Positions 1 to 64,000 of a stretch of 64,000 bases of DNA are shown piece after piece. The notes beneath the pieces are model-generated. The model ran no database searches and had not been told where the DNA came from. It saw nothing but the letters and a program-made list of their open reading frames with translations. The stretch is from Treponemataceae bacterium (GTDB taxonomy: Bacteria; Spirochaetota; Spirochaetia; Treponematales; Rectinemataceae): assembly GCA_963667725.2 (NCBI GenBank), contig CAXXHO010000003.1, positions 1,248,001 to 1,312,000 of the forward strand. The letters are read 5' to 3'. The stretch's first letter is position 1. Every line of letters starts with the position of its first letter. The position numbers were made by a program, and so were the translations under genes.

Positions 1-2820
1 AAGTCGGGAGGAACGACGAGAAGGGCGGCCAAGATGGTGATCCTCGACGCCGATCACCCCGATATAGAGCCCTATGTGGCGTGGAAGGCCGAAGAGGAAT
101 ATAAAGTCGCTTGCCTCGCCGCGGGAAGCGCCGTCCTGCGCCGTTACGCCGACTCCATGATCGCGTCGGTCGAAAACTCGGGACTTCCTCGCGAAGCCTC
201 TTTCTCGTTCGCCGAAAACTCCGCCCTGCGAAAATCCGTCAAGGAAGCCCTGGCGGCGGGCATACCCTCGGCATGGATTCACCAGGTCCTTTCCATGTAC
301 CACCAGACGGGAGAGTTGATCCCTCTGGCCCAGTACGACACCGCCTGGGAATCCGAGGCTTACAATACGGTATCCGGCCAATCGTCCAACAATTCCGTGC
401 GCGTGGACAACGCTTTCATGAAAGCCGTCATGGATGACGCGGACTGGAATCTCAAGGCCCGCACGACCGACAAGGTCATGAAGACGATAAAGGCCAGAAA
501 ACTTTGGAACGACATAGCGAGAGCCGCATGGCAGTGCGCCGATCCGGGGCTTCAGTTCCACAGCACGGTGAACGAATGGCATACCTGCCTGAACGACGGG
601 GAGATAAAGGCCTCCAATCCCTGCTCCGAATACATGTTCCTCGACGATACGGCATGCAACCTCGCCTCGCTCAACCTCCTCAGGTTCTACGACACCAAGA
701 CCGAGGCTTTCGACGACGATTCCTACAGGCACGCCATCAGGCTCTGGACCACCGTACTGGAAATTTCCGTCGTCATGGCCCAGTTCCCCTCCAAGGAAAT
801 CGCGCGCCGAAGCATCGACTACCGGACTCTCGGCCTGGGCTACGCCAATCTCGGCAGCCTTCTCATGGTCATGGGTCTTGCCTACGACTCGGACGAAGGC
901 CGCGCGGTGGCGGCGGCCCTCTCCGCCATACTCACCGGCGAGGCTTACGCCCAGTCCGCTCGCATGGCGGCCGAATGGGGCAGCTTCGCCCGCTACGGCA
1001 ACAACAAGGACGTCATGCTCAGGGTGGTCCGCAACCACAGACGGGCCGCCTATGACGCCAAAGCCGATGAATATGAGAGCCTCACCATAACTCCCTTGGG
1101 GCTCAAGGAATGGGCCTGCCCCGGCAATCTCGTGGCGGCGGCCCGCGAATCCTGGGACGATGCCCTCGCCCTCGGACAGAAACACGGATACAGAAACGCC
1201 CAGGTCACGGCCATAGCGCCCACCGGGACTATCGGTCTCCTCATGGACTGCGACACGACCGGCGTCGAACCCGACTTCGCCCTCGTGAAGTTCAAGAAAC
1301 TCGCCGGCGGCGGGTACTTCAAGATCATCAACTCAAGCGTTCCCCCCGCTCTCCACGCCCTGGGATACAACAAAGCCTCGATCGAAAGTATCCTCCAATA
1401 CGCGCTCGGTTCCGAAACCCTCGAGGGTTCGCCCGACATTTCCATCCAGGCGCTCAAGGAAAAAGGCTTTGGGGACGAAAGCATCGCCAAGATCGAATCA
1501 GCCCTGAAGAGCGCTTTCTCCCTTGAAAGCTGTTTCTCGCCCCACCTCCTCGGCCCGGAGGCCATGGCTTCCCTCGGCGTTTCGGAGAGTGAATACGGCG
1601 ATCCCTCCTTCAGCCTTCTCGTCTGGCTAGGCTACAGTCCCGAGGAAATCGAGCGGGCCGAGCTTTTCTCCTGCGGAACCATGGGCCTGGAAGGAGCTCC
1701 CGGCCTCAAGGAAGTAGATCTTTCCGTATTCGACACCGCCACGCCTTCGGGAAAGAAAGGCACGCGCAGCATAGACTGGAAGGCGCACATCGCCATGATG
1801 TCAGCCGTGCAGCCCTTCGTCACTGGAGCCATCTCCAAGACGATTAATATGCCCAACACTGTTTCCAGCGAAGAGGTCAAAGCCGCCTACATGCTCGCTT
1901 GGAAAGCCATGCTGAAGTCCATCGCCCTCTATCGGGACGGCTCCAAGCTCTCGCAGCCGCTCTCCGCGCTTTCGCCCGGCGTCGACATGATAGCGGACTC
2001 CATCGTCGCCCTGCAGACAGGATCCCTGGAAGATAATGAAGATGCCGCCGCGCCCGCTCAGCCTGCTCCCGAAAAATCCATGATGGAGCCTGAGCTGCCG
2101 GGCATGCCCCAATCGCCGCGAGGCTTGCGAAAATCCCTGCCCAACCGCAGAAAAGGCTATACGCAGAAGGCCAAGATCGCTGGACATTCCGTATTCCTCC
2201 GCACGGGAGAGTACGAGGATGGAAGCGTGGGCGAGATTTTCCTCGACATGCACAAGGAAGGTGCCGCCTTCCGGAGCATCCTGAACTCCTTCGCGATCGC
2301 CGTATCGCTGGGCCTCCAATACGGCGTCCCCCTCGAAGAATACATAGACGCCTTCACCTTCACCAAGTTCGAACCCAACGGCGTCGTGCAGGGTCACGAC
2401 TATATCAAGATGGCCACCAGCGTCCTGGATTATATTTTCAGGGATCTGGCCATTTCCTATCAGAACCGGCACGAGCTGGGTCAGATAAAGCCCGAAGACC
2501 TCGTTTCGACGGCGATGCAGTCCAAATCCAGCGACAGCGAGCACAAGTCAGCCTTCGAGAACGGCCGCTCCAATCACCCCTCCAAGCCCGTGCAGACCAT
2601 CGTATCGTCGCCCGCGGCGAGCCCTTCGTTCACGCCTTCGCGCAATGAACTGTCTCCGGCGCAGGCCGTCCCGCTCAGTCCTTCGATCAAGTCCATGCGT
2701 ACGGCGAGGCAGAAAGGCTATGAGGGCGACCCCTGCCCAGCCTGCGGTAACCTCACGCTCGTGCGCAACGGCACCTGCCTCAAGTGCGAAACCTGCGGCT
2801 CCACGACAGGCTGCAGCTGA
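1..2820 (+). CDS. nrdJ: Adenosylcobalamin-dependent (class II) ribonucleotide reductase, 5'-truncated by window edge
   Basis: Frame is open from base 1 ([13 protein letters not shown]). Contains the ASNPCSE radical-Cys motif, [15 protein letters not shown] and GAISKTIN, a fused C-terminal TSCPD-like domain, and a CPAC..CETC..GCS tail. Confidence 0.95.
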
Positions 2821-2851
2821 TCTCGTCACTTCAGTATGTATGATTTATAAT

Positions 2852-2887
2852 AAAAAGCCCTTCCGGTTTAACTGGAAAGGCTTTTTT
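2852..2887. terminator. Probable bidirectional rho-independent terminator between nrdJ and arcA
   Basis: AAAAAGCCCTTCC...GGAAAGGCTTTTTT hairpin with A- and T-tracts on either side, between convergent genes. Confidence 0.75.
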
Positions 2888-2927
2888 GGTATTTAAAATA
2901 TTATATCCAAAAGAAAATCGCGATATG

Positions 2928-4172
2928 CTAGACCTTGTCCCTCTCCACGGGAAGGGTCATGCAGCGCGCGCCGCCGCCCCCTCGCGCCAGTTCAATGCCG
3001 TCGAAGGTCACCGCCAGACGTTTGTAGTCCGCGACGGATTCCTTGCCGCTTATGAAGCTTTCCGATTTGACGATGGAGAATCCCGCTTCCGACAAGGCTT
3101 CCACCGTGAACTTGTTGCAGGAATACATGATTATCTTCCCAGGGGCGAAAGCGAAGGAGTTGGCGCCCGACAGCCACTGTTCGCGCTGCTGATAAATGCG
3201 ATGCCCCTTGCCGCAAAGTATGGGAGCGAGATCCATGCCCTGTTCCTTCAAGCCCGACAGCAGGGAATCCACTTCCCTATATTTCATCTTTCCGCCCTTC
3301 CCCGCGTCGATTCGATAGATAGCATTTCTCTTCGTCCCGAGGATGGCGGGCTCGTAGACGAGGGCCGCGTCGCTGTCGATCATCGTGAATACCATGTCGA
3401 GATGGATCGTCGCCCTCGTCTTGGGCAGGTCGACGGCGAATACCGTGATATCCGACTCCGAAATCCTCGCCGCGTTCTTGGCGATGCGTTCCACGGCGTA
3501 AGGCGTCGTGCGTTCCGATACGCCTATGGCGAAAACGGTGGGTGAAAGCACGATGATGTCGCCGCCCTCGATGGTCATGTAGCGGTTTCTCTCCGAAGGT
3601 CCGTCGAAGAGGAGGGTTCTGGCCGCGAAGTCCGGATGATGGGTGAAGATGAAGCGCGTGATCACCGCTTCCACCATGCGCACGTCGAAGGCGGTGGCGG
3701 CGGATACGGCGCAATCCCCTATCACGGCGGCGCTGTCCCTCATGAAATAGGTGTTCGGGAGCGGCCTGGAGATGAAGCTTTCCTCGTCCAGGCGATGGGC
3801 CAGGGAATTTGCCGGGGCCTGCACGCCATGGACGATAGCCTCCGCCAGCTGCCTGGCTGGCATGCCCATGAACTCCTCCATCGAGCTCCGAATGGGAAAG
3901 CAGCGCGACAGATCGGTGAGGAATTCGAACTTATTGCCCACGTCGACAAGGCAGTCGGTCAGCAGATCCAGGAGTTCGTGGACTTCGGCGACGCAGGCCA
4001 AGAACTTCTTGAGCTGAAGATACTCATCCAGGACTGAACTCAAGGGAATGATATCGTTGTAGAGATCCTTTTCGGCCTCTCCCGGAGTCATCGCCTCGAT
4101 CTCGGGCCCCGGCGTATGGAGAATCACGCGCCGCAGATTGCCGATTTCGCTATCTATCGCCAGACTTTTCAT
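2928..4172 (-). CDS. arcA: Arginine deiminase
   Basis: SEIGNLRRVILHTPG start, PLPNTYFMRD, IEGGD, HLDMV and ELARGGGGARCMTLP with the catalytic Cys. Start placed at MKSLAIDSE. Confidence 0.93.
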   Translation of the reverse strand: MKSLAIDSEIGNLRRVILHTPGPEIEAMTPGEAEKDLYNDIIPLSSVLDEYLQLKKFLACVAEVHELLDLLTDCLVDVGNKFEFLTDLSRCFPIRSSMEEFMGMPARQLAEAIVHGVQAPANSLAHRLDEESFISRPLPNTYFMRDSAAVIGDCAVSAATAFDVRMVEAVITRFIFTHHPDFAARTLLFDGPSERNRYMTIEGGDIIVLSPTVFAIGVSERTTPYAVERIAKNAARISESDITVFAVDLPKTRATIHLDMVFTMIDSDAALVYEPAILGTKRNAIYRIDAGKGGKMKYREVDSLLSGLKEQGMDLAPILCGKGHRIYQQREQWLSGANSFAFAPGKIIMYSCNKFTVEALSEAGFSIVKSESFISGKESVADYKRLAVTFDGIELARGGGGARCMTLPVERDKV

Positions 4173-4293
4173 AAGCGAAGTATGCACCAGGAATAAAAAA
4201 AAATCTTCACATTAATCGCGAGGCCCTTTTTGCATAACTATCGCCCTTTTTCCGGCCTTTTCTGCATGAACGTCGCGAAGCGGAAATTCGGCT

Positions 4294-4307
4294 TGAATGT
4301 ATATGCA
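4294..4307. promoter_or_regulatory. Candidate ArgR operator (ARG box)
   Basis: TGAAT-GTAT-ATGCA matches the TGnAT-N4-ATnCA ARG-box palindrome and lies in the AT-rich arcA/arcE divergent spacer. Confidence 0.6.
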
Positions 4308-4424
4308 AAATCAACGTTTTTTGAACAAATCATATTTACTATCGCAATCTTGACAGGCAAATGGGGACATCGGATCATAGCTTCCGGAGGGGGCAAAGGC
4401 CCTTTCCCAAGGGAGGCCTTCGGC

Positions 4425-5753
4425 ATGAAGCGAAGAAAAGTGATCATTATTGGAGCGGCTGGAAGGGATTTTCATAACTTCAACACACGATTCAGGAATG
4501 ACGCGTCCGTCGAGGTAGCAGCCTTCACCGCCGCGCAGATTCCCGATATCGATGGAAGGAAATATCCCGCGGAGCTCGCCGGATCGCTCTATCCCAAAGG
4601 CATCCCGATCTATTCCGAATCAGACCTGCCCCGGCTCATTGCGGAGCTTTCCATAGACGAATGCGTATTTTCCTACTCGGATGTCCCCTATGCCCATGTC
4701 ATGAGCCTTTCGGCTCTCGTCAACGCCGCCGGAGCCTCCTTCACCCTTCTCGGCCCCAAGGATACGCAGATCAAGTCGATAAAACCCCTGATAGCCGTCT
4801 GCGCCGTGCGCACGGGATCAGGAAAAAGCCAGACCTCGCGCAAGATTGTCCAGATGCTGATGGCGCGCGGCCTCAAGGTCGTGGCGATCCGCCATCCTAT
4901 GCCCTATGGAGACCTGGTGCGCCAGAAAGTGCAGCGATTCGCCACCGTGGAAGACCTGGCCTACCATAAATGCACCATAGAGGAGATGGAAGAATACGAA
5001 CCCCATGTCGTGAGGGGCAATGTTATCTATTCCGGAGTGGATTACGAGGCGATACTCCGGCAGGCTGAAAAAGAAGCGGACGTCATTCTCTGGGATGGAG
5101 GGAACAACGACTTTTCCTTCTATGTTCCCGATCTCATGGTCACGGTAGCCGACCCTTTGAGAGCAGGCAACGAAGTCTCTTTCTATCCGGGCGAAGCGAG
5201 CCTTCGCATGGCCGATGTCGTCATCATCAACAAGATCGATACGGCAAGCCCCGAGGCCGTGCAGACCGTACGCGAAAACATCACGAGAGTGAATCCTGAA
5301 GCCATCGTCATCGACGCGGCGAGCCCGATAAGCGTCGACAGACCCGAGCTGATCAAGGGCAAGCGGGTTCTCTGCGTCGAGGACGGCCCTACCCTCACCC
5401 ATGGGATGATGAAAATAGGCGCGGGCGTCGTGGCGGCGCGCAAATTCCAGGCGGCCCAGATCGTGGACCCTCGCCCCTACGTCGTTGGCAAACTGGCCGA
5501 AACCTTCAGGATATATCCCAACATAGGAACGCTGCTGCCCGCCATGGGCTATGGAGCTGAACAGATATCGGATCTGGAGAAGACCATAAACGCGACCGAC
5601 TGCGACGCCGTCCTCATCGCGACGCCGATCGATCTTTCGCGGATAATCAAGATCAACAAGCCGATCGTGAAAGTAGGCTACGACCTCCAGGAAATCGGAA
5701 AGCCCGATCTCGCCGACGTGCTGGACGTGTTCTGCGCCAAGCATCGACTGTGA
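4425..5753 (+). CDS. arcE: Arginine synthetase (ArcE)-like P-loop enzyme (cyclic 2,3-diphosphoglycerate synthetase-related, often annotated as GTPase)
   Basis: GAAGRDFHNFN, P-loop AVRTGSGKSQT, IRHPMPYGDL, CTIEEMEEYEP, WDGGNND, VEDGPTLTHG and PAMGY resemble, from memory, the Thermococcus kodakarensis ArcE family. GGGAGG RBS precedes ATG 4425. Gene is adjacent to arcA. Confidence 0.8.
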   Translation: MKRRKVIIIGAAGRDFHNFNTRFRNDASVEVAAFTAAQIPDIDGRKYPAELAGSLYPKGIPIYSESDLPRLIAELSIDECVFSYSDVPYAHVMSLSALVNAAGASFTLLGPKDTQIKSIKPLIAVCAVRTGSGKSQTSRKIVQMLMARGLKVVAIRHPMPYGDLVRQKVQRFATVEDLAYHKCTIEEMEEYEPHVVRGNVIYSGVDYEAILRQAEKEADVILWDGGNNDFSFYVPDLMVTVADPLRAGNEVSFYPGEASLRMADVVIINKIDTASPEAVQTVRENITRVNPEAIVIDAASPISVDRPELIKGKRVLCVEDGPTLTHGMMKIGAGVVAARKFQAAQIVDPRPYVVGKLAETFRIYPNIGTLLPAMGYGAEQISDLEKTINATDCDAVLIATPIDLSRIIKINKPIVKVGYDLQEIGKPDLADVLDVFCAKHRL

Positions 5754-5790
5754 CGCCGTAACGGCGCGCACCCGGCGTCGATGCCGCGAA

Positions 5791-5829
5791 CAAGAAAAAA
5801 GCTGCCCGCGAGGGCAGCTTTTTTCTTGA
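5791..5829. terminator. Bidirectional rho-independent terminator
   Basis: Perfect inverted repeat CAAGAAAAAAGCTGCCC-GCGA-GGGCAGCTTTTTTCTTG between convergent arcE and ferredoxin genes. Confidence 0.88.
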
Positions 5830-5863
5830 GGCCATGGGCTTTCGGCCGATGGCTATCCTTAGC

Positions 5864-6034
5864 TCAGCCGGCGACGATGGCTTCGGTCGGGCAGCTGGAG
5901 GCGCAGGTTCCGCAATCGATGCATTTGTCGGGATCGATCCAGCGGGCATCGTTCTTCTCGCTGATAGCGGTGACGGGGCATTCGCCTTCGCAGGCGCCGC
6001 AGTTGACGCAGGCATCGGTAACTTTGTATGCCAT
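5864..6034 (-). CDS. 2[4Fe-4S] clostridial-type ferredoxin (56 aa)
   Basis: Two CxxCxxCxxxCP motifs (CVNCGACEGECP and CIDCGTCASSCP); AAGGAGA RBS. Confidence 0.95.
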   Translation of the reverse strand: MAYKVTDACVNCGACEGECPVTAISEKNDARWIDPDKCIDCGTCASSCPTEAIVAG

Positions 6035-6207
6035 TGCAGTTCTCCTTGAAATATATGCTTTCAGCTCAATCACGCGAAGTTGCGATCCTGAAACATGAAG
6101 CGTTTCAGGGCGGCTGGCTGCTCAGGTTACGCAATCGACGCCGTCCTTCCGGACATATTATCATTCTTCGGTTTTTCTGTGAAGCTGTGGAAAAATAAAA
6201 TGGGATA

Positions 6208-6987
6208 TCAGAAATATCCGCATATCGCCAGCATCCTAGTGAAGTCCTGGGCACCCTGTCTTCTGAACGAACCCAGGGTCGGCGAACAGGAGGTGCATAT
6301 TTTGACATCCAGCAATGCGCCCAGGCCGAGATTCTCCGCCAGATGAATATTCGCGGCGCGCAAGTCGATGCTGAAAGAGACGCCGTCCTTTCCCTGCTCG
6401 GCGCTGGCGACATGGATCGAGGTTTCGCCGAACTCGGCGGCGAAGCCCATCGCCCTTTCCTCGGGCACGGCATAGCAGCATGCCCCGATGCTCGGCCCCA
6501 ATATCGCCGAGATATCCTCCGGCGCTGATCCAAACCGGGAAACCATGCCTGTCACCGCTTTCTTGAGAATGCCTGTTCCTCTCCATCCTGAATGAAGCAG
6601 GCCGAAAACCTCATTTTTCTGATCGAAAAGCCAGATGGGCATGCAGTCGGCCACCGTCAAGGCTGGTATCGAATCGGGCTCGGCCACGACAAGGCCATCG
6701 GCTCCGCCCAGGGCATCGGCTTTTTGGTGAAGATCCATCATCGCCTCGCCCTTCTGCTGAAAGATCACGCCGCGCGTGTGCCTCAGCTGGAGGGACAGTA
6801 TCCTCGAAGGATCCAGGCCCAGCCCTGCGAATAGCCTTCCTCGGGCAAGGTTCACCCCTGAGGGGTCATACTTCATGTTTCCCGCCGCCACGGTGCTCAG
6901 AATGGCCCTGGGAGCGCCTGGGAAGTCAAAATCGAACTCCATATAGCGGCTATCATCGATTTCAGGCGATACTGTCCTTATCTTCAC
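6208..6987 (-). CDS. pgeF: YfiH/PgeF laccase-domain (purine nucleoside phosphorylase-like) protein
   Basis: ADGL, TVADCMPI, HSGWRG, GPSIGACCY and ICTSC motifs. GTG start overlaps the upstream TGA (GTGA). Confidence 0.85.
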   Translation of the reverse strand: MKIRTVSPEIDDSRYMEFDFDFPGAPRAILSTVAAGNMKYDPSGVNLARGRLFAGLGLDPSRILSLQLRHTRGVIFQQKGEAMMDLHQKADALGGADGLVVAEPDSIPALTVADCMPIWLFDQKNEVFGLLHSGWRGTGILKKAVTGMVSRFGSAPEDISAILGPSIGACCYAVPEERAMGFAAEFGETSIHVASAEQGKDGVSFSIDLRAANIHLAENLGLGALLDVKICTSCSPTLGSFRRQGAQDFTRMLAICGYF

Positions 6988-7922
6988 GAAACATCCCCCG
7001 CCGATTCGTTCCACGCGTAGATATCGAAAACAAGGCTGTCGCTTCCGGGAAAGACTATCTCGACCCTGTGACACTCAAGATAGAGCCGCGACGCCGCGAT
7101 GCCGCCGTAGAGCCTGTCCCCGGCGACGGGATAGCCGGCCCAGGCCATGTGCGCGCGTATCTGATGCCTGAATCCCGAAGATATCTCCGCCTCCACATCG
7201 ACAACCTTCTCTACTTCATGGAATTCCTCGACCAGGGATCGCCCCCGAGAGGATATCGTCGTTCGGTAGGATATGGGCGAAAGAGGCTTCTTTTCATCTT
7301 TCCTGAATTCCGGCGATACGCAGGCGACTCGAGCCCTCTTCTCGCCGTAAGAGCGGAAATAACACTCGATGCTCAATGTTTCAGGCCTTTTTCCAGATTC
7401 GCGAAGGTCGCTTGAAGCGTCTGCCCGGCTGTCCAGCAAGGGCCCGATTCCCGGAACAGGACAGCGCAGGGGGCGGGACCCGGGGAGTTCGCCTCCGCTT
7501 TCCCCGCGGGCTGCCGCCAGGCGGTAGAATTTGCGCATTAGCCCCCGCTTCTGCGCCTCAAGGCTCCGGAGGAAAACCTCCTCGGAACGGGCGAAAAGTA
7601 TGAGGCCGGAAGTATCGGCGTCGAGGCGGGACAGCAGGCCCAGTTCGCTTTTCATCCTGTGCCGGAGGGAATTCATCTTTTCCCGGTCCGGGATCGCGCC
7701 GCGGGGCTCAACTTCGCGGGACTCCGCGCCGCCTTCGGAAGACTTTTCGAATCCTCCGGCTTGATCGGGTCGCGCGGTTCCGAGCCAGGAAACGAGGTCG
7801 CGGTCATGAGCAGCTAAGGGAACTGAGTGCGTCCCTGCCGGCTTGAAGACGCAGAGATATTCTTCGGTCTCGAAGGCGACGAATGGCGCTTCGACGTTCT
7901 GGAAAGGAAAGCCCTCGCTCAT
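6984..7922 (-). CDS. RluA/RluD-family pseudouridine synthase
   Basis: FKPAG, RLDADTSG (catalytic Asp), GFRHQIRAHMA and GDRLYG. The rluD-pgeF gene pairing is common. Confidence 0.88.
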   Translation of the reverse strand: MSEGFPFQNVEAPFVAFETEEYLCVFKPAGTHSVPLAAHDRDLVSWLGTARPDQAGGFEKSSEGGAESREVEPRGAIPDREKMNSLRHRMKSELGLLSRLDADTSGLILFARSEEVFLRSLEAQKRGLMRKFYRLAAARGESGGELPGSRPLRCPVPGIGPLLDSRADASSDLRESGKRPETLSIECYFRSYGEKRARVACVSPEFRKDEKKPLSPISYRTTISSRGRSLVEEFHEVEKVVDVEAEISSGFRHQIRAHMAWAGYPVAGDRLYGGIAASRLYLECHRVEIVFPGSDSLVFDIYAWNESAGDVS

Positions 7923-10018
7923 ACGAGTCCGCTGTTCTGGAGGCGGTAGAGGTTCCAGTAAAGCCCCTTCTTTTCTATAAGCTCGTCGTGGGTCCCGGTT
8001 TCGGCGATCCTGCCCTGAGCGAGAACGATGATCTTGTCCGCGTGGCGGATGGTGGAAAGTCGATGCGCTATGACGACGCTCGTCCTGCCCGACAGGAGGC
8101 CTTCTATGCCCCTCTGGATGAGCTGTTCCGTCTCGGTGTCGACGGAACTCGTCGCCTCGTCGAGTATGATGATGGACGGATCATGGGCCAGGACACGGGC
8201 GAAGGAAAGCAACTGCCGCTGCCCCTGGGAGAGGTTGCTGCCGCTTTCGGCGAGGAGGGTATCGTAGCCGTTGGGAAGCGCCTCGATGAATTCATTGGCA
8301 TGGACGGCTTCAGCCGCGCGTTTCATCCGCTCCACCGTCACGTCTTCGCCGAGACGGATGTTCTCCGCTATGCTGCCCGAGAAAAGGAATACGTCCTGGG
8401 GCACTGGCTGTATCGCTCTCCTGAGACCGTGGAGGGGAAGATTGCGCACCGGGTAGCCGTCGATCCTGATCTCGCCCTTCTGGATGTCCCAGAATCGCGT
8501 GACGAGGTTGGCCACCGTGGTCTTGCCCGCGCCGGTATAGCCGACGATCGCGACCATCTGCCCGGGATTGAGGGTGAAGGACAGATCCTTGAGAATCCAA
8601 TCCTCTTCCTTGTAGGCGAACCATACCTTGTCGAATTGGATATGCCCGCGAATATTGGAGGGCATATCCATCGTGGGGGCGTCGACGATCATGTCGTCAG
8701 CGTCTAAAAGGTTGAAGATTCGTTCTCCCCCGGCCATGGCGCTCTGGAGGAGTATGTATTTTTCGGCCAAGTCCTTTATCGGTGAGTAGAACATGGAGAT
8801 GAGGTTGACGAAGGCGATGAGGGTGCCCAGGGAGATGGAATGGGAAAGATAGAACAGCGCTCCGACGACGATAGCCAGGGCCGTGGTGAAGATGGCGAGA
8901 AAATCGACGGCCGGCCTGAAGGTAGCGAAAACGTACATTTCGCCGAGATTGGCCTTCATGAGGGCGCTGTCGTGATCGGCGAATTCGGCCTTGGAGGGTT
9001 CCTCCCTGACGAAGAGCTTGACGACATCGATGCCCGAAAGGTGTTCGGCTATGAATGAGTTGACCTTGCTCGTCCACTGCCGCTGATTCCTGAAGGCGTC
9101 CCTCGCCTTTTTTCTGGCGATATTCGAGATGATGAGGACGAAGGGAACGCTGGCGGTGACGACGAGGGCCAGGCGCCAGTCGAAGAAGAAGAGGACGATG
9201 ATGGCCCCCGCCATGATGGAGAAATCCTTGATGAAGGCCGAAAGCACGTCCGTGAAGAACTGGTTGATCGTTTCGACGTCGCTCGTCATCCGGGTGACGA
9301 GGCGGCCCACGGGCTGCTTGGAAAGGTAGGACAGGGAGCGGGTGAGCACGTGCCCGAAGAGCTGCATCCTGAGGTCCTTCATAATCTTGAGACCGAGGAG
9401 GTTGCTGAAATAGATCATGACGAAGGTGGAGACCAGGATGGTCACCAGAACCGCGAGCAGCATGGCCACATAGCGCCCGACGAGGGCGCTGTCGGCGCCG
9501 CGCAGGCCCGCCGCCTCGGCGGCGGGCAGCGCCCTGAGCTTTTCGACGGATATGACGCCCCACTCGCCTTCAACCGCGAAAAGCTCGGGGCGCGCGGCTC
9601 GGAGCGCCGCCTGCGCGCCATTGCCTTCCTGTACCCTGAACACGTACATTTCGGCTGGATCGAAGAGCCCCTCGTCGATGAGGCGGGTCTTCTCCGCCGA
9701 ACTCATGCCCGCGAGCCTGGATGTTCTGACGAAGACCTGTCCCTGGATCGTCGGATCGGCATCAGACAGCCTGAGCAATCTGTTGGCATCCGTTCCCTTT
9801 ATATCGGCCGAAAATCCATACCAGGACTTCATGAGGGCATCGTCGATCGCCCGGCGGATGATGACGGGACTTAAGAGTTCCCCGGCGGTGGAGACCACCA
9901 GCGCGAGGAAAGCGAGCGCCGCTATGAGCCTATAGGGTTTGATATAGGAGAGTATTCGTCTCGAAATGGCTGAGTCAAAGCCTTTCGTCACGTCGTCGGT
10001 TTCAAAGAATTCAGCCAT
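7919..10018 (-). CDS. Heterodimeric ABC exporter subunit (TMD+NBD) with large extracytoplasmic insertion
   Basis: Walker A GYTGAGKT, degenerate signature LSQGQ, consensus Walker B ILDEATS, AHRLST, and about six hydrophobic segments. Confidence 0.92.
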   Translation of the reverse strand: MAEFFETDDVTKGFDSAISRRILSYIKPYRLIAALAFLALVVSTAGELLSPVIIRRAIDDALMKSWYGFSADIKGTDANRLLRLSDADPTIQGQVFVRTSRLAGMSSAEKTRLIDEGLFDPAEMYVFRVQEGNGAQAALRAARPELFAVEGEWGVISVEKLRALPAAEAAGLRGADSALVGRYVAMLLAVLVTILVSTFVMIYFSNLLGLKIMKDLRMQLFGHVLTRSLSYLSKQPVGRLVTRMTSDVETINQFFTDVLSAFIKDFSIMAGAIIVLFFFDWRLALVVTASVPFVLIISNIARKKARDAFRNQRQWTSKVNSFIAEHLSGIDVVKLFVREEPSKAEFADHDSALMKANLGEMYVFATFRPAVDFLAIFTTALAIVVGALFYLSHSISLGTLIAFVNLISMFYSPIKDLAEKYILLQSAMAGGERIFNLLDADDMIVDAPTMDMPSNIRGHIQFDKVWFAYKEEDWILKDLSFTLNPGQMVAIVGYTGAGKTTVANLVTRFWDIQKGEIRIDGYPVRNLPLHGLRRAIQPVPQDVFLFSGSIAENIRLGEDVTVERMKRAAEAVHANEFIEALPNGYDTLLAESGSNLSQGQRQLLSFARVLAHDPSIIILDEATSSVDTETEQLIQRGIEGLLSGRTSVVIAHRLSTIRHADKIIVLAQGRIAETGTHDELIEKKGLYWNLYRLQNSGLV

Positions 10019-10021
10019 GAC

Positions 10022-11860
10022 TTATTTCCCCCCGCCCGTAAATGCCGTGTCGGTTATTGCCGTGCCGGCGATCACGGCATCCGCGACGGCCCTGTCGGCA
10101 ATGGCCGCCGTCGCCGCGGGAATCGACGAAGCCTCCAGTTCCTGGAGCCCGGCGATTTCGGCGTAGAACCCATCTTTGTCGGCTATCAACGCTTCGTGCT
10201 TGCCATACTGGATCAATTTGCCGTCCGCAAGCACGAGTACCCTGTCGGCGTGCCTCAGCGTCGAAACGCGATGGGAAACGATGATGTTGGTCCTGTTCTT
10301 CCTCTCCACGAGAAGGTTCTGCAGAATCTTCTCCTCGGTCTCCGCGTCGACCGCCGAAAGCGCGTCGTCCAGGACGAGGATTTCCGGGTCCAGGGAAAGA
10401 GCGCGGGCAATCGCTATCCTTTGTTTCTGCCCGCCCGAAAGGGTCAATCCCTTCTCCCCCACGATCGTGTCCCAGCCCATCGGGAAGAGCTGGACATCGC
10501 GCTCGAGGGATGCTATGCGCGCGAGCTCGTTGAAACGTTCCTCGGACAGGTCCGGTTTGCCGAAAAGAATGTTTTTCCGCACGGAGGCGGAGAACAGGAA
10601 GGATTCTTGAGGAACGACGCCATAAGCCTTGCGGAGCGATGCGATCGAATAGGCGCAGATATCCTTCCCTCCGATGAAAATCCGGCCTTCTCCCGGATCG
10701 ATGAGCCTGGGCAGGACCTTGAGCAGGGTGGATTTTCCGCTGCCCACCCTGCCGAGGATGCCGAGCGTTTTCCCTTCCGGGATCTCGAAGGAAATTCCTT
10801 CCAGCGCCGGCCTTGAGGCGCCAGGGAAGGTGAAATCGAGGTTTCTCACGCTGAGGCCGCCGGAAGGCGGCTCCGTTATCGCGTTCTCGGCCTCCTTGAT
10901 TTCGCTCTTGGTATCGAGCACTTCGTTGATGCGTTTCAGGCTGGCCGCGCCCCTCTGTATGATATTTACGGTAAACCCGGCGCCCATGAGCGGCCAGATA
11001 AGCATTTCCAGGTAGGAAATCATGGCGATGATGTCGCCGGGACTCATCTTGTTCTTCAGCACCGAATCGCCGCCCACCAGTATGAGAATCGCCGTGCTTA
11101 TGCCTGCCAGGAAGGATATGAGCGGGAAAAAGAAACCGAAGGTCTTCACCAGGTCCATGGAGGCGTCTTTGTAGACATCGTTGGTCGTGGAAAATCTTTT
11201 GGAAAAATACCCTTCCTTCACGAAGGCCTTGACCACTCTCATGCCCGCGAAGGTTTCCTGGGCTATGTCCGAAAGCTTGGAATAGACTTCCTGCACCCGC
11301 TTGAACTGCCCTCCCACGAGCTTTCCGAAGAAAAGGATCAGCACGGTGATAAGCGGCAGGGGTATGATCGTGTAGAGGGCCACCGAGGTATTGTCCGAGA
11401 TCATGGCGATAAGGATCATCGATGACATGAAGACGCCGTCCACGAACGAAACGAAGCCCATTCCCATGGATTGGCGCACGGCGTTCATGTCGTTCGTCGC
11501 CCTGGCCATGAGATCGCCTGTCTTGTTGGCCTGATAGAACCCAGCCGACATTTCCATGAAATGGCCAAAAAGCTTGTCGCGCATCTCGGTCTCGATTTTC
11601 CGCGAGGCTCCGATGATGAAGTATCGCCAGAAGAATCTTCCAAGCGAGATGATCGCGGCGATGCCGATCATCCAGAGGGCTGGAGAAATGATCGCGGAGA
11701 GGGTGAAATTGCCCGCGGCAATGATATCCACCGCTTTTTTTACGAAACGCGGAATGAGGACCTGTGCGGCATCCACTATTAGAAGGAAAAATATGCCGAT
11801 ACTGTAGTTCCACTTGTATTTTTTTAGATACGGTATTATGGATCTGAATTCTTTGAACAT
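10022..11860 (-). CDS. Heterodimeric ABC exporter subunit (TMD+NBD)
   Basis: Walker A GRVGSGKST, signature LSGGQKQR, degenerate Walker B VLDDALS. MdlA/YheI-like. Confidence 0.92.
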   Translation of the reverse strand: MFKEFRSIIPYLKKYKWNYSIGIFFLLIVDAAQVLIPRFVKKAVDIIAAGNFTLSAIISPALWMIGIAAIISLGRFFWRYFIIGASRKIETEMRDKLFGHFMEMSAGFYQANKTGDLMARATNDMNAVRQSMGMGFVSFVDGVFMSSMILIAMISDNTSVALYTIIPLPLITVLILFFGKLVGGQFKRVQEVYSKLSDIAQETFAGMRVVKAFVKEGYFSKRFSTTNDVYKDASMDLVKTFGFFFPLISFLAGISTAILILVGGDSVLKNKMSPGDIIAMISYLEMLIWPLMGAGFTVNIIQRGAASLKRINEVLDTKSEIKEAENAITEPPSGGLSVRNLDFTFPGASRPALEGISFEIPEGKTLGILGRVGSGKSTLLKVLPRLIDPGEGRIFIGGKDICAYSIASLRKAYGVVPQESFLFSASVRKNILFGKPDLSEERFNELARIASLERDVQLFPMGWDTIVGEKGLTLSGGQKQRIAIARALSLDPEILVLDDALSAVDAETEEKILQNLLVERKNRTNIIVSHRVSTLRHADRVLVLADGKLIQYGKHEALIADKDGFYAEIAGLQELEASSIPAATAAIADRAVADAVIAGTAITDTAFTGGGK

Positions 11861-11952
11861 ATCCAGAGAGTTTACTGTTCCCGACTCCGAAAGACAATAC
11901 TTTTCACCTGCCCGGATTGCCCGGCGGAGGTTTTTCTGCCATAGTGTCGCCG

Positions 11953-12423
11953 ATGCAGGAAATCATCATTCACACAGACGGCGGATGCCATGGAAATCCG
12001 GGACCTGGAGCCTGGGCCTATGTCATGCGCTACGGCGAAAGGCTCCGCGAAGATAGCGGCAGCGAACCTGACACAACCAACAATCGAATGGAGCTGCGCG
12101 CCGTCATCGAGGCGCTTCACTTCATCGTCGCGCGCAAGGCGGAAGGCCAACGCCAGGGGACTTCCTGGGCCGATGCTCCCGTCCATGTCTTTACCGATTC
12201 CCAGTATGTCCGCAACGGCATTTTAAAGTGGATGTCGGGGTGGAAGCGCAACGGCTGGAAAACCGCCGACAAGAAGCCCGTCAAAAACAGGGAATTATGG
12301 GAGCAGCTGGACGCTCTTGTCTCCACGAGCCGGGCGGAATTCCATTGGGTGGAAGGGCACGCCGGCGTACCCGACAACGAACGCTGCGACACCCTCGTGC
12401 AGATGAGCATCGCCAACCGATAA
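11953..12423 (+). CDS. rnhA: Ribonuclease HI
   Basis: TDGGCHGNPGPG, TTNNRMEL, TDSQYV, WKRNGWKT, VKNRELW, WVEGHAG and NERCD. Confidence 0.96.
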   Translation: MQEIIIHTDGGCHGNPGPGAWAYVMRYGERLREDSGSEPDTTNNRMELRAVIEALHFIVARKAEGQRQGTSWADAPVHVFTDSQYVRNGILKWMSGWKRNGWKTADKKPVKNRELWEQLDALVSTSRAEFHWVEGHAGVPDNERCDTLVQMSIANR

Positions 12424-12505
12424 AAAGATGCTGGATACGTGTTGACATAGCCTCCCGATAAGTATGAAATGTATTGTCTTTCGGCGAGATCAAAGGAGTT
12501 TTACA

Positions 12506-12697
12506 ATGATAGGAACGACGGAAATAATAGTGATCGTGGCGGTGATATTGGTGCTCTTCGGGGCTAGCGCCATCCCCAAGTTCGCCCGCTCGCTCGGCGA
12601 AGCCAAGAAGGAATTCTCCAAGGCTATGAAGGACGGGGAAAGCGCGCAGGAGACAGGTTCCGGAAAAGATGAAGGCAAGAAAGATTCAAAAGTCTAA
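12506..12697 (+). CDS. tatA: Twin-arginine translocase TatA
   Basis: N-terminal TM ending LFG followed by amphipathic IPKFARSLGEAKKEF; AAGGAG RBS. Confidence 0.92.
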   Translation: MIGTTEIIVIVAVILVLFGASAIPKFARSLGEAKKEFSKAMKDGESAQETGSGKDEGKKDSKV

Positions 12698-12719
12698 AAC
12701 CGGCGATCCGGAAAAGACG

Positions 12720-13469
12720 ATGACCTCAGACCTAAAAAACCCCGGCAAGGTCATGCCTTTCATCGAGCATGTGAGGGAACTGCGCAAGCTCATATTCATC
12801 TCCATGGGCTCTTTTCTCGCATGCGCCATCGCGTCGTTCATTTTTTCTGATAAAATAATAGGTCTTTTCACCAGGCAGTTCAACGCCGTATCCAGCGCCG
12901 TCGAAAGCAAGCTTGTGGTGACGACTATCATCGAAGGCTTTTCCTCGCAGATGAAGATCGCCGTCTACGCAGGAATTATCCTTTCCTCGCCCGTCCACAT
13001 TTTCAATATTCTGCGTTTCGTCTTTCCGGGAGTGGAAAAACGCCATCAGCGAGTGATCCTCTGGACTTTATTCTCCAGTCTTGTCCTGATCGTATTCGGG
13101 GCTTATCTCGCCTACTTCAGGATCGTCCCTCTCGCCATCAGCTTTCTGACGAATCCCTACTTCATTCCTAAGAATGTGGGCTATTTGCTCAATTATCAGG
13201 CGAATATTTTCTATGTGTTCTCCTTCATACTCTGGTCCGTGCTCGCGCTCCAGACGCCCCTCCTCATGGAAGTTCTTCTCATGCTGAATATTCTGAAACG
13301 CAAGTCCGTATACAAGGCGAGCCGTTTCATAATCGTGGCGATATTCATCGCGTCCGCGATCATCACGCCCCCCGATTTCATAAGCCAGCTGGGCGTCGCC
13401 CTTCCCTTGACCACCCTCTATTTTCTCGCCCTTCTGATCGCGAAGATTTTCAAATTCGGAGAAAAATGA
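12720..13469 (+). CDS. tatC: Twin-arginine translocase TatC
   Basis: MPFIEHVRELRK, EGF, six TMs, ITPPDFISQ. Confidence 0.92.
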   Translation: MTSDLKNPGKVMPFIEHVRELRKLIFISMGSFLACAIASFIFSDKIIGLFTRQFNAVSSAVESKLVVTTIIEGFSSQMKIAVYAGIILSSPVHIFNILRFVFPGVEKRHQRVILWTLFSSLVLIVFGAYLAYFRIVPLAISFLTNPYFIPKNVGYLLNYQANIFYVFSFILWSVLALQTPLLMEVLLMLNILKRKSVYKASRFIIVAIFIASAIITPPDFISQLGVALPLTTLYFLALLIAKIFKFGEK

Positions 13470-13798
13470 TGTTTGGCATAGGTTTTTCAGAATTAGCCAT
13501 TATCGTTCTCCTTATCATGATCGTCATACGTCCCGATGATTTGCCGGCTTTTTTCAGGAAACTTGGCCATTATTACGCGCAGGCAAAAAAGGTATTCAAG
13601 GAAATCACCGCCGTTAAGGACGATTTCATGAGGCAGATGGATATAACCGCTGCTATGCAGGATTCAGACAACCAAAAGACCGAAGAGAAGAAAACCGAGG
13701 CGCCCCCTCAAGCCTCTCCGTCACCGGAAAATCCTTCCAAGGATGATCCTGCGCGGGAAGAACTGGAAAAACTGGCCGAAGAAAGCCAAAGGGAATAA
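13466..13798 (+). CDS. tatB: Twin-arginine translocase TatB-like
   Basis: MFGIGFSELAIIVLLIMIVIRPDDLP resembles the TatB N-terminus; ATGA overlap with tatC. Confidence 0.8.
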   Translation: MMFGIGFSELAIIVLLIMIVIRPDDLPAFFRKLGHYYAQAKKVFKEITAVKDDFMRQMDITAAMQDSDNQKTEEKKTEAPPQASPSPENPSKDDPAREELEKLAEESQRE

Positions 13799-13849
13799 CG
13801 GGAAAGGTGGCTGTCATCCAGCCGCTTCCCCGCTATTCAATCTGACCGC

Positions 13850-14377
13850 TTATTCGTTATGGCAGGTGTTGCAGTTGGCGAGTGTCTCGGCATGATGGCA
13901 GGAATAACAGTAATTGACATTCGGCTTGGCTGCGCCATCGTCAGCCTTGAACGGCACTTCGTGCGGAGTATGGCACTCAGCGCATTCCACGATAGTCTTC
14001 GATTCGTGCGGCACATATACATGGGGATTCGCTTTTTCATCCCACTCCGTCACATAATCCGCCGTTCTCTCCGCGAGTTTCTCGAAAGGACCGTGGCATT
14101 TCAGGCAATAAGCCGAATCCTTGACGACACTTTCATCGGTGGCGCTCGAAACGGCATCCGAGGCGGGCTCTTCGGCCGCCTCGCTCGCACCGCTTGTGGC
14201 GTCGGCCGGCTGTACCGTTGTCGGCGTAGCCTGGACCTGAATCGTCTGAATGCCGGAATCGTAAACAAATCCCGTATCCGATCGTAGGTCCGACGAAGCG
14301 TAGCCGAACATCACGGCCGAGAGCGAGACGGCCGCGGCAATCGCGCAGTTCCGCATTATTTTTTCATTGAAAAACAT
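13850..14377 (-). CDS. Small exported tetraheme cytochrome c
   Basis: Four CxxCH motifs (CLKCH, CAECH, CYSCH, CNTCH), NPH/PH distal His candidates, and an N-terminal hydrophobic signal. Confidence 0.88.
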   Translation of the reverse strand: MFFNEKIMRNCAIAAAVSLSAVMFGYASSDLRSDTGFVYDSGIQTIQVQATPTTVQPADATSGASEAAEEPASDAVSSATDESVVKDSAYCLKCHGPFEKLAERTADYVTEWDEKANPHVYVPHESKTIVECAECHTPHEVPFKADDGAAKPNVNYCYSCHHAETLANCNTCHNE

Positions 14378-14508
14378 CTATGACTCCCGAAAATGAAGAA
14401 AGGCTTCGGCGGACTCGGAAAGTCCGCCGCGTTCATGCGTCAACGGCGAGAAAAGAAGGTTGATGACTTCCTCCTCCTCACCGTCGACCATGGAAAACAG
14501 GCTAGGTT

Positions 14509-16374
14509 TTATACAGACTCTTTTACGGCAGCGGCTCCGGCGATATATCCCTGGGTGAAGCAGCGGGCCAGACCGTGCTGGCTACATCCGGCCGCGGATT
14601 CGCCGCCGCAGTACAGGCCGGGAATCACTTCGCCGTCCATGCTCATGACCTGGCATTCCTGGCTGATTCTCAGGCCGGCGTAGGTATCGTGAACGGTGAT
14701 CGTAGCCCAGGCCGCGTAGAAAGGTCCCTCCGCTATCTTGTACTGGGGCTTCGGCTTATCGAAAGCCTCGTCCACGCCAAGATCCACCGCCTTATTGTAT
14801 TCGGCTACCGTCGCTTCAAGGTTGGCCGCGGGCATCTTCGCTTTCTGATAGGGACAGGCTTCGATCTTGGCCGCGAGTTCGGCGAGCGTGGGCGCGCTGA
14901 AGAAATAGTCGGGATGAACGGTTGTTCCGTCGATGACCCACTTCTCGCGCTTTACGGCCGCCGCGTCGAAGATGGCCCACTGAGGCCCTGCTGAGTAATC
15001 CGGAGCGGTAGAGCCTTCGTTGATGGCGAGGGCGGCGTCAGGATAGTTCATCGGGGCGTATTTTATGTTCTGGGCGTTGCGCCAATCGCCTTGGACGTAG
15101 GGCTTCAGGTATCCCTCGGTCGTTCCGTTCGGATAGCCGTCCTGCATCTCGTTGTAGAAGCGCTTGCCAACCTGATTGACGATGATAGCGTCCTGCCAGT
15201 TGCGGACATTCAGTCCCGTTGCCCTGACTTTCGGAAAGAGGGGGGACTCTTTCTTCCAGCCGACGTAGTTGGTCCTGGTGCCGATGATCGGGCGTTTTCT
15301 GAGAGCGCCGTTCCTGTCGAAGGTCTGGTTCGCCGTTCCCCAGAGGGTCGCGCCGATGGCCATGGCGGCGAGCTCGCCCGAAGCGTCCTGGGGCGAATAT
15401 TCGCCTCCGGCCAAGGGCATTTCCTCGGTGAGTCTGGGATCGAACATCCTGCGGAAATTGACGTGGCCCGTGCTTCCGCCGGTGCCGATGATAACGGCCT
15501 TCTTGGCTTTGATCGTCACTTCGGCGAGGTCGAGGCCCAGATTTCCGTCGGACCTAAAACTCTTGAGCGCAGTCGCGCTGCCGGGAAGAATCGTCGGAGT
15601 ATAGTTGGCCTGGATGCCCAATACCCTGCCGGAATCCGGACGTTCGCGGTAGATGGTGTTCATGTGGTAATTGAGCAGGAACTTCACGCCTGCCTTTCTG
15701 GCGCTGTCTTCCAGGGCGCGCATGAGAGCCGTACCGCCGGCTCCGGCAGGGCTTTCGGCGCTCTGTCCCTTGGTCCACACGCAATGGTGCTCGCGTTTCG
15801 CCGAAATTCCGACGGCATGGCCGCCGCTGTTATCGGGGGCTTTATCCACAAAAGGGACGCCCTGGGCGAGGAGGAACTCGAAAGTCTGTGCTTCGTTGTC
15901 GGCCAAGGCTCTCTGTACCGCCCTGTCGTTGTACCGGTAATCGGGCATGCCGCTCACTTCCACCACCGACCAGTCGGTGAGATCGCGGAACAGCGTCTCG
16001 GCATCGTCATTTATGCCGTATTTCTTCTGGAAGCTGGTTCCGCCTCCGAGGGGAACGTTGCCGCCCGAAATGATGGCATGACCGCCTATATCGTAATTCG
16101 CTTCCACGACGATGACGGACGCGCCCGCCTGAGCGGCCCTGATCGCGGCCGGAAGTCCGACGGCACCGGCTCCCAGCACCACGACGTCGGCCTCCAGATC
16201 CCATTCCCTGGGCAGATCGGCGGGGGTCGGCTTAACGGTTTTCGCCTCGGCGACTTTGCCGGTATCAGCGGCCAAGGGCTGAACTATCGCGGCTCCGGCC
16301 ACGACCGCCGCTCCGGTTCCGACAAGTTTCACGAACTCCCTGCGGCTGATTCCTTTTTTTTCGTTTTCCTGCAT
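14509..16374 (-). CDS. Tat-exported FAD-dependent oxidoreductase (flavocytochrome c / FAD_binding_2 family), substrate unknown
   Basis: SRREFVK twin-arginine signal, DVVVLGAGAVG Rossmann motif, VNQVGKRFYNE and IPGLYCGGE. Confidence 0.88.
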   Translation of the reverse strand: MQENEKKGISRREFVKLVGTGAAVVAGAAIVQPLAADTGKVAEAKTVKPTPADLPREWDLEADVVVLGAGAVGLPAAIRAAQAGASVIVVEANYDIGGHAIISGGNVPLGGGTSFQKKYGINDDAETLFRDLTDWSVVEVSGMPDYRYNDRAVQRALADNEAQTFEFLLAQGVPFVDKAPDNSGGHAVGISAKREHHCVWTKGQSAESPAGAGGTALMRALEDSARKAGVKFLLNYHMNTIYRERPDSGRVLGIQANYTPTILPGSATALKSFRSDGNLGLDLAEVTIKAKKAVIIGTGGSTGHVNFRRMFDPRLTEEMPLAGGEYSPQDASGELAAMAIGATLWGTANQTFDRNGALRKRPIIGTRTNYVGWKKESPLFPKVRATGLNVRNWQDAIIVNQVGKRFYNEMQDGYPNGTTEGYLKPYVQGDWRNAQNIKYAPMNYPDAALAINEGSTAPDYSAGPQWAIFDAAAVKREKWVIDGTTVHPDYFFSAPTLAELAAKIEACPYQKAKMPAANLEATVAEYNKAVDLGVDEAFDKPKPQYKIAEGPFYAAWATITVHDTYAGLRISQECQVMSMDGEVIPGLYCGGESAAGCSQHGLARCFTQGYIAGAAAVKESV

Positions 16375-16490
16375 ACTCCCTCTTTTTCGGAAAATTAGAA
16401 TCTGCGCTGATTATATCGGCGAGATGCCATGAATCGGGATTTGACGATCAATGCTCGCGCCAAGGCAAGATCGATATAAAAAGCATGGAT

Positions 16491-16519
16491 AGCCTATATT
16501 CGGGATATTATATTGTCAA
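16491..16519 (-). promoter_or_regulatory. Sigma70-type promoter for the flavoprotein/cytochrome genes
   Basis: TTGACA-17 bp-TAGGCT on the minus strand in an AT-rich region. Confidence 0.55.
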
Positions 16520-16604
16520 CTAACTTTACAATAAAAATTTAGCGAAACATATTGATTACGTTGTATAGATTGAGCCCTGGGGTTAGCTGTTCAGGTGGGG
16601 AAGA

Positions 16605-16678
16605 TGGGACCAGAGGGGCTCGAACCCCCGACCTACTGCTTAGAAGGCAGTTGCTCTATCCAGTTGAGCTATGATCCC
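16605..16678 (-). tRNA. tRNA-Arg(UCU)
   Basis: Reverse complement folds as a cloverleaf; anticodon loop CT-TCT-AA; GTTCGAG T-loop; CCA not encoded. Confidence 0.95.
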
Positions 16679-16700
16679 AATCGACAATAAAGGCACGTAG

Positions 16701-16773
16701 TCGGGACGAGAGGATTTGAACCTCCGATCTTCTGCTCCCAAAGCAGACGCCTTAGCCCCTAGGCTACGTCCCG
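16701..16773 (-). tRNA. tRNA-Pro(UGG)
   Basis: CGGGACG acceptor stem, anticodon loop TT-TGG-GA, GTTCAAATC T-arm. Confidence 0.95.
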
Positions 16774-16843
16774 TTTTTTGCTATGGGGTACGCTAGACCG
16801 AATCAGCGGCCATTGTCAATATATCTTTTATAAAACACAACTG

Positions 16844-16871
16844 TTGACAGCCGGGAAATATGACTTATAAT
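16844..16871 (+). promoter_or_regulatory. Consensus sigma70 promoter upstream of the EF-G paralog
   Basis: TTGACA-16 bp-TATAAT. A divergent TTGACA at 16814-16819 probably serves the tRNAs. Confidence 0.7.
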
Positions 16872-16932
16872 ATTTGAGTTTCCTTATAAATAAATAGGGA
16901 TTACCATATCTGCCACCCTGCAAGGAGTCACT

Positions 16933-19029
16933 ATGTCGTTCGCAACCGATCAGATCAGAAACATCGCCATAGCCGGCCACGGGAGTACCGGCAAGACAAC
17001 GCTGCTCGAACACATTCTCTTTCAGGGCGGAGTGATATCCAAGCCAGAAACCATCGAATCCGGCAAGACTGTCAGCGATTTCGGTGAGGACGAAATCGCG
17101 CGCAAGATATCAGTTCGCTCAACGCTGACGCATTGTGTCGTCAGAGACACCAAGATCAACTTCATCGACACGCCCGGATCCTCGGATTTCGTAGGCGAAG
17201 TCATACTCGCTTTCAGGGCTTGCGAAAGCGCCCTCCTCCTGATCGACGCCAGATCAGGCGTCCAGATCGAGACCATCAAACTCTGGAGAAATCTGGACAG
17301 CCGTTCCAAGCCGCGCATGGTGTTCATCACCAGGATGGACGAGGACCGCGCTTCATTCGGCGCCTGCCTTGAAGACATAAAAGCCAAATTCAAGATCGCT
17401 CCGGTTCCCGTCACGATCCCCATGGGTGAGGGATTGGAGCTCAAAGGCGTCATCGATGTCATCAACTCGAAAGCGTATATGAAGCCGGCAGCGGGCGACC
17501 AGAAAGAGATCGTTGCCGATGTCCCCGCTGAATACAAGGAAGCGCTCGAAACCGCCAGACTCCAGCTTTTTGAAGCCGCGGCCGAAGGCGAAGACGCCCT
17601 CATGGAGAAATACCTTGAGCAGGGAGAACTCAGCCAGGAAGACATGATTCTTGGCCTCCGCGCCGCCCTCTCTCTCTCGAAGATAGTCCCCGCCTTCGCC
17701 GGTTCTGGACTCAAGAACGTCGGCACGGCCGCTCTTATCGATTTCCTGGCCCTCATGGCGCCCTCTCCCCTCTCTCATGGAGCCGAGGAAGTAAAGGATT
17801 TCGACGGCAACATGATGGAAGTAACCGTTGACGCAGCCAAGCCGACAACCGCCATGGTCATCAAGACACAGATCGACCAATTCTCTGGCCGTCTTTCCAT
17901 CGTCAAGGTATTCACCGGCTCTCTCGTGCCGGAACTCGAATTCGTCAACGTGCGCGACGGCAGAAAGGACCGCCTCTCCAAGCTCTATACGGCCCAGGGC
18001 AAAAAAATCGAGGAAACCCAGGCTCTCGTCGCCGGCGACATCGGCATCATCGCGAAAGCCGCCAGCCTCAAGACGAACGATACCATTTCCGCGATGGATC
18101 GGCCCTACTCCTTCAAGCCCCTGAAGCTCCCCACCCCCGTCCACCTTGTCGCCATCTCCGCGGCCAACAAAAAGGAAGAGGATAAGCTGAACGAGCTCCT
18201 CCTGAAAGCGGCCGAGGAAGATTTGACCTTCCAGGTAAACTACAATGTCGAGACTAAGGAAACCGTGATCGCGGGCATGGGCGACCTTCAGATCAGCATG
18301 ATCCTCGATAAAATCAAGAATCAAGCCAAGATCATGGCCGAGACGAGGATTCCTCGCGTCGCCTATCGGGAAACCATAACCAAGAAATCCGGCGCCGAGT
18401 ATACGCATAAAAAACAGACTGGCGGCCACGGCCAGTACGCGCGCGTAGTCTTCGAGGTCGAACCCCTGGAACGGGGCGCCGGCTATCAGTTCGAGAACAA
18501 GCTCTTCGGCCAGTCCGTATCCCGCGGCTTCATCCCCGGCATCGAGAAGGGCATCCATCAGGCGATGGAAAACGGCGTCGTCGCTGGCTACCCCGTCGTG
18601 GACGTGAAAACCGCCATAACGGACGGCAAGGAACACCCCGTGGATTCCTCCGAAATGGCCTTCAAGCTGGCGTCCAGAGGCGCTTTCCGCGAAGCGTCCA
18701 AGACCGCCAACCCCACCCTCCTGGAGCCTATCATGGATCTCAAGGTCTTCGCGGAAGAGAAAAATCTCGGCGACGTCATGTCGGACCTCTCGGGCCGCAG
18801 GGGAAGGATTTCTGGTAGCAACCCTATCGGCGGAGGCATCATCGAAGTCGACGCCCAAGTTCCCCAGGCCGAGCTTCTCCGCTACGCCATCGATCTCCGC
18901 TCCATGACCTCGGGCACCGCGTCCTTCGAAGTGGATTTTTCCCATTACGCTCCCATCTCCGGCAAGATCGCCGAGGATGTCATCAAAGCCGCGCAGGCCT
19001 TCAAGACGGCCGAGGCCGAGGAAGAGTGA
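16933..19029 (+). CDS. fusA2: Elongation factor G paralog (EF-G2)
   Basis: GHGSTGKTT, DTPG, VAYRETI, HKKQTGGHGQYA, HPVDSSEMAF, LLEPIM and LRSMTSG. Stand-alone, outside the str operon. Confidence 0.92.
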   Translation: MSFATDQIRNIAIAGHGSTGKTTLLEHILFQGGVISKPETIESGKTVSDFGEDEIARKISVRSTLTHCVVRDTKINFIDTPGSSDFVGEVILAFRACESALLLIDARSGVQIETIKLWRNLDSRSKPRMVFITRMDEDRASFGACLEDIKAKFKIAPVPVTIPMGEGLELKGVIDVINSKAYMKPAAGDQKEIVADVPAEYKEALETARLQLFEAAAEGEDALMEKYLEQGELSQEDMILGLRAALSLSKIVPAFAGSGLKNVGTAALIDFLALMAPSPLSHGAEEVKDFDGNMMEVTVDAAKPTTAMVIKTQIDQFSGRLSIVKVFTGSLVPELEFVNVRDGRKDRLSKLYTAQGKKIEETQALVAGDIGIIAKAASLKTNDTISAMDRPYSFKPLKLPTPVHLVAISAANKKEEDKLNELLLKAAEEDLTFQVNYNVETKETVIAGMGDLQISMILDKIKNQAKIMAETRIPRVAYRETITKKSGAEYTHKKQTGGHGQYARVVFEVEPLERGAGYQFENKLFGQSVSRGFIPGIEKGIHQAMENGVVAGYPVVDVKTAITDGKEHPVDSSEMAFKLASRGAFREASKTANPTLLEPIMDLKVFAEEKNLGDVMSDLSGRRGRISGSNPIGGGIIEVDAQVPQAELLRYAIDLRSMTSGTASFEVDFSHYAPISGKIAEDVIKAAQAFKTAEAEEE

Positions 19030-19053
19030 TTCGGAATTTTATCCAATAATGAC

Positions 19054-19083
19054 AAGGGCTGCCGAAAAATGGCAGCCCTTTTT
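19054..19083. terminator. Rho-independent terminator after fusA2
   Basis: AAGGGCTGCC-7 nt-GGCAGCCCTT followed by TTT. Confidence 0.85.
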
Positions 19084-19113
19084 CAACACAGATTCACATG
19101 AATGGTTCCCCTG

Positions 19114-19794
19114 TCATGGCAATTCCGAAATCGCCACCCTGTAACCGACGCCGGGCTCCGTTACGATGAGCGAAGGGTGCTCATCGTCCTCCTCGAGTTT
19201 TCTTCTGAGAGCCCTTATATGGACTCTCAAGCTGCCCTCCTCCGCTTCGCCCGCCGGACCCCATACTTCCCTAAGGAGCCTATCCCTCGTGACGATCTTT
19301 CCCGCATGGCGGAGAAGTATCTCCAGGACAGCGTATTCGGTGTTCGTGAGATGGATTTCCTCGCCGTCCCTGGCGATGTGCCGCTTCCCGAGGTCCATTT
19401 CCAGGGCTCCCCTACGATAGACGGAACCGCCTTCCTGCCATTTCCTTCTGCACACCGCCGACAGGCGCGCGAATACTTCGTCCGTATAGAAAGGTTTCAC
19501 GATGTAGTCGTCGGCGCCCGCATCCAAAAGGGCTATTATATCGTCCTGGGAATCGCGCACCGAGACAATCACGACCGGAACGCTGCTCCAGCCTCTGACG
19601 CTGCGAAGCAGCTCCGCGCCGCCCATATCCGGAAGATTTAGATCGAGTAGCACGACGTCTGGTTTCGAGGCCATGATAGCCTGGATGCCTTCGAAGCCGT
19701 TCGCCGCCTCGAAGACTTCCCAGCCTTTGCTCCCGAGGGCGATGGAGAGAAGTCGCCGTATCCTGGCTTCATCGTCTATGACAAGGACGCGCAC
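19114..19794 (-). CDS. kdpE: OmpR-family response regulator, KdpE-like
   Basis: VIDDE, LLDLNLPDM, WSSVPVVIVS, GADDYIVKPF, LLREVWG and TEPGVGYR. Confidence 0.88.
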   Translation of the reverse strand: MRVLVIDDEARIRRLLSIALGSKGWEVFEAANGFEGIQAIMASKPDVVLLDLNLPDMGGAELLRSVRGWSSVPVVIVSVRDSQDDIIALLDAGADDYIVKPFYTDEVFARLSAVCRRKWQEGGSVYRRGALEMDLGKRHIARDGEEIHLTNTEYAVLEILLRHAGKIVTRDRLLREVWGPAGEAEEGSLRVHIRALRRKLEEDDEHPSLIVTEPGVGYRVAISELP

Positions 19795-19799
19795 AATCC

Positions 19800-21752
19800 T
19801 TACCCTCCTTGACAGTTCGGAAAAATCGCCTCAACCTCGAATCCGCCCGTGGATCGGCGAGCGGCTATGCTGCCTCCATGGGCTTCGACTATTCCCCTGC
19901 ACATCGCGAGTCCGAGGCCGAGCCCCCCTGGAGCGTCGCCTTCGGCGCGTTTGAACTTCGCGAAAGGCGCCCTCATCCGCTCGTCTCCGAAACCAGGTCC
20001 CTCGTCCGCTACCGTAATCGCAAGACCATTGTCGCGAGGCATGAGACGCAGTTCCACAATACCATTCTTGCGGGAATAACGGCAGGCGTTCTCAAGGAGG
20101 TTCTTCATGAGCCGAACTACCAAAACATCGTCAAGCCGGAAATCACTGGGATTCTCTGGCAGGAGTATATTTACTCGCCGCCCAGCGAGCGACTCCGCAG
20201 CTGCGGCGGTGGCCGCTTCGGCTAAGTCCCTCGCCTCAGTCAGGTTGCGCTTCAACTTCAGCCTCCCCGATTCCATTCTTCCGATGGATAGAAAATCCTC
20301 CACTATCTCATTCAGATGTCCGGCCGAACTCAGGGCGCCTTCAAGCAATTCCTGTCTCATCGAGGGATTAGATCCTATCGCCTCGTCCCGCAGCGCGCTC
20401 AAGGAGCCAGTTATCGTCGTGAGGGGCGTCTTGAGCTCATGGGATACGGAATCGAAAAGCACTTTCGCCAGACGCTCCGATTCTAGCTCGAGCGTCGCTA
20501 TCCTCGAAGCTTCTACGGAACGCTCCCTCTCGACGAACATGGCGAGGCTTCTACCGAGAGCCGCGAAAAGCTCATCATCGCCGGATTGAAAATTATTCCG
20601 CTTTCTATTGCAGGAAAACCCAATGGCAGCCACAGCGCTCGACCGCACTCGCGCCGGTATGAAGCGGTATGACGAATCCGGGAAGCGATCTGTTCCCTCG
20701 CCGCATACTTCGCTCTTTTCGGCACAATATTTCGCCGCCTTCCTGTCGATTTCCTCAAGATTCTCTGCCCCGCTGGCAAAAAAGGCTCCTTGCCTGTTTG
20801 AATCGCCGACAACGTATACGACGGCGGGGGCGGCATTGTAGCCTTCCACGAGCTTGGCCGAGGCCGCCGCCGCGTCTCTTATGGAGCTGAGTTCGGAGAG
20901 CCGCTCGGCGGCGGCCAGCAGCAGCGAGGCTTCCCTGTCCCTACGCTGGAGAAGACGCTCCCGCGACCGCAACCCCGCGGAGAGGGAACCCGTTACCGCC
21001 GCTACAAGGAAATAGAGTCCGAAGAGAAGTATGTCCTCGGGAGATGAGATCGCGAACGTGAAACGAGGCGGAATGAAAAAGAAATTGTACGCGAGGGATG
21101 ACAGGACGGCGAGCAGGACCACCGGCCCAGGCCCCGACACGAGCGAGAGAAAGAGCACGGCCGCGAGATAGAGAAAAGCGACGCTCCTATGCCCCATAAC
21201 CGGCGCGAGAACCAGGCAGATGATTGTCGCGAGAGCGAAGACCAGAAGGAGAAGGCCGTACTGACGAAAAGGCGCGCTGAACGTCTTCCGGATAGATGCG
21301 AGGGTAAAATCATTGCCGACATCCTTCGAATCGCTCACCACAACGACATCGAGCGGACCGGCTTCCCGAAGGATTCTGTCTGAGATAGTCGCCCTACCCC
21401 AAAAGTGGCCGAGGCGGGACAGCCCGGACCGCCCTATGACGAGCATCGTCGCGCTTTTAGCCTTAGCCCCGTCTATCAAAGCCCTCACCACGTCGGATCC
21501 GACGATGGTCGATACTTGGGCGCCCAGTTTCCTCGCTAAATCGAGATTGGCTTCCAGGCGCTCCCTGTCCTTACCGCCCATCAGAACGCCGCCATCGACA
21601 TGAAAGGCGATCCATTCCATGCGCAGACCGGCCGCCGCATGATGAGCCCAACGCACCAAGCGCGCCGAATTGGGAGAACTCCCGACGCCTACGGCGATCT
21701 TTGTCCTGTCGCCGCTATGCTCTTCGCTGCTCTCTTCCGCCGACACTTCCAT
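19800..21752 (-). CDS. kdpD: KdpD-like sensor histidine kinase (Usp-TM-GAF-HK) lacking the N-terminal KdpD domain
   Basis: Usp-like N-terminus, YNFFFIPPRFTF TM signature, SVSHELKTPLT H-box, NLLENACRYS, DEGPG and GLGLGL. Start set at MEVSAEE after a GGGGAG RBS. Confidence 0.85.
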   Translation of the reverse strand: MEVSAEESSEEHSGDRTKIAVGVGSSPNSARLVRWAHHAAAGLRMEWIAFHVDGGVLMGGKDRERLEANLDLARKLGAQVSTIVGSDVVRALIDGAKAKSATMLVIGRSGLSRLGHFWGRATISDRILREAGPLDVVVVSDSKDVGNDFTLASIRKTFSAPFRQYGLLLLVFALATIICLVLAPVMGHRSVAFLYLAAVLFLSLVSGPGPVVLLAVLSSLAYNFFFIPPRFTFAISSPEDILLFGLYFLVAAVTGSLSAGLRSRERLLQRRDREASLLLAAAERLSELSSIRDAAAASAKLVEGYNAAPAVVYVVGDSNRQGAFFASGAENLEEIDRKAAKYCAEKSEVCGEGTDRFPDSSYRFIPARVRSSAVAAIGFSCNRKRNNFQSGDDELFAALGRSLAMFVERERSVEASRIATLELESERLAKVLFDSVSHELKTPLTTITGSLSALRDEAIGSNPSMRQELLEGALSSAGHLNEIVEDFLSIGRMESGRLKLKRNLTEARDLAEAATAAAAESLAGRRVNILLPENPSDFRLDDVLVVRLMKNLLENACRYSRKNGIVELRLMPRDNGLAITVADEGPGFGDERMRAPFAKFKRAEGDAPGGLGLGLAMCRGIVEAHGGSIAARRSTGGFEVEAIFPNCQGG

Positions 21753-21814
21753 CTTCGCTCCCCGTTGACTATTGCTTATGGAGATACGCTGTAGCAAGGC
21801 ATTTGAAACCTTCC

Positions 21815-22351
21815 TCACGAACTTTTTTCCCGCCTTCCCCTTTTCCGCCACAGAACCGCGAGCAGTATACCAGAAAGGCTGAACGCTATCGCGGCGCAAA
21901 GGCGCGTCAAGTCGAGCGGATGAGAAATCGGTATGCCTTTCTTAACCAGTACAATCGTTTCGGCATGAATGTCCAGATCGCCGCCATGCTCCGGGCAAGC
22001 CCTGTGCATGATGCCGGTTATGTAGACCCTGTCACCGATGGCTTCATAGTTACCGAGATACGCAATTTCTGGCAATCGGTCATTATCTGCCCATATGCCC
22101 ACGGCTGTCCCGCTGTCGAGAATATTTATCCACGAATGATCGCCTCTCGCCATCACGTCGCCTACTATCTCGCCCTCTATCGCGACTATTGTTCCATCGT
22201 ATGACGAGGCCTTTTCAACGATATCAGAAAGGTGGATGGCCGGGACGGCGGTAAAAAAATCCGTCCCCGGATCGGCCGCTGCCGGGACAATCGCCACAAC
22301 AAGCGCGAAAAAAACGAAGATCGCGTCACTGAATGTAGTATCATTTTTCAT
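21815..22351 (-). CDS. Hypothetical exported OB-fold-like protein with C-terminal membrane anchor
   Basis: Signal peptide, beta-rich core (VAIEGEIVGD, GDRVYITG), ACPEHGGDLDIH motif, C-terminal TM plus basic tail. ATGA overlap with the trkH stop. Confidence 0.75.
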   Translation of the reverse strand: MKNDTTFSDAIFVFFALVVAIVPAAADPGTDFFTAVPAIHLSDIVEKASSYDGTIVAIEGEIVGDVMARGDHSWINILDSGTAVGIWADNDRLPEIAYLGNYEAIGDRVYITGIMHRACPEHGGDLDIHAETIVLVKKGIPISHPLDLTRLCAAIAFSLSGILLAVLWRKRGRREKSS

Positions 22352-23856
22352 AACTTCCTCTTGCCGAACAGCGATGCGACGAATCCCGCCGAAGCCAGGA
22401 CAGCCATGAATTCGAGCCTGCCGGCCCACATGTTAAAGATGTAGACAAGCTTCAGTCCAGCGGGGATCGAGGCTGTCGTCACCCCAATGCTGAGACCGAC
22501 ATTCCCTGTCACGGATGCAGCTTCGAATACGGCTTCGAGAAAGGGAAAGCCCGCGAGACAGCCTGCCGCCGCGGCGAAGGCGAAGATGACCATGTACATG
22601 AGAACCACAAGAGCCGCCCCCCTTACCTGCCGTTCGCCGAGGGTTCTGAGGCCATGATAGTGGTATTTCTGCACTACGACAGCCGAACTTGGCCTGAGGA
22701 GACGCTTCGTGTCCTGGATGATCGCCTTGGCGAGGATGCCTACACGAAGGCCCTTGAACCCGCCGGCCGTGGAACAGGCGCTTCCGCCGATAAGCATCGC
22801 CATGATCACGGCGAGCAGGGCGAGATCGCCCCATTCGGCAGCGAACTGCCGGGGATAGATGGTCATGAATCCGGTTGTCGTATGGGCCGAGGCAAGCTGA
22901 TAGAAACCCTTCCTGATAAGGCTTACCAGATCAGGGTAGACTTGAAGTTTCACCAATCCCCAGCACGCGAGCATCGTAAGGATACAGAGCGTCGTGCCGA
23001 AGGACACAGTCTCTATATTCTTGATAAGTTCCTTCCGGTTGCCCTTGAGCACCGCGGCGTGGAGAGCGAAATTGAAGGAGCCTACCACGAAGAAAATAAA
23101 GGTTATCGCCTCATAGAGCGCGCTGTGATAGTAGAGAACGTTTTGGGACATCGGGGCGAACCCTCCCGTGCTCCAATCCGCCATATAGATCCAGAGTCCG
23201 TGCAGAAAAGCCCTGCCAGGCGAGAGACCGATCGTCATCCCCGCCAGCCATAGCGCGGCGGTCCCGACCATGAGATAGATAAAGCTTATTTTCCATATGG
23301 CTTTCGCCGTGTGCATGACGCTTGGGAACAGCCTCTCGTCTTTTCCTTCGCCTACATAGAAACCATAGCCTCCGCCGCCGCCTTCGACAAAAAGCGCCAA
23401 TGCCAGGACGATGATCCCCTGCCCGCCCACGAAGGTGAGAAGATGGCGCCACATGTTCAGCCCAATCGAGACGTGGTCAAGGTCCTGTATGAGCGTGAGC
23501 CCCGTCGTCGTCAGCCCGCTCATGACGTCGAACATAGCGTCGAGATAGGAAAGGTAGTGTCCGGACAGCCAATACGGAAGCGCCGATACGACCATCGCGA
23601 CAAGCCATGAAATGCCCGCCGTCGCCATGCCATGCATCCATCCGGGCCTGCTTCCGTTCCGGCAAAATGCCGCAAGGCTGGCGCCGACGGTCAGGATCGC
23701 GCCGAAGCTCAGAAAAAAATCCGCGGCGGGCGCGTATTCGCCAGCAAGCAAGGAAGTCAAAGCCGGAATGAGGCAGAGGAAAGAATAACCCGCGAGGATT
23801 TTACCCGTGTAGTGGAGGACAATTCCGAGATCTCTCCACCTCGGCGAAGATCTCAT
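22348..23856 (-). CDS. trkH: TrkH-family potassium uptake membrane protein
   Basis: Four pore-loop motifs (SGLTTTG, STGGF, TTTGF, GNVGLS), GGQGIIVL, IGGSACSTAGGFK and MWAGRLE. Confidence 0.94.
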   Translation of the reverse strand: MRSSPRWRDLGIVLHYTGKILAGYSFLCLIPALTSLLAGEYAPAADFFLSFGAILTVGASLAAFCRNGSRPGWMHGMATAGISWLVAMVVSALPYWLSGHYLSYLDAMFDVMSGLTTTGLTLIQDLDHVSIGLNMWRHLLTFVGGQGIIVLALALFVEGGGGGYGFYVGEGKDERLFPSVMHTAKAIWKISFIYLMVGTAALWLAGMTIGLSPGRAFLHGLWIYMADWSTGGFAPMSQNVLYYHSALYEAITFIFFVVGSFNFALHAAVLKGNRKELIKNIETVSFGTTLCILTMLACWGLVKLQVYPDLVSLIRKGFYQLASAHTTTGFMTIYPRQFAAEWGDLALLAVIMAMLIGGSACSTAGGFKGLRVGILAKAIIQDTKRLLRPSSAVVVQKYHYHGLRTLGERQVRGAALVVLMYMVIFAFAAAAGCLAGFPFLEAVFEAASVTGNVGLSIGVTTASIPAGLKLVYIFNMWAGRLEFMAVLASAGFVASLFGKRKL

Positions 23857-23993
23857 AAAACCCCCGACATGAAAAGTGCCGCCGCGCAGGTAAGGATACC
23901 GATAGCGCCGATGGCCGAGGCATAACCGATTTCCGCAAGCACGCCGGCTACGAGGGGAGGAAGCGATCGCTTACTTGCGAGTTCCCGCGTCAT
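23853..23993 (-). CDS. Unannotated 46-aa single-TM peptide between trkA and trkH
   Basis: Manually translated as MTRELASKRSLPPLVAGVLAEIGYASAIGAIGILTCAAALFMSGVL*. ATGA overlaps with both neighbours; GGAGAAAAGGA upstream. Confidence 0.75.
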   Translation of the reverse strand: MTRELASKRSLPPLVAGVLAEIGYASAIGAIGILTCAAALFMSGVL

Positions 23994-24658
23994 TCCTTTT
24001 CTCCCATGAGGGCGCGCCGCAGCGCGGGCGCCGCGCTGCGGCGCGCCACGGCGAACACCCTGTCCAGAGGCTGCAGTACGCTGCGCCCTCTCGGCAGCGA
24101 GACCGAATCACCGCGCAATATGGCCACGAGGAGGCAGTCATCGGGCAAGCGAAGTTCCGAAACCGGCTGACCGACCACAGGCGAGTTTTCCGCGAGGCTC
24201 ATCTCGGCCAGCTCGACATCCCCTCGGTCGAAAATTGAGGTAAGCCGCAGGCCATTCGATGGAAGCACATTGCCGATAGTCGTCGCGGCCAAGGCTGTCG
24301 TGCTGATGACGGCATCCACGCCAAGAGACCGAAAGAGCTTCTCGTTGTTCGGATCAATCACCCTGGCAATCGTGTGCGGCACATGGAAATGTTCCTTGGC
24401 TATCTGGCAAGCCACGAGATTGTCCGCGTCGCTTCCCGTCACGGCCACGAGATACATCGCCTGCTCGGCGCCCGCATCTTTTAATATGAGCAGGTCGCTT
24501 CCGTCTCCGCAGAAGACTTTTACCTCGAGCATTTCGGCGATCGCCGAGCCTCTCGCATCCTCACGTTCCACGAGCACGACCTCATAGTTGGAAGCGCACA
24601 GTACTTTAGCGAGATGAAATCCCACTTTCCCGGCGCCGATCACTATCACACGATCCAT
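23990..24658 (-). CDS. trkA: TrkA-family RCK regulatory subunit
   Basis: IGAGKVG NAD-binding motif, GDGS, AVTGSDADN, and an RCK_C domain. Confidence 0.92.
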   Translation of the reverse strand: MDRVIVIGAGKVGFHLAKVLCASNYEVVLVEREDARGSAIAEMLEVKVFCGDGSDLLILKDAGAEQAMYLVAVTGSDADNLVACQIAKEHFHVPHTIARVIDPNNEKLFRSLGVDAVISTTALAATTIGNVLPSNGLRLTSIFDRGDVELAEMSLAENSPVVGQPVSELRLPDDCLLVAILRGDSVSLPRGRSVLQPLDRVFAVARRSAAPALRRALMGEKE

Positions 24659-25275
24659 AAGCGCCCTCCTTTCTCCTTCGCCCTGGCGATGATGACCGTA
24701 TCGTTTCGACGGACTATTTCCTTCCCGGCGATCTTCGCAAGGCGGCCTTCCTTTAACACCCCGACAATTCTCATCTTCATCGGCGACTTCACCCTGGAAA
24801 AGGGCAGGCCTAGCCAGGTTTCCGGAGGATGCACGCAGAGAAACGCGGGATCGATACTTGCGCTGAGGACGCCGAATCTATCATTGAGTATGAGTTCGAG
24901 GACCTGGTTGATTCCCGTGATGGTAGGGCAGACGGTATTCATGCCCAATTCGCGGTAGAATGCTTCCCGTTCGGGATCGGCGATCCTCGCAAGCACTTCC
25001 TTAACGCCGAAAAGGACCGTGGCCGCCTGCGCGCAGCAAATATTCACATTGTCGTCCGCTGTAGCCGCGATGAAGAGCGCCGCGTTCCTTGCCCCCGATC
25101 GCTCCAGGACTTCCATGTCCATGGGATCGCCGTCGACTATAAGCCCGTCAAATCCCTCGCCCAGCCGTTCCTGTTTGAGGCCAGAATCCACTATGACGAC
25201 ATCGTCCTGCCGCGAGGACATCGCCCTCGCCAGCCCTACGCCCAGCCTTCCACTTCCGGCAATGAGTACGAACAT
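24646..25275 (-). CDS. trkA: Second TrkA-family RCK subunit
   Basis: IAGSGRLG, GD, AATADDNVN and ARIADP, with a shortened RCK_C; GAGGGGAGGAG RBS. Confidence 0.88.
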   Translation of the reverse strand: MFVLIAGSGRLGVGLARAMSSRQDDVVIVDSGLKQERLGEGFDGLIVDGDPMDMEVLERSGARNAALFIAATADDNVNICCAQAATVLFGVKEVLARIADPEREAFYRELGMNTVCPTITGINQVLELILNDRFGVLSASIDPAFLCVHPPETWLGLPFSRVKSPMKMRIVGVLKEGRLAKIAGKEIVRRNDTVIIARAKEKGGRLWIV

Positions 25276-25427
25276 ATTCTCCTCCCCTCGTTGCCTTAAA
25301 AGTAGCGAGGAGAGCCTTCATTGATGAATAGAGAGCTTGTTAAGGTAGGTCCTATACCGGTTAAGATTTCGTTAATCGTTTACCGCTGAGGCGCGAGGAG
25401 TAGATGAATGCCAGAGAATCCGCAAAG

Positions 25428-25904
25428 CTAGAGATTCAATTTCTCGACGTCCATTCCCAACGCCTCAATTTCGCGTATAAACTCCCCTGCCGTTTCGTAC
25501 TTTCTGTAGACGGAGGCAAAGCGAATATACGCCACCTTATCCAGGTCGTAGAGTCTGCGGAGCACCATGCTGCCTATCGCCTCGCTCGATATCTCGTTGC
25601 TGGTCTTGGCCAGCTGGGCGGCTTCGTCCTCAATCTCGTTTATGAAGTTTTCGATGGACATTTGGGATATCGGTCTTTTTTCCAGCGAACGTATAAGCCC
25701 GCGCTCGATTTTGCTCCGCTCGAAGGGCTCGCGCCTCCCGTCGCGCTTGACGACCATGAGGGGCTTTTCCTCTATGCGCTCGTAGCTCGTGAAACGGAGG
25801 TTGCAGGAGAGGCATTCCCTCCTGCGCCGTATGGCTTCTCCGTTGGCGAGGCTCCTGGAATCGATTACTTTGTCATCGAGGCTGCCGCAGTGTGGACATT
25901 TCAT
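25428..25904 (-). CDS. nrdR: Transcriptional repressor NrdR
   Basis: MKCPHC..DSR..IRRRRECLSC zinc ribbon, ATP cone, VAYIRFASVY. Confidence 0.97.
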   Translation of the reverse strand: MKCPHCGSLDDKVIDSRSLANGEAIRRRRECLSCNLRFTSYERIEEKPLMVVKRDGRREPFERSKIERGLIRSLEKRPISQMSIENFINEIEDEAAQLAKTSNEISSEAIGSMVLRRLYDLDKVAYIRFASVYRKYETAGEFIREIEALGMDVEKLNL

Positions 25905-26818
25905 GGTTTAGGGGGCTCCTTCGGCGCGGGCATAAGATGGTTCAGCAATTCCATGGGCAAGGGGAAGATGATCGTGGAGTTTTTCTCGACGGCGATCTCC
26001 GAGAGCGTCTGGAGATAGCGAAGCTGCATGGAAGTAGGCGCCGCGGCCATCACGGTAGCAGCCTGGGAAAGTTTTTCGCTCGCCTGAAGTTCGCCTTCGG
26101 CGGCGATGATCTTGGCCCGGCGCTCTCGTTCGGCCTCTGCCTGGCGCGCCATGGCCCGCTTCATCGTCTCGGCGAGTTCCACCGCCTTTATCTCGACGGC
26201 CGTCACCTTGATTCCCCATGGATCGGTGGCTTCATCTAAAAGCTGCTTGAGCAGCTGCCCCAGTTCAGCCCGCTTCGCGAGCATTTCGTCGAGCTCGTGC
26301 TGGCCAAGTACTGACCTGAGTATGGTTTGGGAAAGAAGGCTCGTGCTCTTCGTGTAGTCCGCCACCTTGTTCACCGCGAGCGTGGGATCGAAAACATTAA
26401 AGTAGACTACGGCATCGACGAGGACGGGCACGTTGTCGCGCGTGATCACTTCCTGTTTGGGCACATCGATGGTGAATGTCCGCATGTCGACCTTGCGCAT
26501 GATATCCAGTCCAAAAGGAAGCACGAGGTTGAAGCCGGGGCCGACGACGGCCATCATGCGCCCCAATCTGAAAAGCACGCCCCGCTGATATTCGTTGATT
26601 ATTCTCATCATGGGGATCATGACGAGCACAGGCACCGTGAAGAGGACTAAGGCTATAGGATCGCCCCAATAGCCGAGAGTCAATGTCGCGGCTGCCCAGA
26701 CGAGCCCAAAAGCCAGGAGGAAGAAGAAGACCGGCAGCTGCTTGCGGGAGAGCGAGATGAAGGCAAAACCGGCCCACCAAAGGCATACGAAGATGAAAGC
26801 GGCAAGGAACAGGGTCAT
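25901..26818 (-). CDS. SPFH/slipin (stomatin-like) protein
   Basis: EYQRGVLFRLG, VITRDNV, TDPWGIKV, AMARQAEAERERRAK and LRYLQTL. Confidence 0.93.
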   Translation of the reverse strand: MTLFLAAFIFVCLWWAGFAFISLSRKQLPVFFFLLAFGLVWAAATLTLGYWGDPIALVLFTVPVLVMIPMMRIINEYQRGVLFRLGRMMAVVGPGFNLVLPFGLDIMRKVDMRTFTIDVPKQEVITRDNVPVLVDAVVYFNVFDPTLAVNKVADYTKSTSLLSQTILRSVLGQHELDEMLAKRAELGQLLKQLLDEATDPWGIKVTAVEIKAVELAETMKRAMARQAEAERERRAKIIAAEGELQASEKLSQAATVMAAAPTSMQLRYLQTLSEIAVEKNSTIIFPLPMELLNHLMPAPKEPPKP

Positions 26819-26905
26819 GGAGCGCCTCCCTTTGCTGAAAATATATCCAAATCGGAGGTTGCTGTCACCGCGGGAATTGCGTATTTTTAAAGTGTGGAGG
26901 GAAAA

Positions 26906-27259
26906 ATGACGTTTTCCGATAAAATGAAGGATTTTTTTGAAAAGAGTTTCGACTCATCGAAGGATTTCTTGAACAAGGCCGGCTCGCAGGCGCAGGTCTG
27001 GGGCGAAAAGGGCAAGCTGAGGCTCGAGATTCTTCAGCTTCGCGCCAAGGCCCAATCCCTCACTGCCAAGCTGGGCGCTGGGGTATACGAGCTCCTCGTG
27101 GAAAAGGGAGAACCGATGATCGGGACCTATTCCGAGGGCATCGCTCCAATCATTGAACAGCTCAAGAACGTCGAGCGGGAGATAGCGGAGAAGGAATCGG
27201 CCTTCAAGCTCGCCGGCGGCCAGGACGCTGATCTCGACGGAGACGGAAACCCGGGCTGA
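26906..27259 (+). CDS. Hypothetical helical protein
   Basis: GGAGGG RBS, normal codon usage, coiled-coil-like sequence, acidic DLDGDG tail. Confidence 0.75.
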   Translation: MTFSDKMKDFFEKSFDSSKDFLNKAGSQAQVWGEKGKLRLEILQLRAKAQSLTAKLGAGVYELLVEKGEPMIGTYSEGIAPIIEQLKNVEREIAEKESAFKLAGGQDADLDGDGNPG

Positions 27260-27340
27260 TTCGGCATTTGAATCCGCGGAATTGACGCTGTCTCGATTCA
27301 TTGCTAGAGTGCCCTCGCATACAATTCGCGGGGGCATATT

Positions 27341-28003
27341 TTGACGCTAACATCCATTCAAGCCGTTATTTTCGACCTGGACGGCACGCTTGCCGACACG
27401 ATCGGCGATTTGGGCCGAGCGGTGAACTCCGTGCTCTCAGCCCACGGTTTCCCCGAACATTCTATACCTACGCTCAAGAATATGGTCGGCAACGGTTTCT
27501 CCGCGCTGATGAGGCGCGCCCTGCCCCAGGACATCGTCGAGAATGAGGCGCTCTTCCGCAGCCTCCTGGACGAGGCATCCTCTGCCTATTCCCGCATGGC
27601 CCTCGACACGACGAAACCCTATCCTGGAATCGTGGAGCTGCTTGCCTCCCTGCGCGAAAGAAAAATCGCCTGCGCCGTCCTTTCCAACAAACCCGACGCG
27701 ATGACCAGAGCGATGGTTTCTGCCTTATTCCCCGATATTCCCTTCATCGCCGTGATGGGCGACAGGCCTGGCCAGCCGCGAAAGCCGGATCCTTCCAGCG
27801 CCCTCGCCATAGCCGCGCTTTCCGGGATTTTCCCTTCCAAGTGGGCGTTCGTAGGCGATTCAGGCGTGGATATGAGAACGGGAGAGGCCTCCGGCATGCT
27901 CCCTTTGGGCGTGTCCTGGGGCTTCCGCGGCATCGAGGAGCTACTGGAGAACGGCGCGGCGGGAATTTTGGTAAAGCCGTACGACTTCCTGCATTACCTC
28001 TAG
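27341..28003 (+). CDS. HAD-family hydrolase (phosphoglycolate phosphatase-like)
   Basis: FDLDGTLADT, VLSNKP, KPDP, VGDSGVD and VSWGF. Confidence 0.9.
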   Translation: MTLTSIQAVIFDLDGTLADTIGDLGRAVNSVLSAHGFPEHSIPTLKNMVGNGFSALMRRALPQDIVENEALFRSLLDEASSAYSRMALDTTKPYPGIVELLASLRERKIACAVLSNKPDAMTRAMVSALFPDIPFIAVMGDRPGQPRKPDPSSALAIAALSGIFPSKWAFVGDSGVDMRTGEASGMLPLGVSWGFRGIEELLENGAAGILVKPYDFLHYL

Positions 28004-28149
28004 AGCCGTGACGCAGTTCTTCCCGTATTCCTACAAGAAATAGACGCCCCGCTGGTCGCGGCAGCCATATTGATTGCGCAAAACGCCTGAATTATTTATA
28101 CTCGCCGTAGGCTAGCCGAAGAGCCTTGTGAAGGTATGGAGGAGCGCTT

Positions 28150-29895
28150 ATGGAAAAATCAGTCCTGCTCGAGAGAGCCAGAGAATATGCAGCCCAAGAA
28201 AAAGACGTCCAGTTTGCCTCCGAAGTGAAGGATCTCCTTCTTAGGAACGACGATAAGGAGCTGGAGGACAGATTCTACCGGGATCTGGAATTCGGAACCG
28301 GCGGGCTCAGGGGCATCATTGGCGGCGGCTCCAACCGCATGAACACCCTCGTGGTGACGAGAGCAACGCAAGGACTCTGCGATTACCTTAAAGGCCAATT
28401 CCCCGCAAAGGCGCTCTCAGCCTGCGTAGCATACGATTCCAGGCGCCGCTCTGCGGATTTCGCCCTGGCCACCGCCCTCGTTTTTGCCGCCAACGGCATC
28501 AAAGCCTATCTTTTCCCTTCGCTGAGACCTACCCCGGAGCTCTCCTTCGCCATTCGCCAACTGGGCGCCGATACGGGCGTCGTCGTAACGGCGAGTCATA
28601 ATCCTCCGCAATATAACGGTTATAAAGCATATTGGAACGATGGTTCCCAGGTCGTTCCTCCTCACGATGTCGGCATCATCGAAAAAGTCCAGGCGGTCAA
28701 GAAAGTCGAGACCATGGACAAGGGCGAAGCCCTCGAAAAAGGCCTTCTCGTCATTCTGGATTCCAGGATCGACGACGCCTATGTAGCCATGGTGAAATCC
28801 AAGCTGCTCCGTCCCGCCCTCATCAAGAAGGAAGCCTCTTCGGTCAAGGTAGTCTATACGCCTCTCCACGGCACGGGCGCCATGCTCTTCGAGCGGATAA
28901 TGGGCGAATTGGGGCTCAATATCCTTACGGTACCTGAGCAGCGGCAGCCAGACGGGGAGTTTCCGACGGTTTCCTTTCCCAATCCTGAGGAACCTGCCGC
29001 GCTCAAGATGGCCATCGATCTGGGAATAAAAGAAAAGGCCGATGTCGTCATGGCGACCGACCCTGACGCGGACAGGCTGGGCATTGCCGTACCGGACAAA
29101 AGCGGAAAATTCGTCCTTGTCACAGGCAATCAGCTCGGCGCCCTCCACCTCGATTATCTCCTTTTCTCGCTTGCCGAACTCGGGAAAATGCCACCCCGCC
29201 CCGCCTGCGTCAAAAGCATCGTGACGACAAATTTCCAGACGGCCATAGCGGCCAAATACAACGTCGAGTGCCGCGAATGCCTGACCGGCTTCAAGTGGAT
29301 AGCTGAGATCATGCGCAAGTTCGAGGCCGAAGGCAAGGATTTTATATACGGCACCGAGGAAAGCTACGGCCACCTCATCGAGATGGAAGTCCGCGACAAG
29401 GATGGCATCTCGGCCGCCGCGCTCACCGCCGAAATGACGCTCTACTGGCGCTCGAAAGGGAAAAGCCTTCTCGACAGGCTGGACGAACTCTACGCCGAAT
29501 TCGGCTACTACGAGGAAAAAGGCATAAGCAAGTATTTTCAGGGTCCCACGGGCATGGGAACGATGACGGGGATAATGAATGACTACAGACATAGGCAGCC
29601 TATCGCCCTCGGAGGGATTCCCGTCGTGAGCATTCGCGACATCCAGACCGGGAAGGAGTGGGATGTCGGATCGACCGCGTATCGCGCGATAGACCTGCCC
29701 GAAAGCGATGTCCTTCAGTGGCGCCTACGAGACGGGACCTTCGTGACGGTAAGGCCTTCCGGCACAGAGCCCAAGATCAAATATTACATTCTCTGCCGGA
29801 CCGATGCCGATGCTATCGGAATCGAGGCGGCGCGACTTCAGACAAAAGACAAAATCTCGGCCATCGAAGCTGATATCCGTAAGGTCATAGGCTGA
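28150..29895 (+). CDS. pgm: Phosphoglucomutase/phosphomannomutase
   Basis: FGTGGLRG, TASHNP phosphoserine loop, DPDADR, EESYG and RPSGTEPKIK. Confidence 0.93.
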   Translation: MEKSVLLERAREYAAQEKDVQFASEVKDLLLRNDDKELEDRFYRDLEFGTGGLRGIIGGGSNRMNTLVVTRATQGLCDYLKGQFPAKALSACVAYDSRRRSADFALATALVFAANGIKAYLFPSLRPTPELSFAIRQLGADTGVVVTASHNPPQYNGYKAYWNDGSQVVPPHDVGIIEKVQAVKKVETMDKGEALEKGLLVILDSRIDDAYVAMVKSKLLRPALIKKEASSVKVVYTPLHGTGAMLFERIMGELGLNILTVPEQRQPDGEFPTVSFPNPEEPAALKMAIDLGIKEKADVVMATDPDADRLGIAVPDKSGKFVLVTGNQLGALHLDYLLFSLAELGKMPPRPACVKSIVTTNFQTAIAAKYNVECRECLTGFKWIAEIMRKFEAEGKDFIYGTEESYGHLIEMEVRDKDGISAAALTAEMTLYWRSKGKSLLDRLDELYAEFGYYEEKGISKYFQGPTGMGTMTGIMNDYRHRQPIALGGIPVVSIRDIQTGKEWDVGSTAYRAIDLPESDVLQWRLRDGTFVTVRPSGTEPKIKYYILCRTDADAIGIEAARLQTKDKISAIEADIRKVIG

Positions 29896-30605
29896 TGGCG
29901 TTGAATTCCAATTTTCCCGGAGGCGCTCCCCTTTGGTCCCGATATGTTCATCCATCATCGCAGCAGGATATAAGACCGGCGCCCAGAGGATGGATACAGC
30001 CTGATGGTGCCCAACGCCTGCCTCCCCCCGAAGGCGCTCCCGACGATTGTCCTCTGCCCTGTGACTGGGACAAGCGAGGCTATGCCGCCCTCGATGTCGA
30101 GACGACAGGCCTCGACGCCTTCCAGGACCGAGTCATAGAAATCGGCATCGTCCTTTTTTCCTTCGATGCCGAAGGAGCCCTCATCGAAGAGAAAACCTGG
30201 GAAAGCCTTATAAATCCGGGCATCGCCATTCCGGCATCGTCGACGGCCATACATGGCATAACCGACCTGGATGTGTGGGCCTCGCCAACCTTCAAGGATC
30301 TTTCCGATAGAGTGAATGGCTTTTTGGAAGGACGCGTCATGGTAGCCCACAACGCGCCTTTCGACGCGGGATTCATTTCCGAGGAATTTTCGCGCCTCGG
30401 AAAGATTTCGCCGATACGCGAAATGGCAGACAGTCTTGTCCTACTGAGGCAGGCAGTCCCTAACTTGATTTCCTACAGCCTGGGCAAGGCAGCTTTCGTC
30501 CTCGGCGTAGAAACGGGGACGTCTCACAGGGCTCTCGATGACGCCAGAACATGCATGAAACTTTTCACCCATAGCGCGCGCAAACTCGCGGGATTATGCG
30601 CTTGA
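29895..30605 (+). CDS. DEDDh 3'-5' exonuclease (DnaQ-like)
   Basis: ALDVETTG, AHNAPFD and HRALDDA. Confidence 0.9.
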   Translation: MALNSNFPGGAPLWSRYVHPSSQQDIRPAPRGWIQPDGAQRLPPPEGAPDDCPLPCDWDKRGYAALDVETTGLDAFQDRVIEIGIVLFSFDAEGALIEEKTWESLINPGIAIPASSTAIHGITDLDVWASPTFKDLSDRVNGFLEGRVMVAHNAPFDAGFISEEFSRLGKISPIREMADSLVLLRQAVPNLISYSLGKAAFVLGVETGTSHRALDDARTCMKLFTHSARKLAGLCA

Positions 30606-30618
30606 GGACCTCATCGCG

Positions 30619-31641
30619 ATGAATTCATCCAAAGACCCGCGTTCCTTCCGCCTCATGCTGCTTGTCCTGATTCCCTGCCTCGCTCTGGGATGCGTCCTAT
30701 TGATGAAACCCTCAGCCTCAAGCCTCGCCGATAGGATATCCTCCCAGGACAACGATCCTGTTTCCCTGAATTCATTGAGAGATTCGGAAATACTATCGAT
30801 GCTCTCTGCCCAGGAAATCGGTTCTATGGAACCCGGGCAGGTGAAAGAGCTGGGCTCCCTATTGACCGCGAGGGCGCTAAAAAAGAAAAGAGATCCCGCG
30901 GAGTACCTGTCTTCGGCCTTTCCGAGCGCCTCCGAAACATTGGCCATGCTTGCGAGAGACAGGGATGTGGATGATTACCTGGAAAACGCGGCGGATAAAG
31001 GTCCGGCCGGCGCCTATTATCAATCTGTCGTCGATCTGGTGCCCGCCTTCCAGCCGCTGCGCGGCAACTATGGAAAGCTTTTTGAGGGCGTTTACGAAAC
31101 CATGGAGGGAAAGGGCAAAGTCCGGATTCCGTCACAGGCCTATGCCGACGCGGGTCTCTATAAAAGCGGCGTCACCCTCCCCGGCCTGTCATCCAAACCC
31201 AGGGAAAGCGATTATGATTATTCCCACACCTTCGCTCTGGATATTTTCCTGAAGGATGTGGATTTGCTTCCCTTCAGCACGCTTCAAAAAGGACCTGTCA
31301 TCTTCTCGTTCACCGACGCCATCGTCGTCGCGACCGACTCGTCCTGGCACGGAGGCGAAGATCTGACCACCTATCGCTCCGGAGGGATCACCCCAAAGGC
31401 CGGCAACGGCGTCATCCTGTATTCCCCGAAAAAAAACAAGTATTATCTCTTTTTTCACCTCTTCGACGTACTCGTAAAGCCGGGCGAAGTCATCCCCGCT
31501 GGATATCCCCTGGGCCATGGGGGAAACACGGGCACCAACGCCAGAAAAAAGGGGCACGGGGAGCACCTTCATCTGGAGATTTATGATGTCGCCAGTTCCC
31601 GCTTCCTTCGCAACTATGAAATCGCGGACATTGTCTTCTGA
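30619..31641 (+). CDS. Membrane-anchored M23-family metallopeptidase-like protein
   Basis: N-terminal TM, HTFALD, GNGVIL, FFHL, GGNTG and HLHLEI. Confidence 0.75.
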   Translation: MNSSKDPRSFRLMLLVLIPCLALGCVLLMKPSASSLADRISSQDNDPVSLNSLRDSEILSMLSAQEIGSMEPGQVKELGSLLTARALKKKRDPAEYLSSAFPSASETLAMLARDRDVDDYLENAADKGPAGAYYQSVVDLVPAFQPLRGNYGKLFEGVYETMEGKGKVRIPSQAYADAGLYKSGVTLPGLSSKPRESDYDYSHTFALDIFLKDVDLLPFSTLQKGPVIFSFTDAIVVATDSSWHGGEDLTTYRSGGITPKAGNGVILYSPKKNKYYLFFHLFDVLVKPGEVIPAGYPLGHGGNTGTNARKKGHGEHLHLEIYDVASSRFLRNYEIADIVF

Positions 31642-31665
31642 ATTTTCTTTCGATAGAATGCTTCA

Positions 31666-32748
31666 ATGAGCGAAAACACGATAGACGACCTCATCCTCGC
31701 CGCGGACATAGGCGGTACCAATACCAATCTCGCGCTCGTACGCCATGCTCAAGGCAATTTCACCATCGTTCTATCACGTCGATATTCGACGCAAGCAGAA
31801 ACTTCCCTGATCGATCCCATGGCCCGCTTTCTCGATCTGGCCCGAAGCGAAGGACTAGGCGGCCATGTCAAAGTCTGTTGCATATCGGCGGCCGGGCCGG
31901 TGAAAGATGGCGCGATACAGCTTACCAATGCCCCCTGGGCGATTCGCGCTTCCGAAATCAACGAGCGTTTTGGCTTCTCCGTTCACCTTATAAACGATTT
32001 TACGGCGATATCCTACGCCGTCGTGCTCCTCGACGCCGCCAACCGAAAGGAGATTACGCCGATACCGCATACCGACGGTTCCGAGCCTCTGCCCGGAACT
32101 GGAGTCGCCCTCGTTGTCGGAGCGGGCACGGGTCTGGGCGTTGGATTTGTAGACAGGCACGCCGACGGCAGCTGCATAGTCTATCCTTCCGAGGGAGGTC
32201 ATTCGTCCTTGCCTTGCTGGGACGATTTAAGCCTTGCCTTTTTCCGCTGGGTCCAGGCAAAAATCGGGTTTGATCCCGGCATCGAGCTGGCCGTGTCAGG
32301 CCAGGGCATCGACAACATCTTTTCCTTCCTTTGTTCGGAAGCTTTCGATCCTCGTTCCGCCACTTGCCCGATAGACGCGGTCCCCGCCCCTTTCGCGCTC
32401 TCCATACTCGCAAAACCCGAACATGAGCGTCCCGCTCTCATCGCTTCGAACAGGGAAAAGGACCCGCGCTGTTCGCTGGCCATGGAACTCTTCTGCGAAT
32501 TCTACGCGCGGAAGGTTTCGAGCCTTGCCGCTTCTTTACTCCCCTCCGGAGGGATATACTTGGCGGGAGGCATCTCGTCGAAAAACGAAAGCTTCCTCCT
32601 GGAAAACCATAGATTCATGCGGATTTTTGAACGCAACTATGCTCCCCACATAAGGGACTTGCTGGCTAAAACTCCGGTGGTGATCGTCAAGAACTACTCG
32701 ATATCGCTCATCGGCGCCGCGAATGCGGCCGTTCAACTTGGGAGATAA
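31666..32748 (+). CDS. glk: Glucokinase
   Basis: ADIGGTN, LTNAPW, LINDF, GAGTGLG, SEGGH and GGIYLAGGI. Confidence 0.92.
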   Translation: MSENTIDDLILAADIGGTNTNLALVRHAQGNFTIVLSRRYSTQAETSLIDPMARFLDLARSEGLGGHVKVCCISAAGPVKDGAIQLTNAPWAIRASEINERFGFSVHLINDFTAISYAVVLLDAANRKEITPIPHTDGSEPLPGTGVALVVGAGTGLGVGFVDRHADGSCIVYPSEGGHSSLPCWDDLSLAFFRWVQAKIGFDPGIELAVSGQGIDNIFSFLCSEAFDPRSATCPIDAVPAPFALSILAKPEHERPALIASNREKDPRCSLAMELFCEFYARKVSSLAASLLPSGGIYLAGGISSKNESFLLENHRFMRIFERNYAPHIRDLLAKTPVVIVKNYSISLIGAANAAVQLGR

Positions 32749-32753
32749 AACCG

Positions 32754-34349
32754 ATGCAAGACATCTCCGCCGAACTGCGCAAGGACATGGAAGCCAAGGG
32801 GATTGACGTTCCGCTCTCCCTTGAAATCCTCGAAAACTACAATGCCGGATACTATGACGAGGTTAAGCCGGTACGGGCAAAAGGCGTGCCTTTGATGGAT
32901 GGGGTATCGGTCATTGACCTGAGGAATGCGACGCGCGAGGATAAACCGGTCTTTTCCTGCGACGCCGCGCAGGCTCAGGAAAATCTCGCGGTTTTTGGCG
33001 TGGATTTGTCCGGCTCGCCTTTCGGAAAGCGCGGCAGCGCCGTTGCCGGCGCCGACGCTTTAGGCAGGATTGGCTTCAGCGGTCCTGATCTTCTCTCGAT
33101 AGGGAAAGCCATACTTCCCTTCACGGCCTATGGCATTCTCAACGGCGGTTCGGCGACCAGCTATGCAGACGGCAAGAAAAACCTTGCCCTAGGCAAGGAA
33201 ACCTTCGAGGCTGTGGCCTCGGTTTTCGCTTCCATGGCTCCCCTATGCAGGGATATGCCCAAGGGCGTCACCCCCGCCTATATAAACCCCGACGGCAGTC
33301 CCGGGGCTAGTTTTCTCGAACTGAAGATGCGCGCCAGGCTCCTCCTCGCTGCTAGTCTCCAGCCTGCAAAAACCGGCAAGATCCTCCAAGAAGAGACAGA
33401 CGTTCAAAGCATGGAATTTCTCCCGCTTTTCCAGATGACAAGCATGTCCAACGACAAGACGCTCGCCGACTTTTACGAAAAAGCGCGTTCATCGATCTTC
33501 CTTCAACCGCTCGCGCGGAAAACCGGCTTGGATCCCGCCACTTGGCTGACCGGCATACAGCCGATGATCGCGGCCTTCAGCCATTCATCGGAGGGAAGAC
33601 CCAAGAGAATTTTCGACAAGGCATATGGAGCGGGAAATTCCTGCCTCCCTCTTCCCGGCGGTCACGGCCAGTGTTTCCGCGTCCTTCGCTCCATTTTCAC
33701 CGAACTCCATGAGAGGGGAATCCGTTATGCCTGCCTAGGCAACGTCGACAATCTCGGCTTTACCCCGGATCCCCTGGAGCTGGCGATCCTGGCCATCTCG
33801 GGCCGTCCGGCCGCCTTCGATTTCGCCGTCCGTACGCCCATGGACGTCAAGGGCGGGATCCTCGTCGAGACCTCGGAAAGCGGCCTCACCGTGGCTGACA
33901 TAGGCGCGGCCATAAGTTTTGAGGCGATGCTCGATCTCGAACGCAAAGGTTTTCCGATACTTTTCAATTGCGCCTCGGGAATTTTCGATCTCGATTATCT
34001 TGTGCCGAGAATTGAGGAGATTGCCAGAAGACTTCCCGTTCGATTCAGCGACCAGGACAAGGATGCCGGCAAATATTCGCAGGCCGAACAAGTCACCTGG
34101 GAGGTTACGGGAATCCTGCCGTCGTTCATCGCCTTCGCCGTCGAAAAGGAAGAACGATTTATCGCCGCCAAACTCCTCATCGATACGCTGCTGACGAGCG
34201 GCGTCGGCGCTGAGAATCTTGCCCTGCCCGAAAATATGAGAGCAACGGCGACCAAGCTGCACGCTGGCCTCGCGTCCTTGCTCAGGAATACCTATGGGCT
34301 TGAGCTTTCATGCGATAAGTGGACGCCGAAAGAACTTCTTTCCACGTAG
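32754..34349 (+). CDS. UTP-glucose-1-phosphate uridylyltransferase, eukaryote-type (UDPGP) family
   Basis: LNGGSATSY, PGGHG, GNVDNLG, DVKGG, FN and RF..AK motifs. Adjacent to glk. Confidence 0.75.
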   Translation: MQDISAELRKDMEAKGIDVPLSLEILENYNAGYYDEVKPVRAKGVPLMDGVSVIDLRNATREDKPVFSCDAAQAQENLAVFGVDLSGSPFGKRGSAVAGADALGRIGFSGPDLLSIGKAILPFTAYGILNGGSATSYADGKKNLALGKETFEAVASVFASMAPLCRDMPKGVTPAYINPDGSPGASFLELKMRARLLLAASLQPAKTGKILQEETDVQSMEFLPLFQMTSMSNDKTLADFYEKARSSIFLQPLARKTGLDPATWLTGIQPMIAAFSHSSEGRPKRIFDKAYGAGNSCLPLPGGHGQCFRVLRSIFTELHERGIRYACLGNVDNLGFTPDPLELAILAISGRPAAFDFAVRTPMDVKGGILVETSESGLTVADIGAAISFEAMLDLERKGFPILFNCASGIFDLDYLVPRIEEIARRLPVRFSDQDKDAGKYSQAEQVTWEVTGILPSFIAFAVEKEERFIAAKLLIDTLLTSGVGAENLALPENMRATATKLHAGLASLLRNTYGLELSCDKWTPKELLST

Positions 34350-34380
34350 CCGAGCGAGGCTTTTCATATAGTAGGAGAAA

Positions 34381-36495
34381 TCAGCTCCTCTCCCGCCCCA
34401 CAGGGTTCGCGACTTTACGGATATTCACCCTAATGCCGTGCATCACGCAGGAAGTGCTTTCTTCCGTGCCTTTTGTCGAGGTGAGGTGGTTGGCTGAGCC
34501 GAGCGCTTTTTTTTCTCCCCATGGATCAATGCACCAGGTTCCCTCGGGAAGCGACACTACGCCCCTCATTATCGTCTTGGAAACAGCCACGGCAGCCACG
34601 GTCTCTCCCGTTTCGGAGATAATTTTCGCCATATCGCCTTCCGCCAACCCCAGGCCCTGGGCGTCGGATTCGTTCATTAAGAGCGTATTAAGCAGGATTT
34701 TCTCGGGGTAATCGGCGCCTTGCGAATGGACACGCCCGGCCATCTTGGGCGTGACGAGAAGCCAGGATGGTGGCGACGCCGCTGCATCCCGCGAACCAGC
34801 GTCCGGCCAGCCGGCATCCCTCCAACCGATCCAGCCCTTGCCGGCCCCGAACTCGATTTTGCCCGATGCCGTGCCCAAGGCATGCCCCGCAGGATCCGAG
34901 GCAAAGCTCGCCAGGCCGGTTCTTTCCTGATCCGCGCCGAAATATATTCCATCCCGCTTGAACGTCTCGAGATCGGGGATTTTCGATGATTCCAGGAAAA
35001 AATCTATCCACTCCTCGGCGCTTCGCCCGCCGGTAAATGCCCGCTCCGCGCCGAACCGCGACGCCAATTCCCTGAATATCTCGAAATCGGATCTTTCCTC
35101 AGCCTCATAGGGAAGGATTTGAGGTTTGTAGAGAACATAATTTCCCGCCCAGGGAACTCCGACATCCTCTTTTTGCAGGGGTGAAGCCGCGGGCAGAACG
35201 ATGTCGCAGTAAGCGGCCGTGGGCGTCATGAAGAGTTCGTGGCAGACAGCGAAATCCAGGGATTCGAAGGCTTTGATATTCTTGGCGATATCGGCGCCCT
35301 GATTGAGGAAATTGCCGCCGGCGGAATAAATGGCGTGGACGTTCGAGGCATAGGCGGGCTGACCTTCGAGGATGGAGTCCGCCCAGCGCAGCACGGGTAC
35401 ATGCCGGTTGCCGCTGCCGTCGCCTTCATCCATCGCCCCTACGCTGACTCCCGGCATCCGATTGTTGAGAGAACCCGAAGATCCTCCCGGAAGGGCGAAA
35501 TTTCCCGTAGCAAGCTGAAGGGCAACACAGAGTCGAGCCGCTTCTTCGCCTGTCTCGGTTCGTTGAATCGAGTATCCGGGAATAAGCATAGTCGGCCTTG
35601 TCGCCGCCCACCGCCGCGCCAGGTCCACGATGGTTTCGGCATTCACGCCGCATAGATCGGCGGCCCAGGAGGGACTCTTCTCGACGCCATCTATGGCGCC
35701 AGCGACATAGTCAAGAATTTCATCGAAGCCCACGGCTCTCGCTTCGATATAGTCCATATCCAATAGGTTCTGTTTTAGAAGCACATGAAGAACGGCGTAC
35801 ATGAAGGCCGAATCGGTGCCGGGCCTGACGGGAATCCACTCGGCCTGGACAGCTTCCGCCGTCTTCGTCCTACGCGGATCGATCGACAGTACGGGTACGC
35901 CCCGCCTTGCCGCTTCCATAAGCCGAGTCCCCATTTCCGCCCCGAGTCTTGCCTCGAGAATATTGGCGCCCCAGAGGATGATCATCGCGCTCTTGTCCAT
36001 GGTCGCCGCGTCGAATCCCGAACGGCCGTAATCCTGTCCGAACATTTTTTTCAACGCGAAACTGGCAGCATTGCTCGAATAGCTGCCGTCCAGGACGGTG
36101 CATCCGCCGATCGCGTTGAAAAATCGGCGCGTCAGTTTTTCGGTATTGTGAAGAGCTCCCGTGGAACCCGCGCTGGAAAGGCTGAGCACGGAATGCGGGC
36201 CGTGGCTTTCCCTGCAGGTAGACAGGCCATCCTTGATCCTATCAAGGGCTTCATCCCAGGCAATCTTCCGGAACTGGCCGGAACCGCGAGGACCAACCCT
36301 CAGCAGGGGCGTCTTCAATCGTTCGGGAGAATAATGAAAATGCGGAAGGGCAAACCCTTTCGGACAGCCCCGTATATAGGGACCCGCGGCCGGGTTGTGG
36401 CGGATTCTCAAAACCCTGCCCTCTTCGACTTCGGCGAGAAGAGGACAGGCGTCGCCTCCGCAGTCGCGGCCGCAAAAAACCGGCATTGTCGTCAT
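34381..36495 (-). CDS. Molybdopterin-dependent oxidoreductase, DMSO reductase family, no export signal
   Basis: CGRDCGGDAC..C Fe-S motif, RLKTPL, WDEALD, WGAN, IDPRRT, RPGTD, DIVLPA, and a C-terminal MGD-binding domain. Confidence 0.9.
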   Translation of the reverse strand: MTTMPVFCGRDCGGDACPLLAEVEEGRVLRIRHNPAAGPYIRGCPKGFALPHFHYSPERLKTPLLRVGPRGSGQFRKIAWDEALDRIKDGLSTCRESHGPHSVLSLSSAGSTGALHNTEKLTRRFFNAIGGCTVLDGSYSSNAASFALKKMFGQDYGRSGFDAATMDKSAMIILWGANILEARLGAEMGTRLMEAARRGVPVLSIDPRRTKTAEAVQAEWIPVRPGTDSAFMYAVLHVLLKQNLLDMDYIEARAVGFDEILDYVAGAIDGVEKSPSWAADLCGVNAETIVDLARRWAATRPTMLIPGYSIQRTETGEEAARLCVALQLATGNFALPGGSSGSLNNRMPGVSVGAMDEGDGSGNRHVPVLRWADSILEGQPAYASNVHAIYSAGGNFLNQGADIAKNIKAFESLDFAVCHELFMTPTAAYCDIVLPAASPLQKEDVGVPWAGNYVLYKPQILPYEAEERSDFEIFRELASRFGAERAFTGGRSAEEWIDFFLESSKIPDLETFKRDGIYFGADQERTGLASFASDPAGHALGTASGKIEFGAGKGWIGWRDAGWPDAGSRDAAASPPSWLLVTPKMAGRVHSQGADYPEKILLNTLLMNESDAQGLGLAEGDMAKIISETGETVAAVAVSKTIMRGVVSLPEGTWCIDPWGEKKALGSANHLTSTKGTEESTSCVMHGIRVNIRKVANPVGRERS

Positions 36496-36511
36496 GATGA
36501 CGGCGATCTTA

Positions 36512-38866
36512 TCATGAACCGAAAGCTATTTCGATCACTTCCTCCATCCTGTGTACCGGATGGAAGCGAATTCCCTTCTTTACATGTTCGGGTATCTCGT
36601 CGACATCGGTTTGGTTGGCCGCCGGTATGATCAGATCCTTTATCTTGTTGCGTCTGGCCGCCACGGTTTTTTCCTTGAGCCCGCCTATGGGCAGGACCTG
36701 GCCGGTCAGGGAAAGCTCACCCGTCATGGCCAGCCTGTCCTTTATCTTCCTGTTTATGACGAGAGAAAGCAAAGCGGTGGCCATGGTGATGCCCGCCGAC
36801 GGTCCATCCTTGGGCGTTGCGCCTTCGGGAATGTGGAGATGGATCTGCTTGCCTTCGAAATAGTCAGCGCCGATATCGTACATCTCGGCGGCGACGCTCC
36901 GCACATAGGTATAGGCGATGCTGGCCGATTCCTGCATGACGGATCCCATCTGCCCGGTGAGCTTGAAGCCTTCCTTGCCCGGATTCGCCACGGCTTCGAT
37001 GATGAGCGTATCGCCTCCCATGCTCGTCCACGCGAGTCCCACCGACATGCCGGGCCTTGTCGCCCTCTTGATGTCGTCATCGCGGAATATGGGCTGCCCC
37101 AGGTACTTCTGCACCGCAGCCCTGTCGATGACGACCTTGGATCTTCCTTCCTCGGGCGTATCCAGCACGATGGCTTTCGCCAATTTCCTGTGGATCTTGT
37201 CCAGGCTTTTCTCGAAATTCCTGACGCCGGATTCTCGAGCGTAAGCCTCGGCGATATAGAGCAGCGAATCCCTCGTATAACGGACATCGCTTTTCTTGAG
37301 CCCGTTCTTTTCAAGGCTTTTAGGCACGAGGTAATGCCGGGCGATTTCCAGCTTCTCGCTGTCGACATAGCCCGGTATCTGGATGATTTCCATCCTGTCG
37401 ATGAGAGGCCGGGGAATCGTGTCGAGTGTATTCGCCGTCGTGATGAAGAAAATGTTGGAGATGTCGAAGGGCAAATCGAGATAGTGATCGCGGAAGCTGA
37501 AATTCTGCTCTGGATCGAGGGCTTCGAGCAGGGCGCTCGAGGGGTCGCCCTGATAGGACACGCCCATCTTGTCGATTTCGTCTATCATGAAGACCGGGTC
37601 TTTTGATTTGCTTATCTTGAGACCCTGGATAATCTTGCCGGGCAAGGCGCCCACATAGGTGCGCCTGTGTCCCTTTATCTCGGCCTCGTCCCTCATCCCG
37701 CCGACGCTGAAGCGGAAGAACTGTTTGCCCATGGCTCTGGCTATGGATCTGCCCACGCTCGTCTTGCCGACGCCCGGGGGACCGACGAGACAGAGTATGG
37801 AACCCTTGGAGTCTTTCTTGAGCTTCCGCACCGCAAGATACTCCACGATCCGGTCCTTCACGTCTTTCAGACCGTAATGATCGGCCTCAAGCGTCTCCTG
37901 GGCTTTGACCATATCAAAATCGTTCGAAAGCTCGGTCGTCCAGGGCAGGGAACAGATAAGGTCCAGCCAGTTCCTCGTCACGATATATTCGCTCGCCGAA
38001 GGATCCATCAGGTTGAACTTTTCGAGTTCCTGTTCCACCTGTTCCTTGACCTCCCCTTCGAACTTGAAGGAGTCGATCTTGGCCTTGAATTTCTGGTAGT
38101 CCGAACTTTTCGCGTCCGAAGGAAGCCCCAGCTCCTGTTTTATGGTCTTCAGCTCTTCCTTGAGGAAGTATTCCCTCTGGCTTTTCTCGATCTTCTCGTT
38201 GATTTCCGCCTGGACTTTCTTCTGGATCCTGAGCAGCTCCTGTTCTTTCTTGATGTATATGAGAACTTTCTCCATCCTTTCGCGGACATCAAGGGTTTCC
38301 AGCACCTTCTGCTGTTCCTTTTTATCGATGTTTAGAATGGAAGCGATGAAATCGGCGATTTTTCCGGGATGATCGATGTTGATCATGTTGAGGCGCATTT
38401 CCTCAGAGAAGAGCGGATTGTTCTCCGATACCTGCTTCATCTCGCTGAGGAGGGCTCTGGTGAGCGCCTTGATCTCGTCGGTGTCGTCGTTTATGTCGTC
38501 CAGATAGCTGACCGCCACGACGATGGGCGCTTCTTTGGACAGGAATTTCTTTATCTTGAAGCGCTTCAAGGTCGAGATAAATATGTTGATGCCGCCGTCG
38601 GGAAGGTTGATGCGCTTCACTATCTTGGCAACCGTGCCCACCAGGAAAAGGTTATCGGCTGAAAGCTGGTCCCCCTCTTCCCGGACAAGGACGAGGCCGA
38701 CCATTCCGTCTCCCGTAAGGGCCTGTTCGACTATCTGCATGTCCGGCGGGTTAGCTATCATTATGGGCGTGAAGATGCCCGGGAATATCGGGCGGCCGAT
38801 CAAGGTGATGACCGGCAGCTTGTTCGGCAGAATCTGGTCAATGGCGATTATTTCGTTGTCAGGCAT
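36512..38866 (-). CDS. lon: ATP-dependent Lon protease
   Basis: GPPGVGKTS, GHRRTYVGA, IDEIDK, PKDGPSAG catalytic Ser and IGGLKEK. Confidence 0.97.
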   Translation of the reverse strand: MPDNEIIAIDQILPNKLPVITLIGRPIFPGIFTPIMIANPPDMQIVEQALTGDGMVGLVLVREEGDQLSADNLFLVGTVAKIVKRINLPDGGINIFISTLKRFKIKKFLSKEAPIVVAVSYLDDINDDTDEIKALTRALLSEMKQVSENNPLFSEEMRLNMINIDHPGKIADFIASILNIDKKEQQKVLETLDVRERMEKVLIYIKKEQELLRIQKKVQAEINEKIEKSQREYFLKEELKTIKQELGLPSDAKSSDYQKFKAKIDSFKFEGEVKEQVEQELEKFNLMDPSASEYIVTRNWLDLICSLPWTTELSNDFDMVKAQETLEADHYGLKDVKDRIVEYLAVRKLKKDSKGSILCLVGPPGVGKTSVGRSIARAMGKQFFRFSVGGMRDEAEIKGHRRTYVGALPGKIIQGLKISKSKDPVFMIDEIDKMGVSYQGDPSSALLEALDPEQNFSFRDHYLDLPFDISNIFFITTANTLDTIPRPLIDRMEIIQIPGYVDSEKLEIARHYLVPKSLEKNGLKKSDVRYTRDSLLYIAEAYARESGVRNFEKSLDKIHRKLAKAIVLDTPEEGRSKVVIDRAAVQKYLGQPIFRDDDIKRATRPGMSVGLAWTSMGGDTLIIEAVANPGKEGFKLTGQMGSVMQESASIAYTYVRSVAAEMYDIGADYFEGKQIHLHIPEGATPKDGPSAGITMATALLSLVINRKIKDRLAMTGELSLTGQVLPIGGLKEKTVAARRNKIKDLIIPAANQTDVDEIPEHVKKGIRFHPVHRMEEVIEIAFGS

Positions 38867-38938
38867 AAAAGCTCCTGGGCATGATGTAGGTACGTTCACC
38901 GCATTGTTGAGCGGAGGTATTCATGTATCTACTACAAT

Positions 38939-39925
38939 TTAAGGAATCAGGAGGGTTTCGGCAAGGTTATAGTCGCGTTTCATCGCGACAGGGTCGAAGC
39001 CCGAGCCTCTGCTGCGCAGTGTCGCCGCAGCCGCGACATTGCCGAGACGCAGACATTGGGCGGCATTGAAATCCCGGAGCAAGGCTGTAAGAAAACCAGC
39101 GGAAAAAGCGTCGCCCGCTCCCGTGTCGTCGATCGGATCGATGCGGGATACCGCCGAATCGATCCAGACGCCCTCGCGCATCATGGAAGCGCCCTTCCCC
39201 GCCTTCTTCACTACCCATTCCGTTCCGCTGCCTGGCTCTATCGCCGCCAGACCGCCCAACGCGATGAACTCACTTTCATTGGCGAAGACGATATCGCAGC
39301 AGGTCTGCGCGAACTCCGTAAGCGCCTTCCCGTAGGCCTTCGCATTGGAAGCCGTGGAAATATCCATCGCGACCTTCATCCCCGCTTTCCTGGCCTTCCT
39401 GGCCTGTGTCGAAATCCAAACCATATCGTCGATGAGGAGACCGTCAATATAGAATATCCAGCCTTGGTGAAAGGCTTCAACAGGAATCTCGAATCCCCGA
39501 ATCTCCCTCGCCGCCCCGGGGCTCACGATGATACTCTTTCCGCCGGATTCCGCCGAGAACGAACAGAAGACGCCCGTTGACCTCTCCGAGGCTAGAAGGT
39601 GCGCGCCTATCCCCGCTTCCGCAAGTTCCCCGGCGAGGAATCGACCATGATCATCCCGGCCCACGCTGGCCCAGACTTCGGTCTCCATTCCAAGAGCCCG
39701 CGCCGCCTTGGCCATGATAGCGACGCCGCCGCCCATATTCCAGGAAACCTCGGTTCCATTCTCGCTGTCGCGTATAAAATCGCACAACTCTTCCATGAGG
39801 GCGGAAGGCACATGAGCGGGCGAAGGAAGCTTCCCCCAGCGCGCGGAAAAGGCGTCGGTCGCCTTCCCTATTCCATCCACGAGAATATGACCTATCGCCA
39901 TTATGCCTTTGGATCGCGAATTCAC
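38939..39925 (-). CDS. PfkB-family carbohydrate/nucleoside kinase
   Basis: GGG, VGRDDHG, FANESE and DDTGAGDAF. Confidence 0.88.
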   Translation of the reverse strand: MNSRSKGIMAIGHILVDGIGKATDAFSARWGKLPSPAHVPSALMEELCDFIRDSENGTEVSWNMGGGVAIMAKAARALGMETEVWASVGRDDHGRFLAGELAEAGIGAHLLASERSTGVFCSFSAESGGKSIIVSPGAAREIRGFEIPVEAFHQGWIFYIDGLLIDDMVWISTQARKARKAGMKVAMDISTASNAKAYGKALTEFAQTCCDIVFANESEFIALGGLAAIEPGSGTEWVVKKAGKGASMMREGVWIDSAVSRIDPIDDTGAGDAFSAGFLTALLRDFNAAQCLRLGNVAAAATLRSRGSGFDPVAMKRDYNLAETLLIP

Positions 39926-39991
39926 CTGACTTGACCCTCGTATGTAAATATGATAATTTCTGCAGGCTTCATCCTTATGGATGAGGCTTTC

Positions 39992-40065
39992 GGGCGCTTG
40001 GCTCAGCTGGTCAGAGCGGCTGGTTTACACCCAGTAGGTCGGGGGTTCGAACCCCTCAGCGCCCA
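39992..40065 (+). tRNA. tRNA-Val(UAC)
   Basis: GGGCGCT acceptor stem, anticodon TAC, GTTCGAAC T-loop. Confidence 0.95.
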
Positions 40066-40076
40066 TTCTCTCAGCT

Positions 40077-40625
40077 TCAATATCTAGGCATTCCGAGCAG
40101 CTGTGAATAGGGTTTCGCCTCAATGCTCGAAAGCGGAATGCCGCAGCGCTCGATTATCGCGAATAACTTCTTCTTAATGTTCTCCACGTCAATATCGACG
40201 CCTTCCTCATTCAAGGTTTCGACTTCGAGAAACTCACCCAGTCCATCGACGGCTACCAACTCAGCGATGATGCCCCCCTCGCCCCTCCAGGATGTGCCGG
40301 TCTTTCTCTTCTTGTAGAGAAGCTTGGCCGACATCTTATCCAGGAACTTCCTGAATGCCTGCGCGTCCAGTATGCCGAATTCCACTTCTTTGTTGATTTC
40401 GATGTTTTCGGTGTAGGTCTTTTCCTTGAACGTGACCGTCTCCCGCCCCGGCTCGGTGCGCAGCCTGAGGCGGAATCCTATCGCGGGGATGAAAGACGTC
40501 ACGACGGGAAGCGCGTAATATTCATCGTTCTTGTCAATTTCGCCCATATAGGTCATGAACGTCAAAAGCCTCTTCTCGATAAGGGTTCGATCGCTTACTC
40601 TGGCTTTCAGCTCAATTTCAAGCAT
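40077..40625 (-). CDS. cyaB: CYTH-domain protein (class IV adenylate cyclase-like)
   Basis: EIELKA, LRLR, TFK, GLGEFLEVE and terminal Y..LL. Confidence 0.8.
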   Translation of the reverse strand: MLEIELKARVSDRTLIEKRLLTFMTYMGEIDKNDEYYALPVVTSFIPAIGFRLRLRTEPGRETVTFKEKTYTENIEINKEVEFGILDAQAFRKFLDKMSAKLLYKKRKTGTSWRGEGGIIAELVAVDGLGEFLEVETLNEEGVDIDVENIKKKLFAIIERCGIPLSSIEAKPYSQLLGMPRY

Positions 40626-40643
40626 CGATGAATACGCTCCTGT

Positions 40644-42302
40644 TCAGTCTTTCATTTTCAGCACGGATTCGTCGTAATCCTCGGGGGGGACGAATCCCAG
40701 AAGCTCCACGCAGGTCGCGGCCAGACTGGAAATCCCCAGGCCCGAGTTCAGCGCTTTATCGTATTCACCTTTCGTCTCGGGGTCATAAATGACGCAGGGC
40801 ACAGGATTGAGGGAATGACTGGTCTTGGCTTTGGGGCTTCCGTCGGTTTCGAGCAGGGCTTTCTTCGTCTTCTTGTCGTGCTCGATCATATCGTCGGAGT
40901 TTCCGTGGTCGGCGGTAAGGATCATGACGCCGCCGGCTTTTCGTATGGCTTCCTCAAGCCTCCCAAGCTGTATATCCATGGATTCCATGGAACATACGAC
41001 CGACTGGAAAACGCCGGTATGGCCTACCATGTCGCCGTTGGGAAAATTGAGCCTGATGAAACGATATTTCCCCGATTCGATGGCCGTGATCACCCTGTCG
41101 GTGATTTCGGCGCATTTCATCCAGGGTCTCTGTTCGAAGGGAACGCGATCGCTCGGCACCTCGACATAGTCCTCAAGGGCTTCAGAAAACTTGCCCGTTC
41201 GGTTGCCGTTAAAGAAGTATGTCACGTGTCCGTATTTCTGCGTTTCAGAGATGGCCAGGGATTTTATGCCCGAAGCGGCGAGATATTCGCCCACCGTGCG
41301 GTCGATCGCGGGCGGCGTCACGAGATAGTTCCTTGGCACGCCGAGGTCGCCGTCGTACTGCATCATGCCGGCATAGAAAACCTCGGGCCGCGGACCGCGA
41401 TCGAATTTGGAGAAGCTTTCATCCTCGAAGGCATTGGTAATCTCGATGGCCCTGTCCCCGCGGAAATTGAAGTAGATGACGCTGTCGCCGTCATTGATGC
41501 GGCCTATGGGTTCCTTGTGGTCTATAATCACGAATTCGCCCATATCCTGGTCGATGAGCTTGGGATTCTCGGCTCTGTAGGTCTCGACCGCCTCCCTGGC
41601 GCTCGAGAAGGGGCGCCCAAGGCCTTTGACGTGGCAATCCCACCCGCGCTTCACCATGTCCCAATTGGCGCCGTAGCGGTCCATGGTGATGTACTGGCGG
41701 CCCCCTCCGGACCCGATCCGATAATCGAAGCCCCGGGCATTGAATCCGGCGAGAAATTCCTCGAAAGGGAGAATGTAGTCGAGAGCGCTCTGCGAGCCCA
41801 CGTCCCTGCCGTCCAGAAGGGTATGCACCCGAACGCGCTTTACGTCTTCCCTAGCGGCCTGCTCTATCATGGCCTTCAGATGGTCTATATGGGAATGGAC
41901 GTTGCCGTCGGAAAATAGTCCGAGGAAATGCAGCGTTCCGCCTTTTGTCTTCACCCCGGCTATGAGCTCCTGCCATACGCGGCCGCCGAACATGGCTTTC
42001 GTGGCAATCGAAGCGCCTACAAGCTTGGCGCCCTGAGCGAAGACCCTGCCGCAGCCTATGGCATTGTGCCCGACTTCGGAATTGCCCATATCGTCGTCGG
42101 AAGGAAGTCCGACAGCCATGCCGTGAGCCTTGAGCTTCGTCGTCGGGGATGTGGATTCCATGGCCCTGAAATGGCGCATATCGGCCTGGGCTACCGCATC
42201 GCCGTCCCTGTATTCGCCGTATCCCACGCCATCCATTATCACCAACAGGACAGGCCCGCGCCTGCCTTTCCAATTCGGGTTTCTATCGAGAGCTGTCAAC
42301 AT
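40644..42302 (-). CDS. gpmI: 2,3-bisphosphoglycerate-independent phosphoglycerate mutase
   Basis: MDGVG, MGNSEVGH, DGRD, NFRGDR, SETQKYGHVTYFFNG, DMVGHTG and TADHGN. Confidence 0.96.
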   Translation of the reverse strand: MLTALDRNPNWKGRRGPVLLVIMDGVGYGEYRDGDAVAQADMRHFRAMESTSPTTKLKAHGMAVGLPSDDDMGNSEVGHNAIGCGRVFAQGAKLVGASIATKAMFGGRVWQELIAGVKTKGGTLHFLGLFSDGNVHSHIDHLKAMIEQAAREDVKRVRVHTLLDGRDVGSQSALDYILPFEEFLAGFNARGFDYRIGSGGGRQYITMDRYGANWDMVKRGWDCHVKGLGRPFSSAREAVETYRAENPKLIDQDMGEFVIIDHKEPIGRINDGDSVIYFNFRGDRAIEITNAFEDESFSKFDRGPRPEVFYAGMMQYDGDLGVPRNYLVTPPAIDRTVGEYLAASGIKSLAISETQKYGHVTYFFNGNRTGKFSEALEDYVEVPSDRVPFEQRPWMKCAEITDRVITAIESGKYRFIRLNFPNGDMVGHTGVFQSVVCSMESMDIQLGRLEEAIRKAGGVMILTADHGNSDDMIEHDKKTKKALLETDGSPKAKTSHSLNPVPCVIYDPETKGEYDKALNSGLGISSLAATCVELLGFVPPEDYDESVLKMKD

Positions 42303-42317
42303 TGAAAGACTCCTTGC

Positions 42318-42869
42318 CTATTCTCCAAAATACTCAATCAGCGTGTCGATGGGTAGGTTCTTGACCGTTTCCCTGTAATTGAGGAAGGGTAGTCCTATGA
42401 CGGAGAAGGCACGTACGGGTTCGGCCCCGCATCGGCGTATCATGTCGCAGGTCGCGTTGATGGTGCCGCCCGTCGCGATGAGATCGTCCACTATGAGGAA
42501 CCGGCTGCCCGGCTTTATGTCGTCGACATGCATCTCGAGAGTCGCCGATCCGTATTCGAGATCGTAGGATTTGGATATGGTTTTGCCGGGCAGCTTCCCC
42601 TGCTTGCGCACGAGGAGCAGCGGTAGGCCCAGTTTATGGCAGAAGGGAGCGGCGAAAATGAACCCCCTCGATTCTATGGCGGCGACGGCATCGATGCGCT
42701 CGTTTCTGTAGAGTTTCAGCATGGAGCTAACGCAATACGCGAAAGCGTCCGGATTGGCGAGGACACTTGTTATGTCATAGAAGAGAATCCCGGGCTTGGG
42801 AAAATCCGGAATTTTACGGATGGCATCATCGAGATTGAAACCTTCCGTCTCATTGTTCGTTTCGGACAT
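42318..42869 (-). CDS. apt: Adenine phosphoribosyltransferase
   Basis: PDFPKPGILFYDIT, ESRGF, RKQGKLP, LEYG and VDDLIATGGT. Confidence 0.96.
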   Translation of the reverse strand: MSETNNETEGFNLDDAIRKIPDFPKPGILFYDITSVLANPDAFAYCVSSMLKLYRNERIDAVAAIESRGFIFAAPFCHKLGLPLLLVRKQGKLPGKTISKSYDLEYGSATLEMHVDDIKPGSRFLIVDDLIATGGTINATCDMIRRCGAEPVRAFSVIGLPFLNYRETVKNLPIDTLIEYFGE

Positions 42870-42982
42870 TGAACCGCCCCACATATTCATGATGAACGAC
42901 AGTGAACAATATTAGGTACGCGACCCGCCGATGTCAAGCTTGGCCCCGTATCTCGAATCCTCGCGCCAAGGCCCACGGAGCT

Positions 42983-43516
42983 TTATTTTCTTTGTATGAA
43001 CGCGTCGAGGATGCCGACAACAGCGCTGAGGCCAAGGGATATTCCCAACCGGATGAAGGTTTCGGAGCTGGTCACCGCCGCGGAATACTGACTCTTGAAA
43101 GGCCAGGGCGCATATTGCACGTCAAAACCGCTGCTCGCGAAACGAGCCGAATCGAATACGAAGTTCGTATAGAAAAGCGCGATGGGGAAAGTGCCCATGC
43201 CGGTGATCGCTATTCTTCGGAACTTCGCTTTTACCGCGCTTTCCTTCCGTGCGGATTTTTCGGCCGAATAAGTTTTAGGAATGGGTGTCGCCGATATCGC
43301 CGGTACCGCCGATGGAACGGAGGTCAGTGCCGTCTGTTCGGAGGAAATCGAAGGAGAACTCGGGGCTTGGCTTTCCTCTTGGGCCTCGCATCGTCCTCCA
43401 GCCGCAAGAGCGGAACACAAGCTGAGGAGGATGACGATACGTCGGACGAGTCCAGTCCCGCGGTGCCTGCCCCGGGAAAAGCCCGCCGAATCGCGCGCTA
43501 AGACGGAACATCTCAT
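42983..43516 (-). CDS. Hypothetical membrane protein
   Basis: ATGA overlap with yggS; signal-like segment plus two C-terminal hydrophobic segments. Start uncertain. Confidence 0.6.
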   Translation of the reverse strand: MRCSVLARDSAGFSRGRHRGTGLVRRIVILLSLCSALAAGGRCEAQEESQAPSSPSISSEQTALTSVPSAVPAISATPIPKTYSAEKSARKESAVKAKFRRIAITGMGTFPIALFYTNFVFDSARFASSGFDVQYAPWPFKSQYSAAVTSSETFIRLGISLGLSAVVGILDAFIQRK

Positions 43517-44247
43517 CGCCTGACTCCAAAAATTGCCGTGCCGATGCGCAGAAGCGTTGAACCTTCCTCGACGGCAATCTCATAGTCACCGCTCATGCCC
43601 ATGGAAAGCTGCCCGAATCCGGGCAGGTCAAAACGCTTTTTTATTTCCTCGACGGCTCTTGAAAGTTTTCTAAACGAGTGACGTATGGTTATAGGGTCGT
43701 CCGTGTAAGGCGCCATAGTCATCAACCCACTCAGTACAAGCGGATAGCGTGGTTCAGAATCCCGGCCAGCATCGCTCTTCCATCGCAGGTATGTCTCTAC
43801 CGCTTCAAAAAGGCTGTCGTCATCGGAAAATCCTGATTTCGTCGATTCTCCCGTATGCAATTCCAGGTATAGTTCGAGGTTCTTTTCTCCCGCGCGAGCG
43901 GTTATCGCCTGCAGCAGGCTCATCGAACTCACCGATTGAATGGCGTCGAAAAGCTTGAGGGCCTTATTGATCTTGTTGCTCTGAAAAGTGCCTATCATAT
44001 CGAGGCTGATGCCGGGCATTTCCAAAAACAGTTCAGGCAGATACTTCCCCGCCGCTTCTTGGACTCGATTTTCCCCGAAACGCCGTATCCCGCAGGCATA
44101 GGCTTCCCTCACCGCCTCCTGCGGATGGAACTTCGTCACCGCCAGAATCGTTATCGCTTCGGCGCTTCTACCGGAGCGCTCCGCGGCGGCACGCACCTTC
44201 GCATGGATGGATTCTATATTTTCTTTTATGAAAGCGTACTCGGACAT
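43513..44247 (-). CDS. yggS: YggS PLP homeostasis protein
   Basis: AVTK, FGENRVQE, GLMTM, LSMGMSGDY and RIGTAIFG. Confidence 0.94.
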   Translation of the reverse strand: MSEYAFIKENIESIHAKVRAAAERSGRSAEAITILAVTKFHPQEAVREAYACGIRRFGENRVQEAAGKYLPELFLEMPGISLDMIGTFQSNKINKALKLFDAIQSVSSMSLLQAITARAGEKNLELYLELHTGESTKSGFSDDDSLFEAVETYLRWKSDAGRDSEPRYPLVLSGLMTMAPYTDDPITIRHSFRKLSRAVEEIKKRFDLPGFGQLSMGMSGDYEIAVEEGSTLLRIGTAIFGVRR

Positions 44248-44314
44248 GGAATTATTGTACCCCCGGCAGGTTCAAGCGGCAATCCCGTCCTTCCTTCTGG
44301 AAAAACGGCTTTCT

Positions 44315-45280
44315 TTACTTGGCGGAAAATTTCCAATTAAAGCTGCTGGAATTGCCCGCGTAATCGTACACCGAGAATTCGAGGGCGTGCATGCCTCTGG
44401 GTATGAACTGCTTGCCCAAGAGGAGCCGGCCATCCTCATCGGTCAGCCTTGATGAAGGAGCTTCCAGATCCAGGAAAGCCAAACCCTCAGGAGTGATGCG
44501 GGCAGAATCGAGTTTTCTATCGGCGATCACCTTCCCGTCGAAAACAGCCTTGAGTCTGAAAACGCCGGATATGGATCCTTTGGCGTAGGCGGGATCGGTG
44601 ACGCTCACTGCAAGGCTATAATTGCCCTGAGGGACTTCCTGCGCGCCCTTCCTCGGATTTTCGGCGATAATCGTGCGGTCCTGCCCCAGCAAGGCAATCT
44701 CTTCGATCCTGGGAGAGGCCCTATCGACGAGATCCTTGATGAAAAAAGCCGGGTTTACCCATAATCGGGAAGCGCCGTCGTAAACGCGAAAGAGGTAATA
44801 GGAGTAAAGTGCTCTCGTAATCTCTGCGATCCTGCCGACAACCTCGCCCTTCTTGATCATGGACTTGGCCGAAGCTTCCGATACGTAAGTTTTCCCTGAG
44901 TATAGGCTGATGAATCCATCAGCATGCGCCACCGCGGTAAAATTGCCCGTAGCGTGCGGCAAGCCGCCGGAAAGCAGATGATTGTCTTGTATGAAAAGTA
45001 TCCTGCCGTCGCCTGCGGCCCTGATGGCGTCGTTTTCCGCGGAAAGAAAGGCTCCCGTTTGAAGGTATTTCTCTTCCTTTTGCCCATCAGGAAGCTGACC
45101 TGGCACGCCGAAATTCACGGCTACATCCAGGGATTCCATGCTGAGGGGAGCATCCTGCGCGAAAACGGGAATGCCAGAAGCCATTCCGATCGTCATGACC
45201 CATACTATGAGAACAATCAATTTCAGTGGAGCTATCTCCATGGGCAGAACCCTATTAACATGCCTGGCACTCGCGCTCAA
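44315..45280 (-). CDS. Exported protein with degenerate M23/LytM-like domain
   Basis: Signal peptide; IRAAGDGRI..GNF..H.DG..SLY..KKGEVVG pattern but no HxH. Confidence 0.6.
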   Translation of the reverse strand: MSASARHVNRVLPMEIAPLKLIVLIVWVMTIGMASGIPVFAQDAPLSMESLDVAVNFGVPGQLPDGQKEEKYLQTGAFLSAENDAIRAAGDGRILFIQDNHLLSGGLPHATGNFTAVAHADGFISLYSGKTYVSEASAKSMIKKGEVVGRIAEITRALYSYYLFRVYDGASRLWVNPAFFIKDLVDRASPRIEEIALLGQDRTIIAENPRKGAQEVPQGNYSLAVSVTDPAYAKGSISGVFRLKAVFDGKVIADRKLDSARITPEGLAFLDLEAPSSRLTDEDGRLLLGKQFIPRGMHALEFSVYDYAGNSSSFNWKFSAK

Positions 45281-46185
45281 CGTTCCGCCGCCTTGTATCG
45301 CTGTATGGCATTCTTGCCCGCGATCATCATGATATCGCCTGAGACCGATAGTCCCGAGCCGGTTTCTTCGATCAGGAACATGGCTTCGATCACGCCCTTT
45401 CGTATCAATCCCGCGAAGCGTTCATTCCCTTTCGCCAGGAGGATCGCGAACCTGTCGAGACCGATCGGCTCTATAAGAAGCTCCGCTTCGCCGGCGAAAT
45501 AATCGGCCCTCACGATCATGCCTTTTCGTTTCTGGACATCGTAGAAAGCCAGTCCATCGGCGGTTCGCCCTATGACGGACAGCCCATCCGTCGAAAAGGA
45601 TGCCGGCTGATCGCTCACTACCTGACTTTCAAGCTTTTTCTCGAAAGCCAGCTCATAGCCATGATTCTTTTTGGAGAATACGAGGAAATACTGAGGGTCA
45701 AGTCCATACAAGGCGGCTATCGACTGCCCATTTTCGGAGATCGCCACCCCATAGACGCAGGGATAGGCCGAACTGACCGCATGCTCAGAGGGCTTAAGCT
45801 CATCGAGGAGTCTTCCTTCCTGGTCCAAGACCTGAATACTTCCGTTCAGCAGCCCCCAAGCCGAAGCCGCGGCCGACACCGAGCCGGCGGTCAAGGGTGA
45901 GCTGAACTCGCGCGTCCAAAGCGATACCCCTGCTCTATCCGTCTCCATGACTCCCTGCTGGTCGGGGCGAAGGATAAAGGAGCGGTCCCGGACTCTATAG
46001 GATTCCCTATCGCTCGGCGCTGCCGCGTCGGATTCGGGTACCGGAACGGAATCCAGCCGCACCAGTCCCTGTTCATACCTAAGGGGGCGCTGGGCGAATA
46101 TGACATAGAAAACCACGGCGGCGGCTGTCATCCAGGCGAGATGGCCGCGTTTTCGGTTGGAGTAGTTGTTGGCGCGTTTCACCAT
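45277..46185 (-). CDS. Hypothetical membrane-anchored beta-rich (propeller-like) protein
   Basis: N-terminal TM; short beta repeats such as VAISENG and FSTDG. Confidence 0.6.
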   Translation of the reverse strand: MVKRANNYSNRKRGHLAWMTAAAVVFYVIFAQRPLRYEQGLVRLDSVPVPESDAAAPSDRESYRVRDRSFILRPDQQGVMETDRAGVSLWTREFSSPLTAGSVSAAASAWGLLNGSIQVLDQEGRLLDELKPSEHAVSSAYPCVYGVAISENGQSIAALYGLDPQYFLVFSKKNHGYELAFEKKLESQVVSDQPASFSTDGLSVIGRTADGLAFYDVQKRKGMIVRADYFAGEAELLIEPIGLDRFAILLAKGNERFAGLIRKGVIEAMFLIEETGSGLSVSGDIMMIAGKNAIQRYKAAER

Positions 46186-46264
46186 GATTCCAAAATTGTT
46201 GTATTCAAGCTTTCAAATGGTATATAGTATTTATTACAGCTGTCAACATAAGAAGGCGTTTGAT

Positions 46265-46666
46265 ATGGAAATTGATGAATTGCTTTTCTCCGCCGCCCAA
46301 AATGCCGCGACAAAATCATACTCGCCCTACTCGAAATTCCGCGTCGGCGCGGCAATTCTCTGCGGCGACGGTTCCATAGTGACTGGAACCAATGTGGAGA
46401 ACAGATCCTTCGGCCTCACCATCTGCGCCGAACGCAGCGCCCTTGTCGCGGCCATAAGCGAGGGAAAAAGGGACTTCAAGGCAATAGCCATAGCCACACC
46501 CGACGCCGACTATGCGGTGAGCCCCTGCGGAGCCTGCAGACAGGTGCTCTCCGAGTTTTTTCCAGCCGACGCGCCCGTTCAATTCGGCAATGCGCCGGGA
46601 AACAGGGTTCGCTGCACTATCGGCGCTCTGATTCCTTTCGACGCGCTTCATGAATTAGCTCACTGA
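46265..46666 (+). CDS. cdd: Cytidine deaminase
   Basis: YSPYSKFRVGAA, NVEN, CAERSA and PCGACRQ. Confidence 0.95.
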   Translation: MEIDELLFSAAQNAATKSYSPYSKFRVGAAILCGDGSIVTGTNVENRSFGLTICAERSALVAAISEGKRDFKAIAIATPDADYAVSPCGACRQVLSEFFPADAPVQFGNAPGNRVRCTIGALIPFDALHELAH

Positions 46667-48352
46667 CGACCGTCGAAGCAACTCGGCCGCGTGGGCAAGA
46701 GAAGCCGCCCCTTCGCTGTCGCCGGCAAGCATCCTGGCTATTTCCTCTTCTCTTTCGTGGCCGCGCAATTGATCGATTCTCGTTACCGTTCGCCCATCCT
46801 CGACCTTTTTATCGACTTTATAGTGGACATCGGCCTTCGCCGCGATCGATGCGAGATGAGTGACGCAGAACACCTGCTTGAATCGTGAAATGCCTTTCAG
46901 ATACAAACCGACATCAGCCGCCACCTCTCCTCCGATTCCAGTGTCGATTTCGTCGAATATGAGAGTATCTACCGCGTCTTTGGAAGAGAGGACGGCCTTA
47001 ATCGCAAGGGCGACACGCGACAATTCCCCTCCCGAGGCTATCTTGGCGAGCGCTTTCGGAGGTTCGCCGATATTGGGGGCGATCAGGAATTCCGCATCGT
47101 CCATGCCCGCGGGCGACAGGATGAGCTTTCCGGTTTCGGACTTAAGCGGATTGACGGAAATGGGCAGTCTGGCATGAACCATCCCAAGGTGTGAAAGTAT
47201 GGTCTCCACCTGACGCGAAAACCCGATCGCCGCATCTTTCCGCCTTGAGGAGAGCGCTTCGGCTTTTTCCAGCGCCTGTTTCTTAAGCTCGGCGATTTCT
47301 TTTTCGAGATCGGCTTTGTCGCTTTCCCAGGAGGAGTAAGCCTCTATGGCGGCGGCGTCCCGCTCTTCCCTGGCAAGAATATCGGCCAGCGAGGGGCCAT
47401 ATTTTTTCTTCAGACGCTTCAGTTCCGCCAACCTGCTTTCGATGTCCTCCAGTCTCTGGGGGTCGAATTTCAAGCCTTCCATATAGACGGAGACGCTCTC
47501 GGCTATGTCCTCCACCTCGAAATAGGCGCTTTCGAGCCTCGTGGCAAGCTCGCCCAACTTCGCGTCGATATCTTTGGCGGCGTCGAGACCGGCTTTAGCC
47601 TTCCGGAGAGATTCCACGGCGCCGTTGGACTCGCCGCCGCGGAGCGAAAGACCGTCAACGGCATTCCTGACGGCATCGAAAAGCTTTTCGTGCTGCGATA
47701 GGATTTTTTCTTCCTGCATCAGCTCGTCGTCTTCGTTGGGTTTGATCTTAGCCGCCTGGATTTCCTTAAGCGCGAAGGTGAGGATATCCTGCTCCCTTTC
47801 CCTGCGTTCCGCCTCGGCAAGACGCCGCTTGTATTCCCTGAGTCTTGTCGTCCAGGCTTCGTAGCTTCTCCGATACGATTCCTTTTCCGGCTCCAATCCC
47901 GCGAAACTGTCCAGGAAGATCAAATGGCTTGCCTTGTCCAGAAGCGTCTGATGCTCGTGCTGCCCATGGATATCGGCGATCAATGAAGTGAAGTCAGCCA
48001 GATCGGCCCTGCTCACCGCCCGGTTCTGAATGTAGGCGTAGGATCTGCCGTTGTTCCTCAAGCCCCGTCTCAGGTTGAGGGTTCCTTCTTCCTCGGGAAT
48101 ATCGTGCTCCCTGAGCCAAGCCAGAGCCGCCTTGTTCTGCGCTATATCGAGAATGGCTGAGACCGTGCACTCGTCGGAGCCTTCGCGTATCACTCCCGAA
48201 TCCGCCCTCCCCCCGAACAGGAACCCTATCGCTCCCACGATGAGCGATTTTCCGGCTCCGGTTTCTCCGGTAAAAAGAACGAGGCCATCCGAGAATTCGA
48301 CTTCCGCCGCGTCGATGAGGGCAAAGTCCCGGACGGAAAGATGCTCAAGCAT
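46655..48352 (-). CDS. recN: DNA repair protein RecN
   Basis: TGETGAGKS, IHGQHEHQ, coiled coil, ASGGELSR, FDEIDTGIGG and VTHL. Confidence 0.96.
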   Translation of the reverse strand: MLEHLSVRDFALIDAAEVEFSDGLVLFTGETGAGKSLIVGAIGFLFGGRADSGVIREGSDECTVSAILDIAQNKAALAWLREHDIPEEEGTLNLRRGLRNNGRSYAYIQNRAVSRADLADFTSLIADIHGQHEHQTLLDKASHLIFLDSFAGLEPEKESYRRSYEAWTTRLREYKRRLAEAERREREQDILTFALKEIQAAKIKPNEDDELMQEEKILSQHEKLFDAVRNAVDGLSLRGGESNGAVESLRKAKAGLDAAKDIDAKLGELATRLESAYFEVEDIAESVSVYMEGLKFDPQRLEDIESRLAELKRLKKKYGPSLADILAREERDAAAIEAYSSWESDKADLEKEIAELKKQALEKAEALSSRRKDAAIGFSRQVETILSHLGMVHARLPISVNPLKSETGKLILSPAGMDDAEFLIAPNIGEPPKALAKIASGGELSRVALAIKAVLSSKDAVDTLIFDEIDTGIGGEVAADVGLYLKGISRFKQVFCVTHLASIAAKADVHYKVDKKVEDGRTVTRIDQLRGHEREEEIARMLAGDSEGAASLAHAAELLRRSSVS

Positions 48353-49214
48353 TGGCGTCTCCCGACCATCCCAGTTTCGTGCGCAAGGCGCTGAAAAAAA
48401 TGCTCTCCTGGGGAACGATGAGGACAGCGTCGCGCCGCGCCCTGCGGAACTGGACAATGTCTCCTATTTCAAGCGCGAAAGTCTCCTGGCCGTCGACCGT
48501 CAGCATGGCGCCAGATCTCCTCGTTTCATCCACGATGACATCGACCCTGGCGGTTGAAGGCAGGACAAGCGGCCGGGAAGCGAGCGTAAACGGACAGATG
48601 GGATTTATCACCATAGCGAGCATTTCAGGGTGTAGCGCGGGTCCTCCCGCGGCGAGGTTATAGGCGGTGGATCCCGTGGGCGTGGCTACAATAAGGCCGT
48701 CGGCCCTATAGAATCCGAATTTTTCTTCGTTCACGTAAAGGCAAAGCCGTATCATCTTGGCTATACCTTGGGATGACAAGGCGCCGTCGTTCAAGGCGCA
48801 GAAGGATCCAATGCGTTGTCCTGCCCTAACGATGGATACGTCCAGCATCACGCGAGAGGATGGCTTAAGATTTCCCGCGGCCCACTCATCGAAGGTAGCC
48901 AGCCAGGAATCCTTGCGATTGGCCGCTATGAAGCCCAAGGTGCCAAGATTCACGGGAAGCACGGGGATGCCCAAAGGCGCTGCGAGACGGGCGACATAAA
49001 GGAGGGTCCCGTCTCCTCCGAGACAGATTATAAGCTCATAACCGGCAAAGCTTGGAGCCCCGGATGGATCGCCCGCAAAGGCAAAACTCGTTGTCGTCCA
49101 GCCCCTACTCTCAAGCGCTTTGGACACCTTCACGGATTCGCCGGCCGAATCGTCTTTCAGAAGATTCGCGACAATCAAGGCTTTACCGCCCTTCATGCCG
49201 CCGAGAATGGCCAT
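48345..49214 (-). CDS. nadK: NAD kinase
   Basis: GGDGT, NLGTLGF, LND and DGLIVATPTGSTAY. Confidence 0.95.
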   Translation of the reverse strand: MAILGGMKGGKALIVANLLKDDSAGESVKVSKALESRGWTTTSFAFAGDPSGAPSFAGYELIICLGGDGTLLYVARLAAPLGIPVLPVNLGTLGFIAANRKDSWLATFDEWAAGNLKPSSRVMLDVSIVRAGQRIGSFCALNDGALSSQGIAKMIRLCLYVNEEKFGFYRADGLIVATPTGSTAYNLAAGGPALHPEMLAMVINPICPFTLASRPLVLPSTARVDVIVDETRRSGAMLTVDGQETFALEIGDIVQFRRARRDAVLIVPQESIFFSALRTKLGWSGDANA

Positions 49215-49223
49215 GATTCCTCC

Positions 49224-50237
49224 TCAGGGAAGCGTCGCAAGCACCTTCGCGATGACATTTGCGTCTTTTGCGCTGATTTTTTCGTGAAGCGGGAAGAGGA
49301 TGCAGCGCATGGCAAGCGATCGGGCACCAGGGCATTCATTTTCCGGAAAATCTTCCATAGAGACAATACTCTGCTCGAATGCCGCCGCCGCTTCAATTCC
49401 GTTTCGCTTGGCATGGATCACGACATCCTTCATGCCTGACTCAAGGACAACAGGAAAAGCGTAGCAGCCCCCAAGTCCTTCATTGTCCTGCTTGAAAGTC
49501 TTGTGCCGCGTGCGTGAAAGCTCCATCTGAAAACTCGCTTCCAGTTCCCTGCGCCTGCGAAAGGAATTGGCCAGGTCCCTCAGCTGGGCCAAGCCCAGGG
49601 CGGCGTTATAGTCGGTCAGGGATATTTCTTTCGTCAGCGTCTCCCCAATGTTTCTTATTACCGGAGCATCGCGTCTCGCCGACGCAAAAAGAAGGGCCCC
49701 TCCTCCGGAAGTGACCGGAGAGCCCTGTTCAAGCCCATATATCGCGAAATTACCGATGGATCCGGCCTTTGTGTCGCCCCTGTACGCTCCCAAAGCCTGG
49801 GACATATCCTCTATGACCGGCAGCTGCGTCTCCAGAACGGCGGTCTTGTCGGGAAGCATTCCAAACGCCTCAAATAGGATTATCGCGGAGCAGCCCTGTT
49901 CCTTGGCGACCGCAAGGTTGGGCAGGCATGTCAGCGGGTCGTGGTCCATGTAAATTGGCTTAAAACCGAGTTCCTCGACCGCCTGCAGGTGATAGAGAGG
50001 AGCGAGGGGGCTCAAGGCCACTTTTGCGCCTTCGGAAAGACCCAGTTTCTTCAGGGCGATGCCGAGGGCCGAATAGGGGCTCCTCAAGGCTACCGCCACA
50101 TCGTATCCAAATGCTTCCTTGGCGTTTTTGAGAAATTTCTCCGTATATTCGCCGGGTCCGATCGAATCGGTAACAAGGCATCCGAGGACCGTATCCATGT
50201 CTTTTCTTCGTATGAACGAACAATAAAGCGGTATCAT
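49224..50237 (-). CDS. DegT/DnrJ/EryC1/StrS aminotransferase-like protein (degenerate)
   Basis: VIEDMSQALGA, AALGLAQL and overall layout of the family; the PLP-lysine motif is not evident. Confidence 0.7.
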   Translation of the reverse strand: MIPLYCSFIRRKDMDTVLGCLVTDSIGPGEYTEKFLKNAKEAFGYDVAVALRSPYSALGIALKKLGLSEGAKVALSPLAPLYHLQAVEELGFKPIYMDHDPLTCLPNLAVAKEQGCSAIILFEAFGMLPDKTAVLETQLPVIEDMSQALGAYRGDTKAGSIGNFAIYGLEQGSPVTSGGGALLFASARRDAPVIRNIGETLTKEISLTDYNAALGLAQLRDLANSFRRRRELEASFQMELSRTRHKTFKQDNEGLGGCYAFPVVLESGMKDVVIHAKRNGIEAAAAFEQSIVSMEDFPENECPGARSLAMRCILFPLHEKISAKDANVIAKVLATLP

Positions 50238-50294
50238 TGCGTGGATTGTATCATCGGAAGGTTGTCAGAAACAAGAAGATGCGAAAATAAAAAA

Positions 50295-50406
<112 letters not shown>

Positions 50407-50578
50407 ATAATTACCTGAAAGAAAGGGAAGAAGGAAAGCAAAAAGAGCCTTTCTTCATCAAGGGAAGCAGTGCGTATCTTGAATTCATCATCGATCGGCC
50501 GCCGTATTGCATGCAGCGCGCACTCGTATCATAGAAAAGCGACAAGATTGCTCTTTGTTAAAAAAGTGAAGGATAATA

Positions 50579-53554
<2,976 letters not shown>

Positions 53555-53726
53555 ATATTATGCTTCACTCTTTATCGCTTCTTGATATCGTTTTCATTTG
53601 CTCATTCCTCAAAGCTATAAACCAACCTATTCCTAGATCAGTCACTTTAAGAAATGTGCCTGCTTCCCTTCCCTCATTATGTAAAAGAACCTTTTCTCTA
53701 TGAATTAAAAACTTCAGAGAATTGGA

Positions 53727-53800
53727 TGGGCCAGAATAGAGTTGAACTATTGACCCCTTCCTTATCAGAGAAGTGCTCTAACCAACTGAGCTACTGGCCC
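53727..53800 (-). tRNA. tRNA-Ile(GAU) in the 16S-23S spacer
   Basis: GGGCCAG acceptor stem, anticodon loop CT-GAT-AA. Confidence 0.95.
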
Positions 53801-53931
53801 GAAAAAAAAGGAATAGGATAGAAAGAGGTTTGGGAGAGCGTCCTGTCACGAGACGCTAAAAGTATTACTGCCTTGTATATGATCGTGTACCGTAGTGTGA
53901 AGCTTGCGCCTCACGGTCGATACCCTTCTCA

Positions 53932-55471
<1,540 letters not shown>

Positions 55472-55819
55472 ATATTCCAACAGGCTTGCGCCTGCAGGAT
55501 ATCATAAAGAATTTATCTTCGTTGCCAAAGCTAACAAGCTTCGACAACCGGCATTCGATACTTCACCGACCATTCACTGGCGCAAATGATCGATTTTGCC
55601 GATCTCACTTCCGTGAAATCAGCCACGCACAACTCGTTAGAGTTGTGCGCCACCAATCGCTTGTGGCGATTGGTGCCTTACCTCTTTCTATCCCTTCCCT
55701 ATTTACTGTGGTAGATCCCTCGGCTATTCGCCTCAAACCGCTTTGCGGCCTTCGGTTTTCGCCTCCCGCCCCTTTGGTCCGCCGTGGTTTCCCGCAGCCT
55801 TCCCCCAGAGCGCTCGATG

Positions 55820-55849
55820 AAGGTAGCAAACTTCGCTACCTTTTGTCAA
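55820..55849 (-). promoter_or_regulatory. Candidate rrn promoter P2
   Basis: TTGACA-18 bp-TACCTT on the minus strand. Confidence 0.55.
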
Positions 55850-55945
55850 GCCCGTTTTTGAGTTTTTCAACTCATTCGCGAGATTTCCGTATTTCTCGAA
55901 AACCCGCTCACGGAGCGCCTTCCCTCTCGTTCCAGCGCGAAAAGG

Positions 55946-55974
55946 AGGTTACTTGGAATCGAATTTATTGTCAA
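55946..55974 (-). promoter_or_regulatory. Candidate rrn promoter P1
   Basis: TTGACA-17 bp-TAACCT on the minus strand with AT-rich upstream sequence. Confidence 0.6.
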
Positions 55975-56037
55975 CAGGTTTTTGATATATTTCCGGATAA
56001 ACGCGGTATCTTTTTCTTGCTTTAAAAACCGTGGATT

Positions 56038-57588
56038 TCAGTACGGCCAGTAACTGTCCCCGTCTCCATACTCCCGATATCCGACGGCTTCCTCTACCAT
56101 GGGGGCTTGTATGGTGATAGACCCCCGCATGTCGGCGATAGTTCTGGCAATCTTCAGAACGGAATGGCAGGCTCTCATAGAAAGCCCCAGTTCCTCCGCC
56201 CTGCCGCGGAACAGTTCGTCGGCTTCGGCGCCAAGACCACAGTACTGCTTGACCATTTCCGGCTGCAGCCTGCTGTTGTACAAACCTCCGAAAATAGCCG
56301 TCCTCTCCATCTGAAGCCGGGAGGCTTCTTCGACTTCATGGACGAGGTCAGCCTGGCGTTGGCCTGGGGAGCTGAGCATCGATGCAGCGTCCGGGATAAG
56401 GACGGGTATTCTCATATCGATGCGATCCAAGAGAGGACCTCCCAGTTTCTTCCAATAACGCTGAATTTCCATAGGAGAGCAGATGCATGCCTTGGTCGGG
56501 CTTCCAAGATTGCCGCAGGGGCAGGAATTGGCCGCCATGAGGAGCTGAAAGTCGGCTGGATACTGGAGAACCCGCCCGGCCCGCACTACGGTGATGCTGC
56601 CCCGCTCTAAAGGCTCCCGCAGCGATTGAAGGACATCGTGCCCGAATTCGGGCGTCTCGTCCAGGAAAAGCACCCCTCTATGGGCGAGGCTGATCTCTCC
56701 GGGACGAGGAGGCTTGCCGCCGCCGACGATACCCTCCAGGGAAGCCGAGTGATGAGGCGAACAGACCGGCGGCCTTGAAGCCGACGATTTACCGCCGTAG
56801 CGTTTCCCATGGAGCGACCATATGGCCGCCACTTCCATGGCCTGCATCTCCGTCAAGGCAGGCAGGAGAGAAGGAAAGCGCATCGCGGCCATGGTTTTTC
56901 CTGATCCCGGCGGCCCGAAAAGGAGAAGATTATGCCTTCCGGCGGCCGCTATGACGAGAGCCCTCATGACTTTCGGGTTCCCCAGATAATCGGAGAAATC
57001 AAGCCCCGGCGCCTCGGTATCACCTTCGGAAGAATTCTGGGGCGCCCCGCGGCTTGCGTGTTTTGAAAGGAAGCTGCCTCCGTCCCGGATGGAAAGGAGT
57101 ATGTCCGGAATTTCCGATATATGGCCAATCGGGAAGAGACGTCCCTGGCGAAGCCGGCCAGCCTCGGCATAGTTGGATTCCGGCACGATATAATCACGAA
57201 TGCCTTTCCGCGAAGCCTGGAGAAGAGCCGGCAAGGTCCCCCGCACTGGACAGACAAATCCATCCAGCGTCAGTTCCCCGATGACGAGGATGCTCTTTCC
57301 GCAGTCAGGAACCGCCCCGGAGGCGGAAAGAATCTTCAGCGCTATGGGAAGATCGTAGAGAGAGCCTTCCTTGGGAAGATCGGCCGGGGAAAGATTGATG
57401 AGGACCCTGTCCTGGGGGAATTCGAAAGAGGAGTTTCTGATGGCCGCCCGCACTCTTTCGCGGGATTCCCTGACAGATGCGGCCGCCAGGCCGACGACAT
57501 CGACGGCGGGAATCCCGCGCCTGATATCGACCTCCACTTTAACAAGAAACCCCTCGAAGCCGAGGGGTTCATAGGCAAAAATATCCAT
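56038..57588 (-). CDS. comM: YifB/ComM Mg-chelatase-like AAA+ ATPase
   Basis: ESRERVR, NLSPADLPKEG, GPPGSGKTM, PHHSAS, PGEISLAHRGVLFLDE, CPCG and GPLLDRID. Confidence 0.93.
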   Translation of the reverse strand: MDIFAYEPLGFEGFLVKVEVDIRRGIPAVDVVGLAAASVRESRERVRAAIRNSSFEFPQDRVLINLSPADLPKEGSLYDLPIALKILSASGAVPDCGKSILVIGELTLDGFVCPVRGTLPALLQASRKGIRDYIVPESNYAEAGRLRQGRLFPIGHISEIPDILLSIRDGGSFLSKHASRGAPQNSSEGDTEAPGLDFSDYLGNPKVMRALVIAAAGRHNLLLFGPPGSGKTMAAMRFPSLLPALTEMQAMEVAAIWSLHGKRYGGKSSASRPPVCSPHHSASLEGIVGGGKPPRPGEISLAHRGVLFLDETPEFGHDVLQSLREPLERGSITVVRAGRVLQYPADFQLLMAANSCPCGNLGSPTKACICSPMEIQRYWKKLGGPLLDRIDMRIPVLIPDAASMLSSPGQRQADLVHEVEEASRLQMERTAIFGGLYNSRLQPEMVKQYCGLGAEADELFRGRAEELGLSMRACHSVLKIARTIADMRGSITIQAPMVEEAVGYREYGDGDSYWPY

Positions 57589-57654
57589 GCGGCACCTTCC
57601 GCACGATATACGCGCGAAAAGGCCGCTTCCGCTTCATCGGGAGAAGCAGCCTCT

Positions 57655-59370
57655 TCAGCTTTCTCCCAGTATGGTGTCCAGATCGATTTCTCCGCCAGCC
57701 GAGGGCATGGTTATTCCGAAGGCCCCAAGGATAGCCGGATGGATTTCTCCGAAAACGCCGACTTTCTTGCCTTCGCACCAAACCTCTGCCTGACGGCCGG
57801 GAATAAAGCGGGGATCGAAAGCTTCCTTTACGCTATACTCCTTGCCGAGATAGAACATGAGCGTAGCCAGATGCGAAGCGGATTCATTATAGTCGGCTTG
57901 GGCATGCGTATTGAGGAAACCGATATACTGTCTCGTCGCGATGCCGTAGTTTTCTTCGGCATCCTTGATGGCGACCTTGCCCACTTCAAAAGTCCTGTGC
58001 GGATAGGGAGCCTTTACGGAGACCGATTCGGTTCCCAGGAGGCCCGGGAGCGGCGAGTTCCTGAGATACTCGAAGTTTTCGCTCATCGGGTTGGTGATCT
58101 TCACCACGGTTTCGGCTTGAATGCCCATCTTATCCACATAATCCCGCCTGCTGCCGAGATAGTTGTAGATCATTTCCTGGTACCCCATGCCTACGAGCGA
58201 GAGCTTCGCCTTCCTGGAAATCTGTTCGATGGGGGAAAGCCTTCCTATGGTGAAATCGCGAGGCTTTTCCGGGGGAAAATTCTCCATGCCGATGCCTATC
58301 AGCACATCTTCGATGATATCGACGGGGTGAAGGAAGTCGTTTCGATACTCTGCGGGCTTCACCGTGATGAAGTCGCCCTCAGCCTTGGCCTTCGAGCCCA
58401 TGCTCTCGACCGCGGCCCTAGCCTTTTCCACGCTCATGTCAAGGCCAAGCAGTTTTCTCACCTGATCGATATGAACCTTCAGTTCCTGCTGGAAGTAAGA
58501 GGGGAACGTGATTTTCCTGCCGAAAGGCGTGTCATAGGGATATCGCACGGCGACATTTTCGATGGCAAAGCCCATGTCGTGGAGATCGCACGCGAGGATA
58601 GATGCGGTAAGCGAGACCGAGGGGTAATCGCTTCCCGTCACCTCGATGAAGAGCTCCGAATCACCGACTAGAACGGCGCCCAGGTCGGCTGAGTTGATAA
58701 TGGGCGGATAGGAAAGCACCCTTTCGTTGTCGTCGAGAAGAAGGGGATGGATGGGTTCATTCTGAAGAATGGATCCGTATTCCTTCCCTTTGGGATGTTC
58801 GGCGAGAATCTGCCGCAGGGTCATCTTCCTCGTTTCCTGGAGGGGGACGAAGGAAACATTGTCGGGATCCACGCCTCGGTAATGTACAGGCCATGAGATC
58901 ACCGAGGGACGATAGAGGCCAATGGAGACAGTTTTCCGCTTGCGCCCGAAATTCCACGTCAATTTTTCCTGGGCCTGGATGAGTTCTTTCAGCATCGAGT
59001 CGGTAATCGAGACACCCTTGGCCACAAACCCCGCGAGAAAAGGTCTGACTTTTCTGACGCTTTCTTCCACTTCAACGATGTATGGTGAATCACCTGTCTC
59101 GCCCAGCGGCACAAAGAAGGGATATTCGGTAATCTCCCCCTTTCTGTGGGCCTTGAGCTGGCGGGCGAGCCCTGCTGTCGTCCAAAGGTCGGGACGGTTC
59201 GTATCGTTGAGTTCTATCTTTATCGTCCTGTTTTCGGGCTCGGCAGCTTCCTTGTCCCAGCCGTCCAGTTCGGCCTTGGCCGTAGGAAGAATGGCTTCAA
59301 GTCTGGCCACGTCGGGACTGTCGCCCAGGAGCGAGAAGAAAAGCTTTTCGTTTACTTCAATTTTAGGCAT
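57655..59370 (-). CDS. pheT: Phenylalanine-tRNA ligase beta subunit (short, archaeal/eukaryotic type)
   Basis: NRPDL, PPIINS, YRNDFLHPVDIIED and GEIHP; 571 aa with no B8 anticodon-binding domain. Confidence 0.93.
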   Translation of the reverse strand: MPKIEVNEKLFFSLLGDSPDVARLEAILPTAKAELDGWDKEAAEPENRTIKIELNDTNRPDLWTTAGLARQLKAHRKGEITEYPFFVPLGETGDSPYIVEVEESVRKVRPFLAGFVAKGVSITDSMLKELIQAQEKLTWNFGRKRKTVSIGLYRPSVISWPVHYRGVDPDNVSFVPLQETRKMTLRQILAEHPKGKEYGSILQNEPIHPLLLDDNERVLSYPPIINSADLGAVLVGDSELFIEVTGSDYPSVSLTASILACDLHDMGFAIENVAVRYPYDTPFGRKITFPSYFQQELKVHIDQVRKLLGLDMSVEKARAAVESMGSKAKAEGDFITVKPAEYRNDFLHPVDIIEDVLIGIGMENFPPEKPRDFTIGRLSPIEQISRKAKLSLVGMGYQEMIYNYLGSRRDYVDKMGIQAETVVKITNPMSENFEYLRNSPLPGLLGTESVSVKAPYPHRTFEVGKVAIKDAEENYGIATRQYIGFLNTHAQADYNESASHLATLMFYLGKEYSVKEAFDPRFIPGRQAEVWCEGKKVGVFGEIHPAILGAFGITMPSAGGEIDLDTILGES

Positions 59371-59380
59371 AACATCTCCC

Positions 59381-60946
59381 TCAGCGTGTTTTGTTCATTG
59401 CTCGGCGCATGCGTACGCTCTCGAGGTCGGGGCTGAAAAGCTCCCTGAGATCGTTCAAACCGAGAGCCATGAGCGCCATTCTGTCGATGCCGATGCCCCA
59501 GGCGAGGACCGGTACATCGATGCCGAGCGATTTCGTCACTTCAGGGCGGAAAATCCCGGAGCCGCCGAGTTCGAACCAGCCGAGAACGGGATGTTTTATA
59601 TGCACTTCTACGGAGGGTTCCGTGAAGGGGAAATAGCCTGGGACGTATTTCACTTCCTTGGCGCCGGCAACCTCCACAGCGAACATTTCCAGGAATCCGA
59701 GAAGCGTCCGCAGGTTTACTTCCTCGCCGAGGACGATTCCTTCCGTCTGATAGAAATCCGACAGATGGGTAGCGTCGACCTTGTCGTAACGGAAACATCG
59801 CGCTATGCCGAAATATTTACCCGGGACTTTGGCTTTCGGCAGCTGCCTGGCCGATAGCACCGTTCCCTGGCTTCGCAGAAGGAGACGTTTCGTGAAGTCG
59901 CGGTCAAAATTGTAATTCCAGCCGCGGCTCCCCGTATTCCCTCCGTTTTCATGCACTGCCGCGATATTGGAGAGATAGGGCTCTTCAATGAATTTGGCCG
60001 ACTTGGGGTCATCTATATGGTAGACATCGTGAATATCCCGCGCCGAATGGAACTGCGGCATGAAGAGCGCATCAGAATTCCAGAATTCCGTTTCGACCAT
60101 ATTGCCGTCGAATTCCTCGAAGCCCAGGGAGACGAGCTTGTCTTTCACGCTCTCCAGGAATTCGACATAGGGATTCTTCCTTCCGGGAATCGTTCGGGCT
60201 GGATTGACGCCGATATTGTAAGGCCTGAAGGTGCCGCTTTTCCAGCTGCCATTCTCAAGCATGGCCGGAGTCAGGGCTCCCAGCTCCTCACCCGTCATTC
60301 CCAGCGCGATCAGCGCTTCTTTTACGTTCCGGGCCGCCTCGGCAAGGCGATATACCACCCGTTCGCGCTCGCCGCTTCTGAACGGGGCATCGCCAGCGCC
60401 TCGCTTTTTCGCCACCGACTGGATTATGGTCAGCGCATCGGCGTCCAGGCGGCTTTCCTCGAGGATGCCGCCCTCGGCCGCCGCGTTCCTGAGAAGCTCG
60501 CTCAACCTGACGACACGGCCGGGAAGAGCCGCCCCCTCTATTCGGGACGCCCTCTTTTCCTCATCCATGCGGAGAACGCCTTCCTTGGAAAGGAGGCCGA
60601 AGGCTGATCCTATGCTTTTCTGTTCCAGACCAAGCTTTTCCGCCAATTCGGGTAATTTTGCCGGACCCGAGCTGTCCAGGAAGCCGAATATTCTTTCCTC
60701 TGGTGTGCCTTTCTCGGCATATTCTGCGCCGAGCGGTGTGATCTCATAAAATACCGATACGGTTCTTGCCGTCTCTTCAATGAGCCCTTTGCCGGACAAC
60801 CACGAAAAGGCCTGATTTTCCTGGCCTTCGCGATAGCCTAGATCACCGCGCACTTTTGCCGCGTCGATCTCGCTTCCGCTTTCGTATTTGAGTAGTATCC
60901 GGACTTCCAGGGGATGAAGGGTTTTTGCAACGCTTACAGCATCCAT
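59381..60946 (-). CDS. pheS: Phenylalanine-tRNA ligase alpha subunit (long, archaeal/eukaryotic type)
   Basis: FWNSDALFMPQFHSARD, FRYDKVDATH, YFPFTEPS, GSGIFRPE and WGIGIDR; N-terminal extension of about 230 aa. Confidence 0.95.
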   Translation of the reverse strand: MDAVSVAKTLHPLEVRILLKYESGSEIDAAKVRGDLGYREGQENQAFSWLSGKGLIEETARTVSVFYEITPLGAEYAEKGTPEERIFGFLDSSGPAKLPELAEKLGLEQKSIGSAFGLLSKEGVLRMDEEKRASRIEGAALPGRVVRLSELLRNAAAEGGILEESRLDADALTIIQSVAKKRGAGDAPFRSGERERVVYRLAEAARNVKEALIALGMTGEELGALTPAMLENGSWKSGTFRPYNIGVNPARTIPGRKNPYVEFLESVKDKLVSLGFEEFDGNMVETEFWNSDALFMPQFHSARDIHDVYHIDDPKSAKFIEEPYLSNIAAVHENGGNTGSRGWNYNFDRDFTKRLLLRSQGTVLSARQLPKAKVPGKYFGIARCFRYDKVDATHLSDFYQTEGIVLGEEVNLRTLLGFLEMFAVEVAGAKEVKYVPGYFPFTEPSVEVHIKHPVLGWFELGGSGIFRPEVTKSLGIDVPVLAWGIGIDRMALMALGLNDLRELFSPDLESVRMRRAMNKTR

Positions 60947-61047
60947 TTAGTCAGCTCCATGCTAGGAGATTAGGGTACATCGTAGGTCAAACGAGGATAA
61001 CGATTGTGCCTATTGTGCGTCAGTATTGCTCAAAACCGCCCTAACCG

Positions 61048-64000
61048 TCAATGTGGAGGAAGGGGCTTCAGTATAAAAGCCTTACTCGACCTGCCGTCCA
61101 TAGCTACTTCAATGGGGACCTCGAGGCTCGTCCACCGACAGTGAGCGGAAGACTGCGCGGTCGGCATCGATTTTAGCCAATTCCAGTCTATAAAATCCCC
61201 TTCATCGCGCGAAATCTTAATATAGCCAATGCTCATGCTCGTAAGGTTGTGGAAAAAATGCGAGCCCAAGGAAGAATCGATGACGAAATCGGGAAGATCG
61301 GCTTCGACGATGATCTTTGCCCTGGAAATTTGCGAGAATGATACGGGAATTCCCAGCCAACGATCTCTCGAGCCCCATCGCCCTGGCCCTACCAGAATGT
61401 ATCGCCTGCCAAGCTTTTTGAGCTGCGTATCCATTTCTTCTATTTCAGCGGCCATTTCCAGCGTCTTTGAACGGTCGAAGGATTCCGGGTCTACCCATAC
61501 GATGTCGCTGATCCCGAGTTCCCTGCCGTTGCCCATGGTTTTATTGGAATAGATAAAGCATTCTTTCCTATCCACTTCAGCCAGGTTAATGTCCACCTTT
61601 TCCTGTCTGTGGATGAGCGGTTTCAGCTGAAGAATATAGAGGGCGGGAGTACCGGTCTCCTCTTCCAGATTAAGCGCGTATTCTATCTCCACCGGAGTTC
61701 CCATGGAGCGCGTGCCAACATCCAGGATCATTGAGATGGCGTTGGCAAAGGGCAGCGCGTCATGTTTGAGAATATTCGCGAGATCGATGACTTTTGGTCC
61801 TCTGCCTGAGTCGCCCGGGACGAAACGCAGGTCTTCGGCATCCCACGTCGAAACGACGAGCGGAAATCTCCTGCCGCCGGCGGCCTGTGAAATAGGCAGT
61901 TCCGAGAGGCTCGCCATCTCGCCCGAATAGAGGTTAGGCGTCGAACGGCTCATGTCGAGAGCATGGAAATTCCTCTGCGTGTTCTCCAGTGCCTGATCCG
62001 GAGACAGTACGTCCAGTTTTGGATATTTCGGGCAGAAACGATGCGCGGCACCGCCCCCCACCACCCAAGTGCCGAGGCCAAGCGCGGAAACGCATAGACC
62101 GTCCTCGGGTTTCGTATATGAAATAGGATAATAGTTATATGACTGCGCGACTCCCGAGATTTCCGGATAGTAATAGTTGCCGTGCATCGAACCGACAAGC
62201 TCCTGAATGACGACGGCCATCCGTTCCTCTTCAAGATTGTATCGCGCAACTTCAAAATACGATCTTGCTTCCATCGAAAAAAGGCTCGCATAGATGAGCC
62301 TAATGGCATCGCAGAGCTGCGTAAGGCGTACTTCGATATCCGTGTGGTTGTTGGGAATTATATAGGTGTCGTAAATTCCGGAAAACGGGACCATGAGCAT
62401 ATCTTCAAAAAGCCCCGATGATCTTACCGCCAAGGGCTTGTCGGTCGCGCCCAGGAAAACCCTGAGCTTCGACACCAGGGCTCGCGACAGCGGGATCGAG
62501 AGAAACGTGCTTTTTAGCTCGCTGGAATAGGGGCCGTAAAAAGCCGAAGACCAAAGGTTGTGCGATTCCAGAAAGGTCTCGAATTCGTCGATCCCGATAA
62601 AAGCGGTGCGCGGAATTTTAATGTCCAAGCCGTCTATATAGTGGGAAAAATCGAGATTTTCCAGCAAGGAGTGAATAAAAACGATACCGCGACCCTTCCC
62701 TCCCACTGATCCATCGACAAGACGGCTGACATAATTTTCTTCAATCATCATGCTTTCGTCGAAATTCGCGATGATCCCTCTCGATTTTTCCTTCTTAACC
62801 GTATCGAGGATTTCCACAATGAAATCGCGCATCGCCGTAATATTGGGGAAGTCATCCAGCCGGTAAGGCCTGAGGACCTTGGACATCTGTATCTCGCCTC
62901 GCGCCATCAGCCAGGCGGAAAAATGGTTTCTCTCGGCGTGGTAAGCCAGACTTTCCGGCGGAAGGACATGGAGAATCTCAATGAACTCCTTCATGTTCCT
63001 GGCCTGCCTTAACTCGGTTCCGTCGGGCATGCAGAAACGGAAGACGCCAAAACCGAGATTCTGCTGGAGGAAGGTGGCGAGTTCCATCTCGAGGGATTCG
63101 GAATTCTTGTCGGTAAAGGCAGCCCCCATGGAATAGGCCTTTTCCCTTATTCTTTGCTCGCTGGACTGAACGAGAACGGGCAGATCGGAAATCCGCTTCT
63201 TGGCCATTTTGAGGAAAGCGAAACCGGCTTCTTCGTCGCATTTACCGTTTCTCGGGAAACGAACGTCGGTGATGACCGTGAGAAGATTGGCTTCATAGGT
63301 ATTGAATATTTCCAGCGCTTCCTCGTAGCTCGACGCAAGAAGAATCTTTGGCCTAGCCCGTATGGAGAGAAGCTTATAGGTCTCTGTTACCTTCTCCTCT
63401 TCGATCAGATTCTGGGTCTGACGTAGCACCACCTTGTATAAAACCGGAAGGAAACGCGAGTAGTAGCGCACCGAATCTTCTATGAGAAGGATTACCCTGA
63501 CTCTCGCGGACATCGTATCCGCCTGGACATTCCTCACGTCTTCGACAAACTTGATCATTCCGACAAAAAGCTTGGAGTAGCCGTTCCAGACAAAAATCCT
63601 GTCTATGGCGGTAAGGCCTGGAGCTGTCATGTCGAGGCTTTCGAGACTTGAGTTATTGGTGGCCATGAGAAGGATGGGTATATCCGGCCAGATATGCTTC
63701 ATGTCCTGGGCCAGTTTGAGAGGAGCGTCGAAATCGATGCCTCCCATGAGGATAACGAGGTCGAAGCTCCCTCCGCGGAACTGATCGAGAGCCGATTCAT
63801 CGGTATAGGCGCAGGTTACCCGCGGAATGGTGTTGAGGTTGAGCTTGAAGTATTCGCCATAAATCTGCTCGGTCAAAACACCATCCGATTCCACGACAAA
63901 GGAATCGTAAAGACTGCCTACAAGAAGTACTTCGCGTACCCTGAATCTCATCAGGTCATGGTAGATATTGCGTTCCCGTCGCTGCTGGTCATAGGCGGCC
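61048..64000 (-). CDS. Receiver-domain-containing PEP synthase/PPDK N-terminal (ATP-grasp) domain protein, probably 5'-truncated
   Basis: Frame stays open to the window edge. Receiver-like LLIED..ITDVRFP, then GGKGRG, PLAVRSS, ED, MAVVIQE, EIEYA, ILQLKP, and C-terminal GPGRWGS and GSHFF. Confidence 0.8.
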   Translation of the reverse strand, partial: AAYDQQRRERNIYHDLMRFRVREVLLVGSLYDSFVVESDGVLTEQIYGEYFKLNLNTIPRVTCAYTDESALDQFRGGSFDLVILMGGIDFDAPLKLAQDMKHIWPDIPILLMATNNSSLESLDMTAPGLTAIDRIFVWNGYSKLFVGMIKFVEDVRNVQADTMSARVRVILLIEDSVRYYSRFLPVLYKVVLRQTQNLIEEEKVTETYKLLSIRARPKILLASSYEEALEIFNTYEANLLTVITDVRFPRNGKCDEEAGFAFLKMAKKRISDLPVLVQSSEQRIREKAYSMGAAFTDKNSESLEMELATFLQQNLGFGVFRFCMPDGTELRQARNMKEFIEILHVLPPESLAYHAERNHFSAWLMARGEIQMSKVLRPYRLDDFPNITAMRDFIVEILDTVKKEKSRGIIANFDESMMIEENYVSRLVDGSVGGKGRGIVFIHSLLENLDFSHYIDGLDIKIPRTAFIGIDEFETFLESHNLWSSAFYGPYSSELKSTFLSIPLSRALVSKLRVFLGATDKPLAVRSSGLFEDMLMVPFSGIYDTYIIPNNHTDIEVRLTQLCDAIRLIYASLFSMEARSYFEVARYNLEEERMAVVIQELVGSMHGNYYYPEISGVAQSYNYYPISYTKPEDGLCVSALGLGTWVVGGGAAHRFCPKYPKLDVLSPDQALENTQRNFHALDMSRSTPNLYSGEMASLSELPISQAAGGRRFPLVVSTWDAEDLRFVPGDSGRGPKVIDLANILKHDALPFANAISMILDVGTRSMGTPVEIEYALNLEEETGTPALYILQLKPLIHRQEKVDINLAEVDRKECFIYSNKTMGNGRELGISDIVWVDPESFDRSKTLEMAAEIEEMDTQLKKLGRRYILVGPGRWGSRDRWLGIPVSFSQISRAKIIVEADLPDFVIDSSLGSHFFHNLTSMSIGYIKISRDEGDFIDWNWLKSMPTAQSSAHCRWTSLEVPIEVAMDGRSSKAFILKPLPPH

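Follow-up and report, generated by a model that had tools for sequence, protein, structure and literature searches.

Covalent attachment of FMN by ApbE occurs at a short consensus, D-x-x-[ST]-G-A-[ST], and these seven residues suffice (PMC12052999). Replacement of the Asp by Ala has a minor effect and that of the Gly by Ala an effect of ~50%; Ser is a poorer acceptor than Thr, and loops are poorer sites than termini. Published surveys have detected flavinylated proteins chiefly by their folded domains or by an apbE gene nearby. FMN_red proteins become flavinylated at bare motifs of an unstructured C-terminal tail, as shown by co-expression and Ala mutants, and among verified members of FMN_red and Flavodoxin_4, the motif adjoins an existing flavin site (Huang et al. 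2024, PMC11334425). In trypanosome FRDg, the flavinylated motif is DGRSSAS, with Ser for Gly; the 9-residue motif alone was insufficient, and a hydrophobic residue located two positions further along may contribute (10.1101/2020.12.30.424822). In C. tetanomorphum RnfD, FMN is carried on Thr153 of DGVTTATP (PMC9588780). Listeria PplA is modified at two sites (PMC9973259), which are presumably the EVVSGAT and DTVSGAT found in its sequence. Split fumarate-reductase-like enzymes, in which a PF00890 flavoprotein is paired with a PF14537 cytochrome, were counted in 147 clusters, and for PF00890 enzymes cytochrome and flavinylation are described as modules that can stand in for each other (Meheust et al. 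2021, PMC8238504).

A tetraheme cytochrome gene in the 64,000-nucleotide stretch of spirochaete DNA analysed here (the window) encodes what is predicted to be both modules in a single carrier, which sets it apart from the PF00890 enzymes of that study. The 175-aa protein (13850..14377, minus strand; PF14537, E 3.2e-8, above the cut-off) consists, from N- to C-terminus, of a signal or anchor sequence, a motif-bearing low-complexity arm, and a heme domain. The signal peptide or membrane anchor covers approximately residues 1-28 (14294..14377, minus strand, with an estimated boundary) and forms a hydrophobic helix at residues 5-24 in an AlphaFold2 model, the one from the 40-row alignment described below. 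The cytochrome is presumably exported and anchored, and a rough pattern finds a lipobox-like Cys in 20 of 60 homologues. Motif 1, DATSGAS (residues 59-65; 14183..14203, minus strand), matches the strict ApbE consensus and offers Ser65 (codon 14183-14185, minus strand) as candidate acceptor. Motif 2, DAVSSAT (residues 74-80; 14138..14158, minus strand), is heme-proximal, has Ser for the consensus Gly, and offers Thr80 (codon 14138-14140, minus strand). The two together occupy exactly 14138-14203, at the residues given by the first-pass annotation, whose description of both motifs in a low-complexity linker ahead of a tetraheme domain is confirmed. That domain (residues 91-173; 13859..14107, minus strand) contains four CxxCH motifs, at residues 91, 132, 157, and 169, and four further His. 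All eight His are invariant across 40 aligned homologues, and the four extra ones are consistent with bis-His hemes. Among homologues with a named source, the nearest belong to Rectinemataceae and other Spirochaetales.

The arm is predicted to be disordered. In an AlphaFold2 model built from a 118-row alignment, the heme domain has a pLDDT of ~90 and residues 55-83, which include both motifs, are below 50; a 40-row alignment gave a poor model (mean pLDDT 54.9). Foldseek returned no match for the 40-row model and none at E 0.001 for the 118-row model. The sole fold match is a weak one to the heme domain of the flavocytochrome c3 structure 1QO8 (Z 3.0, rmsd 4.7, 66 residues aligned); flavocytochrome c3, of which Shewanella FccA is an example, is the fused counterpart of the split enzymes. 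An HMM search of the PDB with the cytochrome gave only matches of E 0.066 and 0.24, and the ESM Atlas only generic multiheme clusters. No folded FMN_bind domain was found around the motifs: Pfam finds no PF04205 in the cytochrome, which is not among the 15 PF04205 matches of the genome, and the segment is predicted to be disordered. No pocket for a flavin ring is predicted.

The cytochrome resembles several described systems in part. It shares with FMN_red one or two bare motifs outside FMN_bind in an unstructured segment; however, the FMN_red tail adjoins a conserved flavin pocket and its genes lie beside apbE, whereas the cytochrome has a tetraheme core, no predicted pocket, a distant apbE and, across the family, a motif mostly without Gly. 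Kinetoplastid FRDg has a bare motif with Ser for Gly at position 5 and its modification has been shown, but it is eukaryotic, carries a fused, cis-acting ApbE, and has no heme. The first-pass annotation knew of no characterised protein with this architecture. The idea of an FMN-multiheme hybrid as such was published earlier, for a multi-flavinylated Christensenellales RnfG with a multiheme domain, which is predicted to combine c-type hemes with covalent FMN in a single extracytosolic polypeptide (Meheust et al. 2021, PMC8238504); that protein, a prediction only, has folded FMN_bind domains, is part of an Rnf complex, and has no tie to a PF00890 enzyme. Among the matches listed from the openly accessible literature, and in passages of PMC4436053, 10.1101/2022.12.26.521950, and 10.1101/2023.01.13.524026, no small multiheme cytochrome carrying bare ApbE motifs was found.

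The motif is strongly conserved. A homologue search yielded 65 proteins, of which 61 have four CxxCH and, with the query, make up the 62 analysed. The motif was scored in the 60 residues ahead of heme I, in a strict form (D-x-x-[ST]-G-A-[ST]) and a loose form ([DE]xx[ST][GSA]A[ST]), and compared with 1000 composition-keeping shuffles. All 62 carry the loose form (shuffle mean 2.9, maximum 11) and 21 the strict one (shuffle maximum 3); 41 are without the strict consensus and 12 without even a form with G or S. Arm length and the residues between the motifs vary freely, so the expectation of the first-pass annotation that motifs might be kept while the remaining linker changes is borne out. Its view of motif 2 as the deviant copy is reversed by the alignment. 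Motif 1 columns (n=40) read D34/E3, S37, A25/G11/S3, and T25/S10, with Ser or Thr at column 65 in 35 of 40; motif 2 columns (n=40) read E21/D17, S38/T2, G16/S14/A10, A40, and S29/T11, making this the best conserved site, with Ala in 40/40 and Ser or Thr at column 80 in 40/40. Judged by these comparisons, the motif is under selection.

Since the first search could favour motif words, a second was made with the heme domain alone against 1.84 billion representatives, and the best 150 were scored, leaving out 11 short matches and one apparently frameshifted one. The motif is present in 13/13 of the top representatives having an N-terminus and in 2/124 of the more distant cytochromes among these 150. 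The two distant ones that have it are six-heme proteins whose N-termini are similar. The motif therefore appears nearly restricted to a spirochaete-like group of cytochromes. In a tree of 73 heme domains, which is poorly resolved, the motif clusters, with 4 changes against a shuffled mean of 17.6. Three motif-less cytochromes nest beside motif-bearing ones in this tree, and the arm motif would thus be dispensable in near kin. Among the six-heme relatives (L074, which is G051:C106, and proteins P0068 and P0069), a single motif lies ahead of an extra diheme module.

The enzyme needed for modification is at hand. An apbE gene, without which the first-pass reading would have fallen, is on the same contig (G000:C3:2326134-2327381), ~1 Mb from the cytochrome gene, and its product is a full-length PF02424 protein without stops (E 7.6e-93). 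ApbE appears to be intact: its nearest PDB relative is Listeria FmnB, and Ser207, His223, and Asp251 are spaced as the FmnB triad of PMC12052999. Its N-terminus is lipoprotein-like, and the N-termini of the two proteins suggest that ApbE and cytochrome share a compartment. ApbE was found in 9/9 other motif-bearing genomes, compared to four plus one weak match in the 12 genomes with non-spirochaete relatives (the cytochrome was read in all of these but L026); this, like the other genome contrasts here, sets one clade against unrelated, partly incomplete genomes in non-independent tests. Because 62/69 genomes of the family have ApbE, its co-occurrence does not discriminate; ApbE is simply necessary for flavinylation. 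For heme attachment, the same contig carries a CcsA-type PF01578 gene (E 8.4e-42) with a neighbour judged ResB-like by eye. Two more of the three PF01578 matches are on a foreign-looking contig, C4, and were not relied on.

Absence of the Gly need not prevent flavinylation. The first-pass annotation had counted Ser for Gly as a departure from consensus, and the flavinylated DGRSSAS of FRDg provides a precedent for it; the cytochrome motifs are trailed by acidic or small residues, unlike the hydrophobic residue of FRDg. At the position of the C. tetanomorphum DGVTTATP, the RnfD of the query genome reads DATSAATP, whose DATSAAT is also the most frequent motif of the cytochrome family, and Gly is at position 5 in 1/8 RnfD orthologues. 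Against such tolerance, folded FMN_bind domains of the genome keep the Gly in 14/15. On the strength of the sequence comparisons, covalent FMN on at least one cytochrome site is likely, and on both sites it is quite possible, if somewhat doubtful. If the arm is flavinylated, the working ApbE consensus widens to [DE]xx[ST][GSA]A[ST].

The presumed partner is encoded immediately upstream on the same strand. It is a 621-aa, twin-arginine FAD_binding_2 flavoprotein of the fumarate-reductase-like type (14509..16374, minus strand; PF00890, E 1.9e-36) that lacks FMN_bind; each of the four further FAD_binding_2-like proteins identified in the genome has this domain. The flavoprotein adjoins the cytochrome in 8/9 spirochaete loci (in the ninth the contig ends) and in two further loci, L073 and L074, and a related flavoprotein is matched in 9/13 non-spirochaete loci. 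No NCBIfam model above the cut-off assigns a substrate class such as fumarate, urocanate, or methacrylate, and the PDB relatives are distant; judging by the family, electron flow in the reductase direction is the default assumption. A tatA-tatC-tatB cluster (12464..13798, plus strand) converges on the cytochrome gene; in it, TatC matches PF00902 (E 3.4e-46), a TatB-like protein matches PF02416 weakly, and the first gene is taken to be tatA from its sequence pattern. At least one tat gene is present in 6/9 spirochaete loci. A simple pattern picked only three twin-arginine proteins from a heuristic gene set of the genome.

NapC/NirT is the usual quinol dehydrogenase for such cytochromes. Profile matches to it were found in none of 10 motif-bearing genomes, including that of the query, and in 9/12 comparison genomes, many of these matches being weak and partial and the contrast subject to the same limits as that for ApbE. 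Ndh2 is present in 9/9 motif genomes and so are RnfD-like genes (9/9). In the query genome, the Ndh2/DoxX fusion (G000:C3:2247299-2249317), whose gene adjoins that of a polyprenyl synthase, carries ATSAAS three times in an outward loop that follows its first membrane helix. When 120 matches were reduced to 103 distinct Ndh2 loops (6 unparsed, duplicates merged), the loose motif was found in 97/103 and the strict one in 1, with up to 9 copies. This Ndh2/DoxX fusion of the query genome matches the Ndh2 of the Listeria extracellular electron transfer (EET) locus with E 3e-14. The Listeria loop has AATSGAS and that of Enterococcus gilvus QVTTGAS and EATTAAT, both genes being beside apbE and pplA; Acetoanaerobium has DAVSAAT. 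The motif array in the loop is kept from spirochaetes to Bacillota, the Ndh2/DoxX fusions other than that of the query genome being at L117:4486-6372, L118:3342-5294, and L119. No published flavinylation of Ndh2 was found in the available portions of the literature searched. The likeness to the Listeria locus (Ndh2, FmnB, and PplA) lies in the Ndh2/DoxX gene beside polyprenyl synthase and in the FmnB-like ApbE; the differences are that the query genes are scattered and that the Listeria chain is described without such a cytochrome.

These features suggest a mechanism that we favour on balance, in which the hemes are connected to flavin-based carriers of the membrane through an arm that is likely flavinylated. 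ApbE would add FMN to Thr80 and probably to Ser65. The tethered FMNs would collect electrons from the Ndh2/DoxX loop or from Rnf, the proximal FMN would reduce heme I, and the hemes would deliver the electrons to the FAD of the neighbouring flavoprotein, giving the order membrane carrier, arm FMN, hemes, FAD. The first-pass annotation had both cofactors shuttling electrons to the flavoprotein; most likely the hemes, rather than the FMNs, are turned to the flavoprotein, and the FMN arm to the electron source in the membrane. Split flavocytochrome c occurs without the motif in other phyla, and the spirochaete version would be one fitted with a flavin adaptor in hosts with flavin-based periplasmic wiring. 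If true, this shows a way to plug a heme enzyme into a host lacking NapC/CymA, with both cofactors, heme and FMN, joined in one chain by a small soluble cytochrome. A flavin-arm cytochrome would also be a natural template for flavin-heme wires.

A different role for the same modification is unlikely but fits part of the evidence. The sites could be flavinylated and yet provide no entry point, the hemes taking quinol-linked electrons directly and the tags serving as a flavin reserve, a redox buffer, or a side branch. In Nitrospirota and deltaproteobacterial loci, flavoprotein orthologues of ~50% identity have cytochromes without the motif as partners, the tag is also on a TPR protein (see below), and its copy number ranges from 1 to 4 in the cytochromes and up to 9 in the Ndh2 loops. 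A UbiD/UbiA/UbiX-like cluster, which we take to be a quinone synthesis pathway, together with the polyprenyl synthase suggests a quinone pool in the query genome. However, the end of motif 2 is 10-12 residues from the first heme Cys in 54/61 homologues, a fixed distance with an invariant acceptor, and the search for NapC/NirT gave no candidate for reducing the hemes. Both points argue against this role.

The bare motif recurs on further likely periplasmic proteins of the genome. A Tat-signal 4Fe-4S subunit (G000:C5:973956-974669), encoded upstream of an aldehyde-oxidoreductase-like gene, has the C-terminus DANSGATVVSGATA; the motif is in the tail of 11/13 family orthologues, always with Gly, and makes this tail a strong candidate for a bare flavinylation site. 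An Oxidored_molyb lipoprotein (G000:C5:1274202-1275629), upstream of an ABC transporter, has DSTSAAS near its lipobox and one conserved CxxCH (CVSCH). Its motif is kept in the 3/3 orthologues found across 5 genomes, and the protein is possibly a second one with heme plus FMN. An exported TPR protein (G000:C5:296824-298407) ends in DATSGATE; it occurs in 59/69 family genomes and has no redox domain, and the tail motif is present in 16/27 complete orthologues among 30 retrieved (at most 4 in shuffles). Across the lineage, the motif tags several periplasmic proteins, of which one has no redox domain. Tentatively, the spirochaete periplasm may be wired by bare, domain-free FMN tags on flexible arms, with transfer from flavin to flavin starting at the multi-FMN Ndh2/DoxX loop; the recipients would be the tetraheme cytochrome, the Tat Fe-S subunit, the Oxidored_molyb lipoprotein, and perhaps the TPR adaptor, and the cytochrome would be the flavin-to-heme adaptor that replaces NapC/CymA. 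If so, the flavinylated proteome is much larger than surveys based on FMN_bind count.

A tag of this distribution might also be an O-glycosylation site or the site of another non-flavin modification, in which the acceptor would be either the near-invariant Ser of position 4 or the terminal Ser/Thr. Low-complexity linkers of Ala, Ser, and Thr, such as this one, are typical of bacterial O-glycosylation sites, position 4 is Ser in 97/100, the Gly is mostly lost, and the TPR tail keeps the motif without a redox domain. The genome has four Wzy_C (PF04932) matches, three of them above the cut-off, which makes an O-oligosaccharyltransferase possible. Against this, only 5/67 low-complexity-linker proteins on contigs C3 and C5 (a heuristic gene set) carry the motif, three of the five being redox proteins, so that it is no general linker feature; among linker proteins with a signal-like N-terminus, it is in 3/29. 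Furthermore, the seven-position grammar is that of the RnfD FMN site, the genome has no PMT or PMT_2 match, and no such spirochaete sequon was among the literature matches listed. Glycosylation is accordingly considered rather improbable, and flavinylation the better reading of the tag.

The grammar of the motif can be examined position by position. When positions 1-4 alone serve as the seed, Ser or Thr stands at position 7 in 122/136 cases, compared to a background of 24%, and position 5 is A in 61, G in 35, and S in 33. Across the family, the motif follows [DE]-A-[TV]-S-[AGS]-A-[ST] as its consensus; Gly is found in only 35/120 motif instances, and the commonest version is DATSAAT (21/120). 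When Pro is allowed at position 6, 50 of the 61 cytochromes scored have two copies, 7 have one, 3 have three, and one has four. The conservation of positions 2-4 (A-[TV]-S) and 6 beyond the strict need of ApbE, and the Pro at position 6 in 12/120 instances, could point to unmodified docking sequences, either for the flavoprotein, for a TPR or Tat chaperone, or for ApbE without turnover. Such a role is improbable: the free exchange of Ser and Thr, with a hydroxyl strictly kept at position 7, fits an acceptor, Pro at position 6 also occurs in an RnfD-like paralogue (DAISGPT), and a cognate ApbE is expected to modify a perfect DATSGAS.

A, S, T, D, and E are abundant in the linker. When the query arm was shuffled 200,000 times, 0.4% of the shuffles held one or more strict motifs and 0.007% held two or more copies of D-x-x-[ST]-[GS]-A-[ST], the latter a pattern picked post hoc. 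Many motif-less distant cytochromes have linkers that are equally A/T/P/S-rich and long. The Ser codons in the motifs alternate between AGC and TCN, and third positions differ; the motif is thus conserved at the protein level and is no DNA repeat, an origin that this codon variation rules out. Chance matches within a low-complexity linker are refuted by the shuffles, the column conservation, the codon switching, and the absence of the motif from similar distant linkers.

Several minor observations were made on other parts of the genome. A Tat-signal split-Soret-like cytochrome c (G000:C3:1956756-1959417), which scores below the NCBIfam cut-off, adjoins CcsBA-type maturation genes. Contig C4, which has a Ccm-type cluster, and the first 200 kb of C5 carry genes that look foreign by eye and are possibly bin contamination; genome contamination is 6.26%. 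The RnfG site (G000:C5:852317-852973) reads VIAITASTITS and is without the consensus Asp and Gly. DAVTGAT is found near the C-terminus of an exported protein encoded close to apbE (G000:C3:2328816-2329691), and DVVTGAT near that of another (C5:815129-815962). These two proteins, which have no Pfam or NCBIfam match, are candidates for unlisted ApbE substrates.
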